From the IMG/VR virus record IMGVR_UViG_2925914267_000004: a stretch of DNA of 38,194 bases; one strand, written 5' to 3'. Positions 1 to 38,194 of this stretch are shown here, piece by piece; positions within the stretch are counted from its first letter, which is position 1; each line of letters opens with the position of its first letter. The DNA is from a virus (taxonomy: Duplodnaviria > Heunggongvirae > Uroviricota > Caudoviricetes). The position numbers were made by a program, and so were the translations under genes. The notes below the pieces were generated by a model. The model was given only the letters and a program-made list of their open reading frames with translations. It was not told the origin of the DNA and searched no databases.

Positions 1-993
1 CTAATCGATGGACAGTTTATGGACACTTTCAGCCAGCGGATTAAAGTTGATCGCGTCCTGTAAGAAGTCCGGCGAAAAATGAGCGTACGTCATTGTTTGC
101 TGAATCGTTGCGTGCCCCAGGATTCGTTGCAACGTAACAATATTTCCGCCATTCATCATAAAGTGTGTGGCAAATGTATGACGCATGACATGCGTAGCCT
201 GCCCCTTCGGCAAATCCGGTTTCACCTCCTGAAGAATCTCCCGGAACTTCAGATAATCAACCTGATACAATAACCCCGTTCGACGGGTTTTAATCAGAGG
301 CACGACCGAATCCGCCACAGGAACCGAACGGGATTTTCCGTTTTTGGTGTTAAAGAACGTCACCCGGTTGCCAACGATATGCTCTCCACGTAGTTCCGAT
401 GCTTCACTCCATCGGGCACCAGTAGAAAGACACAGAATGGCAACACGACGCGCATCCCCCTCCAGTCGCTCAAGAAGCCGTTCAATCTCATCATCAGAAA
501 GAAAGGCCATCTCTGTGTTCTGAACTTTCAGTTTTCGTATACCGCGTACAGGGTTCGCGTTGTGAAAGACCTCAGCTTCAATCAGCACCGTGAACATGGT
601 AGACAGTACACATAAGTCACGATTAATACTGGACGGCATTAATCCGGCCTGTAATTTCTCTGACCGATATTCAAGCATAAATTTTCGCGTCATCTGACTG
701 GCGCGAGGATCTCCCATTTCACGAACAACCTTCCCTAGCCTAACCCTGTAGCTATCCCCGTAAGCCTGATTACGCCCATCAAGCATCCACCACGCATCAA
801 GCAGCTCTGATAATCGCCGCTGATCAGCTGGCTTAGCCTGCCATGGCTTGTCATGAAAGTTCTGTAACACATACTTCTCAAACTCCTGAGCCTTTGATTT
901 CAGGGCAAAGATTTTTCGAATCCGCTTTCCTTCCGCCCCCTGCGGTCTGACATCGACCTGATAACGTCCGTCTTTGAGTTGCTTAATCGACAT
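1..993 (-). CDS. int: Tyrosine integrase (P2 Int-like site-specific recombinase)
   Basis: Track ORF 1..1008 begins at TTG; the in-frame ATG at 993 gives MSIKQLKDGRYQVDVRP. C-terminal tyrosine-recombinase signature HTFATHFMMNGGNIVTLQRILGHATIQQTMTYAHF. First gene at the prophage end, convergent with nothing upstream in the window. Confidence 0.9.
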   Translation of the reverse strand: MSIKQLKDGRYQVDVRPQGAEGKRIRKIFALKSKAQEFEKYVLQNFHDKPWQAKPADQRRLSELLDAWWMLDGRNQAYGDSYRVRLGKVVREMGDPRASQMTRKFMLEYRSEKLQAGLMPSSINRDLCVLSTMFTVLIEAEVFHNANPVRGIRKLKVQNTEMAFLSDDEIERLLERLEGDARRVAILCLSTGARWSEASELRGEHIVGNRVTFFNTKNGKSRSVPVADSVVPLIKTRRTGLLYQVDYLKFREILQEVKPDLPKGQATHVMRHTFATHFMMNGGNIVTLQRILGHATIQQTMTYAHFSPDFLQDAINFNPLAESVHKLSID

Positions 994-1062
994 GATTAGC
1001 CCCTCCAACGGATAAATTAACTAAACACTCCTTGCGATATGTAATTCGCTCAATGTGTAGAG

Positions 1063-1404
1063 TCAGCCAACATTGCGGCCTGATCGGGGTGATTTTTGGG
1101 TAATACCGATTGAAACCTGATCGCCCTCCGACTGAATAGATCCATCAAGAGAGAGAGCCGGAGCAATCTGCCCGGCGACAGGTAGCGTCTTATCTTTTAT
1201 TAGCCACAGCATGTATTTTTCAAAGCGATCGACTTGCAGAACCGCCTCAACGATTTTTGCTCTAGCGTTCTTTTGCCCCGATTCGTAATTCCTTATGGTT
1301 GCCAAAGACAACCCAGTAATATCCGCAAACTGCTTTTGTGTTAACCCTTCCGCCTTACGTATCTGACGTAACTTTTTTGCATAGTCTATTGACAAGATAA
1401 CCAT
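1063..1404 (-). CDS. Immunity repressor, HTH XRE-type (P2 C-like)
   Basis: 113-aa ORF with helix-turn-helix QKQFADITGLSLATIRNYESG, sitting immediately upstream of int and divergent from the early operon, which is the P2 repressor position. Confidence 0.8.
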   Translation of the reverse strand: MVILSIDYAKKLRQIRKAEGLTQKQFADITGLSLATIRNYESGQKNARAKIVEAVLQVDRFEKYMLWLIKDKTLPVAGQIAPALSLDGSIQSEGDQVSIGITQKSPRSGRNVG

Positions 1405-1447
1405 TTGAGTATTAACCTCTCACACAAAGATAACCTTTTGGTTATCT
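1394..1447. promoter_or_regulatory. Lysis/lysogeny switch operator region between divergent repressor and early operon
   Basis: AGATAACC occurs at about 1395-1402 and again inside the palindrome AGATAACC-TTTT-GGTTATCT at 1428-1447, in the about 100-bp gap between the divergent start codons. Confidence 0.45.
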
Positions 1448-1508
1448 TTACAAGCCAAAACAAACCATCACAAGGCGCAACAAGCGCACCAACGCAAGAG
1501 GATAACAA

Positions 1509-2030
1509 ATGCGGGACTTCATTGCCGATAAAGAGTTATCTGACCACCAACCACTTCAGGAAAGTGACGCACTCAGCGGATCCATTGATGCTGCCAACGA
1601 CGACGAACACGAAGAAAACAAGAAAAAGCGTTCCTACAAAAAAGGAGCGACTTTACGGCTGGATGGTCCGATCGCCGGGCTTTGCTCTCTGGAAAAAGGC
1701 GCGGCATATATTGGGCTAACAAAATCTGCACTGCGCGTAGCCATTCATCGCGGTCAAATGCCGGGACACAAGACGCGCACAAACCCGGAAGATGAAAACT
1801 CAGACGGAGTATGGTGGTTTAACGCCAAAGAGTGGGACAAGTTGGCTGATGAGCTACCAGAGCACGAGCCCCCAGAATGGCACAACTGGAAAAGTTACTG
1901 GACGTATGACCGCCAGAAAAGGAAGTTCTCTCCAGCTAATAAAGAAGACTGCCAGACCATTAACGGTAAGCGAGTTTATACAGGCAGAAGCTCAAAACTG
2001 GAGCAACTCAGAAACAACAGAGGCAACTAA
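1509..2030 (+). CDS. Early HTH DNA-binding protein, Cox/excisionase-like (first early gene)
   Basis: ATG at 1509 preceded by AAGAGGA. Internal HTH GAAYIGLTKSALRVAIHRGQMP and excisionase-like WWFNAKEWDKL. At 173 aa it is longer than P2 Cox, so the identity is tentative. Confidence 0.5.
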   Translation: MRDFIADKELSDHQPLQESDALSGSIDAANDDEHEENKKKRSYKKGATLRLDGPIAGLCSLEKGAAYIGLTKSALRVAIHRGQMPGHKTRTNPEDENSDGVWWFNAKEWDKLADELPEHEPPEWHNWKSYWTYDRQKRKFSPANKEDCQTINGKRVYTGRSSKLEQLRNNRGN

Positions 2031-2034
2031 TCGC

Positions 2035-2457
2035 ATGAAAACAAACACGTCAGATTTCACAATAACTATTTCAAAAAATGACCAAGCATTAATTGATAAC
2101 CTGAAATACCTTGCGGAAAAACATAATAACGGACGAATTGCAATTAATTTACGACACATCACAGGAGTAACAATTGTAACCAGTTACTGGCATCTATATC
2201 TAATCGCTAAATCAGTACTGGAAAACAAAGATTCTGTTGTCAATGGAAGAGATGTAGATACTCTTCCTGCACAAATCAAACCGATAGCCTATCAATTGCG
2301 TAATCGTTTTAAAAATGAAGGTGGGATTATATTTGACTTTCCCGCAGCTGTAGCCGTGAGCTTCTCTCGGGAGGATATACTTCACTCATTTCGTTTTGCT
2401 CTATCAGGTGACGAGACATTATGGCAGCTAGAAGATGCCGGGAGCAGCCCGGCATAA
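2035..2457 (+). CDS. Hypothetical protein (AT-rich early-region cargo)
   Basis: In-frame ATG at 2035 within track ORF 1792..2457; the upstream part of that ORF overlaps the previous gene in another frame. AT-rich by eye. Confidence 0.45.
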   Translation: MKTNTSDFTITISKNDQALIDNLKYLAEKHNNGRIAINLRHITGVTIVTSYWHLYLIAKSVLENKDSVVNGRDVDTLPAQIKPIAYQLRNRFKNEGGIIFDFPAAVAVSFSREDILHSFRFALSGDETLWQLEDAGSSPA

Positions 2458-2463
2458 ATCAAA

Positions 2464-2655
2464 TTAAAAGTCAACCAGTTGTGTGACAGGTGGGTATTTA
2501 CGCTGAATTTTGTCAGTTACTAACGCCAGTAATATATGAATCTCTGCGTTTAATGCGTCTTTATCACCCGTCGTTTTTACCCTGGGAGGGTTAATGTTAT
2601 CCAGAGCAGCACTAAGTTCACTCAACAAATTAACAACTTTTTTATCTTCTGACAT
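2464..2655 (-). CDS. Hypothetical small protein, convergent with 2035..2457
   Basis: 63-aa ORF on the opposite strand, 6 bp from the stop of the previous gene, in the same AT-rich patch. Confidence 0.35.
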   Translation of the reverse strand: MSEDKKVVNLLSELSAALDNINPPRVKTTGDKDALNAEIHILLALVTDKIQRKYPPVTQLVDF

Positions 2656-2791
2656 GAAAACCTCTTAACAATTTAATTAAACATAAGCTAGGACCTGAAC
2701 CGGCCAGTCCAAGTCCTAGACACACAAAAAAATACCACAAATCAATACAAGGTGACACGAGTACACCTTACCGAAGGTACAGAGTTTTAAT

Positions 2792-3142
2792 ATGAAACTA
2801 CAGCGCAATTATTCACAGCAGCGCTTCCGCAACGGTGCGGAACGCCATGCTAACCGTTTCGCTACCAGCGCATCACGTAGCAGCTCTCGCTACAGCCTGA
2901 GCGAAACACACGCAACGCCGGATGGCTACCCCGTAAAACAAATCGGCGAACACACCTGGCTGATTGAGAAAGCTGGAATCGTGGTCCACAAATGCCCACG
3001 CAATCCGTTTACCGGAAGCCGCATTTTTGCCCTGAGCAGCGGCGACAATCAGTTCGGACAGGATTTCACATTATACGAAGCACTACGCACGGTTGATCGT
3101 CTGCTTCGCGGGCAAAGTTTTATTAAACAGGCTGATTTATAA
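2792..3142 (+). CDS. Hypothetical early protein
   Basis: 116-aa ORF with ATG start, part of a co-directional early gene string. Confidence 0.5.
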   Translation: MKLQRNYSQQRFRNGAERHANRFATSASRSSSRYSLSETHATPDGYPVKQIGEHTWLIEKAGIVVHKCPRNPFTGSRIFALSSGDNQFGQDFTLYEALRTVDRLLRGQSFIKQADL

Positions 3143-3152
3143 CAGGTGCTTT

Positions 3153-3440
3153 ATGACTAAAGACCATGCACAAGGTGTATTTATCCGTTTTATTGATTTT
3201 CGCGGTGAACTGTTATTACGTGCATCCGCTATTGATGGAGTGACTCCGGCGAGTAAAAACGGAGCCGACGAAGCCACTTACGTTTATCTGAACGGTACGC
3301 GACTTCTTGTGGAACTTCCGTACCAGACCGTACGAGAAATCATTAGCGAAGCTGAAAAGGCACGTCAGGTTAATGGCGATGAACCCTATATCGAAATTAT
3401 TTGCATGGATTCAGAAGCTGAAATCCAGAAAGCAGATTAA
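3153..3440 (+). CDS. Hypothetical early protein
   Basis: In-frame ATG at 3153 within track ORF 3093..3440 (MTKDHAQGVF...). Confidence 0.5.
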   Translation: MTKDHAQGVFIRFIDFRGELLLRASAIDGVTPASKNGADEATYVYLNGTRLLVELPYQTVREIISEAEKARQVNGDEPYIEIICMDSEAEIQKAD

Positions 3441-3451
3441 AGGGGGTTGCG

Positions 3452-3694
3452 ATGGGCAAAGAATATAAAACTCTCATTAACAAAGCACTTGAGCGTTTTT
3501 ATTTTCGCTTAAGCGCATCAGGCACTCATGCTGAACGTGCAGCCCGTGACTCATTGACCAGGGCAATCCGGAGTCTGTATGACGTCGCTTTTTACGCTGA
3601 TGATCTGGATGCACTTAACGAACTTTCTGAGCTTATCTGCGCCGCAGAATGCGGGGAACATATTGAACCGTATAAGCTGGGGAATATCGCATGA
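3452..3694 (+). CDS. Hypothetical early protein
   Basis: 80-aa ORF, ATG start preceded by AAGGGGG. Confidence 0.5.
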   Translation: MGKEYKTLINKALERFYFRLSASGTHAERAARDSLTRAIRSLYDVAFYADDLDALNELSELICAAECGEHIEPYKLGNIA

Positions 3695-3804
3695 GTATAT
3701 TTATCTCATGGCCTGTTCTGATTATTTCGGTGGCCTGCGCCATTAGGATTATGCGAATTATTCATTCAGTGAAAAAGATTGAACGTTTTTTCACTGGTGA
3801 ATAA
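3691..3804 (+). CDS. Possible small hydrophobic peptide (37 aa)
   Basis: ATG at 3691 overlaps the previous stop (ATGA coupling). Translation MSIFISWPVLIISVACAIRIMRIIHSVKKIERFFTGE has one predicted transmembrane helix. A 10-bp-stem hairpin CAGTGAAAAA/TTTTTCACTG lies at its 3' end (about 3767-3797). Confidence 0.25.
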   Translation: MSIFISWPVLIISVACAIRIMRIIHSVKKIERFFTGE

Positions 3805-3892
3805 CAGCACAAACAAAACACCAGATTAAATAAGAAAAAGTGAAAACATCTGCATTAGCGGAGGGATTCACACATTTAAACAAGGGGTGACA

Positions 3893-4213
3893 ATGAATAA
3901 GAATGCAGAAATCATCAAAATTCACGAAAGAATATTAATAATTCTCAAGCACCTCCACGATGATGAACTGGAAGAGGCACTACCCGTCGCCATTGAACTC
4001 ACCAAAAACCTTGTTGACGGAACCTGCCCGGAACATAAACCAGGCCTGTTTATGGTACTGCTGACAGCGAAAGCTCTGTTAGAGGAGCTCTCATCGACCA
4101 TCGACTCGCTTCTCACCGAAATAGACGAACTACACGACCACATTGAAGGACTGGAAATTCAGCTATCTCGCGTTCGTCGTCAGAAACAGAGCGGCGAGCG
4201 CAATGGCAATTAA
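3893..4213 (+). CDS. Hypothetical early protein with C-terminal coiled coil
   Basis: ATG at 3893 preceded by AAGGGGTGA; MNKNAEIIKIHERIL... Confidence 0.5.
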   Translation: MNKNAEIIKIHERILIILKHLHDDELEEALPVAIELTKNLVDGTCPEHKPGLFMVLLTAKALLEELSSTIDSLLTEIDELHDHIEGLEIQLSRVRRQKQSGERNGN

Positions 4214-4406
4214 GCGTTTTTCCGTCATTCGTTTCACCTCCAGAGGGCATGAATACGAAGTTGACGAACGGCTGATTAAAACGCTCGACCGTCACCGTTC
4301 GCAACCTGACGCGCATCACATTTATCTCACTGACGACACTTACTTCTGCGCCACCAACGTGGTGCAGGTGAATCTTATCAGACAGGTACAGGAGTCACGC
4401 AGATGA
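4203..4406 (+). CDS. Hypothetical small early protein
   Basis: In-frame ATG at 4203 within track ORF 4143..4406; overlaps the previous gene end as in a coupled operon. Confidence 0.4.
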   Translation: MAIKRFSVIRFTSRGHEYEVDERLIKTLDRHRSQPDAHHIYLTDDTYFCATNVVQVNLIRQVQESRR

Positions 4407-4648
4407 CCATTCTGGACTACATCGCCGCCAATCCGAATTGTAGTGGTGGAGAAATCGCCGCAGCACTGAACACCCCAACCACAGCCATTAATGCGGAGTT
4501 ACGCCAACTCTGGCGTGACGGCTTAGTCACCAGAGAAGAGCGCAAAACAGGCGGTCGCTTTTCTTACCAGGTAAACCCGATGCCGTTCGGGTGTGGCAAT
4601 CCACTTACCAACATGTTTAACCAGCTACTGAAGGAAGCCAGAGCATGA
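4403..4648 (+). CDS. Hypothetical small protein, possible winged-helix DNA binder
   Basis: 81-aa ORF whose start overlaps the previous stop. Confidence 0.5.
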   Translation: MTILDYIAANPNCSGGEIAAALNTPTTAINAELRQLWRDGLVTREERKTGGRFSYQVNPMPFGCGNPLTNMFNQLLKEARA

Positions 4649-4944
4649 GCGCCATCAACCACCAGGAATTACGCGAACTGGCGATTGACCTGCAACGAAT
4701 GGCAACGCCTCAAAAATTACTGGCGTTTCGCGCAATGCTCTCGCCGTCTGCTGTGCTGGCGCTGCTGGATGAGCTGGGGCACGCCAGAACCACATCTCTC
4801 GCCATTCGCCTGACGCTCCGTCATGAAATCGAGGATTTCTGCGCGACGTTGGAGGCGCCAGGCGAACCGAAAACGCCGGAAGCAATACAGCAAGAGCTGC
4901 TGCAACGCATTAACAAGGTTTTTGTTTTTTTTCTGAACCGCTAA
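4645..4944 (+). CDS. Hypothetical early protein
   Basis: 99-aa ORF with ATG overlapping the previous stop. Confidence 0.5.
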   Translation: MSAINHQELRELAIDLQRMATPQKLLAFRAMLSPSAVLALLDELGHARTTSLAIRLTLRHEIEDFCATLEAPGEPKTPEAIQQELLQRINKVFVFFLNR

Positions 4945-5266
4945 GAAACCAGAACATGCACACACAAAAAAACCGCTTGCCATGCCGCAATCAGTCAGGT
5001 TACATTTCCGCTGCACCTCACAAAACGGGTGTCGGGTTTCGCAGCCTGCTGACAACCAAAGCGCACAACCGCGCCAGCGGTTTTTTTGTGCGTACCGTAT
5101 CGCCACGTCTTTTTCGCACACGAATTATGGTGGGGCGTATGGGGCCGACTTCGGTCGGGCCGGGTTCTTTGGTTGCCGGTACTGCGAACCTCGTACGTCT
5201 CGCCACCCACAGTTTCGCAGCTCTGGATGGTGAGTTTTCAAAACTTACAACCAAAGAGGCCACACC

Positions 5267-5497
5267 ATGGCAAACCGCAAACAGCACCGCGCTATCGCGG
5301 AGCGTCGTCACATCCAGACTGAAATCAACCGCAGACTTTCCCGCGCATCACGCGTCGCTAAAATCATGCACATCAATATGCTGCATGAACGTAGCTGCGA
5401 ACTTTCAAACCTCTACTCATCCGCTGTTTTCAGCTATCTGGCGGATGATCTGCGCGAGCTTCAGCAGCTCATCCAGCAGCAAAACAAACTCCATTAA
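5267..5497 (+). CDS. Hypothetical small basic protein
   Basis: 76-aa ORF preceded by GAGG; follows an about 320-bp non-coding stretch. Confidence 0.45.
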   Translation: MANRKQHRAIAERRHIQTEINRRLSRASRVAKIMHINMLHERSCELSNLYSSAVFSYLADDLRELQQLIQQQNKLH

Positions 5498-5569
5498 TTC
5501 CTGTTCCGGGCCTTTCCTGCACCTTGCGGCGGGAGGCCTTCGCACATCTGTAACAAGAGGATTGCCGCA

Positions 5570-5935
5570 ATGATTCTCGCCAACGACTTTCTTGAATACC
5601 TGCTCAACACAGAACGTGATCTTGCCGCCCGCGTGCGTGATCGTTATGACATGTACCTGAAATCCCTGCCTGTACCGCGGCTCGCTGACGGAAAGATTGT
5701 TATTGATGGTCGCTACATGATTGACAGCCATGAGGGAAATTACAGGCTTTACCGCATTGAAGGTGGCACCCCGTCCGTTATTGGCATTTACCAGCGCCCA
5801 TCCTCTGCAATCGTCGATGTGATTGCCGACATCATCCGCATCACACATCGCCATGCCGACACAGAAGACACCGTGCTGGAAATTCAGCGGCTGGCTACCG
5901 TCTGCCGCGACACCCTGAATGGCATGACGAAGTAA
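5570..5935 (+). CDS. Hypothetical protein immediately upstream of replication gene A
   Basis: 121-aa ORF in the position of a P2 replication accessory gene; position only. Confidence 0.45.
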   Translation: MILANDFLEYLLNTERDLAARVRDRYDMYLKSLPVPRLADGKIVIDGRYMIDSHEGNYRLYRIEGGTPSVIGIYQRPSSAIVDVIADIIRITHRHADTEDTVLEIQRLATVCRDTLNGMTK

Positions 5936-5941
5936 ATCACT

Positions 5942-8557
5942 ATGACGGCAGAGTACATCAGGGACTGGCAACAACCACGCCACGCAGTGGGGCGTGAAGG
6001 AACGGGGATCCCCGCTCCTGAATCCGCGCTTTCCTCCTGGCTGGATGCCTACCGGGCAGAGAACGAGCGCCGCCAGGAAATGGCTGATGCGGCGTTCTCC
6101 GCCACGCCGCTGGACAACCTGATTAATAAAAGCCTGGACGCACAGGAAAAACAGGACAAAACCATCACACTGGCAGGAGACGCAAGAAAACAGGCACGCG
6201 GCGCGGTGGATGAAGCCATGGCCTCGCTGCGCCTGCTGCCGTCCTATCTGCGCGATCCGCTTATTCGCCACCTCTCCTTCCTGCGCAAAAAACAGGAAGC
6301 CGATCGCCGGAAAGGCAAAAAGAGCTGGCAGGCGGAACGCTATGCACGCGGAACCCTGCGCAAAATATTCGAACGTCTGGAGCGCACCGACAGCCGCTGG
6401 CTGACACCGGGTTATCGCGCCCTTGCCGGACGCGAACGCCTGGACGATTTGCTTTACCTGCCGCAGCTTAACAAGCACCAGATACAGACGCTGGCCACCA
6501 TGACGGCGGCAATGTTCAGCAGCACCTTTGAGACTCTCTGTGATGGTTTCGGTGCCAGAGATGGCGAGCTGACCATGGATGTAACGCTGAAGGCGTATCA
6601 GATGCTGGCCCGCATGGCGTTACACCTGCACGCCATGCCTCCACATTATGACGCACTGACAACAGACAAAGACCGGAGGAACGAACCGGACACGGAACTG
6701 CTGCCGGGCGCAATCCTTCGCCTGACCTGTGCGGACTGGTGGAAACGCAAACTGTGGCTGTTACGTTGTGAGTGGCGGGAAGAACAACTCCGCGCCGCCT
6801 GTCTGGTTTCCAGAAAAACATCACCCTATCTGAGCCAGGACGCGTTAAGCGAGTTTCGCGCACAGCGCGAGAAAACACGCGATTTCCTGAAAAGTTTCAT
6901 GCTGGAAAATGAAGACGGGTTCACGATTGATCTCGAGACGGTGTATTACGCGGGAGTAAGTAACCCGGTTCACCGTAAGGCAGAAATGATGGCCACCATG
7001 AAGGGACTGGAACTTCTGGCCGAAGCCCGTGGCGACAAAGCGGTGTTTCTGACTGTCACCTGCCCGTCAAAATACCACGCCACAACAGAGAACGGTCATC
7101 CGAATCCCAAATGGAACGGGGCCACCATGCGCGACTCCAGCGATTACCTGGTTAACACGTTTTTTGCGGCGGTCCGCAAAAAACTGAACCGCGACGGCCT
7201 GCGCTGGTATGGCATCCGCACGGTGGAGCCTCACCATGACGGCACCGTGCACTGGCATATGATGGTCTTTGCTCATCCGGAAGAAATCGACACCATTGTG
7301 TCCCACACCCGCGATATTGCCATTCAGGAAGACCGCCACGAACTGGGCAATGATATTACTCCGCGCTTTAAGGCGGAGTACGTCGACGGCTCAAAAGGCA
7401 CGCCAACCAGCTACATCGCCACCTACATCGGAAAGAACCTGGACAGCCACGCCGTGGATGGCATCGACCCGAAAACGGGCAAGCCACGCGTTGACCACGA
7501 AACCGGAAAATCAATGGCCGAGAGCGTGGAGCACGCCATCGGCTGGGCGCGCCTTCACCGGGTCCGCCAGTTCCAGTTCTTTGGCATCCCCTCCCGTCAG
7601 GTGTGGCGTGAACTGCGCCGCCTTGCCAGCCAGATGGCACGCAACCCGGAAGGCCCGCAACAGCTGAAGGATGACGCAATGGATGCGGTACTCGCTGCCG
7701 CTGATGCCGGGTGTTTTGCCACCTACATTGAAAAACAGGGTGGCGTGCTTGTTCCACGCAAAGACTACCTGATTCGCACCGCCTACGACCTCGCAGATGA
7801 GCTGAACGATTACGGCGAACAGAGCGTACAGATTTACGGGATCTGGTCGCCGCTCATCGGGGAGTCTTCCCGCGTGTGCACGCATCCGGATAACTGGAAG
7901 CTGGTAAGACGTAAACCGGAAGCGGAAGACAGCGCCCGCGAAAATGGTTTTGACCTTCAGGGCGGCCCTGCCGCCCCTTGGACTCGTGGCAATAACTGTC
8001 CCCGTGTACAGGAAACGGACAACAACGGGACAGAACAGCCGGAAGAACGGCCAGCACCGTGGCCGCAGCTTCCTGACGGCATTGAAGTGAATGAATGGAT
8101 GCGCTCACTGAAACGGCACGAACGCCGGGCGCTGATGCGTTCGCTGCGTGAAAAACCAGTAAATACCAGCAGCGGTGATACACCTGACCGGATGGCAGGG
8201 CATAAACAACCGCCAGACATACCAGTATCACCTGCCACTGAATGGAGAAAATCAGCCGGGGAACCGGGCATAAAACTGAGCGATGAACATATACAGCACC
8301 TGATGAAGACGGGAATGCTGCGTATTAATGGCCATGTACTGGAAGTCACTGACGGCAGACTGACACACCGTCGCGATCAGCGCACAGACAGGAAGGTGAG
8401 CCGCATCTGGGAACGCCTGAGCCGCAATCATGGCATCAGCGCAACTGAAATCAGGTACAACCCGCTCGCACACTACGTGGACATGCTCAGGAATATCGGC
8501 GTGGAGGCTTTACCCGCAGTCACAGAACACAGACATCAGGGAGATGAATCTCAGTGA
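5942..8557 (+). CDS. A: Rolling-circle replication initiator/endonuclease (P2 gpA-like)
   Basis: 871-aa ORF with the HUH-type motif VHWHMMVFAHPEE; the largest early gene, in the canonical A position. Confidence 0.9.
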   Translation: MTAEYIRDWQQPRHAVGREGTGIPAPESALSSWLDAYRAENERRQEMADAAFSATPLDNLINKSLDAQEKQDKTITLAGDARKQARGAVDEAMASLRLLPSYLRDPLIRHLSFLRKKQEADRRKGKKSWQAERYARGTLRKIFERLERTDSRWLTPGYRALAGRERLDDLLYLPQLNKHQIQTLATMTAAMFSSTFETLCDGFGARDGELTMDVTLKAYQMLARMALHLHAMPPHYDALTTDKDRRNEPDTELLPGAILRLTCADWWKRKLWLLRCEWREEQLRAACLVSRKTSPYLSQDALSEFRAQREKTRDFLKSFMLENEDGFTIDLETVYYAGVSNPVHRKAEMMATMKGLELLAEARGDKAVFLTVTCPSKYHATTENGHPNPKWNGATMRDSSDYLVNTFFAAVRKKLNRDGLRWYGIRTVEPHHDGTVHWHMMVFAHPEEIDTIVSHTRDIAIQEDRHELGNDITPRFKAEYVDGSKGTPTSYIATYIGKNLDSHAVDGIDPKTGKPRVDHETGKSMAESVEHAIGWARLHRVRQFQFFGIPSRQVWRELRRLASQMARNPEGPQQLKDDAMDAVLAAADAGCFATYIEKQGGVLVPRKDYLIRTAYDLADELNDYGEQSVQIYGIWSPLIGESSRVCTHPDNWKLVRRKPEAEDSARENGFDLQGGPAAPWTRGNNCPRVQETDNNGTEQPEERPAPWPQLPDGIEVNEWMRSLKRHERRALMRSLREKPVNTSSGDTPDRMAGHKQPPDIPVSPATEWRKSAGEPGIKLSDEHIQHLMKTGMLRINGHVLEVTDGRLTHRRDQRTDRKVSRIWERLSRNHGISATEIRYNPLAHYVDMLRNIGVEALPAVTEHRHQGDESQ

Positions 8558-9021
8558 TTAAATATTGTCGCCAGTGCGGCCGGGAGCTGCACTACAAGGA
8601 AAAATTTTATTTTTCAGATCACATCTGCTGCCGTTGCCGTGGACTGGCGTCGTTTGATGATGACGGTACTGAATCTGTCGGAAGGGAAAGAACACCTGTC
8701 GAACGCACCCTCTTCGAGCGTTACCCGGTATGGCAACTGATGATTGAGAAAGCCGAACGGCAGTGGAAAGCAACCCACCCGCAACCTCTGGCGGACGTCA
8801 TTACTGTAACCCGGTGCACAAAGGTCTCTGATGAACGCATCACCGAAATGCTGGCGCAGTATGACGACTTCAGGCCGGTTCAGATTGAAGAACGTGAGCT
8901 GATAGCCCTCCTTCAGGAAGTGCGCGAAGCACGACGCAGTGCCGCCTTACAGGCGGAAAAACAGACAGAAACGGGACTCACAAATCCCGTAAATGAGCAA
9001 AAAACGCGCCATAAAACATGA
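8554..9021 (+). CDS. Zinc-ribbon protein (CxxC-x16-CxxC), first gene of the A-Q cargo hotspot
   Basis: N-terminus CRQCGRELHYKEKFYFSDHICCRCRG. Starts at GTG overlapping the A stop, so the start is uncertain. Confidence 0.45.
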   Translation: MIKYCRQCGRELHYKEKFYFSDHICCRCRGLASFDDDGTESVGRERTPVERTLFERYPVWQLMIEKAERQWKATHPQPLADVITVTRCTKVSDERITEMLAQYDDFRPVQIEERELIALLQEVREARRSAALQAEKQTETGLTNPVNEQKTRHKT

Positions 9022-9063
9022 AGTGCGCACAAAACAGGCAAAAACGGGATTTCAGAATCCCGT
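8971..9063. promoter_or_regulatory. Two near-identical inverted repeats upstream of parM (candidate parC-like centromere/operator)
   Basis: ACGGGACTCACAAATCCCGT at 8971-8990 and ACGGGATTTCAGAATCCCGT at 9044-9063, both flanked by AAA; the second ends about 35 bp before the parM start. Confidence 0.4.
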
Positions 9064-9097
9064 AAACGATTAATTAATCAACATAAGGAAAAGCGAC

Positions 9098-18855: not shown

Positions 18856-19244
18856 GCAACACATTTAAATTCAGCAACCGGAGCGAAAAGAATTTGCAGG
18901 GTGTAAATCCTGATCTGGTGAAAGTGACCCGACGGGCACTGGAAATTTCGGAAGTGGATTTTGGTATCACTGAAGGGTTGCGCAGCCGTTACCGCCAGAA
19001 GCAACTTGTGGCCACAGGTAAGAGCCAGACCATGAACAGCCGCCACCTTACGGGACATGCCGTGGATGTTGTGGCTTATATCGGCAGCCAGGTGTCATGG
19101 GAATGGCCGCTGTACGAAAAAATCGCAGCAGCATTCAGACAGGCCAGCCGGGAACTGAATATTCCGGTGGAATGGGGCGGCGACTGGAAGACCCTGAAAG
19201 ACGGACCGCATTTTCAGTTACCACACGGAGCCTATCCGGCATGA
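18852..19244 (+). CDS. Endolysin, zinc peptidase M15-type (L-Ala-D-Glu / VanY-like)
   Basis: 130-aa ORF with SRHLTGHAVDV ... DGPHFQL zinc-binding pattern typical of M15 peptidoglycan peptidases; follows the holin. Confidence 0.75.
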   Translation: MSNTFKFSNRSEKNLQGVNPDLVKVTRRALEISEVDFGITEGLRSRYRQKQLVATGKSQTMNSRHLTGHAVDVVAYIGSQVSWEWPLYEKIAAAFRQASRELNIPVEWGGDWKTLKDGPHFQLPHGAYPA

Positions 19245-19648
19245 AGCTCTGGCCCACGCTGGGTGTCGCTTTCCTTCTGATTGCCGCATGGGGAACATCC
19301 ATGCGTCTGTCATGGTCGCTTGGCCGGGAGAACGCCAGAAACGAAGCACAGGCCAGCACCCTGAAAAGTACCGTCGACACCCTGAATATCATCAGCACCG
19401 GGGTACAGGATATGCAGCAGGTGCTGGCGCAACTCCGCGTGGAAAATCAACAGAGAAATCAGGACGGAGAGGCCAGACGTGAACAGCTACGCAACGATAT
19501 TGCAAAAGATGAATGCGCCCTCGCTTTGCCTGACGCTCGTTTTACTGACAGGTTGCGCAGGCACGCAGAACGCGCCACTGCCAGTGCCGTCAGTCCGGCT
19601 TATACCGCAGACGCTGACCATACCGGTAATGCCTCCCCCCTTCCCTGA
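19241..19648 (+). CDS. lysB: i-spanin (LysB/Rz-like)
   Basis: ATG at 19241 within track ORF 19097..19648; N-terminal TM helix MKLWPTLGVAFLLIAAWG then coiled-coil region. Confidence 0.65.
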   Translation: MKLWPTLGVAFLLIAAWGTSMRLSWSLGRENARNEAQASTLKSTVDTLNIISTGVQDMQQVLAQLRVENQQRNQDGEARREQLRNDIAKDECALALPDARFTDRLRRHAERATASAVSPAYTADADHTGNASPLP

Positions 19649-19799
19649 TACTCCCACATGGGGAAATCTCGGTATATGGGGCGACCGCCTTCTGGATGCA
19701 CTGGAAACCTGTAACGCGGATAAACGGGCCATTGAATTACTGGAACAGCGCAGGCTGCAACGACTGAACAACGAGGATAACAACCATGCTGAAAACTGA
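19509..19799 (+). CDS. lysC: o-spanin lipoprotein (LysC/Rz1-like), overlapping lysB in another frame
   Basis: Lipobox LVLLTGC after a signal peptide (MNAPSLCLTLVLLTGCAG), proline-rich; start is embedded in lysB. Confidence 0.6.
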   Translation: MNAPSLCLTLVLLTGCAGTQNAPLPVPSVRLIPQTLTIPVMPPPFPDTPTWGNLGIWGDRLLDALETCNADKRAIELLEQRRLQRLNNEDNNHAEN

Positions 19800-20253
19800 T
19801 TCCCTGCGTGAAGCCATGACCCGTTCATGCCGATGGTGTCAGGCTAACCCGGAAAAATTCACCATTTTCGTGGAGAGCGGCAACATTGAAACAACCGGAG
19901 AAACGCCCTCGTTTGTTTACCGCTATCAAATGGTGATGTTTGTCATGGATTACGCCGGAGAGCTGGACGACCTCACGCTGCCGCTGCTGGCGTGGTTATC
20001 CGAAAATCAGCCACAGTTGTTGCTCAACCCTGAGCGTAATCAGGACATCAAATTTTCCGCCGTTATCAATGACGATGACAGCGCCGATCTCCTGTTTACG
20101 CTCCCCCTGCGGGAACGCGTTCGCATCACGCGCAGCAGTCAGGGCACACCGCAGGCAGAACACCTGCCGGAGCCAGAACCCCGCCTGCCATCTTCCGAAG
20201 GCGACTGGTCGCATGTATTCCAGGATGTGACGAGGGGTGAAAGCGATGGATAA
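19786..20253 (+). CDS. R: Tail completion protein R (P2 gpR-like)
   Basis: 155-aa ORF in the canonical position after the lysis cassette. Confidence 0.8.
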   Translation: MLKTDSLREAMTRSCRWCQANPEKFTIFVESGNIETTGETPSFVYRYQMVMFVMDYAGELDDLTLPLLAWLSENQPQLLLNPERNQDIKFSAVINDDDSADLLFTLPLRERVRITRSSQGTPQAEHLPEPEPRLPSSEGDWSHVFQDVTRGESDG

Positions 20254-20881
20254 GGCATTCACCCGCGTGGATGAAACCTTTGAGGCCATCCGCGACAGCC
20301 TGAATCAGCAGGCCATCAATAACATCGCCAGAAAGCTGGCACAGGATTTACGCCGCGCCCAGCAGGCGCGTATCCGGTCACAGAAAGCGCCGGACGGGAC
20401 CGCGTGGACACCACGCAGACGCCGCGTAACCCGGATACAGGAACGCATTCGCTTTATCTGGAATAACGAAGCACGCACGCTGAAAAACTGGCATCACGAC
20501 ACGGGGAAATACGGGCGAACCATTACCGGGTGGGATGAGGATAAAAACAATATCCGCACGTTTTACCGGGATGACATCGACCGTTTTCTGGAAATACGCA
20601 CCAGGCGCATCAACCAGGACAGCACAAAGCGCGTCCCCATGTTCGTAAAACTGCGCACCGCCCGCTACCTGAAAGCCCGTGCAGATGCTTCCGGTGTGAC
20701 GGTGGGTTACAGCGGCGTGGCCGCACGTATTGCCCGCGTTCATCAGTTCGGTGAGCGCGATCAGGTTGCGCCGGGCATTTTCACCGATTACCCGGTACGT
20801 GAGCTGCTGGGCATCAGTCAGGCAGATGAGCGCCTGATTTATAACACGGTGCTGGGCCGGATTGCGGAGGCTGTACGGTGA
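20246..20881 (+). CDS. S: Tail completion / virion morphogenesis protein S (P2 gpS-like)
   Basis: ATG at 20246 (track starts at GTG 20237), overlapping the R stop. Confidence 0.75.
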   Translation: MDKAFTRVDETFEAIRDSLNQQAINNIARKLAQDLRRAQQARIRSQKAPDGTAWTPRRRRVTRIQERIRFIWNNEARTLKNWHHDTGKYGRTITGWDEDKNNIRTFYRDDIDRFLEIRTRRINQDSTKRVPMFVKLRTARYLKARADASGVTVGYSGVAARIARVHQFGERDQVAPGIFTDYPVRELLGISQADERLIYNTVLGRIAEAVR

Positions 20882-21459
20882 GCGCAGAACTCATGCGACT
20901 GCTGAGCAACATCATCCGCACCGGGATCATCTCTGAAGTTGATGAGAAGTCCTGGCGCGTGCGCGTTCGCAGCGGCGAACTGGAAACAGGCTGGTTGCGC
21001 TGGAACACCACGCGCGCGGGAGCCTTCAATGTGTGGCTGCCGCCATCACCAGGCGAACAGGTGGTAATTGCCTGCATTGGCGGCAACCCGGAAACCGCCA
21101 TGATAATTGGCAGTCTGTGGAGTGATGCCAGTCCGGCCCCCGGCAAAAGCCTGAAAGAAATCGTGGTCAGCGCGCCGGATGGCGCGGTGTTCCGCTACGA
21201 CGCAGACGCAGGCGCACTGAGCGCCAGCGGCATGAAAACAGCCACCCTGCAGGCATCCGTCAGCGTGACACTGGACACGCCCGTCGTGGAATGCACAGAC
21301 CTTCTGAGAACGGCGACGCTTGACGTCACAAAAGGGGGAAAGATGAGCGGCAATATCACGCACAGCGGCGGCAATTTCACCTCAAACGGCATCACAGTGC
21401 ATACGCATAAGCACGGTGGCGTTAAAGGTGGCAGCGATTCGACAGGAGGCCCGCAGTGA
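20878..21459 (+). CDS. V: Baseplate spike protein V (P2 gpV-like)
   Basis: 193-aa ORF with a glycine-rich C-terminus ending HTHKHGGVKGGSDSTGGPQ; GTG start overlapping the S stop. Confidence 0.85.
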   Translation: MSAELMRLLSNIIRTGIISEVDEKSWRVRVRSGELETGWLRWNTTRAGAFNVWLPPSPGEQVVIACIGGNPETAMIIGSLWSDASPAPGKSLKEIVVSAPDGAVFRYDADAGALSASGMKTATLQASVSVTLDTPVVECTDLLRTATLDVTKGGKMSGNITHSGGNFTSNGITVHTHKHGGVKGGSDSTGGPQ

Positions 21460-21806
21460 CAACCCGCTACACAGGAATGAACCCGGACGGGACGGGAAAC
21501 CTGAACGATATGGAGCACCTGAAACAGTCAGTCAGGGATATCCTGACCACCCCGCTGGCAAGCCGGGTTATGCGACGGGAATATGGCAGCCTTTTGCCTG
21601 ATTTGATTGACGAACCCATGAATAACACTACGCGTCTGCAATGCATGAGTGCTGCCGTGATTGCACTGACACGATGGGAACCCCGCATTGCCCTGGACGC
21701 CATCGACGTTGTCTGGAAGGCAGGAGGCCGCGCCGGGGTGACGCTGTCGGGCACTGTCATGCAGACCATGCAGAATGTTGAATTAACCATCACGCTGAGG
21801 GAGTAA
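21456..21806 (+). CDS. W: Baseplate protein W (GPW/gp25-like)
   Basis: GTG start gives MTTRYTGMN, matching the P2 W N-terminus MTARYLGMN; 116 aa. Confidence 0.85.
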   Translation: MTTRYTGMNPDGTGNLNDMEHLKQSVRDILTTPLASRVMRREYGSLLPDLIDEPMNNTTRLQCMSAAVIALTRWEPRIALDAIDVVWKAGGRAGVTLSGTVMQTMQNVELTITLRE

Positions 21807-21809
21807 ATC

Positions 21810-22706
21810 ATGCCCGCCGTTGACCTTTCCCAGTTACCGGAACCCGCCATCATCGCGGAGCCTGACTTTGAAGCAATTCTGGCTGACACAAAAGCCATGA
21901 TGATTGCGTCCTATCCCGCCGAACAGCGTGAAGCCGTTTCCGCCGCGCTGGAGCTGGAATCGGAACCCCTTAACGTTATCGCCCAGACAACAGCGTTTCG
22001 TGAAATGCTGTTACGCCAGCGGGTCAATGAGGGTGCACGCGCCTGCATGTTAAGCCACAGCGCCGGGACAGACCTGGACAACCTCGCGGGCAATATGAAC
22101 ACAAAGCGCCTGGTTATCACTCCGGCAGCGGATACCACCGACGCGGTGATGGAGAGCGACACCTCGCTGAGACTGCGGGCGCAGCGGGCGTACGACGGCC
22201 TGAGTGTTGCTGGCCCGTCAGGTGCATACGAGTATTTTGCCCGCAGCGCCAGCGGTCTGGTGCGTGATGCGCGGGCTATCAGTCCGTCTCCGGCCAATGT
22301 GACGGTTTCCATCCTGTCCACTGAAGGCGACGGCACAGCAACGGAGGCGTTGCTTAATACCGTTCGCGCCGTTCTGAATGCAGAGGATACCCGCCCGGTG
22401 GCCGACCGCCTGACCGTACAGAGCGCCAGAATCGTGACATGGCGGCTGAATGCAAAACTGTACTTTTACCCCGGCCCGGAATCCGAACCTATTCTGGCCG
22501 CGGCTGAATCGTCGTTCAGGAAGTGGCTGGCTGAGCAGGGGCTTATCGGTCAGGACGTGGCGCTGTCAGCCATTGCTGCCGCACTGCATGTGCACGGTGT
22601 GCAACGCGTGGAGATAATCGAACCCACACAGAATATGGCCATCAGCGACATACAGGCGGCGCGCTGTGAGTCATTCACCATCAGCGAAGGTGGGCGCAAT
22701 GAGTAA
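21810..22706 (+). CDS. J: Baseplate protein J (P2 gpJ-like)
   Basis: 298-aa ORF; MPAVDLSQLPEP parallels the P2 J N-terminus. Confidence 0.88.
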   Translation: MPAVDLSQLPEPAIIAEPDFEAILADTKAMMIASYPAEQREAVSAALELESEPLNVIAQTTAFREMLLRQRVNEGARACMLSHSAGTDLDNLAGNMNTKRLVITPAADTTDAVMESDTSLRLRAQRAYDGLSVAGPSGAYEYFARSASGLVRDARAISPSPANVTVSILSTEGDGTATEALLNTVRAVLNAEDTRPVADRLTVQSARIVTWRLNAKLYFYPGPESEPILAAAESSFRKWLAEQGLIGQDVALSAIAAALHVHGVQRVEIIEPTQNMAISDIQAARCESFTISEGGRNE

Positions 22707-23229
22707 TTCACTGTTACCGCCATCAGCCAGCAATTTCATGCGTTGTGCCGAAGCCATCGGAGCGCGCATTACAGACATCCCGGTAGACCTCAACACGCTG
22801 TGGTCGCCGGACACCTGCCCGGTGCATCTGCTGCCTTATCTCGCCTGGGCATTTTCCGTTGACCGCTGGGATCGCAACTGGCCGGAAGAGACAAAGCGAC
22901 AGGTGATTCGTGATGCATGGCTGATACACCGACACAAAGGGACCATCAGCGCACTGCGCCGGGCCATTGAGCCGCTGGGATACCTCATTCGCGTGTCTGA
23001 GTGGTGGGAGTTCGGCGGAGAACCGGGAACATTTACCGTTGAAGTCGGCACACTGGACAGTGGCGTGACGGAGGAAATGTATCTGGAAATGGAGCGGTTG
23101 ATTGCTGATGCCCGCCCGGCCAGCCGCCACATGACAGGGCTGAATATCATTCAGGAGATCCCGGGGGATATTTTCGCGGCGGCAGCAACTTACGACGGTG
23201 AAGTCATTACCATTTATCCGGACGATTAA
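22699..23229 (+). CDS. I: Baseplate protein I (P2 gpI-like)
   Basis: ATG at 22699 within track ORF 22666..23229, overlapping the J stop. Confidence 0.85.
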   Translation: MSNSLLPPSASNFMRCAEAIGARITDIPVDLNTLWSPDTCPVHLLPYLAWAFSVDRWDRNWPEETKRQVIRDAWLIHRHKGTISALRRAIEPLGYLIRVSEWWEFGGEPGTFTVEVGTLDSGVTEEMYLEMERLIADARPASRHMTGLNIIQEIPGDIFAAAATYDGEVITIYPDD

Positions 23230-23231
23230 GC

Positions 23232-25334
23232 ATGAGTACCACAACACGAAAATTTAAAACCGTTATCACCGATACGGGTGCAAAAAAATTAGCTCAGGCA
23301 GCCGCGCCAGATGGTAAGCCTGTCCGCCTGACTCATATGGCCGTGGGCGACGGTGGCGGCACGTTGCCCACACCAGACAGTAAGCAGACCCGTCTGGTGC
23401 ATGAGGTGTGGCGACACACTGTTAATCGCGTCATCCTGGACGCAACACATCAGAACCGCATTATTGCGGAGCTGGTTATTCCTCCTGAAACGGGCGGATT
23501 CTGGATCCGGGAAATTGGTGTATTTGATGAGCACGGCGATTTGATCGCGGTGGGCAATACTGCGGAAAGTTACAAGCCAGCCGTTGCCGAAGGATCCGGA
23601 CGTGCACAAACATTTCGCACCATTCTGACCGTATCCAGCACTGCCACCGTGGCGCTTACCGTGGATAACACCATGGTGATGGCCACAGTGGATTACGTGA
23701 ATGACAAACTGAAAGAACATGAACAGTCACGACGTCACCCGGACGCCTCGCTGACCGCAAAAGGCTTTGTTCAACTCAGTAGCGCCACTAACAGCACGTC
23801 TGAAACGCAGGCTGCAACGCCGAAAGCAGTAAAAGCCGCGTATGACCTGGCTAACGCAAAATATACCGCTCAGGACGCCACGACGGCACGAAAAGGGATA
23901 GTCCAGCTCAGTAGTGCCACCAACAGCACGTCTGAAACGCTGGCCGCGACACCGAAAGCGGTTAAGGTGGTAATGGATGAAACGAACAAGAAAGCGCCCT
24001 TAAACAGCCCGGCGCTGACCGGAACGCCAACAACACCAACTGCGCGACAGGGAACGAATAATACCCAAATCGCAAGCACGGCTTATGTGATGGCCGCGAT
24101 TGCCGCACTTGTAGACTCGTCGCCTGACGCACTGAATACGTTGAACGAGTTAGCGGCGGCGCTGGGCAACGACCCGAATTTTGCGACCACCATGACTAAC
24201 GCGCTTGCGGGTAAGCAACCGAAAGATGCCACCCTGACGGCGCTGGCCGGGCTTGCTACTGCAGCAGACAGGTTTCCGTATTTTACGGGGAATGATGTTG
24301 CCAGCCTGGCAACCCTGACAAAAGTCGGGCGGGATATTCTTGCAAAATCGACCATTGCCGCCGTTATCGAATACCTCGGTTTACAGGAAACGGTAAATCA
24401 GGCTTCTGGAGCATTACAAAAAAACCAGAACGGCGCAGATATTCCGGGAAAAGATACCTTCACCAAAAATATTGGGGCCTGCCGCGCATATAGTGCAGGG
24501 CTGAATATTGGTGGCGATAGTCAGGCCTGGACAACCGCACAATTCATTTCGTGGCTGGAGAGTCAGGGGGCATTTAACCATCCTTACTGGATGTGCAAAG
24601 GCTCATGGGCTTATGCAAATAATAAGGTCATTACAGATACAGGTTGCGGAAATATTTGTCTTGCAGGTGCTGTGGTGGAAGTTATTGGCACTCGCGGCGT
24701 AATGACCATACGCGTTACCACGCCGAGTACGTCCAGCGGCGGCGGAATCACTAACGCTCAATTCACTTATATTAATCATGGTGATGCTTATGCTCCTGGC
24801 TGGCGACGAGACTACAACACGAAAAATCAACAACCTGCATTTGCTTTAGGGCAAACAGGAAGCACTGTCGGAAATGATAAAGCTGTTGGCTGGAACTGGA
24901 ATAGCGGGGTCTATAACGCAAGCATTGGTGGCGCAACAGCATTAATCCTCCACTTCAATATGAATACGGGGAGTTGCCCTGCCGTACAGTTCCGCGTGAA
25001 TTACAGGAATGGCGGTATTTTTTATCGTTCAGCGCGTGATGGTTATGGATTTGAGGCTGACTGGTCAGAGTTTTACACCACGACCCGCAAACCCTCTGCG
25101 GGAGATGTTGGTGCATACACGCAGGCAGAATGTAACTCAAGGTTTATTACAGGTATTCGCCTTGGCGGTCTGTCATCTGTTCAGACATGGAATGGTCCCG
25201 GCTGGTCTGACAGGTCAGGTTATGTCGTTACGGGTTCAGTTAACGGAAACCGTGATGCATTAATTGATATAGCTCAGGCAAGGCCAATTCAGTATTGCAT
25301 TAATGGGACGTGGTATAACGCGGGGAGTATTTAA
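23232..25334 (+). CDS. H: Tail fibre protein H (conserved N-terminal part plus invertible C-terminal part)
   Basis: 700-aa ORF; N-terminus [25 protein letters not shown] is characteristic of P2-type tail fibres. The hix-like crossover site lies in-frame at 24364-24389, encoding IEYLGLQE. Confidence 0.88.
23762..23990 (+). repeat. Tandem coding repeat in tail fibre H
   Basis: Two copies of a unit encoding [13 protein letters not shown](Q/L)AATPKAVK, about 132 bp apart. Confidence 0.6.
24364..24389. other. Hin/Gin-type inversion crossover site (left), inside H
   Basis: TTATCGAATACCTCGGTTTACAGGAA is the inverted counterpart of the site at 28409-28434 (reverse complement TTATCTAAAACCTCGGTTTACAGGAA), differing at 2 of 26 positions. 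Confidence 0.65.
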
Positions 25335-25336
25335 TT

Positions 25337-25501
25337 ATGATGCACTTAAAAAATGTTACTGCTGGCAACCCTAAAACAAAAGAGCAATACCAGCTAACGA
25401 AACAATTTAACATCAAATGGCTTTATACAGAGGATGGGAAAAACTGGTATGAGGAACAAAAGAACTTTCAGCCTGATACGTTGAAAATGGTCTATGACCA
25501 T
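25337..25501 (+). pseudogene. G: Tail fibre assembly chaperone G, 5' fragment (interrupted by IS)
   Basis: [55 protein letters not shown] closely parallels the P2 G N-terminus; the reading frame runs into a TGA that is the first triplet of the IS. Confidence 0.75.
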
Positions 25502-25565
25502 TGAGGTAGCCTGAGTTTAACGGACACTCCTTCCTGAAATAGAATGGCATCAGAAGGAGCTAATA

Positions 25566-25868
25566 ATGAGCAGAAAAACCCAACGTTACTCTAAAGAGTT
25601 CAAAGCCGAAGCTGTCAGAACGGTTCTTGAAAATCAACTTTCGATCAGTGAAGGCGCTTCCCGATTATCTCTTCCTGAAGGCACTTTAGGGCAATGGGTT
25701 ACCGCCGCCAGAAAAGGGCTCGGTACTCCTGGTTCCCGCACGGTGGCTGAACTGGAATCTGAAATTCTGCAACTGCGTAAGGCGTTAAATGAAGCTCGCC
25801 TTGAGCGAGATATATTAAAAAAAGCAACAGCGTATTTTGCACAGGAGTCGCTGAAAAATACGCGTTAA
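25566..25868 (+). CDS. IS3-family transposase OrfA (HTH)
   Basis: 100-aa ORF MSRKTQRYSKEFKAEAVRTV... with leucine-zipper-like C-terminus and an A-run slippery motif (about 25815-25822) near its end. Confidence 0.85.
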   Translation: MSRKTQRYSKEFKAEAVRTVLENQLSISEGASRLSLPEGTLGQWVTAARKGLGTPGSRTVAELESEILQLRKALNEARLERDILKKATAYFAQESLKNTR

Positions 25869-25903
25869 TCGAACAATGGCGACAACAATTTCCCATTGAA
25901 GCG

Positions 25904-26722
25904 ATGTGTCAGGTATTTGGTGTATCCAGGAGCGGTTATTACAACTGGGTACAGCATGAACCCTCAGACAGAAAACAAAGTGATGAGCGGCTAAAACTGG
26001 AGATTAAGGTGGCACATATCCGCACTCGCGAAACATATGGAACCCGGCGGCTCCAGACGGAGCTGGCAGAGAATGGCATCATCGTTGGTCGTGACCGACT
26101 GGCACGTCTTCGTAAGGAGCTAAGGCTACGCTGTAAGCAGAAACGCAAGTTCAGAGCGACTACGAACTCGAACCACAATCTGCCAGTTGCGCCAAATCTG
26201 CTGAACCAGACGTTCGCTCCTACAGCACCAAATCAGGTCTGGGTGGCGGACCTGACGTATGTTGCCACACAGGAGGGATGGTTGTACCTCGCTGGCATCA
26301 AAGATGTTTATACGTGCGAAATTGTCGGCTACGCCATGGGAGAGCGCATGACAAAAGAGCTGACAGGTAAAGCCCTGTTTATGGCGCTCAGGAGCCAGCG
26401 CCCACCTGCCGGGCTAATCCACCACTCTGATCGAGGTTCACAGTACTGCGCATACGATTACCGGGTCATACAGGAGCAGTTTGGTCTGAAAACATCAATG
26501 TCGCGTAAAGGTAACTGTTACGACAACGCTCCGATGGAAAGCTTCTGGGGAACGCTGAAAAATGAGAGCCTGAGCCACTATCGTTTTAATAACCGGGATG
26601 AAGCCATCTCAGTAATACGGGAATACATTGAGATTTTCTACAATCGTCAGCGTCGTCACTCTCGTCTGGGGAATATCTCCCCGGCAGCCTTCAGGGAAAA
26701 ATATCATCAGATAGCTGCTTAA
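25904..26722 (+). CDS. IS3-family transposase OrfB (DDE catalytic domain)
   Basis: 272-aa ORF in the -1 frame relative to orfA, with the usual IS3 OrfAB frameshift layout. Confidence 0.85.
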   Translation: MCQVFGVSRSGYYNWVQHEPSDRKQSDERLKLEIKVAHIRTRETYGTRRLQTELAENGIIVGRDRLARLRKELRLRCKQKRKFRATTNSNHNLPVAPNLLNQTFAPTAPNQVWVADLTYVATQEGWLYLAGIKDVYTCEIVGYAMGERMTKELTGKALFMALRSQRPPAGLIHHSDRGSQYCAYDYRVIQEQFGLKTSMSRKGNCYDNAPMESFWGTLKNESLSHYRFNNRDEAISVIREYIEIFYNRQRRHSRLGNISPAAFREKYHQIAA

Positions 26723-26768
26723 AAAAAGAACAAATGGTAGTGTCCGCTATTGCCAGTACACCTCACAT

Positions 26769-27137
26769 AACGGCGTTATTATTTGTATTGAAAAGGATGT
26801 TTCAGCAATTAATCCGGAAGGCGCAAGCGTCGTTGAATTACCTGATATTACAGCAAATCGCCGTGCTGACATTTCGGGTAAATGGATGTTCAAAGATGGC
26901 GTAGTGGTAAAGCGAACTTATACCGAGGAGGAGCAAAGGCAACAAGCGGAAAATGAAAAGCAGAGCCTGCTGCAGCTCGTCAGGGATAAAACCCAGCTGT
27001 GGGACTCTCAGCTACAGCTGGGCGTCATTTCCGACGAGAATAAACAAAAATTAACCGAGTGGATGCTCTATGCGCAGAAAGTCGAATCCACAGACACCTC
27101 CAGCCTGCCGGTAACATTCCCCGAACAACCAGAATGA
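26769..27137 (+). pseudogene. G: Tail fibre assembly chaperone G, 3' fragment
   Basis: Reading frame NGVIICIEKDVSAINPEGASVVELPDITANRRADISGKWMFKDG... continues the P2 G alignment directly after the IS and its CAT duplication. Confidence 0.75.
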
Positions 27138-27263
27138 GAAAGGCCCGTTATCGGGCCTTAATTTTACTCAGGCTTTTGTGGTCATCCAGGCTTTTCCATA
27201 TCCACATGGCTGCGGAGAGCAAGGAAATACAAAATAACAAAAATGATAATAATTGTGATGACA

Positions 27264-27749
27264 TTATAGCGACGTTTTCACATCCTCTGCACTGCTCTCT
27301 TTGCCGCTTTGTCCGTCTGGAACAGCGGGCCACTCAATATCCGTCTCGGTTGATGTATCAATACGCATAAGTAGCACTCGATATTTTTTCCATTCAGCCA
27401 GCACAGTGATTTCTGCTTCTGTCGCCATCCCTGCGTCAACAGCATCCTGCCGCCAGGCAATTTCTGTGTTCGCAATCCCCGCTAAATCCTTTTTCTTCTG
27501 CTCTTTTAATGCGATTAACTGCTCTGTTGTTGGTTCTGATACATCAATCCATGCGGGGAAACCAGATTCATCACTGCCTCTCTTCTTTCCCTCTGGCGGT
27601 CTTCCCGTAAACTCTTCATACATATCGTTTGTGACTGCCACCAAATCGTCAGGCCATGCGCCTGATTTTTCATAGTCCGGTTTCATGGATTCAAAGAAAA
27701 ACGTATTATTCCTGGCACTATAGAATATTTTACTGGACATGATTAACAC
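27264..27749 (-). CDS. Alternative tail fibre assembly chaperone (Tfa, G') in the inverted cassette
   Basis: C-terminus AEWKKYRVLLMRIDTSTETDIEWPAVP matches the conserved Tfa C-terminal motif; intact 161-aa ORF. Confidence 0.75.
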   Translation of the reverse strand: MLIMSSKIFYSARNNTFFFESMKPDYEKSGAWPDDLVAVTNDMYEEFTGRPPEGKKRGSDESGFPAWIDVSEPTTEQLIALKEQKKKDLAGIANTEIAWRQDAVDAGMATEAEITVLAEWKKYRVLLMRIDTSTETDIEWPAVPDGQSGKESSAEDVKTSL

Positions 27750-28408
27750 CCCACACCAATACAGAAGAATGGTTTAGAAACAGCACCCCCAGACCTTTCC
27801 ATTAACGTGACCTGCATATCGCGATCATTTAATCTTTTAACACCCGCAATTGCACTTGCTATCGAGTCACCAGCAACATTACAGGCTAACAAACCAAAGC
27901 AACGAACAGGCCAGCCAACAGGAAACGGGGCAGGTGCCCAGCCACTGGCATCAGTATTCCCCCAACACCATTGAAAAATGATGCCATTTGGAAAACGTAC
28001 CCAACCAGCATCAGCCATCGCCTGGGTAAAATCACTGTTTTTTGTATATCCCTGAATGCTCCATCCATTCCGGGGAATTAACTGCCTGATATTTCCATCC
28101 AAAGTAAATGCAAGCAGACGACGGTCAGAAATATTGCCTGCCGGAGACAATGCAACGTCTATGTAGTTCGCGCCATTTTCCATTATTCCACAAATGAGAG
28201 ACGACATAATCGCACCGCCAAATGAAAAGTCGACTCCATTTGCACTCCCTGCAACCGTGCTCTTGTTTCTGATGTGAATACCAGAAAAGCCATTATCTTT
28301 TTCAATAAGTAATTCATTCCCAATTAACGAGAGAATGCCCTTGATAATCACATCACCGTTAACCACCCCGCCATATGTTGATAACGCTTCCGAAGCTAAT
28401 TTTACAGT
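27743..28408 (-). CDS. Alternative tail fibre C-terminal cassette (H'v), with no start of its own
   Basis: The minus-strand frame is open from the crossover site (LGLQETVKLASEALSTYGGVVNGDVIIKG...) and is followed by the overlapping Tfa gene; track ORF 27743..28366 is the start-codon-limited part. Confidence 0.65.
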   Translation of the reverse strand, partial: TVKLASEALSTYGGVVNGDVIIKGILSLIGNELLIEKDNGFSGIHIRNKSTVAGSANGVDFSFGGAIMSSLICGIMENGANYIDVALSPAGNISDRRLLAFTLDGNIRQLIPRNGWSIQGYTKNSDFTQAMADAGWVRFPNGIIFQWCWGNTDASGWAPAPFPVGWPVRCFGLLACNVAGDSIASAIAGVKRLNDRDMQVTLMERSGGAVSKPFFCIGVGC

Positions 28409-28434
28409 TTCCTGTAAACCGAGGTTTTAGATAA
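28409..28434. other. Hin/Gin-type inversion crossover site (right), just upstream of the invertase gene
   Basis: TTCCTGTAAACCGAGGTTTTAGATAA closely matches the gix/hix consensus and is inverted relative to the site inside H. Confidence 0.65.
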
Positions 28435-28488
28435 TGGTCGATTTTGGCACGCATGGCATGATTGGCGCTTTTAAACAGGAGATCCAGA

Positions 28489-38194: not shown

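What the first reader, a model, noticed from the sequence alone, without database searches (positions are those of the whole stretch)
2035..2655. AT-rich convergent gene pair in the early region (possible moron or addiction/exclusion pair)
A 140-aa plus-strand ORF and a 63-aa minus-strand ORF face each other 6 bp apart in a patch that looks distinctly AT-rich compared with flanking early genes. I recognise neither protein. Convergent small gene pairs of foreign composition inside an otherwise co-directional early operon are often lysogenic-conversion or exclusion cargo.
Basis: seen in the sequence. Interest (0 to 1): 0.4.

Follow-up and report, generated by a model that had tools for sequence, protein, structure and literature searches.

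The report
Convergent accessory gene pair in prophage
An AT-rich 0.7-kb cassette inserted just after the cox gene of a P2-like (P88-type) E. coli prophage carries two uncharacterised genes that face each other, one read with the early lytic genes and one that appears to have its own promoter; the same face-to-face layout recurs in related prophages of Salmonella and Yersinia, so it looks like a small two-gene accessory module of unknown function.

Summary
A 140-aa ORF (2035-2457, +) and a 63-aa ORF (2464-2655, -) converge 6 bp apart. At 38.3% G+C they are the lowest-GC stretch of the 38-kb window (mean 52.7%).

The window is a P88-like (Xuanwuvirus, P2-family) prophage. The pair lies between cox and the DUF4761 gene, which are adjacent in P88 and in 5 of 6 sampled relatives. 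It is therefore accessory cargo in a sharply bounded variable slot (about 2042-2774).

Neither protein matches Pfam, PHROGs, NCBIfam, PADLOC, PDB or BFVD. They are not orphans, though. orf140 belongs to an unnamed family (about 42 clusters, Enterobacteriaceae). Where a context was read, the member lies after cox, once after another such pair. orf63 has 30-33% identical homologues that also converge on orf140-family genes in Yersinia, Salmonella and E. coli prophages.

By sequence, orf63 looks like a separate leftward transcription unit: a conserved extended -10, a 5' stem-loop, a Shine-Dalgarno site and a terminator-like hairpin inside the last codons of orf140. In other prophages the same promoter cassette drives at least five other minus-strand cargoes with no detected similarity to orf63.

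My best reading is a moron-like unit facing an early-operon gene, so the two products belong to opposite phage states and may antagonise each other. Function is untested. Interest is moderate.

The parts
1509..2030 (+). cox (173 aa). This is the first gene of the early operon and the left anchor of the variable slot.
   Evidence: Pfam Phage_Cox E=1.9e-7; phrog_23196 E=1e-116. Homology to relatives with a different slot content ends at 2012-2041.
2042..2774 (.). AT-rich variable cassette (about 733 bp, about 38.5% G+C). It is absent from P88 and from most P88-like prophages, and is replaced by other content in some.
   Evidence: BLASTN breakpoints against L002, L004, L008, L013, L026 and L027. 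GC values. Empty or different slots.
2035..2457 (+). orf140. It lies 4 nt after the cox stop, so it is presumably co-transcribed from the early promoter. It belongs to an unnamed post-cox family with a core of about 120 aa. The AF2 model shows two helix, beta-hairpin, helix units.
2435..2455 (-). GC-rich hairpin (AUGCCGGG-CUGCU-CCCGGCAU on the minus strand) just downstream of the orf63 stop, inside the last codons of orf140. It is a candidate terminator for leftward transcripts only.
   Evidence: Folds. The equivalent hairpins in L011 and L007 are followed by a canonical U-tract (UUUUUCUUUC, UUUUUCUUUUG). In the window the tail is weaker (AUCUUCUAGC) and the scan tool did not call it. On the + strand no T-run follows.
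2464..2655 (-). orf63, a soluble protein predicted to be a helical hairpin (helices 3-21 and 31-53). Conserved family motifs are an N-terminal M-x-x-D-x-K-V and a C-terminal K-Y-P.
   Evidence: Homologues converge on orf140-family genes in L009 (Yersinia), L011 and L024 (Salmonella), and L012-L018. dN/dS 0.13-0.53. AF2 single sequence, pLDDT 69.
2661..2666 (-). Shine-Dalgarno sequence AAGAGG, 5 nt upstream of the orf63 ATG.
   Evidence: Read from the sequence.
2688..2719 (-). 14-bp stem-loop at the predicted 5' end of the orf63 mRNA.
   Evidence: RNAfold -25.4 kcal/mol, z = -3.3. Stem-loops of different sequence (-17 to -29 kcal/mol) sit at the same place in 6 of 7 cassette types.
2728..2741 (-). 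TTTGTGGTATTTTT, containing an extended -10 element (TGgTATTTT, 2729-2737). It is the probable promoter ('P_left') of orf63.
   Evidence: The 14-mer is exactly conserved in otherwise divergent cassettes (L008, L009, L012-L023). It occurs once in the window with 0 mismatches. TGnTAYNYT lies 67-73 nt upstream of the ATG in 6 of 7 cassette types. No match to the C-operator-like palindrome of the Pe/Pc region. The promoter is inferred, not shown.
2792..3142 (+). DUF4761 gene. This is the next early-operon gene and the right anchor of the slot.
   Evidence: Pfam DUF4761 E=2e-69. Homology to P88 and others resumes at 2775-2785.

Best explanation
Shown. The pair is an accessory, horizontally exchanged cassette in a variable slot between cox and the DUF4761 gene of a P88-like (P2-family) prophage. 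orf140 is an unnamed-family gene appended to cox in the early lytic operon.

Inferred from conserved sequence anatomy. orf63 is a separate leftward transcription unit with an extended -10 promoter, a 5' stem-loop, a Shine-Dalgarno site, the ORF, and a terminator-like hairpin buried in the 3' end of orf140. That is the anatomy of a moron.

Inferred. I found no copy of the repressor-operator-like palindrome at this promoter. orf63 would therefore be made in the lysogen, when the early promoter is repressed. After induction or infection, early transcription runs antisense straight through orf63. That would shut orf63 down by collision and RNA pairing while producing orf140. The two proteins would then mark opposite phage states.

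Most speculative step. The convergent pairing recurs across genera, and other convergent plus/minus pairs with no detectable similarity occupy the same slot. I therefore think the two products are functional partners. The small helical orf63 protein would neutralise or be neutralised by orf140. This could be a lysogen-expressed exclusion or protective factor paired with an early-lytic counterpart. The target and the phenotype are unknown.
For: Accessory status.
- P88 and 5 of 6 sampled relatives have cox abutting DUF4761.
- Breakpoints are sharp.
- This is the lowest-GC segment of the window.
- 271 of 5426 complete E. coli genomes carry this pair. The DUF4761 gene is found at 1531 places.

Family and pairing.
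- orf140 has homologues at 20-33% identity.
- orf63 has homologues at 30-33% identity.
- The two families are found tail-to-tail (overlap of 4 nt to gap of 6 nt) in five divergent types. These have different repressor and cox types and come from E. coli, Salmonella and Yersinia.
- Salmonella locus L024 carries two tandem convergent modules.

Leftward unit.
- A 14-nt motif with an extended -10 is conserved.
- A 5' stem-loop is kept in structure but not in sequence.
- Terminator hairpins lie downstream of the minus-strand genes.
- No repressor-operator-like repeat is present.

Hints of coupling.
- The plus-strand domain next to the minus-strand gene co-varies with the minus-gene family. The 117-aa domain goes with the 155/168-aa family. 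The PYIYAG domain goes with the ECs1072 family, and that pair persists after the orf140-family core is deleted in L037.
- One truncated variant (P0012) reads from orf140 residue 32 straight into a tail that matches the antisense of the orf63 start. I read this as a deletion removing both genes at once; I did not inspect the DNA.

orf63 is under purifying selection.
Against: - There is no expression, interaction or phenotype data of any kind.
- The promoter has no good -35 element and the consensus scan did not call it.
- The window's terminator tail is weak.
- Co-occurrence of adjacent genes can come from physical linkage alone.
- The minus-strand cargo behind the same promoter cassette has been swapped for unrelated proteins while the orf140-family core stayed. 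That argues the minus-strand gene is independent cargo.
- L034 keeps the promoter cassette with no minus-strand ORF, and L035 pairs an unextended family member with other cargo.
- The AF2 model is of medium confidence and matched nothing.
Confidence: 0.4

Rival explanations
1. The two genes are unrelated neighbours. orf140 would be a non-essential early gene acting on the host, comparable in position to fil and dhr of phage 186. orf63 would be an independent moron that landed in a slot with a lysogeny-active promoter. There would be no functional link between them.
For: Behind the same promoter cassette, the minus-strand cargo is replaced by several families with no detected similarity to orf63 (78 aa; 103/107 aa; ECs1072-type 155 aa; 155/168 aa; 162+41 aa). 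The orf140-family core persists through these swaps. Minus-strand cargo exists without the orf140-family core in L037 and L038.
Against: The orf140-core with orf63-family pairing recurs in five deeply divergent types and three genera, and in tandem in L024. The plus-strand domain adjacent to each minus-strand gene co-varies with it.
Confidence: 0.3
2. This is a toxin-antidote (addiction-like) pair. orf140 would be growth-inhibitory. orf63, or its antisense transcript, would keep it harmless in the lysogen.
For: A small helical protein facing a larger alpha/beta protein. The transcripts must overlap because the genes are 6 bp apart and no terminator acts on the + strand. One truncated variant (P0012) is read as loss of both genes at once.
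Against: The genes are not a co-directional autoregulated operon. No toxin or antitoxin domain matches in Pfam, NCBIfam or PADLOC. Losing the prophage removes both genes, so classical addiction does not apply. The terminator after orf63 would limit antisense coverage of orf140.
Confidence: 0.12
3. The element is mainly regulatory. The conserved leftward promoter would fire against the early promoter and damp early and replication gene expression by transcriptional interference and antisense RNA. This would resemble lambda oop acting on cII, or pE of phage 186. The ORFs would be passengers.
For: The promoter cassette and its orientation are the most conserved features. They persist in L034 without any minus-strand ORF. 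186 has a leftward promoter, pE, immediately downstream of its cox analogue apl.
Against: P88 and most relatives lack the cassette entirely. Terminator hairpins stop leftward transcripts before they cross orf140 and cox. orf63 is under purifying selection. orf140 is unrelated to 186 CII.
Confidence: 0.1
4. The cargo is counter-defence. The small, mostly acidic, fast-evolving proteins under a strong constitutive promoter would inhibit host or competitor immune systems, as in anti-CRISPR or anti-restriction loci.
For: Several small soluble minus-strand proteins with no detected similarity to one another, mostly acidic, sit behind one conserved promoter next to a conserved neighbour.
Against: A gene that opposes the early operon would be switched down just when the infecting phage needs it. 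No regulator with a helix-turn-helix domain is present. Nothing resembles a known anti-defence protein in PDB or BFVD.
Confidence: 0.08

Closest known systems
Morons of temperate phages (for example in HK97 and lambda; old, tin and fun(Z) of P2). Recalled from established knowledge.
   Same: An extra gene present in some members of a phage group and absent in close relatives. Its base composition deviates from the phage. It has its own promoter-like and terminator-like signals. Its orientation and position fit expression from the prophage.
   Different: Here the unit sits inside the early operon, tail-to-tail with an early gene. Its terminator is embedded in that gene's coding sequence. The promoter cassette is conserved while the cargo changes. 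It recurs as a convergent pair, not as a lone gene. Expression from the prophage has not been shown.
Defence hotspots of P2-like phages (gpA-portal interval and Z/fun; Rousset et al. 2022, PMC9122126; NAR 2026, PMC13586616).
   Same: A bounded variable slot flanked by conserved phage genes and holding diverse accessory cargo. The 2026 survey reports that 8% of P2 defence systems lie between the integrase and gpA.
   Different: This slot (cox|DUF4761) is not one of the two main hotspots. None of its cargo matches a known defence model. Cargo is small (0.3-1.4 kb). The window's own gpA-portal interval carries a separate DUF3800 / PDC-M04A candidate.
Leftward antisense units next to early genes: lambda oop RNA versus cII (recalled), and pE of phage 186 (annotation).
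   Same: A leftward promoter lies just downstream of an early gene. Its transcript ends within, or overlaps, the 3' end of that gene. It converges with the early lytic promoter.
   Different: Those units make a non-coding RNA or the establishment transcript for the repressor. Here the unit encodes a conserved protein, is accessory, and shows no CII-like activator. hhalign of the orf140 family against 186 CII gave probability 0.1%.
Toxin-antitoxin systems.
   Same: Two small adjacent genes of foreign composition on a mobile element. One product is a short helical protein.
   Different: The orientation is convergent. No known toxin or antitoxin fold or DNA-binding domain is present. No hydrophobic type I toxin is present. 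Toxicity is untested.

Membership tests
Moron (autonomous accessory transcription unit in a prophage) | Present in some and absent in other closely related phage genomes | tested here: met
   Absent from P88 and from 6 of 6 spread-sampled P88-like loci. Present in 271 E. coli genomes.
Moron (autonomous accessory transcription unit in a prophage) | Base composition differs from the surrounding phage | tested here: met
   38.3% against 52.7% G+C; lowest 0.08% of windows.
Moron (autonomous accessory transcription unit in a prophage) | Own promoter and own terminator flanking the ORF | tested here: inconclusive
   There is a conserved extended -10 motif, a 5' stem-loop and a downstream hairpin. 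There is no -35 element, the window's terminator tail is weak, and the consensus scan called neither.
Moron (autonomous accessory transcription unit in a prophage) | Expressed from the repressed prophage | not testable with these tools
   Needs RNA-seq or a reporter assay in a lysogen.
Type II toxin-antitoxin system | Co-directional two-gene operon | tested here: not met
   The genes converge, 6 bp apart.
Type II toxin-antitoxin system | Recognisable toxin fold and an antitoxin with a DNA-binding domain | tested here: not met
   No Pfam, NCBIfam or PADLOC hit. No structural match. orf63 is modelled as a plain two-helix hairpin.
Type II toxin-antitoxin system | Toxicity of one product, relieved by the other | not testable with these tools
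   Requires expression experiments.
Type I toxin-antitoxin (antisense RNA against a small hydrophobic toxin) | Small hydrophobic membrane toxin | tested here: not met
   Both proteins are hydrophilic: GRAVY -0.19 and -0.16.
Known anti-phage defence systems (PADLOC-DB v2) | Protein matches a defence-system model | tested here: not met
   No hit for orf140 or orf63. Among the alternative slot cargoes the only hits were two weak Cas7f/Cas7fv matches (E=0.008 and 0.014) for the 155-aa ECs1072-type protein, which I read as chance.
Phage 186-type CII / pE lysogeny-establishment module | Post-apl/cox gene is a helix-turn-helix CII activator related to 186 CII | tested here: not met
   hhalign probability 0.1%. 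No helix-turn-helix domain in Pfam.
Unnamed post-cox family (defined here by alignment A2) | Core of about 120 aa alignable to A2, and a position directly downstream of cox in a P2-like early operon | tested here: met
   phmmer E=9e-8 and 4e-4 to P0013 and P0016. BLASTP of orf140 against the A2 members L024_225 (P0016) and L033_234 (P0051) gave E=1e-12 and 5e-12. Position confirmed.

The most novel reading that the evidence does not exclude
The cox|DUF4761 slot of P88-like prophages may hold a previously unrecognised class of convergent two-gene systems. One gene is wired to the early lytic transcript. The other is wired to a conserved leftward promoter that is active in the lysogen. At least five partner families with no detectable sequence similarity are used interchangeably. 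Examples are orf140/orf63, the 117-aa domain with the 155/168-aa family, and the PYIYAG domain with the ECs1072 family. In each, the two products would be antagonistic partners, for example a prophage-expressed exclusion effector and the phage's own early-expressed antidote, or the reverse.
Probability: 0.25. Interest if true: 0.7.

Novelty: new variant of a known kind. Interest (0 to 1): 0.4.

Why it matters
P2-like prophages are among the commonest prophages of Enterobacteriaceae and are known reservoirs of anti-phage genes. The slot described here is not one of the charted hotspots, and none of its cargo is annotated.

If the convergent pairs are functional units, they show a simple wiring principle: one partner is tied to lysogeny and the other to the first minutes of lytic growth. 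That principle could be used to find new exclusion, self-immunity or host-takeover systems. It would also give names to two uncharacterised protein families carried by about 5% of complete E. coli genomes, including ST131 strains.

If the two genes are only neighbours, the result is an ordinary moron beside an ordinary accessory early gene.

Tried and rejected
Searches that found nothing useful
- Profile libraries for both proteins gave nothing above noise. The only hits for orf140 were DUF1408 at E=0.007, below cut-off and seen in 1 of 22 family members, and phrog_5450 at E=0.014 over the same residues.
- PDB sequence profiles for both families gave nothing.
- Rfam gave no match at E<=1 on 1000-3500.
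- hhalign against 186 CII, Fil and Dhr was negative.
- tblastn of the commonest orf140-family type, its small partner, and the 78-aa and 155-aa cargoes against 50,697 phage records gave no match. Only three records carry the window-type pair.
- Literature searches found no paper on these genes.

Searches limited by the tools
- The Cox search in species-representative genomes returned one locus.
- The alignment-based scan of viral contigs failed at its confirmation step.

Ideas considered and dropped
- An Ogr-type late promoter (TGT-N12-ACA) upstream of orf63: not seen by eye.
- A LexA box: not seen by eye.
- A repressor operator at the leftward promoter: no shared repeat with the Pe/Pc palindrome.
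- The 14-nt T-rich motif as the U-tract of a minus-strand terminator, because a hairpin lies upstream of it. I consider this less likely, because no leftward gene lies to the right and the minus-strand genes need a promoter. It is not excluded.

Full report
**Setting**

The window opens with a tyrosine integrase (1-1008, -) and an HTH_3 repressor (1063-1404, -). A Cox-family protein follows (1509-2030, +). After it comes a run of plus-strand early genes: DUF4761, DUF4754, a MarR-like protein, an Ead/Ea22-like protein, an Ash-like protein, a derepression protein and a gpA replication endonuclease at 5942-8557. Megablast shows 95% identity over 1-6000 to three Peduoviridae records. It shows about 93-94% identity to phage P88 (Xuanwuvirus), but only from 2785 onward. 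The window is therefore a P88-like, P2-family prophage. Near-identical prophages lie next to dmsA in E. coli chromosomes.

**Observation**

The 140-aa ORF is at 2035-2457 (+) and the 63-aa ORF is at 2464-2655 (-). They converge with 6 bp between them.

| Segment | G+C |
|---|---|
| orf140 | 38.8% |
| orf63 | 38.0% |
| spacer up to DUF4761 | 38.2% |
| cox | 49.4% |
| DUF4761 | 51.9% |
| whole window | 52.6% |

Only 0.08% of 621-bp windows are as AT-rich as the pair, and the minimum of the whole window falls inside it.

**Accessory status**

- In P88, cox ends 37 bp before the DUF4761 gene.
- I sampled six DUF4761 loci at even steps down the ranking of 1531 E. coli places. In five, the cox-position gene abuts DUF4761. 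One has a 68-aa plus-strand ORF. None has the pair.
- Prophages with 96% or 95% identical cox genes carry different content in the slot (L004, L008). Homology to the window stops at 2012-2041 and resumes at 2775-2785.
- The window-type pair occurs in 271 of 5426 complete E. coli genomes. This cox type occurs in 310. Several of the listed strains are labelled ST131.

**The proteins are unannotated but not orphans**

Word-indexed searches found only copies at 95% identity or more. An exhaustive phmmer search of 1.84 billion representatives found two real distant relatives of orf140, P0013 and P0016 (about 31-32% identity). A pairwise hit to the gene that follows cox in another E. coli prophage pointed the same way.

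A profile search then returned 42 clusters from E. coli, Salmonella, Citrobacter and Yersinia. All are hypothetical and none has a Pfam domain. In every context I could read, the family member lies in the early operon after cox, either directly or after another slot gene.

The family has a core of about 120 residues. The AF2 model (pLDDT 68, pTM 0.59) shows two helix, beta-hairpin, helix units. It has no significant structural neighbour.

**The convergent pairing is conserved**

A 60-aa minus-strand gene lies tail-to-tail with the orf140-family gene in several loci:

- Yersinia enterocolitica (L009)
- Salmonella (L011 and L024)
- Several IMG/VR contigs (L012-L018)

Its product aligns with orf63 at 30-33% identity. 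Eleven columns are invariant, among them M1, D4, K6, V7 and the C-terminal K-Y-P. The spacing between the genes ranges from a 4-nt overlap to a 6-bp gap. These loci have different repressor and cox types.

dN/dS among orf63-family genes is 0.13-0.53, so they code for protein. Salmonella locus L024 carries two modules in tandem. The first is a 147-aa orf140-like gene facing a 62-aa orf63-like gene. The second is a 225-aa family member facing an unrelated 103-aa gene.

**Anatomy of the leftward unit**

Upstream of orf63 on the minus strand lies TTTGTGGTATTTTT (2728-2741). It reads as an extended -10 (TGgTATTTT). The 14-mer is exactly conserved in cassettes whose flanks differ and is unique in the window.

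A stable stem-loop (2688-2719; -25.4 kcal/mol; z = -3.3) begins where the transcript should start. In 6 of 7 cassette types, a TGnTAYNYT element lies 67-73 nt before the ATG. A stem-loop of different sequence (-17 to -29 kcal/mol) follows it. A Shine-Dalgarno sequence, AAGAGG, precedes the ATG.

Downstream of the orf63 stop, a GC-rich hairpin lies inside the last codons of the plus-strand gene. In L011 and L007 it is followed by a canonical U-tract. In the window (2435-2455) the tail is weaker. On the plus strand none of these hairpins is followed by a T-run, so early transcripts should read through.

The palindromic repeat in the Pe/Pc region (AGATAACC-N4-GGTTATCT) has no counterpart near the leftward promoter. 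All of this is inference from sequence. The consensus scan did not call the promoter or the window's terminator.

**The slot is a mosaic of convergent pairs**

The same promoter cassette drives other minus-strand cargo, none of which shows similarity to orf63:

| Minus-strand cargo | Loci |
|---|---|
| 78-aa protein | L019, L020, L023, L025, L036 |
| ECs1072-family protein (NCBIfam NF033230), 155 aa | L008, L021, L022, L037 |
| 103/107-aa family | L024, L006 |
| 155/168-aa family | L038, L033 |
| 162 + 41 aa | L035 |

Where the partner is not orf63-like, the orf140-family protein is usually longer (162-234 aa). Two of the extra tails are themselves mosaic:

- Residues 146-224 of the 234-aa protein resemble a free-standing 117-aa plus-strand gene. 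That gene pairs with the 155-aa homologue in L038.
- The tail of the 202-aa protein persists as its own ORF facing the ECs1072 gene in L037, where the orf140-family core has been deleted.

So the plus-strand domain next to each minus-strand gene travels with it.

There are exceptions. L034 keeps the promoter cassette without a minus-strand ORF. L035 pairs an unextended family member with other cargo. L007 has a frameshifted orf63-like gene.

**Interpretation**

What is firmly supported is an accessory, AT-rich cassette in a bounded variable slot. It holds one early-operon gene of an unnamed family and one gene that looks like a separate leftward unit.

The wiring implies opposite expression states, and this step is inferred. 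orf63 would be made when the early promoter is repressed. orf140 would be made when the early promoter fires, with early transcripts running antisense through orf63.

The pairing of the two families recurs across genera. Parallel plus/minus pairs in the same slot point the same way. Together they make a functional partnership somewhat more likely than not. Physical linkage alone could still produce this pattern, and the cargo swaps argue for independence.

The four rivals I weigh are:

- unrelated neighbours;
- a toxin-antidote pair;
- a mainly regulatory antisense unit;
- counter-defence cargo.

No toxin-antitoxin, defence or CII-like membership test was met.

**Comparison with what is known**

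Morons and P2-family hotspots are well known. A 2026 survey notes that 8% of P2 defence systems lie between the integrase and gpA. I found no paper on this slot, its conserved leftward promoter cassette, or the two protein families. I rate it a new variant of a known kind, of moderate interest.

Noticed in passing
window 10605-11411 (-), within the low-GC stretch about 10350-11700: A 268-aa DUF3800 protein (Pfam E=3.5e-10) matches the PADLOC candidate defence model PDC-M04A (E=2.6e-35). It lies between the gpA side and a long minus-strand ORF at 12022-13068 that I take, without testing, to be the portal gene. That interval is the classical P2 defence hotspot. It is the second most AT-rich region of the window.
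   Followed up: partly
window 9098-10057 (+) and 9927-10373 (+): A ParM/StbA actin-like segregation protein (StbA_N E=2e-82, ParM C-terminal domain E=5e-69) is followed by a Plasmid_stab_B protein. This looks like a plasmid-type partition pair inside an integrating P2-like prophage, downstream of gpA.
   Followed up: partly
window 1395-1450: A palindrome, AAAGATAACC-TTTT-GGTTATCTTT, and a further AGATAACC copy lie between the repressor gene and cox. They are a probable operator of the C repressor at the Pe/Pc switch.
   Followed up: no
L024 3245-4937 (Salmonella enterica serovar Reading contig): Two convergent modules lie in tandem after cox: 147 aa (+) facing 62 aa (-), then 225 aa (+) facing 103 aa (-). 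Each minus-strand gene has its own extended -10 and 5' stem-loop.
   Followed up: partly
L034 about 3330-3400 (E. coli Logan contig): The leftward promoter and stem-loop cassette is present, but only a 6-codon ORF follows it. A 117-aa plus-strand gene occupies the place of the minus-strand cargo. This is either a decayed module or a hint that leftward transcription matters in its own right.
   Followed up: no
L029-L031 582-1609 (E. coli TW10722, O157:H7 F8797, SCU-105): In another immunity type of P88-like prophage, a DUF2511 gene and a membrane-protein gene lie between the integrase and the repressor. This may be a second small accessory slot in the lysogeny operon.
   Followed up: no
window 2749-2769: A second small hairpin (AAGGTG-N9-CACCTT) lies just upstream of the extended -10 on the minus strand. 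Other cassette types have a GCCGGG...CCCGGC hairpin at the same place. With the T-rich motif it could also be read as a minus-strand terminator. Its role is unexplained.
   Followed up: no
proteins P0012 (40 aa) and P0014 (44 aa): These are truncated orf140 variants in public assemblies. The P0012 tail matches the antisense of the start of orf63. I read this as an internal deletion that removes most of both genes at once. I did not inspect the DNA.
   Followed up: no

Follow-up and report, generated by a model that had tools for sequence, protein, structure and literature searches.

The stretch between positions 4945 and 5266 of the window, by which we mean the whole 38,194-nucleotide piece of viral DNA analysed here, very probably represents a self-contained immunity cassette of the IsrK-C4 antisense-RNA kind, as known from P4 and P1/P7, gating an epsilon-like gene (Table 1). 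The source element is a P2-like (Xuanwuvirus, P88-like) prophage of E. coli, in whose early region the cassette lies flanked by operon genes. At the level of sequence, membership of the RNA families, the fold and the action of selection on each of the four intermolecular pairings described below are established. A previous sequence-only reading had proposed a small RNA, an attenuator or a structured regulatory element for this stretch; what we find are two tandem small-RNA genes, isrK and C4, together with their target boxes, with covariation supporting the pairing.

Table 1. Features of the cassette and of the genes downstream, in window coordinates.
Feature	Position	Strand	Basis or remark
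Promoter-like site	4977-5006	+	Promoter scan; -35 TTGCCA (4977-4982), 18-nt spacer, -10 TACATT (5001-5006)
IsrK-type sRNA	5013-5087	+	Rfam RF01394; counterpart of P4 seqA region
IsrK hairpin 1	5013-5032	+	isrK fold
IsrK hairpin 2	5033-5048	+	isrK fold; followed by single-stranded linker
Box a1, UUCGCAG	5038-5044	+	Loop of IsrK hairpin 2; complementary to a'
Box b1, CAACCAAAG	5053-5061	+	IsrK linker; complementary to b' loop
IsrK intrinsic terminator	5067-5082, U7 at 5081-5087	+	Terminator scan; AACCGC-GCCA-GCGGTT with T tail
Spacer IsrK-C4	5088-5127	+	Position only
C4-type antisense RNA	5123-5210	+	Rfam RF01695; counterpart of P4 CI RNA
C4 outer stem, 17 bp	5128-5144 with 5189-5205	+	C4 fold
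C4 UUCG hairpin	5145-5158	+	C4 fold
C4 second hairpin, 12-nt loop	5159-5180	+	C4 fold; followed by single-stranded 3' junction
Box b'	5165-5175 (UCUUUGGUUG at 5166-5175; loop 5164-5175)	+	Recognition loop of C4 hairpin 2
Box a', CUGCGAA	5182-5188	+	Single-stranded C4 3' junction
C4 tRNA-like 3' tail, CCCA	5206-5209	+	Sequence
Box a2, UUCGCAG	5214-5220	+	Just 3' of C4; complementary to a'
Box b2, CAACCAAAGA	5248-5257	+	Complementary to b'; overlaps Shine-Dalgarno AAGAGG
Epsilon-like gene, 76 aa	5267-5497	+	Homologue of P4 epsilon helper derepression protein
orf121	5570-5935	+	phrog_3237
P2 gpA-type replication initiator (gene A)	5942-8557	+	phrog_91, 'nicking at origin of replication'

Both RNAs are recovered over the full length of their Rfam models, adjacent to each other and on the same strand. 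The isrK family matches at 62.6 bits against a gathering score of 50 (E 3e-11, model positions 1-77 of 77) and the C4 family at 81.6 bits against 45 (E 1e-14, model positions 1-87 of 87); a 271-nt stretch folds better than its shuffled versions (z -3.2). The region had been noted for a terminator-like hairpin and a UUCG-loop hairpin, and both are real, but they are parts of two different RNAs rather than of one element. The former, ACCGC (5068-5072)-GCCA-GCGGT (5077-5081), whose last T opens the run of seven Ts, is the IsrK terminator. The latter, read as GGCCGAC (5143-5149)-TTCG (5150-5153)-GTCGG (5154-5158), is the first inner hairpin of C4, although its extent has to be narrowed: CCGAC and GUCGG (5145-5149/5154-5158) pair in the C4 model, while the flanking Gs belong to neighbouring helices. 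Since they are located inside full-length Rfam matches above curated thresholds, both hairpins exceed chance. Function in C4 resides not in the UUCG loop but in the adjacent 12-nt loop and in the 3' junction. On 53 diverse sequences, the C4 fold left 96.3% of cells paired (slid controls, 36-47%), with changes on both sides in 16 of the 27 pairs, hairpin 2 and the UUCG loop being uninformative in this test because they were fixed by the search pattern. A tRNA or tmRNA, as the outer stem and the CCA-like tail might suggest, was considered and rejected, as ARAGORN gave no match and C4 accounts for the shape. Judged by the Rfam models, the upstream target region is better described by isrK than by c4-a1b1 (RF03163), the P1-type upstream target, which reaches 19.9 bits at 5000-5052, below its gathering score of 46.7; P4 itself also stays under this threshold, at 44.1 bits.

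The promoter-like site ahead of isrK ends with its -10 hexamer 7 nt before the predicted transcription start at ~5013, where the IsrK match begins. Its hexamers and their spacing are invariant in all 14 related cassettes, including one (L052) with a divergent spacer sequence. Homology to the relatives begins at ~4963, just upstream of this site, and at least four different gene contexts are found further upstream. Control of the cassette by LexA was considered and rejected for want of a nearby LexA box; the only match to CTGT-N8-ACAG falls within gene A and is no more than chance would give.

The a and b boxes are found in IsrK, in C4 and in the leader of the following gene. Covariation between them was assessed in 14 P88-like cassettes with a mean column identity of 91%, for which slid controls gave 24-52%. 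On the upstream side, a1:a' comprises 7 pairs, 4 of them compensatory, with 99% of cells paired, and b1:b' 9 pairs, 6 of them compensatory, with 100% paired; the two together keep 99.6% of cells paired and show compensatory changes in 10 of 16 pairs. The downstream side behaves similarly, with a2:a' (7 pairs, 4 compensatory, 100% paired) and b2:b' (10 pairs, 5 compensatory, 97.9% paired) jointly giving 98.7% paired cells and 9 of 17 compensatory pairs. The folding and covariance analysis that the sequence-only reading had suggested as a check backs both the C4 fold and the box pairings. Across all 38 kb of the window, no other non-self partner forms a stronger duplex with the b'-a' segment than a1b1 (-31.6 kcal/mol); the duplex of a'b' with a2b2 reaches -28.1 kcal/mol, against a window background of -15.6 +/- 3.7. 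The b1-box sequence occurs three times in the window, every time in the cassette, where 0.57 occurrences are expected. The TTCGCAG 7-mer alone is not enriched (7 found vs 6.8 expected); a single a box is therefore not significant by itself and gains weight only from its placement and covariation. Among 87 pattern-selected loci, the C4 loop has a perfect complement of at least 8 nt upstream in 40% and downstream in 53%, values that drop to 1.4% and 2.0%, respectively, when loops are swapped between the loci. The Shine-Dalgarno sequence overlapped by b2 (AAGAGG, 5254-5259) lies 7 nt ahead of the ATG at 5267, and the b':b2 duplex covers just four of its six bases.

It is barely conceivable, in view of these data, that the early-operon spacer merely harbours a plain intrinsic terminator or attenuator with incidental stable hairpins and no trans-acting RNA. 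The canonical terminator at 5067-5087 and the location between operon genes would fit such an arrangement, yet it leaves unexplained the full-length matches to two structured-RNA families, the conserved putative internal promoter and the three-way covariation of the a and b boxes, as well as the occurrence of cassettes with ~70% nucleotide identity to window positions 5006-5260 in unrelated lambdoid and Stx-converting phages (148 phage records), ahead of antirepressor or Rha genes.

The view that the stretch contains no convincing coding frame is borne out by the 14 homologues, which show no codon-position bias, but does not account for a 205-aa ORF (4956-5573), residues 16-107 of which nominally match Pfam Phage_ASH (PF10554; 28.8 bits, cut-off 26). 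Homology thus formally yields a conserved coding frame, which had been named as evidence against an RNA element; the family, however, looks like an artefact of a translated RNA locus. We consider it highly improbable that this ORF encodes a protein, be it of the 'Ash family' or a P4-cI-like transcriptional repressor, and reject this reading on codon-position and covariation grounds. Besides the Pfam match, PHROGs labelled 'transcriptional repressor/regulator' match the frame at E 1e-10 to 1e-17, RefSeq and GenBank list an 'ash family protein' or 'transcriptional regulator' for some relatives, and the frame stays open in relatives. Substitutions, however, are distributed over its codon positions as 28/30/26, flat in all three frames, compared to 25/23/46 in the adjoining epsilon-like gene, where the excess at third positions marks a real gene. 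The variation is clustered in contiguous boxes that covary with complementary boxes, the ORF overlaps the entire epsilon gene out of frame, and non-enteric C4 loci are found without an open frame through C4. The Phage_ASH domain, moreover, maps exactly onto isrK, C4 and the leader, both in the window and in P4 itself, whose immunity factor is described as an RNA, and it also constitutes the N-terminal 'extension' of a Rha ORF at another locus; the family appears to be the translation of the IsrK-C4 RNA locus. Annotations of the relatives conflict on strand and presence, NCBIfam gives no match, and the Ash frame has no similarity to the P4 'cI protein'. It is the only frame that matches anything, the other ORFs across the region (4982-5233, 5086-5322 and on the minus strand) having returned no match.

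Downstream of the cassette, the 76-aa protein matches Pfam PF25738 (Derepression) at 31.8 bits, with a cut-off of 27, and phrog_3688 at E 3e-45; with P4 epsilon it shares 30% identity over 66 aa (BLASTP, E 1e-9), a similarity that suggests an anti-repressor-like protein. Co-variation between epsilon and the C repressor was sought in support of such a role, and epsilon alleles 97-99% identical to each other were found beside C repressors only 39-47% identical to that of the window, so that epsilon does not track repressor type, unlike what a dedicated anti-repressor possibly would do. The cassette had been proposed to control downstream replication genes, and a downstream target does exist; the immediate one, however, is the epsilon-like gene, which we presume to be the regulated gene of the cassette, and gene A would be reached only indirectly, through polarity. 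Both orf121, which has no similarity to P4 orf151, and gene A, whose counterpart in P88 is annotated as 'replication endonuclease', are probably co-transcribed with the epsilon-like gene.

From the arrangement of these parts we infer how the cassette may be expressed and processed, in which direction it may regulate, and how polarity on gene A and the epsilon-like protein might come into play. Transcripts would start at ~5013 from the promoter at 4977-5006, and most of them would probably end at the IsrK terminator (5067-5087), yielding an IsrK RNA of ~75 nt. The C4 structure (5128-5209) would be carried by transcripts that read through this terminator, or by transcripts from an upstream early promoter. 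By analogy with P1 and P4, a stable C4 RNA of ~80 nt, with its tRNA-like outer stem and CCCA tail, may then be excised. P1 C4 and the P4 CI RNA are cut out of a longer transcript by processing, and in the C4 family RNase P cuts the 5' end to give a stable RNA of ~77-80 nt; on this analogy, the spacer between IsrK and C4 would be the 5' leader that is lost as C4 is excised from the read-through transcript. In the leader of the following gene, a2 and b2 could be bound by the exposed segments b' and a' and, as b2 overlaps the Shine-Dalgarno sequence, this pairing would block translation of the epsilon-like gene. Expression of orf121 and gene A would probably also be lowered, via lost translation (Rho polarity) or premature termination, a polarity that for gene A is entirely conjectural. 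The identical a1/b1 pair in IsrK would constitute a second partner for C4, either sequestering a'b' in cis within the precursor or acting in trans as a decoy that titrates C4. We take the direction of repression by analogy from P1 and P4. In Gifsy-1, whose IsrK locus has been studied best, IsrK was shown to have an activator role, and constitutive expression of the C4-like STnc1160 failed to relieve IsrK toxicity (PMC4825925), indicating that the repressor role of C4-like RNAs is not universal.

Possible, if on the whole unlikely, is a mechanism in the style of P4, in which C4 would act on nascent a1b1 and/or a2b2 to cause an early stop, silencing the whole epsilon-orf121-A operon transcriptionally instead of blocking epsilon translation. 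Transcription would stop at the IsrK terminator, or just past a2 at a conserved hairpin followed by UUUU (~5199-5239). Layout and geometry match the P4 immunity region, whose CI RNA has been described as a termination factor working through seqA and seqC (PMC4825925, PMC3632133); replication genes are located downstream in both elements, and an invariant segment, CTCTGGATGGTGAG and then TTTTC, is found 3' of a2. However, b2 lies exactly on the Shine-Dalgarno sequence, as a translational block requires, and the terminator scan detected no canonical terminator after a2. Termination would in any case be compatible with the translational block that we favour, because lost translation and Rho would likewise end transcription.

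We regard as distinctly unlikely a positive switch of the Gifsy-1 type, in which the C4-like stretch would function mainly in cis, within a translationally silent read-through mRNA held in a conformation (structure A) in which a'b' is bound to a1b1. Short IsrK, produced from the promoter that also gives this mRNA, would open it in trans, and translation from an AUG at the 5' edge of C4 would activate the downstream genes. The minimum-free-energy fold of the 271-nt precursor indeed pairs b1 with b' in cis, and the two conserved AUGs (5127 and 5139) are separated by 12 nt, as are the Gifsy-1 orf45 starts (positions 107 and 119-121). Starting at 5127, the reading frame runs without a stop for 148 codons up to an ATGA that overlaps the orf121 start, as it does in 13 of 14 relatives, and just 4% of synonymous epsilon recodings keep it open. 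On the other hand, 5127 has no Shine-Dalgarno-like sequence ahead of it, the amino-acid sequence of the frame is unconserved, with changes on its second codon positions within epsilon, and a2/b2, which such a switch does not need, covary as strongly as a1/b1. As the frame does not end near the epsilon start, coupling of the orf45 type cannot work for epsilon here.

The translational block by C4 can be set against several known systems. The P4 immunity region has the order PLE promoter - seqA - CI RNA (seqB) - seqC - (kil) - epsilon - ... - alpha. Both Rfam families are present in P4 (isrK at 8692-8615, C4/CI at 8507-8420), alike in order and spacing to the window, and the promoter region ahead of isrK, TTGCCT-18-TATAGT, has the geometry seen in our cassette. 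The boxes also occupy the same places: IsrK has its a box in the loop of hairpin 2 and its b box in the linker, C4 carries a' in its junction and b' in the loop of its hairpin 2, and b2 lies on a Shine-Dalgarno sequence ~38 nt after C4; an epsilon homologue follows downstream, and replication genes stand at the end of the operon. The box sequences themselves differ (GUGAGAA/UUCUCAC and UUCACAGG/CCUGUGAA in P4). Whereas P4 is a satellite relying on the RNA as its sole immunity factor, the window represents a complete P2-like phage with a protein repressor (C-like, 1063-1404) and a cox-like gene. Directly after b2 comes the epsilon homologue in the window but a 65-aa kil-like ORF in P4, and the replication protein is of the gpA (nicking) type as opposed to the alpha primase.

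The immI region of P1/P7 is reportedly laid out as a1b1 - c4 antisense RNA - a2b2 - icd - ant (Citron & Schuster 1990, as cited in PMC3632133 and PMC12197685). It has in common with the window a C4-family RNA, two recognition boxes repeated as upstream and downstream targets, a downstream target that covers a ribosome-binding site, and a location of the module beside a protein primary repressor. In P1/P7, box changes alter specificity between close relatives and form the basis of heteroimmunity. The two systems differ in the guarded gene, epsilon-like here and icd/ant in P1/P7 (the P1 side being taken from the literature), and in the upstream target, which in the window exceeds the isrK threshold but scores only the above 19.9 bits with the c4-a1b1 model. 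For the isrK - orf45/STnc1160 - anrP locus of Gifsy-1 in Salmonella, IsrK has been reported to possess a promoter, its terminator to be read through, and the RNA downstream of it, STnc1160, to be processed (PMC4825925). Shared with this locus are an IsrK promoter, predicted in the window, and an IsrK terminator (leaky in Gifsy-1), a C4 position that in Gifsy-1 is occupied by the processed stable RNA, the complementarity of IsrK to the downstream RNA, and an antirepressor-type gene as regulated output, presumed in the window. There, however, IsrK activates translation via orf45 coupling, while the equivalent frame of the window has no stop near the next start codon and the a2/b2 boxes on the Shine-Dalgarno sequence suggest repression by direct antisense pairing; that IsrK binds Hfq and activates the read-through mRNA in trans is known for Gifsy-1 only (PMC4825925). 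The host phage is lambdoid in that case and P2-like in ours. The cassettes of lambdoid and Stx-converting phages, finally, follow the same a/b box logic as the window, but their downstream genes encode Rha, Bro, Ant, KilAC or P22-AR-type antirepressors, and several loci have the frame of the C4 AUG running in phase into the downstream gene.

Of 5,426 complete E. coli genomes, 1,154 carry the cassette, O157:H7 and ST131 strains among them. In public phage and genome records it is either unannotated or listed as 'ash family protein', 'transcriptional regulator' or 'hypothetical protein', and a literature search on RNA regulation in P88 or Xuanwuvirus found no paper. While the mechanism is not new, its principle having been familiar from the 1990s onwards through P1/P7 and P4, this is probably an RNA immunity switch of the classic phage type in a group without an earlier description of one. 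Pfam PF10554, several PHROGs and the RefSeq name 'ash family protein' are hereby flagged as probable translations of an RNA gene.

Identification of the cassette as an IsrK-C4 switch provides a testable handle on how the epsilon-like gene, and perhaps the replication genes, are gated in P88-like P2-type prophages. At least six a-types and at least eight b-types occur among the 14 cassettes on their 91%-identical backbone, with P88 itself carrying b = CAACUACAG and a = UUUCCAC, and such differences between near-identical cassettes imply an RNA specificity of its own for each phage. The cassettes provide a naturally occurring set of orthogonal RNA-RNA specificities carried by a scaffold that hardly varies. 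In our sample, P88-like and P4-like cassettes never share a b' loop, which leaves the idea that helper and satellite repress each other directly without support from this sample. Speculatively, and with rather low confidence, we envisage that the cassette of the P88-like (Xuanwuvirus) phages forms a second, RNA-based immunity layer analogous to immI, with the independently assorting a and b boxes as a combinatorial 'barcode'. P88 gives phage after mitomycin C, and P2 is classically non-inducible; if the barcode idea holds, the guarded epsilon homologue would be what makes these P2-like prophages inducible. Without regard to the protein C repressor, the barcode would then determine which of the P2-like prophages and P4-like satellites residing together are immune to, or induce, one another.

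An Rfam scan of the whole window returned exactly two matches, IsrK and C4 antisense RNA, which lie next to each other on the plus strand; both are full length and exceed their curated thresholds. This places the element in two curated RNA families; together with the covarying target pairing reported below, the assignment bears out the suggestion of the sequence-only reading that the stretch 4945-5266 encodes a small RNA or structured regulatory element. Sequence inspection and a terminator scan recovered both hairpins that had been pointed out there, and each can now be assigned: the terminator-like one is indeed a terminator, the intrinsic one closing IsrK, while the structured UUCG hairpin is the first of two inner C4 hairpins. 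Promoter prediction located a sigma-70-like sequence whose hexamers and spacing are invariant among related cassettes; ARAGORN found no tRNA or tmRNA, and there is no LexA box near the cassette. Homology among the 14 aligned P88-like loci, including the window, breaks at ~4963, just 5' of the -35 hexamer. Upstream of this point the loci show at least four unrelated gene contexts, for example a lipoprotein/serine-protease gene in P88 and an Ead/Ea22-like ORF (4645-4944) in the window; from the alignment, the left edge looks like a cargo or recombination hotspot.

Features of the IsrK-C4 cassette and its surroundings (window coordinates)
Feature	Coordinates	Strand	Remarks
Integrase	1-1008	minus	start of window
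P2-C-like HTH repressor	1063-1404	minus	
cox-like gene	1509-2030		divergent from repressor
ORF, 205 aa	4956-5573		spans region; Pfam PF10554 Phage_ASH, 28.8 bits (cut-off 26)
Sigma-70-like promoter	4977-5006		TTGCCA-18-TACATT; last base 7 nt ahead of first IsrK base
isrK (RF01394)	5013-5087	plus	62.6 bits (gathering score 50)
a1	5038-5044		UUCGCAG; loop of IsrK hairpin 2
b1	5053-5061		single-stranded linker of IsrK
C4 antisense RNA (RF01695)	5123-5210	plus	81.6 bits (gathering score 45)
b'	5166-5175		UCUUUGGUUG; within 12-nt loop of C4 hairpin 2
a'	5182-5188		CUGCGAA; 3' junction of C4; complementary to UUCGCAG
a2	5214-5220		UUCGCAG; shortly after C4
b2	5248-5256/7		overlaps Shine-Dalgarno AAGAGG (5254-5259) of 76-aa ORF
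76-aa ORF, epsilon-like	5267-5497		Pfam Derepression; 30% identity to P4 epsilon (E 1e-9)
121-aa ORF, orf121	5570-5935		
gpA-type replication initiator, 871 aa	5942-8557		

The region had been thought to lack a convincing coding frame. Homology does nominally supply one, since the 205-aa ORF matches PF10554 as well as PHROGs labelled transcriptional repressor or regulator, but it does not evolve as a coding frame. Variable columns in 5013-5266 are spread 28/30/26 over codon positions, flat in every frame, as against 25/23/46 in the adjacent 76-aa gene; the ORF overlaps this entire gene out of frame, and substitutions there fall on its second codon positions. The PF10554 match (residues 16-107, nt 5001-5277) covers exactly IsrK, C4 and the leader, and the family also maps onto the isrK/CI-RNA/seqC stretch of phage P4, onto a P4-like satellite and onto a Rha ORF, in the part by which this is spuriously extended at its N-terminus. 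More distant C4 loci lack any open frame across C4, and public annotations of relatives conflict on strand and on the presence of a gene. Because of the flat codon positions, the coincidence of domain and RNA genes, the closed distant frames and the conflicting annotations, we conclude on comparative grounds that 4945-5266 is non-coding and that the "Ash" family appears to be a translation of the IsrK-C4 locus; an "Ash" protein encoded by the ORF is thereby very unlikely.

PF10554, PHROGs 6928, 995, 821 and 3960 ("transcriptional repressor/regulator") and the RefSeq "ash family protein" are apparently all built on such translations; Ash-domain loci include the window, P4 (L003; 8812-8168, minus strand), L005 and L007, L numbers denoting loci retrieved with the C4 pattern. 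A 353-aa minus-strand ORF (5417-6478), opposite the beginning of the gpA-type gene and very likely spurious, illustrates that chance can produce long open frames in this GC-rich phage DNA. A further frame, from a conserved AUG at 5127, the 5' edge of C4, stays open for 148 codons (5127-5573); it crosses the epsilon-like gene out of phase and ends in an ATGA overlapping the orf121 start. Of 14 relatives, 13 show this arrangement. When the 76-aa gene is recoded synonymously, the frame stays open in only 4% of cases; its amino-acid sequence is not conserved.

C4 exposes two boxes, a' and b', with complements inside IsrK (a1, b1) and downstream of C4 (a2, b2). The complement of b', CAACCAAAG, has only two plus-strand copies in 38 kb, b1 and b2, and the boxes are so ordered and oriented that a single C4 molecule could pair with either target in antiparallel fashion. 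When the b'-a' segment was scanned against every 45-nt window on both strands, a1b1 was its best partner except its own antisense strand (-31.6 kcal/mol; background -15.6 +/- 3.7), while a2b2 reached -28.1 kcal/mol. In the minimum-free-energy fold of the 271-nt precursor, b1 is paired with b' in cis. The segment 5199-5239 carries an invariant CTCTGGATGGTGAG followed by TTTTC, which can pair with CGCCACC in the outer stem of C4 (3' arm); such pairing could place a2 in a hairpin loop, an alternative structure competing with the C4 fold, and the segment may be a weak terminator comparable to P4 timm.

The C4 conserved-core pattern retrieved 120 viral-contig loci with 87 distinct instances, of which 40% have a perfect loop complement of at least 8 nt upstream and 53% have one downstream, at fixed distances, compared with 1.4% and 2.0% when loops were swapped between loci. 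The P88-like cassettes have 91% mean column identity, and nearly all their variation falls in the six boxes. Even so, 99.6% of cells in a1:a' and b1:b' are standard pairs, with 10 of 16 pairs changed on both sides, and 98.7% in a':a2 and b':b2, with 9 of 17 so changed; sliding one partner by 1-3 columns left only 24-52% pairing. The C4 fold, assessed in 53 diverse sequences, is covariation-supported too (96.3% of cells paired, 16 of 27 pairs changed on both sides, slid controls 36-47%). The two RNA genes are thus established, as are the C4 fold and, at the level of covariation, selection that maintains C4 pairing with both target sets.

Among the 14 loci, a-box and b-box types are combined independently of each other: for example, L092 shares both with the window, L043, L072 and L104 only the b-box, and L002, L052 and L114 only the a-box. 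In L025 (IMGVR_UViG_2547132417_000016), a1 (AUUCUCA) is of another type than its own P88-type a' and a2, giving one mismatch and one G-U, as if two specificity types had recombined in this locus.

The prophage is P2-like and, among phage records, closest to Xuanwuvirus (P88-like Peduoviridae, 89-95% identity); the cassette belongs to its rightward early region, several small early ORFs lying between cassette and cox-like gene. Transcription of the cassette would begin at its own conserved promoter. By analogy with P1/P7 and P4, C4 would most likely be cut out of a read-through or early-operon transcript and would pair with a2/b2, occluding the Shine-Dalgarno of the epsilon-like gene and, through polarity or premature termination, limiting orf121 and the replication gene; IsrK, via a1/b1, would sequester C4 in cis or compete for it in trans.

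On the minus strand of P4 both matches recur in this order (isrK 8692-8615, C4 8507-8420); P4 also has a similar promoter geometry, a b2 on a Shine-Dalgarno ~38 nt after C4, and epsilon downstream, but its own box set (a, GUGAGAA/UUCUCAC; b, UUCACAGG/CCUGUGAA). A P4-style variant centred on termination is possible, if doubtful. Systems of similar structure have been noted in lambdoid prophages and in P1, P7 and N15 (PMC3632133). In Gifsy-1, IsrK is transcribed from a dedicated promoter and ends in a terminator that lets some transcripts through; the place of C4 is taken there by STnc1160, a processed RNA, and IsrK switches on translation of the antirepressor encoded downstream, by way of orf45 (PMC4825925). 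The position of orf45 corresponds to that of the AUG-5127 frame; a variant centred on activation in this style seems unlikely for the window. In the sampled loci, the first gene after b2 depends on the phage group: P88-like phages have an epsilon-like gene there, P4-like satellites a kil-like ORF of 64 aa, and lambdoid phages an antirepressor of the Rha, Bro or P22-AR type. Alleles of epsilon that share 97-99% identity with that of the window coexist with C repressors only 39-47% identical to the window's (L092, L114, L041), which leaves a dedicated anti-repressor role of the epsilon-like protein tentative. The C/cox immunity module and the IsrK-C4-epsilon module are swapped independently of each other. 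Mitomycin C treatment allows P88 prophage to be recovered (PMC5285337).

At ~70% identity to the window, the RNA cassette also occurs in lambdoid and Stx phages (about 148 records); together with the epsilon-like gene it is present in 1,154 of the 5,426 complete E. coli genomes (21%), almost always on the chromosome and in up to four copies per genome. The logic of this type of switch has been known since the work on P1/P7 and P4. We found no description in the literature of an IsrK-C4 cassette in P88-like P2-type phages, where it sits between the early genes and the epsilon-gpA block and is annotated in public records as a protein or not at all. Modest by-products are the combinatorial diversity of its boxes and the recognition of a probably spurious Pfam/PHROG/RefSeq protein family.

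Follow-up and report, generated by a model that had tools for sequence, protein, structure and literature searches.

In phage P2 the origin of replication lies within gene A (PMC3986222), and a pair of tyrosines serves in the active site of the A protein, according to Odegrip and Haggard-Ljungquist (2001) as cited in PMC3986222. The gpA–gpQ locus is a hotspot of diversity among P2-like phages (PMC9122126). The closest known relative of the protein analysed here is the replication endonuclease of phage P88 (YP_009113059.1, 940 amino acids; Xuanwuvirus), along with those of its relatives vB_EcoM-569R5 and PhiR44_2. The first 25 kb of the window, that is, of the whole 38,194-nucleotide stretch of DNA that was analysed, matched P88 with 95.4% DNA identity over 77% of the length, and the source element is, to judge by its sequence, a P88-like (Xuanwuvirus, Peduoviridae) prophage of Escherichia coli. 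Gene A was taken from the list of open reading frames as the plus-strand ORF at 5942–8557, with an ATG start and 871 codons followed by a stop codon. Its product is identical in sequence to RefSeq WP_126125929.1, 'replication endonuclease [Escherichia coli]', so the gene was already known and annotated, and it matched phrog_91 ('nicking at origin of replication') over amino acids (aa) 4–838 with an E value of 2.3e-256. P88 identity and gene order place it in the early operon of a P2-like genome, upstream of the gpA–gpQ variable locus, after which the portal and terminase genes come in relatives. The upstream neighbour is a 121-amino-acid ORF (5570–5935) whose P88 counterpart is annotated as a hypothetical protein, and ParM and ParR are encoded downstream of A, as in P88. 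A scan of 7800–9200 found no promoter; its terminator-like matches were on the minus strand and correspond to palindromes upstream of parM. A thus looks to be an ordinary, already annotated P2-type gpA replication initiator. We consider it very probable that it is a P88-like initiator built from an HUH core, an intragenic origin and a modular, exchangeable and non-catalytic tail.

The catalytic region is the best defined part of the protein. Pfam family PF05840 (Phage_GPA) covers 6476–7447 on the plus strand (aa 179–502), scoring 434.8 bits where the cut-off is 31.4 (E 2.2e-130; profile positions 1–320 of 321), a match far beyond chance. The HUH motif, H437-W-H439 (7250–7258, plus strand), aligned with the HWH of P2 A and of 186 A and lies 50% of the way along the chain; an earlier reading of this DNA, made from the letters alone and referred to below as the sequence-only reading, was right to put it in the middle of the protein. 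The tyrosine pair Y491-IAT-Y495 (7412–7426, plus strand) aligned with Y450-IAK-Y454 of P2, and both tyrosines, like the HUH motif, were invariant among 28 homologues. A full-length AlphaFold2 model made with 28 sequences had a mean pLDDT of 71 and a pTM of 0.62; pLDDT was 85–95 over aa 90–500, and the core as a whole (aa 90–600) was confidently modelled. When this model was compared with the PDB using Foldseek, HUH nuclease domains ranked first, with AAV Rep and parvovirus NS1 at E values of at least 0.045 and the Helitron transposase and ISHp608 TnpA among the further top matches. No match in that search reached E <= 0.001, and because E values of 0.045 or worse are not significant, these fold matches are taken as thematic consistency only. 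The core is preceded by a helical N-terminal region (5942–6475, plus strand; aa 1–178), in which the alignment with P2 A places an insertion of about 55 residues. A Pfam search of aa 1–178 gave no match; phrog_91 did match within this region (E 3e-10), and AlphaFold2 predicted helices at aa 29–84 with pLDDT 55–65.

A putative origin of replication was located inside the 3' part of the gene, where P2-type gpA genes are expected to carry their own origin, at 7960–7999 on the plus strand, by similarity to the 186 rep_origin and to P2 sequence. It consists of a hairpin, GGGCGGC-CCT-GCCGCCC (7960–7976, plus strand), recovered by an inverted-repeat search, and a conserved box, ACTCGTGGCAATAACTGT (7982–7999, plus strand), defined by alignment with 186, P2 and a Klebsiella phage. 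The region aligned with the rep_origin annotated inside gene A of 186 (L004:4577), and a nick is predicted near G7981/A7982 from the position of that annotation. In the sequence here, in P2 and in 186, a small GC hairpin is accompanied by a spacer rich in pyrimidines with GG at its end and by a box that finishes in CAATAACTGT. The letters of the stem differ between lineages, but pairing is maintained by compensating changes: GCGGC-ATC-GCCGC in P2, and GGGCGC-loop-GCGCCC in 186 and the Klebsiella phage. The same DNA encodes G-G-P-A-A-P-W-T-R-G-N-N-C (aa 674–686). Over aa 673–689, third-codon-position identity was 100% with the Klebsiella phage A gene (gene mean 38%) and 90% with 186 A (gene mean 32%), whereas amino-acid identity in these codon alignments was just 36–40%. 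Synonymous-site conservation thus peaks exactly here and exceeds that of the protein, which points to a constraint on the DNA itself, as expected of a cis-acting site. We conclude that 7960–7999 is very likely the replication origin, and it coincides with the start, at about 7950, of what the sequence-only reading had described as the C-terminal region.

That reading also held that A is longer than P2 A, and this proved correct. A has 871 residues here, 758 in P2 (OU784750), 694 in 186 as annotated and 940 in P88, which places it above P2 A and 186 A in length and below the A of its closest phage relative. BLASTP aligned it with P2 A at 31% identity, colinear from aa 77–708 (P2 aa 42–641), with a short N-terminal WxxPRxAVGRE match (aa 9–19 here, 29–39 in P2), and with 186 A at 35% identity, colinear over aa 173–742 and including a basic helix after the origin. 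The last 130–160 residues aligned with neither P2 A nor 186 A in BLASTP. Colinearity along the full length with known A proteins, which the sequence-only reading had named as the result that would overturn its suggestion of an extension, was thus absent for these two proteins; P88-type A proteins, by contrast, are colinear with A over aa 1–870, and the phrog_91 match runs on to aa 838. The 113 residues by which A exceeds P2 A are distributed along the chain: 20 fewer before the shared N-terminal motif, 55 more in the N-terminal insertion, 32 more in the aligned block and 46 more in the tail. Counted from the NNC motif encoded by the origin (aa 683 here, 623 in P2), 60 of them come before and 53 after. 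The C-terminal share of the excess is 46–53 of 113 residues, less than half (~45%). As for composition, proline makes up 8.4% of aa 670–871 (202 residues) and 4.5% of aa 179–669, and K, R, D and E together 29.3% and 27.1%, respectively; of the charged, proline-containing character that had been attributed to this region, the proline enrichment is real, if modest, but the charge is barely above that of the rest of the protein. The tail that follows the origin is about 132 residues long in P2 and 77 in 186 as annotated, and the annotated C-terminus of 186 A is in a reading frame unlike that of its relatives.

The tail itself has a recognizable order of elements. The origin DNA codes for a linker predicted to be disordered (7925–8056, plus strand; aa 662–705; AlphaFold2 pLDDT <50), which leads into the basic helix, NEWMRSLKRHERRALMRSLREK (8087–8152, plus strand; aa 716–737, predicted as helices 716–722 and 725–737). 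This basic KRHERRALMRSLREK element aligned with LSRRERRELTNRLRKK of 186 and, in hhalign, with MSRKELRELNARLRQ of the Klebsiella phage. A second stretch of predicted disorder (aa 737–757) separates this helix from a C-terminal module (8234–8494, plus strand; aa 765–851), which is modelled as two helices (765–773 and 781–790) and three beta strands (792–811) at pLDDT ~80, then helices 814–830 and 841–851 at lower confidence, the end of the protein being disordered. An AlphaFold2 model of the tail only yielded the same elements; confidence in the tail is moderate, with pLDDT ~80 at best and shallow alignments. Searches of Pfam, NCBIfam, PADLOC, PDB sequences and PDB folds returned no fold or family match for the tail. 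When aa 690–871 were searched exhaustively with HMMER against 1.8 billion cluster representatives, only 20 matched at E <= 1e-3, and all 20 are A proteins or fragments of A. Among them are distant full-length A proteins (841 and 868 amino acids) that end no more than 15 residues from the same C-terminal module. The A tail of the Klebsiella phage contains both the basic helix and the module's first half (hhalign probability 96%); these also align in a 763-amino-acid Salmonella and an 830-amino-acid E. coli A protein, and gp36 of PSP3 scored 13 bits against the module HMM, the maximum among shuffled sequences being 9.4 (n=3000). Our best guess is that the tail has an accessory, non-catalytic role, making protein–protein or DNA contacts during initiation.

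One explanation for the length of A is that a lineage-specific domain was added at the C-terminus of an otherwise P2-length protein and accounts for the extra residues. This would fit the lack of any alignment of the tail beyond aa 708 with P2 A (nothing in BLASTP, an hhalign probability of 4% and no match to the module HMM), and also the narrow distribution of module residues 812–851 (DRK..W..L..NHGI..IRxNP..Y..ML), which occur only in the small set of A proteins represented by those 20 clusters among 1.8 billion. We nevertheless regard it as rather unlikely. The C-terminal part holds only the minority of the extra residues counted above, and P2 has a post-origin tail of its own, of the length already given. 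Moreover, A tails from Salmonella, of Klebsiella-phage and PSP3/186 type and from other sources also have the module's first half, and P88-type A and the distant 841- and 868-residue proteins have the tail in its entirety. A resemblance noticed by eye between NGIRPQRWELEALARGATVNYDGKKFTY of the P2 tail and GIKLSDEHIQHLMKTGMLRINGHVLEV was considered as a sign of tail homology and set aside as unproven, the BLASTP, hhalign and module HMM comparisons being those just cited. The proposal of a lineage-specific C-terminal extension therefore survives in part, in that the tail finds no alignable counterpart in P2 A or in annotated 186 A; most of the excess lies elsewhere, however, and the tail is found in other known A proteins.

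A better account of the tail, in our view, is that it is modular and exchanged between phages. The blastn comparison with P88 gave 96.8% identity over 5500–8178 and 96.2% from 8957 onwards, and between these only one 64-nucleotide patch at 76.6%. The intervening mosaic block (8179–8956, plus strand) comprises aa 746–871 of the A tail and most of a following 155-amino-acid ORF, and replaces 521 bp of P88. The protein is ~97% identical to P88 A over aa 1–745, and residues 746–871 are only ~40–50% identical to the P88 tail; given the breaks in identity at 8178 and 8957, aa 746–871 constitute an alternative allele relative to P88. E. coli TW10828 carries the block as well (97%), as do Salmonella (88%) and E. 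albertii (89%). Among 5426 complete E. coli genomes it is carried by two, and its flanks by 1579. The post-origin region varies across the whole family. Close relatives have the origin motif at aa 678–689, followed by tails of 76, ~140, 181–189, 229–235 or 254 residues, a range of 76–254 on cores that are 53–93% identical to that of A here. Recombination that swaps the tail as a cassette would explain why tail length varies among otherwise near-identical A proteins. These comparisons suggest that the diversity hotspot may have its gpA-side border within the gene itself, a short way past the origin and basic helix.

The 155-amino-acid ORF (8554–9021, plus strand) is zinc-ribbon-like, with an N-terminal CxxC...CCxC motif, and its GTG start codon overlaps the A stop (GTGA). 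It had no matches in Pfam, NCBIfam, PADLOC or the PDB; phrog_21788, a family of unknown function, matches its aa 45–128. A tblastn search of sequenced phages found no match, and all known copies of the ORF are in prophages of bacterial genomes, where it is conserved at 81–96% identity in E. coli, E. albertii and Salmonella. In all three relatives compared (TW10828, Salmonella and E. albertii) it directly follows an 871- or 872-residue A gene with the same 4-nucleotide overlap. Its last 18–20 codons belong to the common flank upstream of parM, which starts at 8957 and contains two 39-nucleotide repeats with palindromes; the 940-residue A of the P88 type enters this flank in the same frame.

It could be supposed from this arrangement that the 871-residue ORF is a truncated or frameshifted 940-residue P88-type A and the 155-residue ORF its displaced remainder, produced by gene breakage or by an error in sequencing. 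The last 18–20 residues of the ORF are indeed the last residues of the 940-residue protein, in the same frame, and A and the ORF abut in different frames. We think this highly improbable, as the 871/872-residue A is paired with an ORF of 142–155 residues, through the same GTGA overlap, in E. coli, E. albertii, Salmonella and Shigella at 81–93% protein identity; aa 1–134 of the ORF have no similarity to P88 A and match a separate family, phrog_21788, and the shared 3' end is accounted for by the flank upstream of parM from 8957. Distant A proteins also end at the same place as the 871-residue form, and the 940-residue form is therefore more likely the derived one. The converse idea, that the extra 70 residues of P88-type A are a remnant of the 155-residue ORF, was likewise rejected: the match is confined to the last 18 residues, which come from the shared flank. 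The 871-residue A is, on these sequence comparisons, not a broken 940-residue gene.

The conservation of the 4-nucleotide overlap suggests that the tail allele and the ORF may function together, which is left unexplained by the reading of the tail as a module at a recombination junction. Perhaps, then, aa 746–871 and the zinc-ribbon ORF form a two-part replication-accessory unit, for example one that recruits or loads a host helicase or primase, and are not passive cargo of the hotspot. The strict co-occurrence of the two, with the overlap kept across four host species, would fit such a unit, as would their inclusion in one exchanged block and the fact that the genes downstream differ, with ParM in E. 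coli and Salmonella and a ClpX-type zinc-finger gene in E. albertii. Against this, neither a helicase loader, a primase nor any other known replication factor turned up as a homologue in profile and database searches, and the co-occurrence may just as well come from plain linkage in a cassette of recent origin. We rate the accessory unit as improbable. Just as speculative is a broader version, in which the post-origin part of gene A and the zinc-ribbon ORF are an exchangeable replication-accessory cassette, the left border of the hotspot falls inside gene A just beyond the origin, and the tail alleles (76–254 residues) would set the host or phage partner or the strictness of action in cis.

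For the protein as a whole we prefer the reading of an HUH initiator with an exchangeable tail, and its presumed mode of action follows that of P2 A, in part as described in PMC3986222. By analogy with P2 A, the protein would nick one strand at the predicted intragenic origin near 7981/7982, and one of its tyrosines would become covalently joined to the 5' end of the DNA. Host helicase and polymerase would then extend the 3'-OH in a rolling-circle mode. The part of the gene beyond the origin would be non-catalytic, encoding in turn the origin-coded linker, the basic helix, the alpha/beta module and the helices that follow. The tail would sit at the gpA-proximal edge of the gpA–gpQ variable locus and could be exchanged, as the cassette at 8179–8956, along with the zinc-ribbon ORF.

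A itself matters little: it comes from a common type of E. coli prophage and is already annotated in RefSeq as a replication endonuclease. Differences in gpA length, however, should not be read as new domains, as the post-origin tail appears to be recombination-prone and modular; the combination that would mark a true extension, extra length at the C-terminus in a region absent from other known A proteins, was not what was found here. Any recoding or engineering of gene A must spare 7960–7999, in all likelihood the origin. For determinants of initiator–host interaction in P88-type replication, the tail alleles and the 155-residue ORF would be an inexpensive starting point.

Set against known systems, A shares the HUH metal-binding motif and catalytic tyrosine(s) with HUH initiators such as phiX174 gpA, the AAV Rep nuclease domain and the IS200/IS605 TnpA proteins; unlike the HUH domains, its large helical N-terminal region and its post-origin tail have no counterpart among solved structures. 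P2 A resembles it in the aligned HUH motif and Y450/Y454 and in an origin at the equivalent intragenic position, with the CAATAACTGT box and a hairpin just upstream, and differs in being without the ~55-residue N-terminal insertion and in a ~132-residue post-origin tail without detectable similarity. Of the Eganvirus proteins, 186 A (694 amino acids) has the basic helix after the origin and PSP3 gp36 (708 amino acids) the module's first half in frame, but their N-terminus is shorter and their tail finishes soon after the beta strands. Closest of all is P88, whose A has, besides its near-identity up to aa 745, an identical origin sequence, the same tail architecture and the same neighbours. The difference is at the 3' end of the gene: P88 A extends ~70 residues more, into the repeats upstream of parM, whereas A here stops at residue 871 and the separate 155-residue ORF occupies the space taken up in P88 by the extra part of A.

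A complete gene for ParM, the actin-like plasmid segregation protein, was found at 9098-10057 on the plus strand (Pfam StbA_N, E = 2e-82, and ParM_N). An integrated P2-like prophage carries it in its gpA-gpQ locus, and in relatives it is followed downstream by a ParR-like partition gene. Directly upstream of parM lie two copies of a 39-nt direct repeat (8958-8996 and 9031-9069) that share 79% identity at a spacing of 73 nt, each containing the palindrome ACGGGAyT...AATCCCGT. Because they adjoin parM on this side, we propose the repeats as candidate centromere sites to which ParR could bind.

The first repeat copy falls within the final codons of a 155-aa ORF (8554-9021, plus strand) that begins with a GTG overlapping the stop codon of gene A and encodes a zinc-ribbon-like CxxC...CCxC motif. 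This ORF is kept in prophages of E. coli, E. albertii and Salmonella, in every case preceded by an 871/872-aa allele of A; no match to it was obtained among sequenced phages or in Pfam, PADLOC and the PDB.

Within gene A, a 12-nt inverted repeat (7996-8007 and 8022-8033; arms 83% complementary and 14 nt apart) lies directly 3' of the conserved origin box. Upstream of the gene, Rfam matches above the gathering scores were obtained on the plus strand for the Hfq-binding RNA isrK (5013-5087, 62.6 bits) and for C4 antisense RNA (5123-5210, 81.6 bits). Downstream of these is a 76-aa ORF (5267-5497), the equivalent 231-nt gene of which is annotated as 'derepression protein' in relatives. A 205-aa ORF (4956-5573) overlaps both RNA matches and is probably not a real gene. 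Another ORF, of 353 aa, runs antisense on the minus strand (5417-6478) and overlaps the beginning of gene A together with its upstream genes. It is unsupported and probably arises as a by-product of the GC-rich coding sequence on the opposite strand.

The A protein of phage 186 (694 aa) has an annotated C-terminus that is out of frame with that of its relatives (~4745-4900 of the phage 186 sequence L004, positions 28767-28898 of record NC_001317). An alternative frame of the 3' end encodes TGITISRGEALHLMAGGKSCFNGRWVRGTSKGEIF, which is 81-100% conserved across 37 phage records, is carried in frame by PSP3 gp36 (708 aa) and scores 18.5 bits against the HMM of the small C-terminal module of A. 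Taken together, this conservation, the in-frame copy and the profile match suggest that the 186 reference contains either a frameshift or a sequencing error of long standing.

The ParM arrangement in the gpA-gpQ locus is common to ~1580 complete E. coli genomes. As in the window, it is present in phage P88, where the first 39-nt repeat copy falls instead within the final codons of the 940-aa A gene.

Follow-up and report, generated by a model that had tools for sequence, protein, structure and literature searches.

A probable parC-like centromere with two inverted-repeat sites upstream of parM-parR in a P88-like P2-family prophage

Type II partition is textbook actin-based DNA segregation, but detailed dissection of its centromeres is limited to a few plasmids. 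The parC region of the plasmids R1 and NR1, in which ParR is also named StbB, contains two sets of five direct 11-bp iterons, arranged as arrays 94 bp apart, with a sigma-70 promoter in the 39-bp core. Strong curvature and a U-shaped fold with ParR have been reported for this DNA (PMC2241845), and each iteron is bound by one ParR dimer, the DNA being wrapped round a ParR superhelix (reviewed in PMC5016525). The parC of pSK41 is built of 20-bp units, each composed of two 10-bp halves, that are tandem, direct and contiguous; the repeats are bound by dimer-of-dimers of a ribbon-helix-helix ParR, around whose superhelix the DNA wraps (PMC5016525). The srpMRC system of SXT/R391 is a type II cassette in a normally chromosomal element, and its centromere srpC, located upstream of the actin-like gene, carries four 13-bp repeats, both direct and inverted, with stable binding observed only to repeat pairs; the system is expressed in connection with induction of the element, whose excised circular form it stabilises (PMC4489591). 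In the integrated Corynebacterium prophage CGP3, the AlpAC/alpS system combines an actin-like filament with a DNA-binding adaptor; the adaptor recognises repeats close to the operon that encodes it and tethers circular phage DNA to the filaments (PMC4446434).

We analysed a 38,194-bp stretch of DNA, referred to as the window, which corresponds to a P2-family prophage of the P88 type (Xuanwuvirus) and carries a parM-parR cassette (Table 1). Our literature search turned up no account of this centromere or of ParMRC function in P2-like phages. The segment 8958-9079 is likely to function in cis as a parC-like centromere for the type II (ParMRC) cassette of this P88-like integrative prophage, and its two 20-bp dyads are most likely where ParR binds. 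The locus resembles that of R1/NR1 in the position of the cis site directly upstream of parM-parR, in its homologous ParM and PF10784-type ParR, in the division of the site into two blocks with a spacer, and in the A-rich strand with 10.5-bp phasing and curvature. It differs in having two 20-bp dyads 73 bp apart in place of the iteron arrays, in lacking a promoter-like sequence, in a shorter ParR (103 aa) that is ~27% identical to that of R1, and in being located on an integrated phage rather than on a plasmid. The 20-bp unit and the ribbon-helix-helix ParR are shared with pSK41, whereas the two units of the window are inverted repeats split by 53 bp; the ParM and ParR of pSK41 are distant in sequence. 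The srpC site provides a precedent for inverted repeats in a type II centromere, with four 13-bp repeats as against the two 20-bp dyads 73 bp apart; SrpR has no recognisable similarity to ParR according to its authors, and srpMRC function has been demonstrated (PMC4489591), whereas that of the locus in the window is predicted. The CGP3 system differs by an unrelated adaptor, many short TTAAnnG repeats, another actin subfamily and a Gram-positive host (PMC4446434).

Table 1. Features of the parM-parR cassette and of its upstream region, in window coordinates.
Feature	Position	Strand	Remarks
Upstream ORF with CxxC...CxxC (Zn-ribbon), 155 aa	8554..9021	+	last ~21 codons enter the module; outside the cassette
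Direct-repeat copy 1, 39 nt, holding site 1	8958..8996	+	left edge at the module left boundary (8957)
Site 1, 20-bp dyad ACGGGA-N8-TCCCGT	8971-8990	.	core GGG-N10-CCC 8973-8988
Spacer between sites, 53 bp	8991..9043	+	A-tract rich, without sigma-70 promoter-like sequence
Direct-repeat copy 2, 39 nt, holding site 2	9031..9069	+
Site 2, 20-bp dyad ACGGGATT-TCAG-AATCCCGT	9044-9063	.	8-bp arms
Perfect 12-bp palindrome GATTAATTAATC	9068..9079	.	3' of site 2
Shine-Dalgarno AAGGA of parM	9086..9090	+	from sequence
parM, actin-like partition ATPase, 319 aa	9098..10057	+	PF06406 1.8e-82, PF21523 5e-69
parR, predicted ribbon-helix-helix centromere-binding adaptor, 103 aa	10062..10373	+	PF10784 (Plasmid_stab_B) 6.8e-24; start 5 nt past the parM stop

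The window ParM matches the structure of R1 ParM (1mwk) over residues 2-316 with an E-value of 1.9e-93 and ~50% identity, and is 47-53% identical to plasmid ParMs. It is under strong purifying selection, with a pi of 0.03-0.04 at codon positions 1 and 2 of parM. A single-sequence PDB search with the window ParR gave no match at E <= 1, and the AlphaFold2 model of its monomer, computed from a 25-sequence alignment, has a pLDDT of 54 and a pTM of 0.30 with the N-terminal strand unmodelled, a quality insufficient to search for related folds; a family profile built from phage cassettes and plasmids, window ParR included, matches the structure of the pB171 ParR/StbB (2jd3) at 3.4e-13. Comparison of 25 phage ParRs shows that half of positions 1-67 are invariant, among them the strand RRISFYLKP, that the linker (67-92) is hypervariable, and that the C-terminal NIRALFPE is invariant or nearly so. 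The N-x-x-x-L-F-P tail of the window ParR aligns with the ParM-binding tails of the IncFIA, IncL/M and R1-type ParRs. The RRISFYLKP strand co-occurs with the upstream sites and is kept in a metagenomic cassette (L091) although the ParR of the latter is only 55% identical to that of the window, for a ParM at 98%. As judged by sequence, the locus presents the features expected of type II partition, namely an actin-like ParM, a downstream ParR with its characteristic tail and an upstream repeated cis site. GenBank records already label the two genes ParM and partition protein. The NCBIfam search returned no model above its cut-off, and ParM and ParR are found in no defence model of PADLOC.

The sequences read at the two sites, flanks included, are AAACGGGACTCACAAATCCCGTAAA (8968-8993) and AAACGGGATTTCAGAATCCCGTAAA (9041-9066). 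The initial annotation had described two AAA-flanked ACGGGA-N8-TCCCGT sites about 73 bp apart, the first inside the 3' end of the zinc-ribbon ORF and the second just before the parM ribosome-binding site, and it is borne out in every detail: AAA stands on either side of both dyads, the distance from start to start is 73 bp, site 1 occupies 3'-terminal codons of the ORF and site 2 is separated from the AAGGA by 22 nt and from the ATG by 34 nt. Both perfect dyads thus lie within ~130 bp upstream of parM. They are the only two perfect matches to this motif in the whole window, for ~0.002 expected (4^-12 per position); when up to two mismatches are allowed, six matches are found for 1.4 expected, a number reached in none of 100 shuffles. 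A chance origin of both dyads is rejected on this count. The two inverted repeats turn out, in addition to what had been described, to be copies of one 39-nt direct repeat (79% identity), of which only two copies were found. The layout departs, as had been pointed out, from the ten direct iterons of R1; no clear R1-type tandem iterons are seen in the window, where the phasing of A-tracts hints at degenerate periodic units only. These A-tracts are phased at 10.5 bp in the segment 8951-9075, the 10-11 bp periodicity of AAA in this 125-nt segment being the highest of 1523 segments of the whole sequence and equalled by 3 of 2000 shuffles. R1-type parC gives a similar signal in the same test, and the R1-type control locus has A/C-rich arrays 94 bp apart, as expected (5 x 11 + 39 bp). 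The spacer contains a weak GC dyad (GCGC at 9006-9009 and 9025-9028).

The cassette lies between the gene of GpA (5942-8557, PF05840) and a minus-strand ORF (12022-13068) that lines up with the portal gene of P88. The map of P88 runs from integrase, C repressor and Cox through the early operon to the replication endonuclease, and then to ParM and a 'partition protein'; a longer GpA replaces the ORF 8554-9021 there and shares its stop codon. Megablast matches to P88, Chuche, phiSM and others start at position 8957, 14 bp before site 1, and homology with the P88-type phages stops at 10373, the stop codon of parR, which delineates a sharply bounded module made up of the sites, parM and parR. The same left boundary is present in 1306 of 5426 complete E. 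coli genomes, about a quarter, including O157:H7 strains; the E. coli occurrences are chromosomal in 1452 of 1454 places. Identity to P88 amounts to 94% in the 141-nt stretch upstream of parM, against 51% in the 200 nt preceding that stretch. These boundaries support the view that the sites move with parM-parR as one recombination-bounded module and not with the upstream replication gene. The possibility that the dyads represent terminal inverted repeats of a mobile cassette was rejected, the right boundary being devoid of a copy. The gene preceding the sites varies between relatives: it is the long GpA in P88, GpA followed by the Zn-ribbon ORF in the window and a 167-aa ORF in one of the Hafnia cassettes (L097), while the distance from the sites to parM stays fixed. 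A scan of IMG/VR with CGGGATT-N4-AATCCCGTAAA retrieved 119 loci, and the parM start is found 53 or 125-126 nt downstream in all but five of them, which are ended by a contig edge; the motif was not found away from parM among these 119 viral contigs.

Scans of genome and viral contigs with ParM yielded only relatives at least 98% identical, which are of little use for covariation, and the ParMs of Hafnia and Plesiomonas, used as queries against viral contigs, gave nothing or one Enterobacter-type locus. More divergent cassettes in the same gpA-to-portal slot were reached via a search for homologous proteins and then their encoding contigs: L091 (metagenome), L096 and L097 (Hafnia) and L098 (Plesiomonas). 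The initial annotation had proposed to check whether the repeats stay with the cassette in related loci, and in these four they do. The sites start at -125 and -52 from the ATG in the window (ParM 100%) and in L091 (ParM 98%), at -124 and -51 in L096 (95%), and at -128 and -55 in L097 (62%), with a spacing of 73 bp in each case; in L098 (62%) they start at -131 and -59, with a spacing of 72 bp. The paired GGG-N10-CCC sites are retained in L097 and L098, where the 141 nt upstream of parM are only 53-59% identical to the window, a value near random. Site 1 is also conserved in P88, at -125, and of the 94 P88-type loci scanned 86 have a spacing of exactly 73 bp. An alignment of seven lineages leaves GGGA…AA.CCC at site 1 and CGGG…A.CCC at site 2 as invariant columns. 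This conservation of paired sites across lineages constitutes, in our view, the strongest evidence for the proposed function. Within the P88 group, the arms have a pi of 0.04-0.15, against 0.12 for the third positions of parM, and are modestly more conserved than the spacers; arm conservation in this group is only modestly above that of parM third positions, to which it is similar, a point that counts against a centromere and is not decisive. Together, the downstream genes of the true ParM and ParR families, the linkage within one module, the preserved spacing and a motif always linked to parM favour the parC-like reading first put forward. The region is a real, conserved and probably functional parC-like site with an unusual, minimal and promoter-less two-dyad layout.

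The plasmid parC regions show direct-iteron arrays with a good sigma-70 promoter between them, and the super-repeats of IncL/M are 72-73 bp apart. An R1-type autoregulated core promoter was not found between the repeats of the window. Across the 260 nt that precede parM, the sigma-70 PWM reaches at best 1.0 in the window and 1.6 in P88, to be compared with a genome-wide background of 6.0±2.0 (best score per 263 nt) and with 9.4-11.6 in plasmid parC regions, the R1-type region scoring 11.6. Consensus scans revealed no plus-strand promoter in 8400-10700, and no plus-strand promoter or terminator from gene A to parM. The hexamer ATTAAT (9069-9074) is unlikely to act as a -10 element, as it has T at position 2 and no properly spaced -35, and would place the start of transcription at or inside the Shine-Dalgarno sequence. 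The centromere half of the centromere/operator idea contained in the initial annotation is supported; its operator half is doubtful for want of any promoter-like sequence. The same observation weighs on the proposal that the sites are ParR operators only, which would throttle read-through from gene A or a weak promoter near ATTAAT and play no role in segregation. This proposal accords with ParR binding: the R1 repeats do double as operators (PMC2241845; PMC5016525), incoming transcription would meet site 2 ahead of the ribosome-binding site of parM, and the element is nearly always chromosomal. There is, however, nothing promoter-like to repress, with scores well under the background, and the purifying selection on ParM and the invariance of the predicted ParM-binding ParR tail speak for a retained motor function; we consider operators without segregation unlikely.

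The dyads can also be viewed as nucleic acid structures. The hairpin capability ascribed to them holds in the window, where the plus-strand hairpins have energies of -8.7 and -10.7 kcal/mol, and in the P88 group including L091 and L096 (-7 to -11 kcal/mol), but the property conserved across lineages is the GGG-N10-CCC geometry with its spacing. The plus-strand folds of L097 and L098 drop to -3 to -5 kcal/mol (-3.2 and -4.9 kcal/mol in L098), with stems of 3-4 bp and loops of 10 nt. On the minus strand, a terminator scan flagged both sites, with hairpins of -10.2 kcal/mol and five T within the next 8 nt, and in P88 the central dyad (-10.4 kcal/mol) is followed by TTTTTT. The sites of the P88 group do resemble minus-strand hairpin-plus-T-run terminators. 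No U-run indicative of an intrinsic terminator follows the sites on the plus strand, and a hairpin with such a run is seen on the minus strand in P88-type sequences only. One could therefore propose that the dyads and the central GC dyad are tandem minus-strand intrinsic terminators, which would keep antisense transcription through parR-parM out of gene A and the early operon. In L097 and L098, however, the hairpins reach only -3 to -7 kcal/mol (stems of 3-6 bp, loops of 10 nt) and the T-runs are absent, yet the pairs of sites persist, 72-73 bp apart; a fixed 73-bp spacing is needless for terminators, and the only nearby minus-strand gene is already followed by a separate terminator-like hairpin (10440-10421). 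A search of 8800-9200 against Rfam 15 gave only chance-level matches (E 0.5-0.7, far under the gathering score). The loss of hairpin strength and T-runs under a maintained paired geometry favours recognition by a protein over an RNA or terminator role, and we regard the terminators as improbable.

Recognition by a protein other than ParR, be it GpA with the sites as part of an origin, another phage regulator or a host helix-turn-helix dimer, would be compatible with the location of site 1, which falls in the 3' end of the Zn-ribbon ORF here and in that of gpA itself in P88. The geometry of the dyads, GGG-N10-CCC, fits a helix-turn-helix dimer on general grounds. It also speaks against the ParR reading, in that the specific triplets are ~13 bp apart centre to centre: adjacent ribbon-helix-helix dimers usually stand 7-11 bp apart, and the wider distance suits a helix-turn-helix dimer as well. 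Against another protein, the distance to parM is constant while the upstream gene is variable, the start of P88 homology just before site 1 and the module boundaries contradict both another protein and an origin with GpA, and ParR is the sole DNA-binding protein that always accompanies the sites, so that this explanation seems very improbable. The least credible proposal, plus-strand mRNA hairpins controlling processing, stability or translation at the gpA-parM junction, draws on the folds seen in the window and on the closeness of site 2 to the start codon, and is hardly tenable given that stem pairing is not kept across lineages, as in L098, that most variants within the P88 group alter one side of the stem and form no clear compensatory pattern, and that Rfam provides no match.

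On the preferred reading, that of a parC-like centromere, ribbon-helix-helix dimers of ParR would recognise the CGGGA/TCCCG half-sites of both 20-bp dyads, one dimer per half-site, giving a dimer-of-dimers on each dyad by analogy with the 20-bp units of pSK41. As 73 bp corresponds to ~7.0 helical turns, the dyads would be exposed on the same face of curved, A-tract-phased DNA, and the bound ParR could form a single bent or wrapped complex. The clustered C-terminal tails of ParR (…NIRALFPE) would then capture the growing ends of ParM filaments, and sister DNAs would be pushed apart. The lack of promoter-like sequence and of a terminator after gene A suggests, as the most likely source of parM-parR expression, transcripts that run on from the early operon of the phage (cox…A). 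Together with the almost exclusively chromosomal location, the lack of an own promoter also suggests that the machine is probably produced solely upon infection or induction. Its substrate would be the phage genome in its free circular form and not the integrated prophage; srpMRC of SXT/R391 (PMC4489591) and AlpAC of CGP3 (PMC4446434) are precedents for this in other integrated elements. We infer ParR binding and its stoichiometry, the wrapping, the capture of filaments, the read-through expression and the action on extrachromosomal circles from this set of features. Two points weigh against a centromere: only two clear sites are present, compared with 8-10 ParR dimer sites in pSK41 and R1, which makes it uncertain whether enough ParR tails would cluster, and with a chromosomal location in nearly all E. 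coli places partition is not obviously needed.

More tentatively, the site may be a minimal, promoter-less two-site centromere driven by the early lytic operon only, ParMRC being in this case a device of induction or infection for the free phage circle. Such a device could position or segregate the circle before integration, in a carrier state, or during replication and packaging. A phage would in this way have put plasmid actin segregation to use, in analogy with AlpAC of CGP3 and SrpMRC of SXT, and dyads separated by seven helical turns would be a new, compact segrosome geometry for ParR-family proteins. A naturally minimal parC, with two dyads, 73-bp phasing and curved DNA, could reveal the fewest ParR sites able to cap a ParM filament, within a ParR family that combines a fixed, putatively DNA-reading strand with a hypervariable linker. 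The cassette also makes a 'plasmid' partition system a very common chromosomal resident of E. coli, which is puzzling in an integrating phage. If ParR binds the sites, the prophage copies of parC could exert incompatibility against related phages or plasmids.

Between site 2 and the ribosome-binding site, ATTAAT is invariant in all seven lineages compared. It belongs to the palindrome that follows site 2, which is a candidate AU-rich translation leader or a candidate further protein site.

Cassettes located between gpA and the portal gene are also carried by P2-like prophages of Serratia and Enterobacter (L099, L100 and L221), the ParMs of L099 and L100 being 54-59% identical to that of the window; a methyltransferase gene and a 71-aa ORF precede parM in L100. 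Their ParRs are longer (133-134 aa) and have the strand NRKISFYLKP. The half-site AAACGGGAA of these prophages resembles AAACGGGAT of the window, whereas the two compact dyads are replaced by one large inverted repeat with arms of 14-20 nt and 26-28 bp between them, the outer GGGAAC/GTTCCC being ~66 bp apart. The occurrence of a related half-site in a different layout suggests that the architecture evolves while the theme persists.

Sequence comparison indicates that parR is mosaic and evolves fast relative to parM. Between the window and the divergent phage cassette of the metagenomic locus L091, ParM is 98% identical and ParR only 55%, and within the P88-type loci the nucleotide diversity (π) at codon positions 1 and 2 reaches 0.18 in parR versus 0.03-0.04 in parM. 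When 25 ParRs are aligned, the variable positions are clustered in linker residues 67-92.

A parMR cassette also sits in the same slot in P2-like prophages of Serratia and Enterobacter, but its cis architecture differs. Instead of the paired 20-bp dyads (sites 1 and 2) of the window, these cassettes (L099, L100, and L221) carry one large inverted repeat with arms of 14-20 nt that are 26-28 bp apart, and its outer half-sites, GGGAAC and GTTCCC, are separated by about 66 bp. In the parC region of the IncL/M plasmid pSL264, T-rich repeat blocks recur at 72-73 bp intervals. Since this interval equals the 7-turn spacing of the phage sites, the sequences hint at a higher-order periodicity common to this ParR clade.

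In the minus-strand direction, site 2, the central GC dyad, and site 1 form three tandem terminator-like elements, each consisting of a hairpin followed by a T-run. This pattern is present in P88-type sequences, and the T-runs are also found in L091 and in the divergent phage cassette L096; the pattern was not found in the Hafnia cassette L097 or the Plesiomonas cassette L098. Between site 2 and the parM Shine-Dalgarno lies a perfect palindrome, of which only ATTAAT (9069-9074) is invariant in the alignment of all seven lineages. Related loci carry the variant GGTTAATTAACC, in which both halves are altered and the palindrome is preserved.

Features of the window and of related loci
Feature	Sequence	Position	Strand	Basis or remark
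isrK Hfq-binding RNA	window	5013-5087	+	Rfam, 62.6 bits, above gathering score
C4 antisense RNA	window	5123-5210	+	Rfam, 81.6 bits, above gathering score
Terminator-like elements	window	8958-9070	-	
12-bp palindrome	window	9068-9079		GATTAATTAATC; sequence
parR	window	10062-10373		
parR	L091	3001-3306		
DUF3800 ORF, 268 aa	window	10605-11411	-	PADLOC candidate defence family PDC-M04A, 2.6e-35
Large inverted repeat region	L099	2880-2945		parMR cassette
Large inverted repeat region	L100	2883-2950		parMR cassette
Large inverted repeat region	L221	483-551		parMR cassette
parC region	L088 (pSL264)	1008-1178		
hok/gef-type (MokW-like) host-killing gene	L101 (phage P88)	34928-35068		P88 annotation

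The interval between parR and the portal gene is a variable slot, filled in the window by the DUF3800 ORF. Because relatives carry there HicAB, a KAP NTPase, or an HTH/M78 peptidase pair, the slot appears to be a hotspot for defence genes or morons. The hok/gef-type gene, known from the annotation of P88, gives this group of integrative phages a second maintenance function of the kind seen in plasmids. The isrK and C4 RNA matches lie in the early region, 5′ of gene A; the equivalent part of P88 has a gene annotated as a "derepression protein".

The cassette (8957-10373) was detected in 1306 of the 5426 complete E. coli genomes, in up to three copies per genome, at 1452 chromosomal places and only two plasmid places; none of these genomes is more than about 97% identical to the window, which therefore probably stems from another set of strains or another species. 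A ParM 98% identical to that of the window, an enterobacterial prophage, is encoded on a 226-kb contig labelled "Vagococcus sp. WN89Y" (NZ_JBQPOM010000071.1), that is, a Firmicute; this record is probably a contamination or a mislabelled assembly.

Follow-up and report, generated by a model that had tools for sequence, protein, structure and literature searches.

The 38,194-nucleotide stretch of viral DNA analyzed here (the window; IMG/VR record IMGVR_UViG_2925914267_000004) carries a tail-fiber gene, a second fiber end on the opposite strand, and a recombinase gene, and the question is whether these parts form a switch that inverts and whether such a switch still works in this lineage. We conclude that the locus is very probably a site-specific inversion switch of the Gin/Cin/Pin/Hin (Din) family for the receptor-binding tip of the tail fiber in a P88-like Escherichia coli prophage. 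This Gin/Hin-type reading is supported by inverted 26-bp sites with the same core dinucleotides, an adjoining Gin-like invertase, and two pairs of tip and chaperone. The type of system is already known (the Mu G, P1 C, and e14 P class), and the sole unusual point of the switch locus is an IS600 element that disrupts the chaperone gene of the currently expressed tip. The prophage, which resembles phage P88 (Xuanwuvirus) of the P2 family, is bounded by its integrase (window position 1) and chromosomal serS.

Crossover sites

The anatomy of the locus is directly observed. Two gix-like sites of 26 bp lie in inverted orientation and share the central dinucleotide TC. The left site, TTATCGAATACCTCGGTTTACAGGAA (plus strand, 24364-24389; core TC at 24376-24377), consists of the halves TTATCGAATACC-TC-GGTTTACAGGAA and falls in frame inside the fiber gene H, and the right site, TTATCTAAAACCTCGGTTTACAGGAA (minus strand, 28409-28434; core at 28421-28422), consists of the halves TTATCTAAAACC-TC-GGTTTACAGGAA and is separated by 54 bp from the GTG start codon of the invertase gene. 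The initial annotation had proposed two inverted gix/hix-type sites at these coordinates, one in frame within H and the other just 5' of a Gin-like invertase, and it proves correct on each count. A search of the whole 38 kb with the gix pattern at up to 3 mismatches returned these two sites only, and the same pattern found 0 sites in 100 shuffled sequences, with none expected by chance. Phage Mu has TTATCCAAAACCTCGGTTTACAGGAA at both annotated boundaries of its G segment; the two sites differ from it by 2 and 1 bases, every one of them in an outer half-site. Phage P88 and E. coli P2-like prophages have exactly these two sites, and the left-site sequence is also found in E. coli P2-like prophages seen in the flipped state. 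The inverted repeats around the sites extend, imperfectly, to 56 nt with 80% complementarity. No third crossover site was found in the window at up to 3 mismatches, which does not fit a shufflon or other multiple-inversion system (of the Rci type, or like the three-site P2-like locus of EPEC), with its more than two sites and variants.

One fiber gene with two alternative ends

Gene H, as it stands, encodes a fiber of 700 amino acids (plus strand, 23232-25334). Its constant N-terminal part, of the P2 gpH type, runs to the crossover (23232-24375; Pfam Phage_tail_fib, E 1e-53, and Phage_fiber_2) and is the same in both orientations of relatives. From there to the H stop codon (24378-25334) extends the expressed variable tip, which is Mu Sv'-like, with 95.7% amino acid identity to the C-terminal part of Mu S', about 95% nucleotide identity to the invertible segments of Mu, D108, and P7, and a weak Pfam match to gp37_C. 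The alternative tip, silent at present, lies on the minus strand (27743-28420) and has a gp53-like C-terminal domain (Pfam Gp53-like_C); it is 97.6% identical to the silent tip of the Mu-like phage Mu_3F6. Its frame is open through the crossover site to the stop at 27743, as had been claimed, and an in silico flip of the segment, made at the central TC, yields a fiber of 607 amino acids. The further proposal that inversion fuses the N terminus of H to a different tip is borne out, as the predicted 607-residue fusion exists exactly in public E. coli assemblies; the silent tip is joined to H in six relatives (L010 to L015).

Each tip has a chaperone gene, and one of the two is broken. The plus-strand chaperone, which is Mu U'-like, begins at 25337 and is truncated after its first 55 codons (25337-25501) by IS600, a 1,264-bp member of the IS3 family (plus strand, 25502-26765) that creates a TGA stop at 25502-25504. 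The last 122 codons (26769-27137, plus strand; Pfam Caudo_TAP, E 1.5e-24) are stranded 3' of the insertion. The initial annotation had placed a current tip with its chaperone, called G, on the plus strand; both are there, but the chaperone is cut. The identity of the insertion is clear from its size of about 1.26 kb, its terminal inverted repeats (TGAGGT...ACCTCA), an orfA with a helix-turn-helix domain (25566-25868, plus strand; Pfam HTH_Tnp_1), an orfB with a DDE domain (25904-26722, plus strand; Pfam rve), and a 3-bp target duplication, CAT (25499-25501 and 26766-26768), and the source records for the exact proteins read "IS600 ORF1" and "IS3-like element IS600 family transposase." Boundaries and duplication were set by comparison with uninterrupted relatives; IS600 was at the same place in 0 of the 8 relatives examined. 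Because of this element, about 31% of the 4,071-bp segment is insertion sequence. Removing IS600 and one CAT copy in silico restores a chaperone open reading frame of 177 amino acids, 100% identical to the chaperone of the relative L008 and 96.6% identical to Mu U'.

The second chaperone, which had been predicted to accompany the alternative tip on the minus strand, is indeed present as a 158-residue Caudo_TAP protein (27264-27740; Pfam E 1.3e-34), silent at present. The exact protein occurs in E. coli assemblies and is encoded directly 3' of the 607-residue fiber in the flipped relatives L010 to L015. Between the convergent chaperone genes a GC-rich, terminator-like hairpin (27140-27159) was picked up by a consensus scan only, at a place equivalent to that where the D108 record annotates terminators. 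The locus thus has the form of a fiber switch, with a constant N terminus outside the segment and two in-frame C termini, each with a chaperone, one of them disrupted. Because IS600 sits in the U'-like chaperone gene, the expressed state most likely makes a fiber that would be unable to be folded or assembled. If the genome encodes a related chaperone at another place, it could complement the truncated one. The silent module is intact, and a flip would be expected to restore a complete pair of fiber and chaperone.

Invertase and presumed enhancer

The gene just outside the right site (28489-29079, plus strand; GTG start, AGGAG 7 nt upstream) encodes a serine DNA invertase of the Gin/Pin/Cin/Hin group with 196 amino acids. 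It has the features of the Din family: a small serine recombinase adjoining the segment, with a resolvase catalytic domain (Pfam Resolvase, E 7e-49), an N-terminal serine nucleophile (Ser9, aligned and present), and a C-terminal HTH_7 domain. It matches the Gin crystal-structure chains 4m6f and 3uj3 with an E value of 4e-99. The protein shares 79% of its residues with Gin and 95% with the invertases of E. coli P2-like prophages. Residues 1 to 120 contain 2 differences from Gin, and from about residue 130 on the DNA-binding domain follows the E. coli P2-prophage type. The invertase-specific contacts to Fis and the enhancer are, in Hin, Q151, R154, L155, and the basic residues 47, 48, and 51 (PMC3798978); the corresponding residues are kept here as Q150, R153, L154, K46, R47, and K50.

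The recombinational enhancer, with its Fis sites, is presumed to occupy the 5' part of the invertase gene (28489-28660), on the basis of identity to Mu gin. The stretch from 28430 to 28598 (169 nt) matches Mu gixR-gin at every base, 3 differences follow up to 28660, and three Fis sites fall inside the gin coding region (PMC3378877). A Fis-consensus scan also matches the 5' region of the invertase gene, but these matches are uninformative because the whole window has the motif at a density of about 2.6 per kb.

At several positions the protein departs from its homologues. Among 120 homologue cluster representatives, position 131 (Cys here) is Arg in 119 and Lys in 1, position 84 (Glu here) is Gly in 96, and position 169 (Ser here) is Asp in 105. 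Residues otherwise invariant in the subfamily are therefore not all conserved, as R131C and G84E show; position 131 is noncatalytic. Judging from sequence, the R131C/G84E allele could be weakened; papers on the Hin enhancer and on Gin structure yielded nothing about Gin R131/Hin R132 or G84. The allele is widespread, occurring on 98 contigs. The search for inactivating changes, which had been named as a way to refute the switch, thus did turn up substitutions at conserved positions, yet the allele occurs in both orientations of the segment.

Both orientations occur in close relatives

The other proposed refutation, that only one orientation would ever be found, was checked in public assemblies, and both orientations were found, with the identical invertase allele. 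The exact 700-residue current fiber is encoded on 31 public E. coli contigs and the exact 607-residue fusion on 46; the decisive relatives were found by exact-protein look-ups in draft assemblies. Among the contigs read with the exact invertase allele, 14 have the orientation of the window and 9 are flipped. These prophages are at least 99.7% identical in DNA, with breakpoints at the sites. The clearest case is the pair L009 and L010, which have 0 mismatches over 12.6 kb of flanks and differ solely by a flip at the sites: over 16,591 nt, L009 flipped at the core dinucleotide shows 0 differences from L010, and the exchange lies within 19 identical bp centered on that dinucleotide. Exchange at the site center is likewise seen, as an independent case, in sister O145 strains, which have the same sites in opposite orientations in complete genomes (RM8988-C1 versus RM8995-C1).

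In complete E. coli genomes, the sole full-length match to the flipped left junction, in MLI104K2 (L004), belongs to a lambdoid remnant that has a frozen chimeric fiber gene and lacks a nearby invertase. It does not represent a P2-like prophage in the flipped state and was left out of the evidence for inversion. For the present right junction (silent tip and invertase), complete RefSeq E. coli genomes gave no match over the full length.

Could the switch nevertheless be a relic locked in this strain, with a (nearly) inactive R131C/G84E invertase in a decaying prophage, and with the relatives flipped by other invertases in trans? The Cys at a position where all but one of the representatives have Arg, the rare residues at 84 and 169, and the cassette gene already inactivated by IS600 would fit such a history. 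Din invertases cross-complement, as in Salmonella, whose flagellar switch is served by two invertases (Kutsukake 2006, as cited in PMC4272514), and another Din invertase in the genomes of the relatives could have catalyzed their flips. Against this, the identical allele is found on contigs of both orientations, and L009 and L010, otherwise identical, differ by the flip alone, so inversion occurred after the invertase allele arose. The invertase retains Ser9, an otherwise intact catalytic domain, and the residues that contact Fis, and the other P2-type morphogenesis genes that were checked are all open reading frames. We consider a locked relic unlikely.

A different route to the same two states would be RecA-dependent homologous recombination, with no role for the invertase, and the 56-nt reach of the inverted repeats offers it a substrate, albeit an imperfect one. 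Efficient RecA recombination needs a minimum of roughly 25 bp, and the 19-bp stretch to which the L009/L010 crossover is confined is shorter; moreover, the outer half-site differences stay fixed, as exchange at the site center predicts, and a cognate invertase adjoins the site in every relative, which together leave this route very improbable. Least credible of all, to the point that we give it almost no weight, is that the two orientations are assembly artifacts. Many of the contigs do come from short-read draft assemblies, but the repeats (26 to 56 nt) are shorter than typical reads, so assembly should not be confounded; both states are present in complete genomes too (the O145 pair), and the flipped state yields a clean long open reading frame with its cognate chaperone.

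Proposed mechanism and implications

For an invertase-driven switch of the Din type, we envisage that dimers of the invertase would bind both inverted sites and that Fis, bound to the presumed enhancer inside the invertase gene, would assist cleavage at the central TC/GA of both sites, followed by rotation and religation; the Fis-assisted step is proposed because of the near-identity to gin. The outcome would be inversion of 24378-28420. In the present orientation the late operon reads H residues 1 to 382 with the Mu S'-like tip, followed by the Mu U'-like chaperone, and in the other orientation the same N terminus with the gp53-like tip (the 607-residue fiber), followed by the different 158-residue chaperone. 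One module is about 96% identical to Mu S'/U' and the second tip is unrelated, which suggests that the two orientations would give virions with different host ranges. More tentatively, IS600 may have turned the two-state switch into an on/off switch (fiber-defective versus infective), with the R131C/G84E allele flipping at an altered rate or needing an invertase in trans; we regard this as possible but doubtful.

Outside correct annotation, the importance of these findings is slight. The genes that pipelines name "phage tail protein" and "gp53-like domain-containing protein" each supply one of the two possible ends of a single fiber gene, the adjoining "recombinase family protein" is the switch enzyme, and the orientation in any assembly is a snapshot only. 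Those who induce this prophage or mine receptor-binding modules should expect, given IS600, an expressed state without its chaperone.

Relationship to known inversion systems

One close counterpart is the G segment of Mu with Gin, which has the same constant fiber N terminus, inverted 26-bp gix sites, and convergent modules of tip and chaperone, with the invertase immediately outside the right site; the catalytic domain here is nearly identical to that of Gin, and the expressed tip and the chaperone (with the IS removed) are 95.7% and 96.6% identical to S' and U'. The differences are that the host phage here is of the P2 family and that the constant part, 382 amino acids up to the crossover, resembles P2 gpH and not Mu Sc. 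The gp53-like tip and the 158-residue chaperone of the second module are unrelated to Mu S/U, at 22 to 28% identity, the DNA-binding domain of the invertase is of the E. coli P2-prophage type rather than that of Gin, and one chaperone is interrupted by IS600.

Among P2-type phages, P88 (Xuanwuvirus, Peduoviridae) and E. coli P2-like prophages share the gene order H, chaperone, chaperone (minus strand), tip (minus strand), and invertase, followed beyond the invertase by U-T-E-FII-FI on the minus strand and then D on the plus strand, as well as identical 26-bp sites and an invertase that is 95% identical. They differ in the silent module, which here carries a gp53-like tip as in Mu_3F6, and in IS600 and the R131C/G84E allele found here. 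Experiments on EPEC E2348/69 have shown phase-variable inversion in its P2-like prophages (PMC4272514). Mu_3F6 (LR595867.1) itself has the whole cassette, with both modules likewise arranged, and an invertase gene that matches over its first ~390 nt, all at 92 to 95% identity (window 24357-25501 and 26766-28877); it is a Mu-type phage with another constant fiber part, a Mu-type left site, a Gin-like C-terminal domain in the invertase, and no IS600. The whole invertible cassette is thus common to Mu-type and P2-type phages.

More broadly, e14 P/Pin, P1 and P7 C/Cin, and Salmonella H/Hin likewise combine a Fis-dependent serine invertase with 26-bp sites, and in e14, P1, and P7 the switch also swaps the C termini of tail fibers, the P7 C segment matching the module expressed here at 94%. 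Among these systems, e14 is a lambdoid remnant, the inverted repeats of the P1 C segment are long (0.6 kb), and Hin differs in that it switches a promoter rather than a coding fusion.

Sites and modules of the invertible segment

The initial annotation proposed a Gin/Hin-type invertible tail fiber segment, acting as a host range switch, at 24364-28434. The observation is confirmed, and its interpretation as a switch of the Gin/Hin type is supported. An inverted-repeat search of the region returned one outstanding pair, with arms of 56 nt (24361-24416 and 28382-28437; 80% complementary), within which lie two 26-bp sites, TTATCGAATACCTCGGTTTACAGGAA at 24364-24389 on the plus strand and TTATCTAAAACCTCGGTTTACAGGAA at 28409-28434 on the minus strand. 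Their outer edges are the limits originally proposed, and both carry the central dinucleotide TC. They are the only matches in the 38 kb to the pattern of gix, the 26-bp Gin crossover site, when up to three mismatches are allowed, and 100 shuffles gave none. Phage Mu has TTATCCAAAACCTCGGTTTACAGGAA at both of its gix sites, each centered on a G-segment boundary given in the Mu record. Against this sequence, the window's sites show two and one base changes, in the outer half-site only; several E. coli P2-like prophages and phage P88 (Xuanwuvirus) have 26-bp sites identical to those of the window.

The left site lies in frame inside the tail fiber gene H (23232-25334, plus strand), whose 700-aa product combines an N-terminal domain of the P2 gpH type with fiber repeats and, past the crossover, matches the C-terminal part of Mu S′ at 95.7% identity. 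H is followed by a gene for a Mu U′-like chaperone. On the minus strand, the alternative tip frame is open throughout, as had been claimed, from the crossover to a stop at 27743; it encodes a gp53-like C-terminal domain and is followed by its own chaperone gene (27264-27740, minus strand; 158 aa, Caudo_TAP). The two chaperone genes converge on a GC-rich hairpin that lies between them (27140-27159).

Beyond the right site by 54 bases, where a Gin-like invertase had been placed, is a gene for a 196-aa serine recombinase (28489-29079, plus strand) with a GTG start preceded by AGGAG. The protein has Resolvase and HTH_7 domains and matches the chains of Gin crystal structures (E value, 4e-99). Residues 1 to 120 show two differences from Gin, with Ser9 present, and from about residue 130 the protein is of the E. 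coli P2-prophage type; its identity is 95% to E. coli P2-prophage invertases and 79% to Gin overall. The gene has a mosaic breakpoint at 28877 (about codon 130), upstream of which it and the whole cassette are 92-95% identical to the Mu-like phage Mu_3F6 and downstream of which the DNA-binding domain is of the E. coli P2-prophage type.

Evidence for inversion

Inverting 24378-28420 in silico extends the frame of H across the site to the gp53-like tip, giving a 607-aa protein. An exact-protein look-up in a public collection placed this fusion on 46 E. coli contigs and the 700-aa form on 31. Contigs with the exact invertase include both of the claimed orientations: that of the window in two near-identical E. 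coli prophage loci (L008 and L009) and 12 similar places, and the flipped one in six more such loci (L010 to L015) and 3 similar places. The identity of these loci to the window is at least 99.7% between 19222 and about 36000, except for the left arm of L012 (98.5%), and the change of strand in relatives coincides exactly with the two sites. The closest comparison is that of L009 with L010, whose flanks show no mismatch in 5,142 and 7,454 nt; L009, once flipped at the core dinucleotide, is the same as L010 at every position of 16,591 nt, and flanking polymorphic positions narrow the crossover to a 19-bp stretch centered on the core.

In an independent case, two sister O145 strains with complete genomes have a related cassette, bounded by the same sites, in opposite orientations. 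In a wider survey of complete E. coli genomes, the Mu S′-like tip is joined to the constant part of H in 125 records and lies beside the invertase in 133. Sequencing and PCR have shown that inversion in E. coli P2-like prophages is phase variable (PMC4272514).

Mechanism and the invertase allele

The best-supported reading is the standard mechanism of the Din family (Gin/Cin/Pin/Hin). Invertase dimers would bind the two sites, Fis would bind an enhancer in the 5′ portion of the gene for the invertase, and double-strand cleavage at the central dinucleotide would be followed by subunit rotation and religation. Dependence on Fis and the enhancer is predicted from sequence, because the window is identical to Mu base for base from 28430 to 28598 (with a few differences beyond), the coding region of gin is reported to contain three Fis sites (PMC3378877), and the residues described in Hin as Fis/enhancer contacts specific to invertases (PMC3798978) have counterparts here in Q150, R153, L154, K46, R47, and K50. 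A scan for Fis motifs was uninformative for the enhancer.

The invertase was also checked for inactivating changes. Against 120 homologue cluster representatives (71-96% identical), it has rare residues at three positions: Cys131 (Arg in 119 and Lys in 1), Glu84 (Gly in 96), and Ser169 (Asp in 105). A literature search found no published data on these residues. R131C adjoins the mosaic junction at 28877. Arguing against inactivation, the exact allele is present on 98 contigs and accompanies both orientations, even in the L009/L010 pair, which is otherwise identical, so inversion occurred after the allele arose. Another Din invertase may have catalyzed these flips in trans; the standard mechanism, with the invertase at its own sites, remains the reading that we favor.

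An IS600 insertion in the plus-strand chaperone

The initial annotation described a current fiber tip and a chaperone on the plus strand; the tip is as described, and the chaperone is broken. Comparison with uninterrupted relatives identifies 25502-26765 as a 1,264-bp insertion with ends TGAGGT...ACCTCA and a flanking 3-bp duplication, CAT. The proteins of its orfA (HTH transposase) and orfB (DDE, rve) have exact counterparts that carry the name IS600 in public sources. The U′-like chaperone is interrupted after codon 55, with a stop codon supplied by IS600; removing the element and one CAT copy in silico restores a 177-aa chaperone identical to that of L008 and 96.6% identical to Mu U′. The insertion is absent from all eight near-identical prophages, and both chaperone fragments are on record from one contig only; we infer that it is private to the window's genome.

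Mu U and P2 G are chaperones needed for fiber folding. Tail fiber chaperones of this family are described as generally required for such folding (PMC9608196). Given this need, the present orientation should yield a Mu S′-like fiber lacking its chaperone. Particles made in this state would be expected not to adsorb and to be rescued by a U′-like chaperone in trans, and the flipped orientation would be expected to have another host range. Hosts of Mu G(-) include E. coli C, Shigella sonnei, and Citrobacter freundii. The silent pair of tip and chaperone is intact.

Prophage context and comparison with known systems

The window represents a P2-family prophage that is nearly complete, with early and replication genes (integrase, HTH repressor, Cox, and gpA), head genes (portal, terminase, scaffold, capsid, and small terminase), and tail genes (V, W, J, I, and H, followed by minus-strand U-T-E-FII-FI and plus-strand D). 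With the integrase at the left edge (1-1008, minus strand) and chromosomal serS, for seryl-tRNA synthetase, at the right (36902-38194, minus strand), the prophage appears to be integrated beside serS; the window contains no tRNA gene. The U-to-FI and D block (29108-35965) runs opposite to the classical P2 arrangement, as it does in P88 and all E. coli relatives compared. Between the convergent invertase and gpU genes, a hairpin with a perfect 10-bp stem (29071-29096) reads as a terminator in either direction. In the early region, an Ash-family ORF (4956-5573) has, at its start or inside it, Rfam matches at gathering level to the Hfq-binding RNA isrK (5013-5087, plus strand) and C4 antisense RNA (5123-5210, plus strand). 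Cargo-like genes occupy 9098-11411, with replication gene A on one side and the portal gene on the other, and encode a ParM/StbA actin-like segregation protein (9098-10057, plus strand) and a DUF3800 protein (10605-11411, minus strand).

In E. coli MLI104K2 (NZ_CP116925.1; locus L004, 5897-6979), a fiber gene in a degraded lambdoid prophage adjoining trpA/yciE has a junction that matches the window's predicted flipped junction at 97% over 600 nt, and no invertase lies near it. The gix-containing stretch is apparently also a module boundary for fiber gene exchange between phage types.

Phage P88 shares the window's gene order, with a DNA invertase annotated at the corresponding position. Overall, the system is of a known kind and near-identical copies of it exist in public data; the only features specific to the window's copy are the insertion of IS600 and the unusual allele of the invertase.

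Follow-up and report, generated by a model that had tools for sequence, protein, structure and literature searches.

The window, by which we mean the whole stretch of DNA that was analysed (38,194 nt), was found to hold almost the whole of a P2-family prophage, which starts with an integrase at the left edge of the window and extends to hok and ogr; the host gene serS comes next. The serS gene matches 3,362 E. coli records at 99% identity or better and the same prophage-serS junction is carried by 301 E. coli genomes; judged from these sequences, the host belongs to the E. coli/Shigella clade and serS is the chromosomal gene next to which the prophage is inserted. The fibre region, for which no complete E. 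coli genome exceeds 97% identity, contains a tail fibre gene (H), a chaperone gene (G) split by an insertion sequence, a second fibre tip and chaperone on the opposite strand (Hv' and G') and a DNA invertase. The positions of these features are given in Table 1.

Table 1. Features of the fibre region and of the inserted element, with positions counted from the first letter of the window.
Feature	Position	Strand	Remarks
Tail fibre gene H, present configuration	23232..25334	+	700 aa; residues 1-388 constant
Left 26-bp crossover site (TTATCGAATACC TC GGTTTACAGGAA)	24364..24389	+	inside H
G 5' fragment (Mu U' orthologue)	25337..25501	+	codons 1-55; stop is the IS TGA at 25502-25504
Left target-site duplication copy, CAT	25499..25501	+	His55 codon
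IS600 (IS3 family)	25502..26765	+	co-oriented with the interrupted gene; 99.8% identity over 1264 bp
Left terminal inverted repeat (TGAGGT...)	25502..25528	+	19/27 ungapped matches to the right end
IS600 orfA	25566..25868	+	100 aa, HTH_Tnp_1
A7 slippery run	25817..25823	+	-1 frameshift fuses orfA to orfB
IS600 orfB	25904..26722	+	272 aa, HTH_21 and rve integrase core
Right terminal inverted repeat (...ACCTCA)	26739..26765	-	paired with the left end
Right target-site duplication copy, CAT	26766..26768	+	immediately outside the right IS end
G 3' fragment	26769..27137	+	codons 56-177 and stop
GC-rich hairpin and T-run (terminator-like)	27140..27159	+	between the two convergent chaperone genes, directly after G
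Alternative chaperone G'	27264..27740	-	158 aa, Caudo_TAP, intact
Alternative fibre tip Hv'	27743..28422	-	joined in frame with H codon 388 once the segment is inverted
Right 26-bp crossover site (TTCCTGTAAACC GA GGTTTTAGATAA)	28409..28434	+	reciprocal junctions in sister prophage L007
Serine DNA invertase	28489..29079	+	196 aa, GTG start, good ribosome-binding site, Resolvase and HTH_7

The prophage was observed to share its gene order with P88 and the relatives of P88 (Xuanwuvirus), to which the window is 94-96% identical. All the P88 late proteins from the portal to D align full length to the window except H, where the cassette differs, and the split chaperone. Their identities are mostly 92-100%, with lower values for O (80%), the constant part of H (85%) and E (75%). 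The integrase, C and cox were found to be only 29-50% identical to those of P88 and the C-terminus of gpA also differs. P88 is an inducible, plaque-forming, P2-like coliphage (PMC5285337), and its paper was found to make no mention of an invertase or a chaperone. The minus-strand FI-FII-E-T-U block located between the invertase and D was considered as a large, crippling secondary inversion, and this was ruled out since the same reversed block is found in E. coli CD45, in the sister prophages L002 and L003, in P88 and in other Xuanwuvirus members, and is thus the normal P88-type layout. Without the insertion sequence the prophage is about 35.7 kb in length; the element adds 1.27 kb. The resulting genome of about 37 kb might come close to the most that can be packaged, although it lies within the 36.7-37.6 kb spanned by other Xuanwuvirus records.

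The fibre region is arranged as an invertible segment. A 56-nt inverted repeat contains both of the Gin/Cin-type crossover sites, where the central dinucleotides match (TC/GA), and the segment between them (24376..28422) measures 4,047 bp with the insertion sequence and 2,780 bp without it. The invertase adjoins the segment on the outside; both of its domains are full length and it is 84.5% identical to Mu Gin. In the present orientation, residues 370-700 of H were found to be 94.6% identical to the variable part of Mu S'. When the segment was inverted in silico, codons 1-388 of H were joined in frame to the alternative tip to form a 607-aa fibre (H'), and the intact 158-aa Caudo_TAP gene G' was placed 3 nt after it, in agreement with the preliminary description, which had stated that the inverted cassette keeps an intact chaperone behind its alternative tip. 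The simulated H' is identical at 607 of 607 residues to the expressed fibre gene of sister prophage L007. At both of its junctions L007 has exactly the sequence that reciprocal recombination between the two sites of the window would give.

Sister prophages with an uninterrupted G were found by looking up the exact 700-aa fibre protein of the window in public assemblies. Among public assemblies, the orientation of the window was observed in L002, L003, L006, L009 and L013 and the flipped one in L007, L008, L010 and L014. Compared with L002 and L003, the region 27138-29110, which covers the invertase, the right site, Hv' and G', has a single base changed, located in G'; the G' variant of the window is itself common in public data, where 36 blocks of the collection contain exactly this protein. 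Switches of the Gin/Cin/Pin type have a Fis-dependent recombinational enhancer in the 5' part of the invertase gene; one may be present here, as hinted indirectly by this single-base difference and by the two orientations of the sister prophages. The same fibre cassette also occurs in a Mu-like prophage (L011). The invertase is intact, as is each of the two crossover sites, and it is assumed in what follows that the enlarged, IS-bearing segment can itself still invert.

The interrupted gene G starts 3 nt after the H stop codon. The preliminary description had taken it for the chaperone of the currently expressed tip, and this was confirmed by the rejoined protein, which matches Caudo_TAP (PF02413) with 126 bits (cutoff 22.1) over residues 40-177. 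This protein is 96.6% identical to Mu U' over 177 of 177 residues, compared with 56.5% to Mu U, and at the nucleotide level the rejoined gene aligns in one piece with the U' genes of Mu, D108, P1 and P7 at 93.6-94.9% identity and 100% coverage. In the window, the first bases of the element, TGA, stop G after His55 and before nearly all of the Caudo_TAP domain, while the first in-frame start in the 3' fragment is the ATG at 26886; therefore no full chaperone can be made. In annotation, the open reading frames 25337..25504 and 26886..27137 should be treated as the two halves of one pseudogene. The terminator-like hairpin directly after G leaves no gene behind it open to polar effects, whichever way the segment is turned.

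Among E. coli genomes, the rejoined gene was found to match 'tail fiber assembly protein' genes in 672, each time in one ungapped piece with 100% coverage and at most 96.1% identity. With a threshold of 90% identity, homologues were counted in 710 of the 5,426 complete genomes; some genomes have up to six homologous places. A different lesion was noticed in L004, a sister prophage with an identical H protein, where the end of an IS66-family element lies in the same 534-bp gene after about nt 400.

The inserted block begins with TGAGGTAGCC at 25502 and ends with GTACACCTCA at 26765. Its termini are of the TG...CA type (TGAGGT…ACCTCA) and form imperfect inverted repeats, as had been described, with all six terminal bases matching and 19 of 27 positions matching without gaps. 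When the element was compared with 5,426 complete E. coli genomes, full-length copies were found in more than 1,700 records, in up to 43 places per genome. The matching copies are located on both chromosomes and plasmids, beside many unrelated genes, and are annotated as 'IS3-like element IS600 family transposase'. Two independent copies, examined together with their flanking DNA, begin and end with the same bases as the copy in the window, and one of them, located in a fimD-type usher gene, is flanked by a 3-bp duplication of its own (CAC/CAC). Only two nucleotides, at positions 25691 and 26713, distinguish the window copy from those common E. coli copies.

Slippage by -1 on the A7 run joins the two frames into an open OrfAB of 385 aa, which matches NCBIfam NF033516 (IS3 family transposase) with 414.5 bits (cutoff 160) over profile positions 1-369 of 369. 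The RefSeq annotation likewise marks the IS600 transposase gene with 'programmed frameshift'. The window copy is complete and, to go by its reading frames and ends, apparently transposition-competent. Given the near-identity over positions 1 to 1264 to annotated copies, the shared ends and the OrfAB match, the assignment to IS600, which had earlier been flagged as unverified, is therefore correct; its basis is the RefSeq annotation of the near-identical copies. IS600 was reportedly first described from Shigella sonnei, by Matsutani et al. in 1987.

Removal of the element and of one CAT in silico restored an open frame of 534 nt and 177 aa, which reads ...LKMVYDH/NGVIICIEK... across the join. 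The preliminary description had claimed that the frame is rejoined exactly at VYDH/NGVII and had proposed a comparison of G with the uninterrupted gene in related prophages. Both points were answered by the sister prophages: the rejoined G is 100% identical to the uninterrupted gene of L002 and L003, and in L002, L003 and L006 the empty site has a single CAT. The most informative of these is L006 (Logan ERR1937601), where the two flanks of the window align over 5975 and 4505 nt at 100.000%, covering 10,477 of 10,477 flanking bases. The two alignments overlap in L006 by exactly 3 nt, which is the empty site with its one CAT. This exact match with its 3-nt overlap proves the boundaries of the element and the duplication, so that the bounds 25502..26765 and the CAT/CAT pair proposed earlier, which also agree with the ends of the independent copies, are exact. 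By chance alone a 3-bp flanking match would be expected in 1 of 64 cases, and chance can be set aside here because the empty-site allele settles the matter. Since the empty site is found in an otherwise base-identical prophage, the transposition is very recent, and the insertion could therefore be used as a lineage marker.

The insertion was not found elsewhere in the collections that were searched. No place covering at least 80% of a 100-nt query across the IS600-G junction was found in the 5,426 complete E. coli genomes. The exact junction was also absent from the species-representative genomes, as expected from the very few E. coli/Shigella representatives there. Neither the N-terminal product of 55 aa nor the C-terminal open reading frame of 83 aa was found on record, and a search of the literature gave no paper on IS600 in connection with a prophage tail fibre assembly gene.

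The two chaperones of the segment show no significant similarity to each other; the best local match between G and G' has 21% identity (E = 0.34) and is confined to the C-terminal part. Substitution of G by G' was considered and was rejected as unlikely for this reason. As summarised in PMC9608196, citing North et al. 2019, TFA proteins have a variable N-terminal domain which binds the cognate fibre and a conserved C-terminal domain which drives trimerisation. The same account and PMC11915804 refer to work on the Mu TFA and a cyanophage homologue, and in Mu the chaperone is described as staying on the mature fibre. The dissimilarity of the two chaperones, together with the published role of the N-terminal domain in cognate binding, makes it reasonable to regard the prophage as fibre-defective unless the segment is inverted, as was first suggested.

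We consider that the locus is very probably best explained as an IS600 knock-out of G in the Gin-type switch of a P88-like prophage. IS600 transposed into codon 55/56 of G, the Mu U' orthologue, and created the CAT duplication. In the present orientation the 700-aa S'-type fibre would then be made without its cognate chaperone and would be expected not to fold and trimerise, so that induced virions would have no working fibres. When the segment is inverted, the 607-aa fibre would be made with the unrelated 158-aa chaperone, giving infectious particles which bear the alternative tip. It is likely that the particles released in the present orientation would have no working fibres and that flipped cells would release infectious H'/G' particles. 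With G split and G' intact, we infer that a two-way host-range switch has been turned into an on/off switch.

The insertion may also be real and yet have no consequence, either because the prophage was already defective or non-inducible or because a near-identical U' is supplied in trans. G could be complemented by a chaperone of the U' type encoded in a second prophage of the host, be it Mu-like, P1-like or another P88-like one. Sources for it are widespread: such genes were counted in 710 of 5,426 E. coli genomes, in up to six places per genome, and the same cassette is carried by the Mu-like prophage L011. The divergence of the early region from P88 is also in keeping with a prophage that was already inactive. 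We nevertheless regard this explanation as unlikely: all the late genes are full length when compared with P88, the base-identity to L006 over 10.4 kb speaks against general decay, and the 38-kb window itself supplies no second U'-type gene. A misplacement of the repeated IS600 inside G by the assembler is barely credible. Such an error is suggested by the multicopy nature of IS600 in this clade, with as many as 43 places in a single E. coli genome, and by the absence of the junction from the 5,426 complete E. coli genomes and the species-representative genomes, but a misplaced repeat would give neither a perfect 3-bp duplication nor flanks that rejoin to the base, and both ends of the element are exactly those of independent copies.

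The loss of G might, on the other hand, have been selected. Loss of the S'/U'-type fibre could be favoured in this host lineage, for example, if it stops virions from re-adsorbing to or killing kin which bear the S' receptor, and G would then be a recurrent target of insertion sequences. The second, independent element in the same 534-bp gene of L004 would speak for such selection, but two anecdotal cases in IS-rich genomes are expected by chance and nearly all relatives keep G intact. The second insertion is thus an anecdote which does not show selection, and we hold a selected knock-out to be highly improbable. The wider proposal, in which an on/off infectivity switch is combined with the U'-type gene as a recurrent and selected target in this prophage lineage, is likewise very unlikely; if it were true, fibres of the S'/U' type would seem to be selected against in the host.

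The knock-out of G by IS600 is a plain loss-of-function lesion and represents neither a new system nor a new mechanism. Knock-outs of prophage genes by insertion sequences are already known and are routine in the IS-rich genomes of E. coli and Shigella. The prophage is best scored as conditionally fibre-defective rather than as intact, and it provides a natural example in which a lesion inside an invertible segment has a phase-dependent effect.

In comparison with IS600 in general, the element shares the length of 1264 bp, the ends, the A7 -1 frameshift between orfA and orfB and the 3-bp duplication, and it is set apart by its insertion site and by the two single-base changes relative to the common E. 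coli copies. Compared with the tail fibre assembly proteins (lambda Tfa, P2 gpG and Mu U/U'), the rejoined G gives a full-length Pfam match and the gene is likewise located directly downstream of the fibre gene, whereas G as it stands in the window is truncated at residue 55 of 177. The prophage shares with P88 (Xuanwuvirus, Peduoviridae) the order of genes, including the invertase and U-T-E-FII-FI on the opposite strand, followed by D. It differs from P88 in its integrase and immunity region (29-50%), in the cargo beside the portal gene and in the combination of fibre cassettes, where the expressed tip and chaperone of the window are the inverted ones of P88. In addition, P88 does not have the IS600 insertion.

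The switch itself resembles the G segment of Mu (S/U versus S'/U', with Gin) and the C segment of P1/P7 (with Cin), with which it shares the 26-bp sites, with one site lying within the fibre gene, and the two convergent cassettes that each contain a fibre tip and a chaperone. The relationship to the Mu G segment extends to the invertase (84.5% to Gin) and to the interrupted cassette, which is of the S'/U' type (94.6% and 96.6% at the amino acid level). It differs from Mu in that the host element is a P2-family phage and in that the second cassette, Hv'/G', is not Mu S/U. Furthermore, in contrast to the Mu G and P1/P7 C segments, one of the two chaperones is split by an insertion sequence, and only one of the two states of the segment should, as predicted from the sequence, give working fibres.

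The chaperone gene G, which IS600 splits in the window, was found to be disrupted at another position in a sister prophage (L004) whose 700-aa fibre is identical to that of the window. In this prophage the chaperone sequence runs to ...CAGCTGTGGG (about nucleotide 400) and is followed by the end of an IS66-family element, which is 100% identical to the ends of E. coli IS66-like tnpA and within which the contig terminates. This disruption is an IS insertion into the same 534-bp gene and is independent of the one in the window. An IS100 (IS21-family) insertion was also observed in two other Xuanwuvirus prophage records, NC_049344.1 and NC_049341.1 (Escherichia phages 520873 and 503458), inside the region matching the tail genes at window 27138-36000, and IS insertions are therefore not rare in Xuanwuvirus prophages.

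The invertible cassette of window 24364-28434 was observed in both orientations among public assemblies (L006-L010, L013 and L014), and the junctions in one of these, L007, are the exact reciprocals of those in the window. The two orientations together with these junctions are direct evidence that this P88-type switch inverts in nature. A Mu-like prophage (L011, ENA ERZ27318635 k141_99318), in which gin-com-mom adjoins fliG-fliJ, shares its Hv'/G'/G cassettes with the P2-family prophage of the window and illustrates that Mu-like phages exchange the entire fibre-switch module with P2-like ones.

Features of the window and of the sister prophage L004
Feature	Coordinates	Strand	Remarks
gpA and overlapping ORF	window 5942-9021
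155-aa ORF	window 8554..9021		overlaps gpA, comes after it
ParM-like and partition genes	window 9098-10370		99.7% and 95% identical to those of P88
DUF3800 protein, 268 aa	window 10605-11411	-	neighbours to about 12000
Tail genes U, T, E', E, FII, FI	window 29108-34699	-	between invertase and gene D
Tail-gene layout, second interval	window 34835-35965
hok/gef-type toxin gene	window 36459-36596		near right end of prophage
Broken chaperone gene, L004	8106-8631		GCA_965259065.1, contig CBDGWA010000024.1

Compared with the canonical P2 order, the tail genes U to FI are inverted in the window, where FI and D are divergent. This inversion was ruled out as a lesion, as it is the fixed layout of P88-like (Xuanwuvirus) phages. 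The ParM-like, partition and hok/gef-type genes are maintenance functions of a plasmid-like kind, present here in an integrated phage of the P2 family. The replication protein gpA has 871 residues, and its alignment to the 940-aa P88 protein is confined to residues 1-852 of the latter. The ORF that overlaps the gpA gene had no match in Pfam or PADLOC; given the partial alignment and this overlap, the replication module differs from that of P88 at its C-terminal end. The DUF3800 protein has a match (E = 2.6e-35) to PDC-M04A, a candidate defence family in PADLOC. Its gene replaces gp19 and gp20 of P88 in the variable region adjoining the portal gene, which corresponds to the old/tin hotspot of P2, where antiviral cargo is carried.
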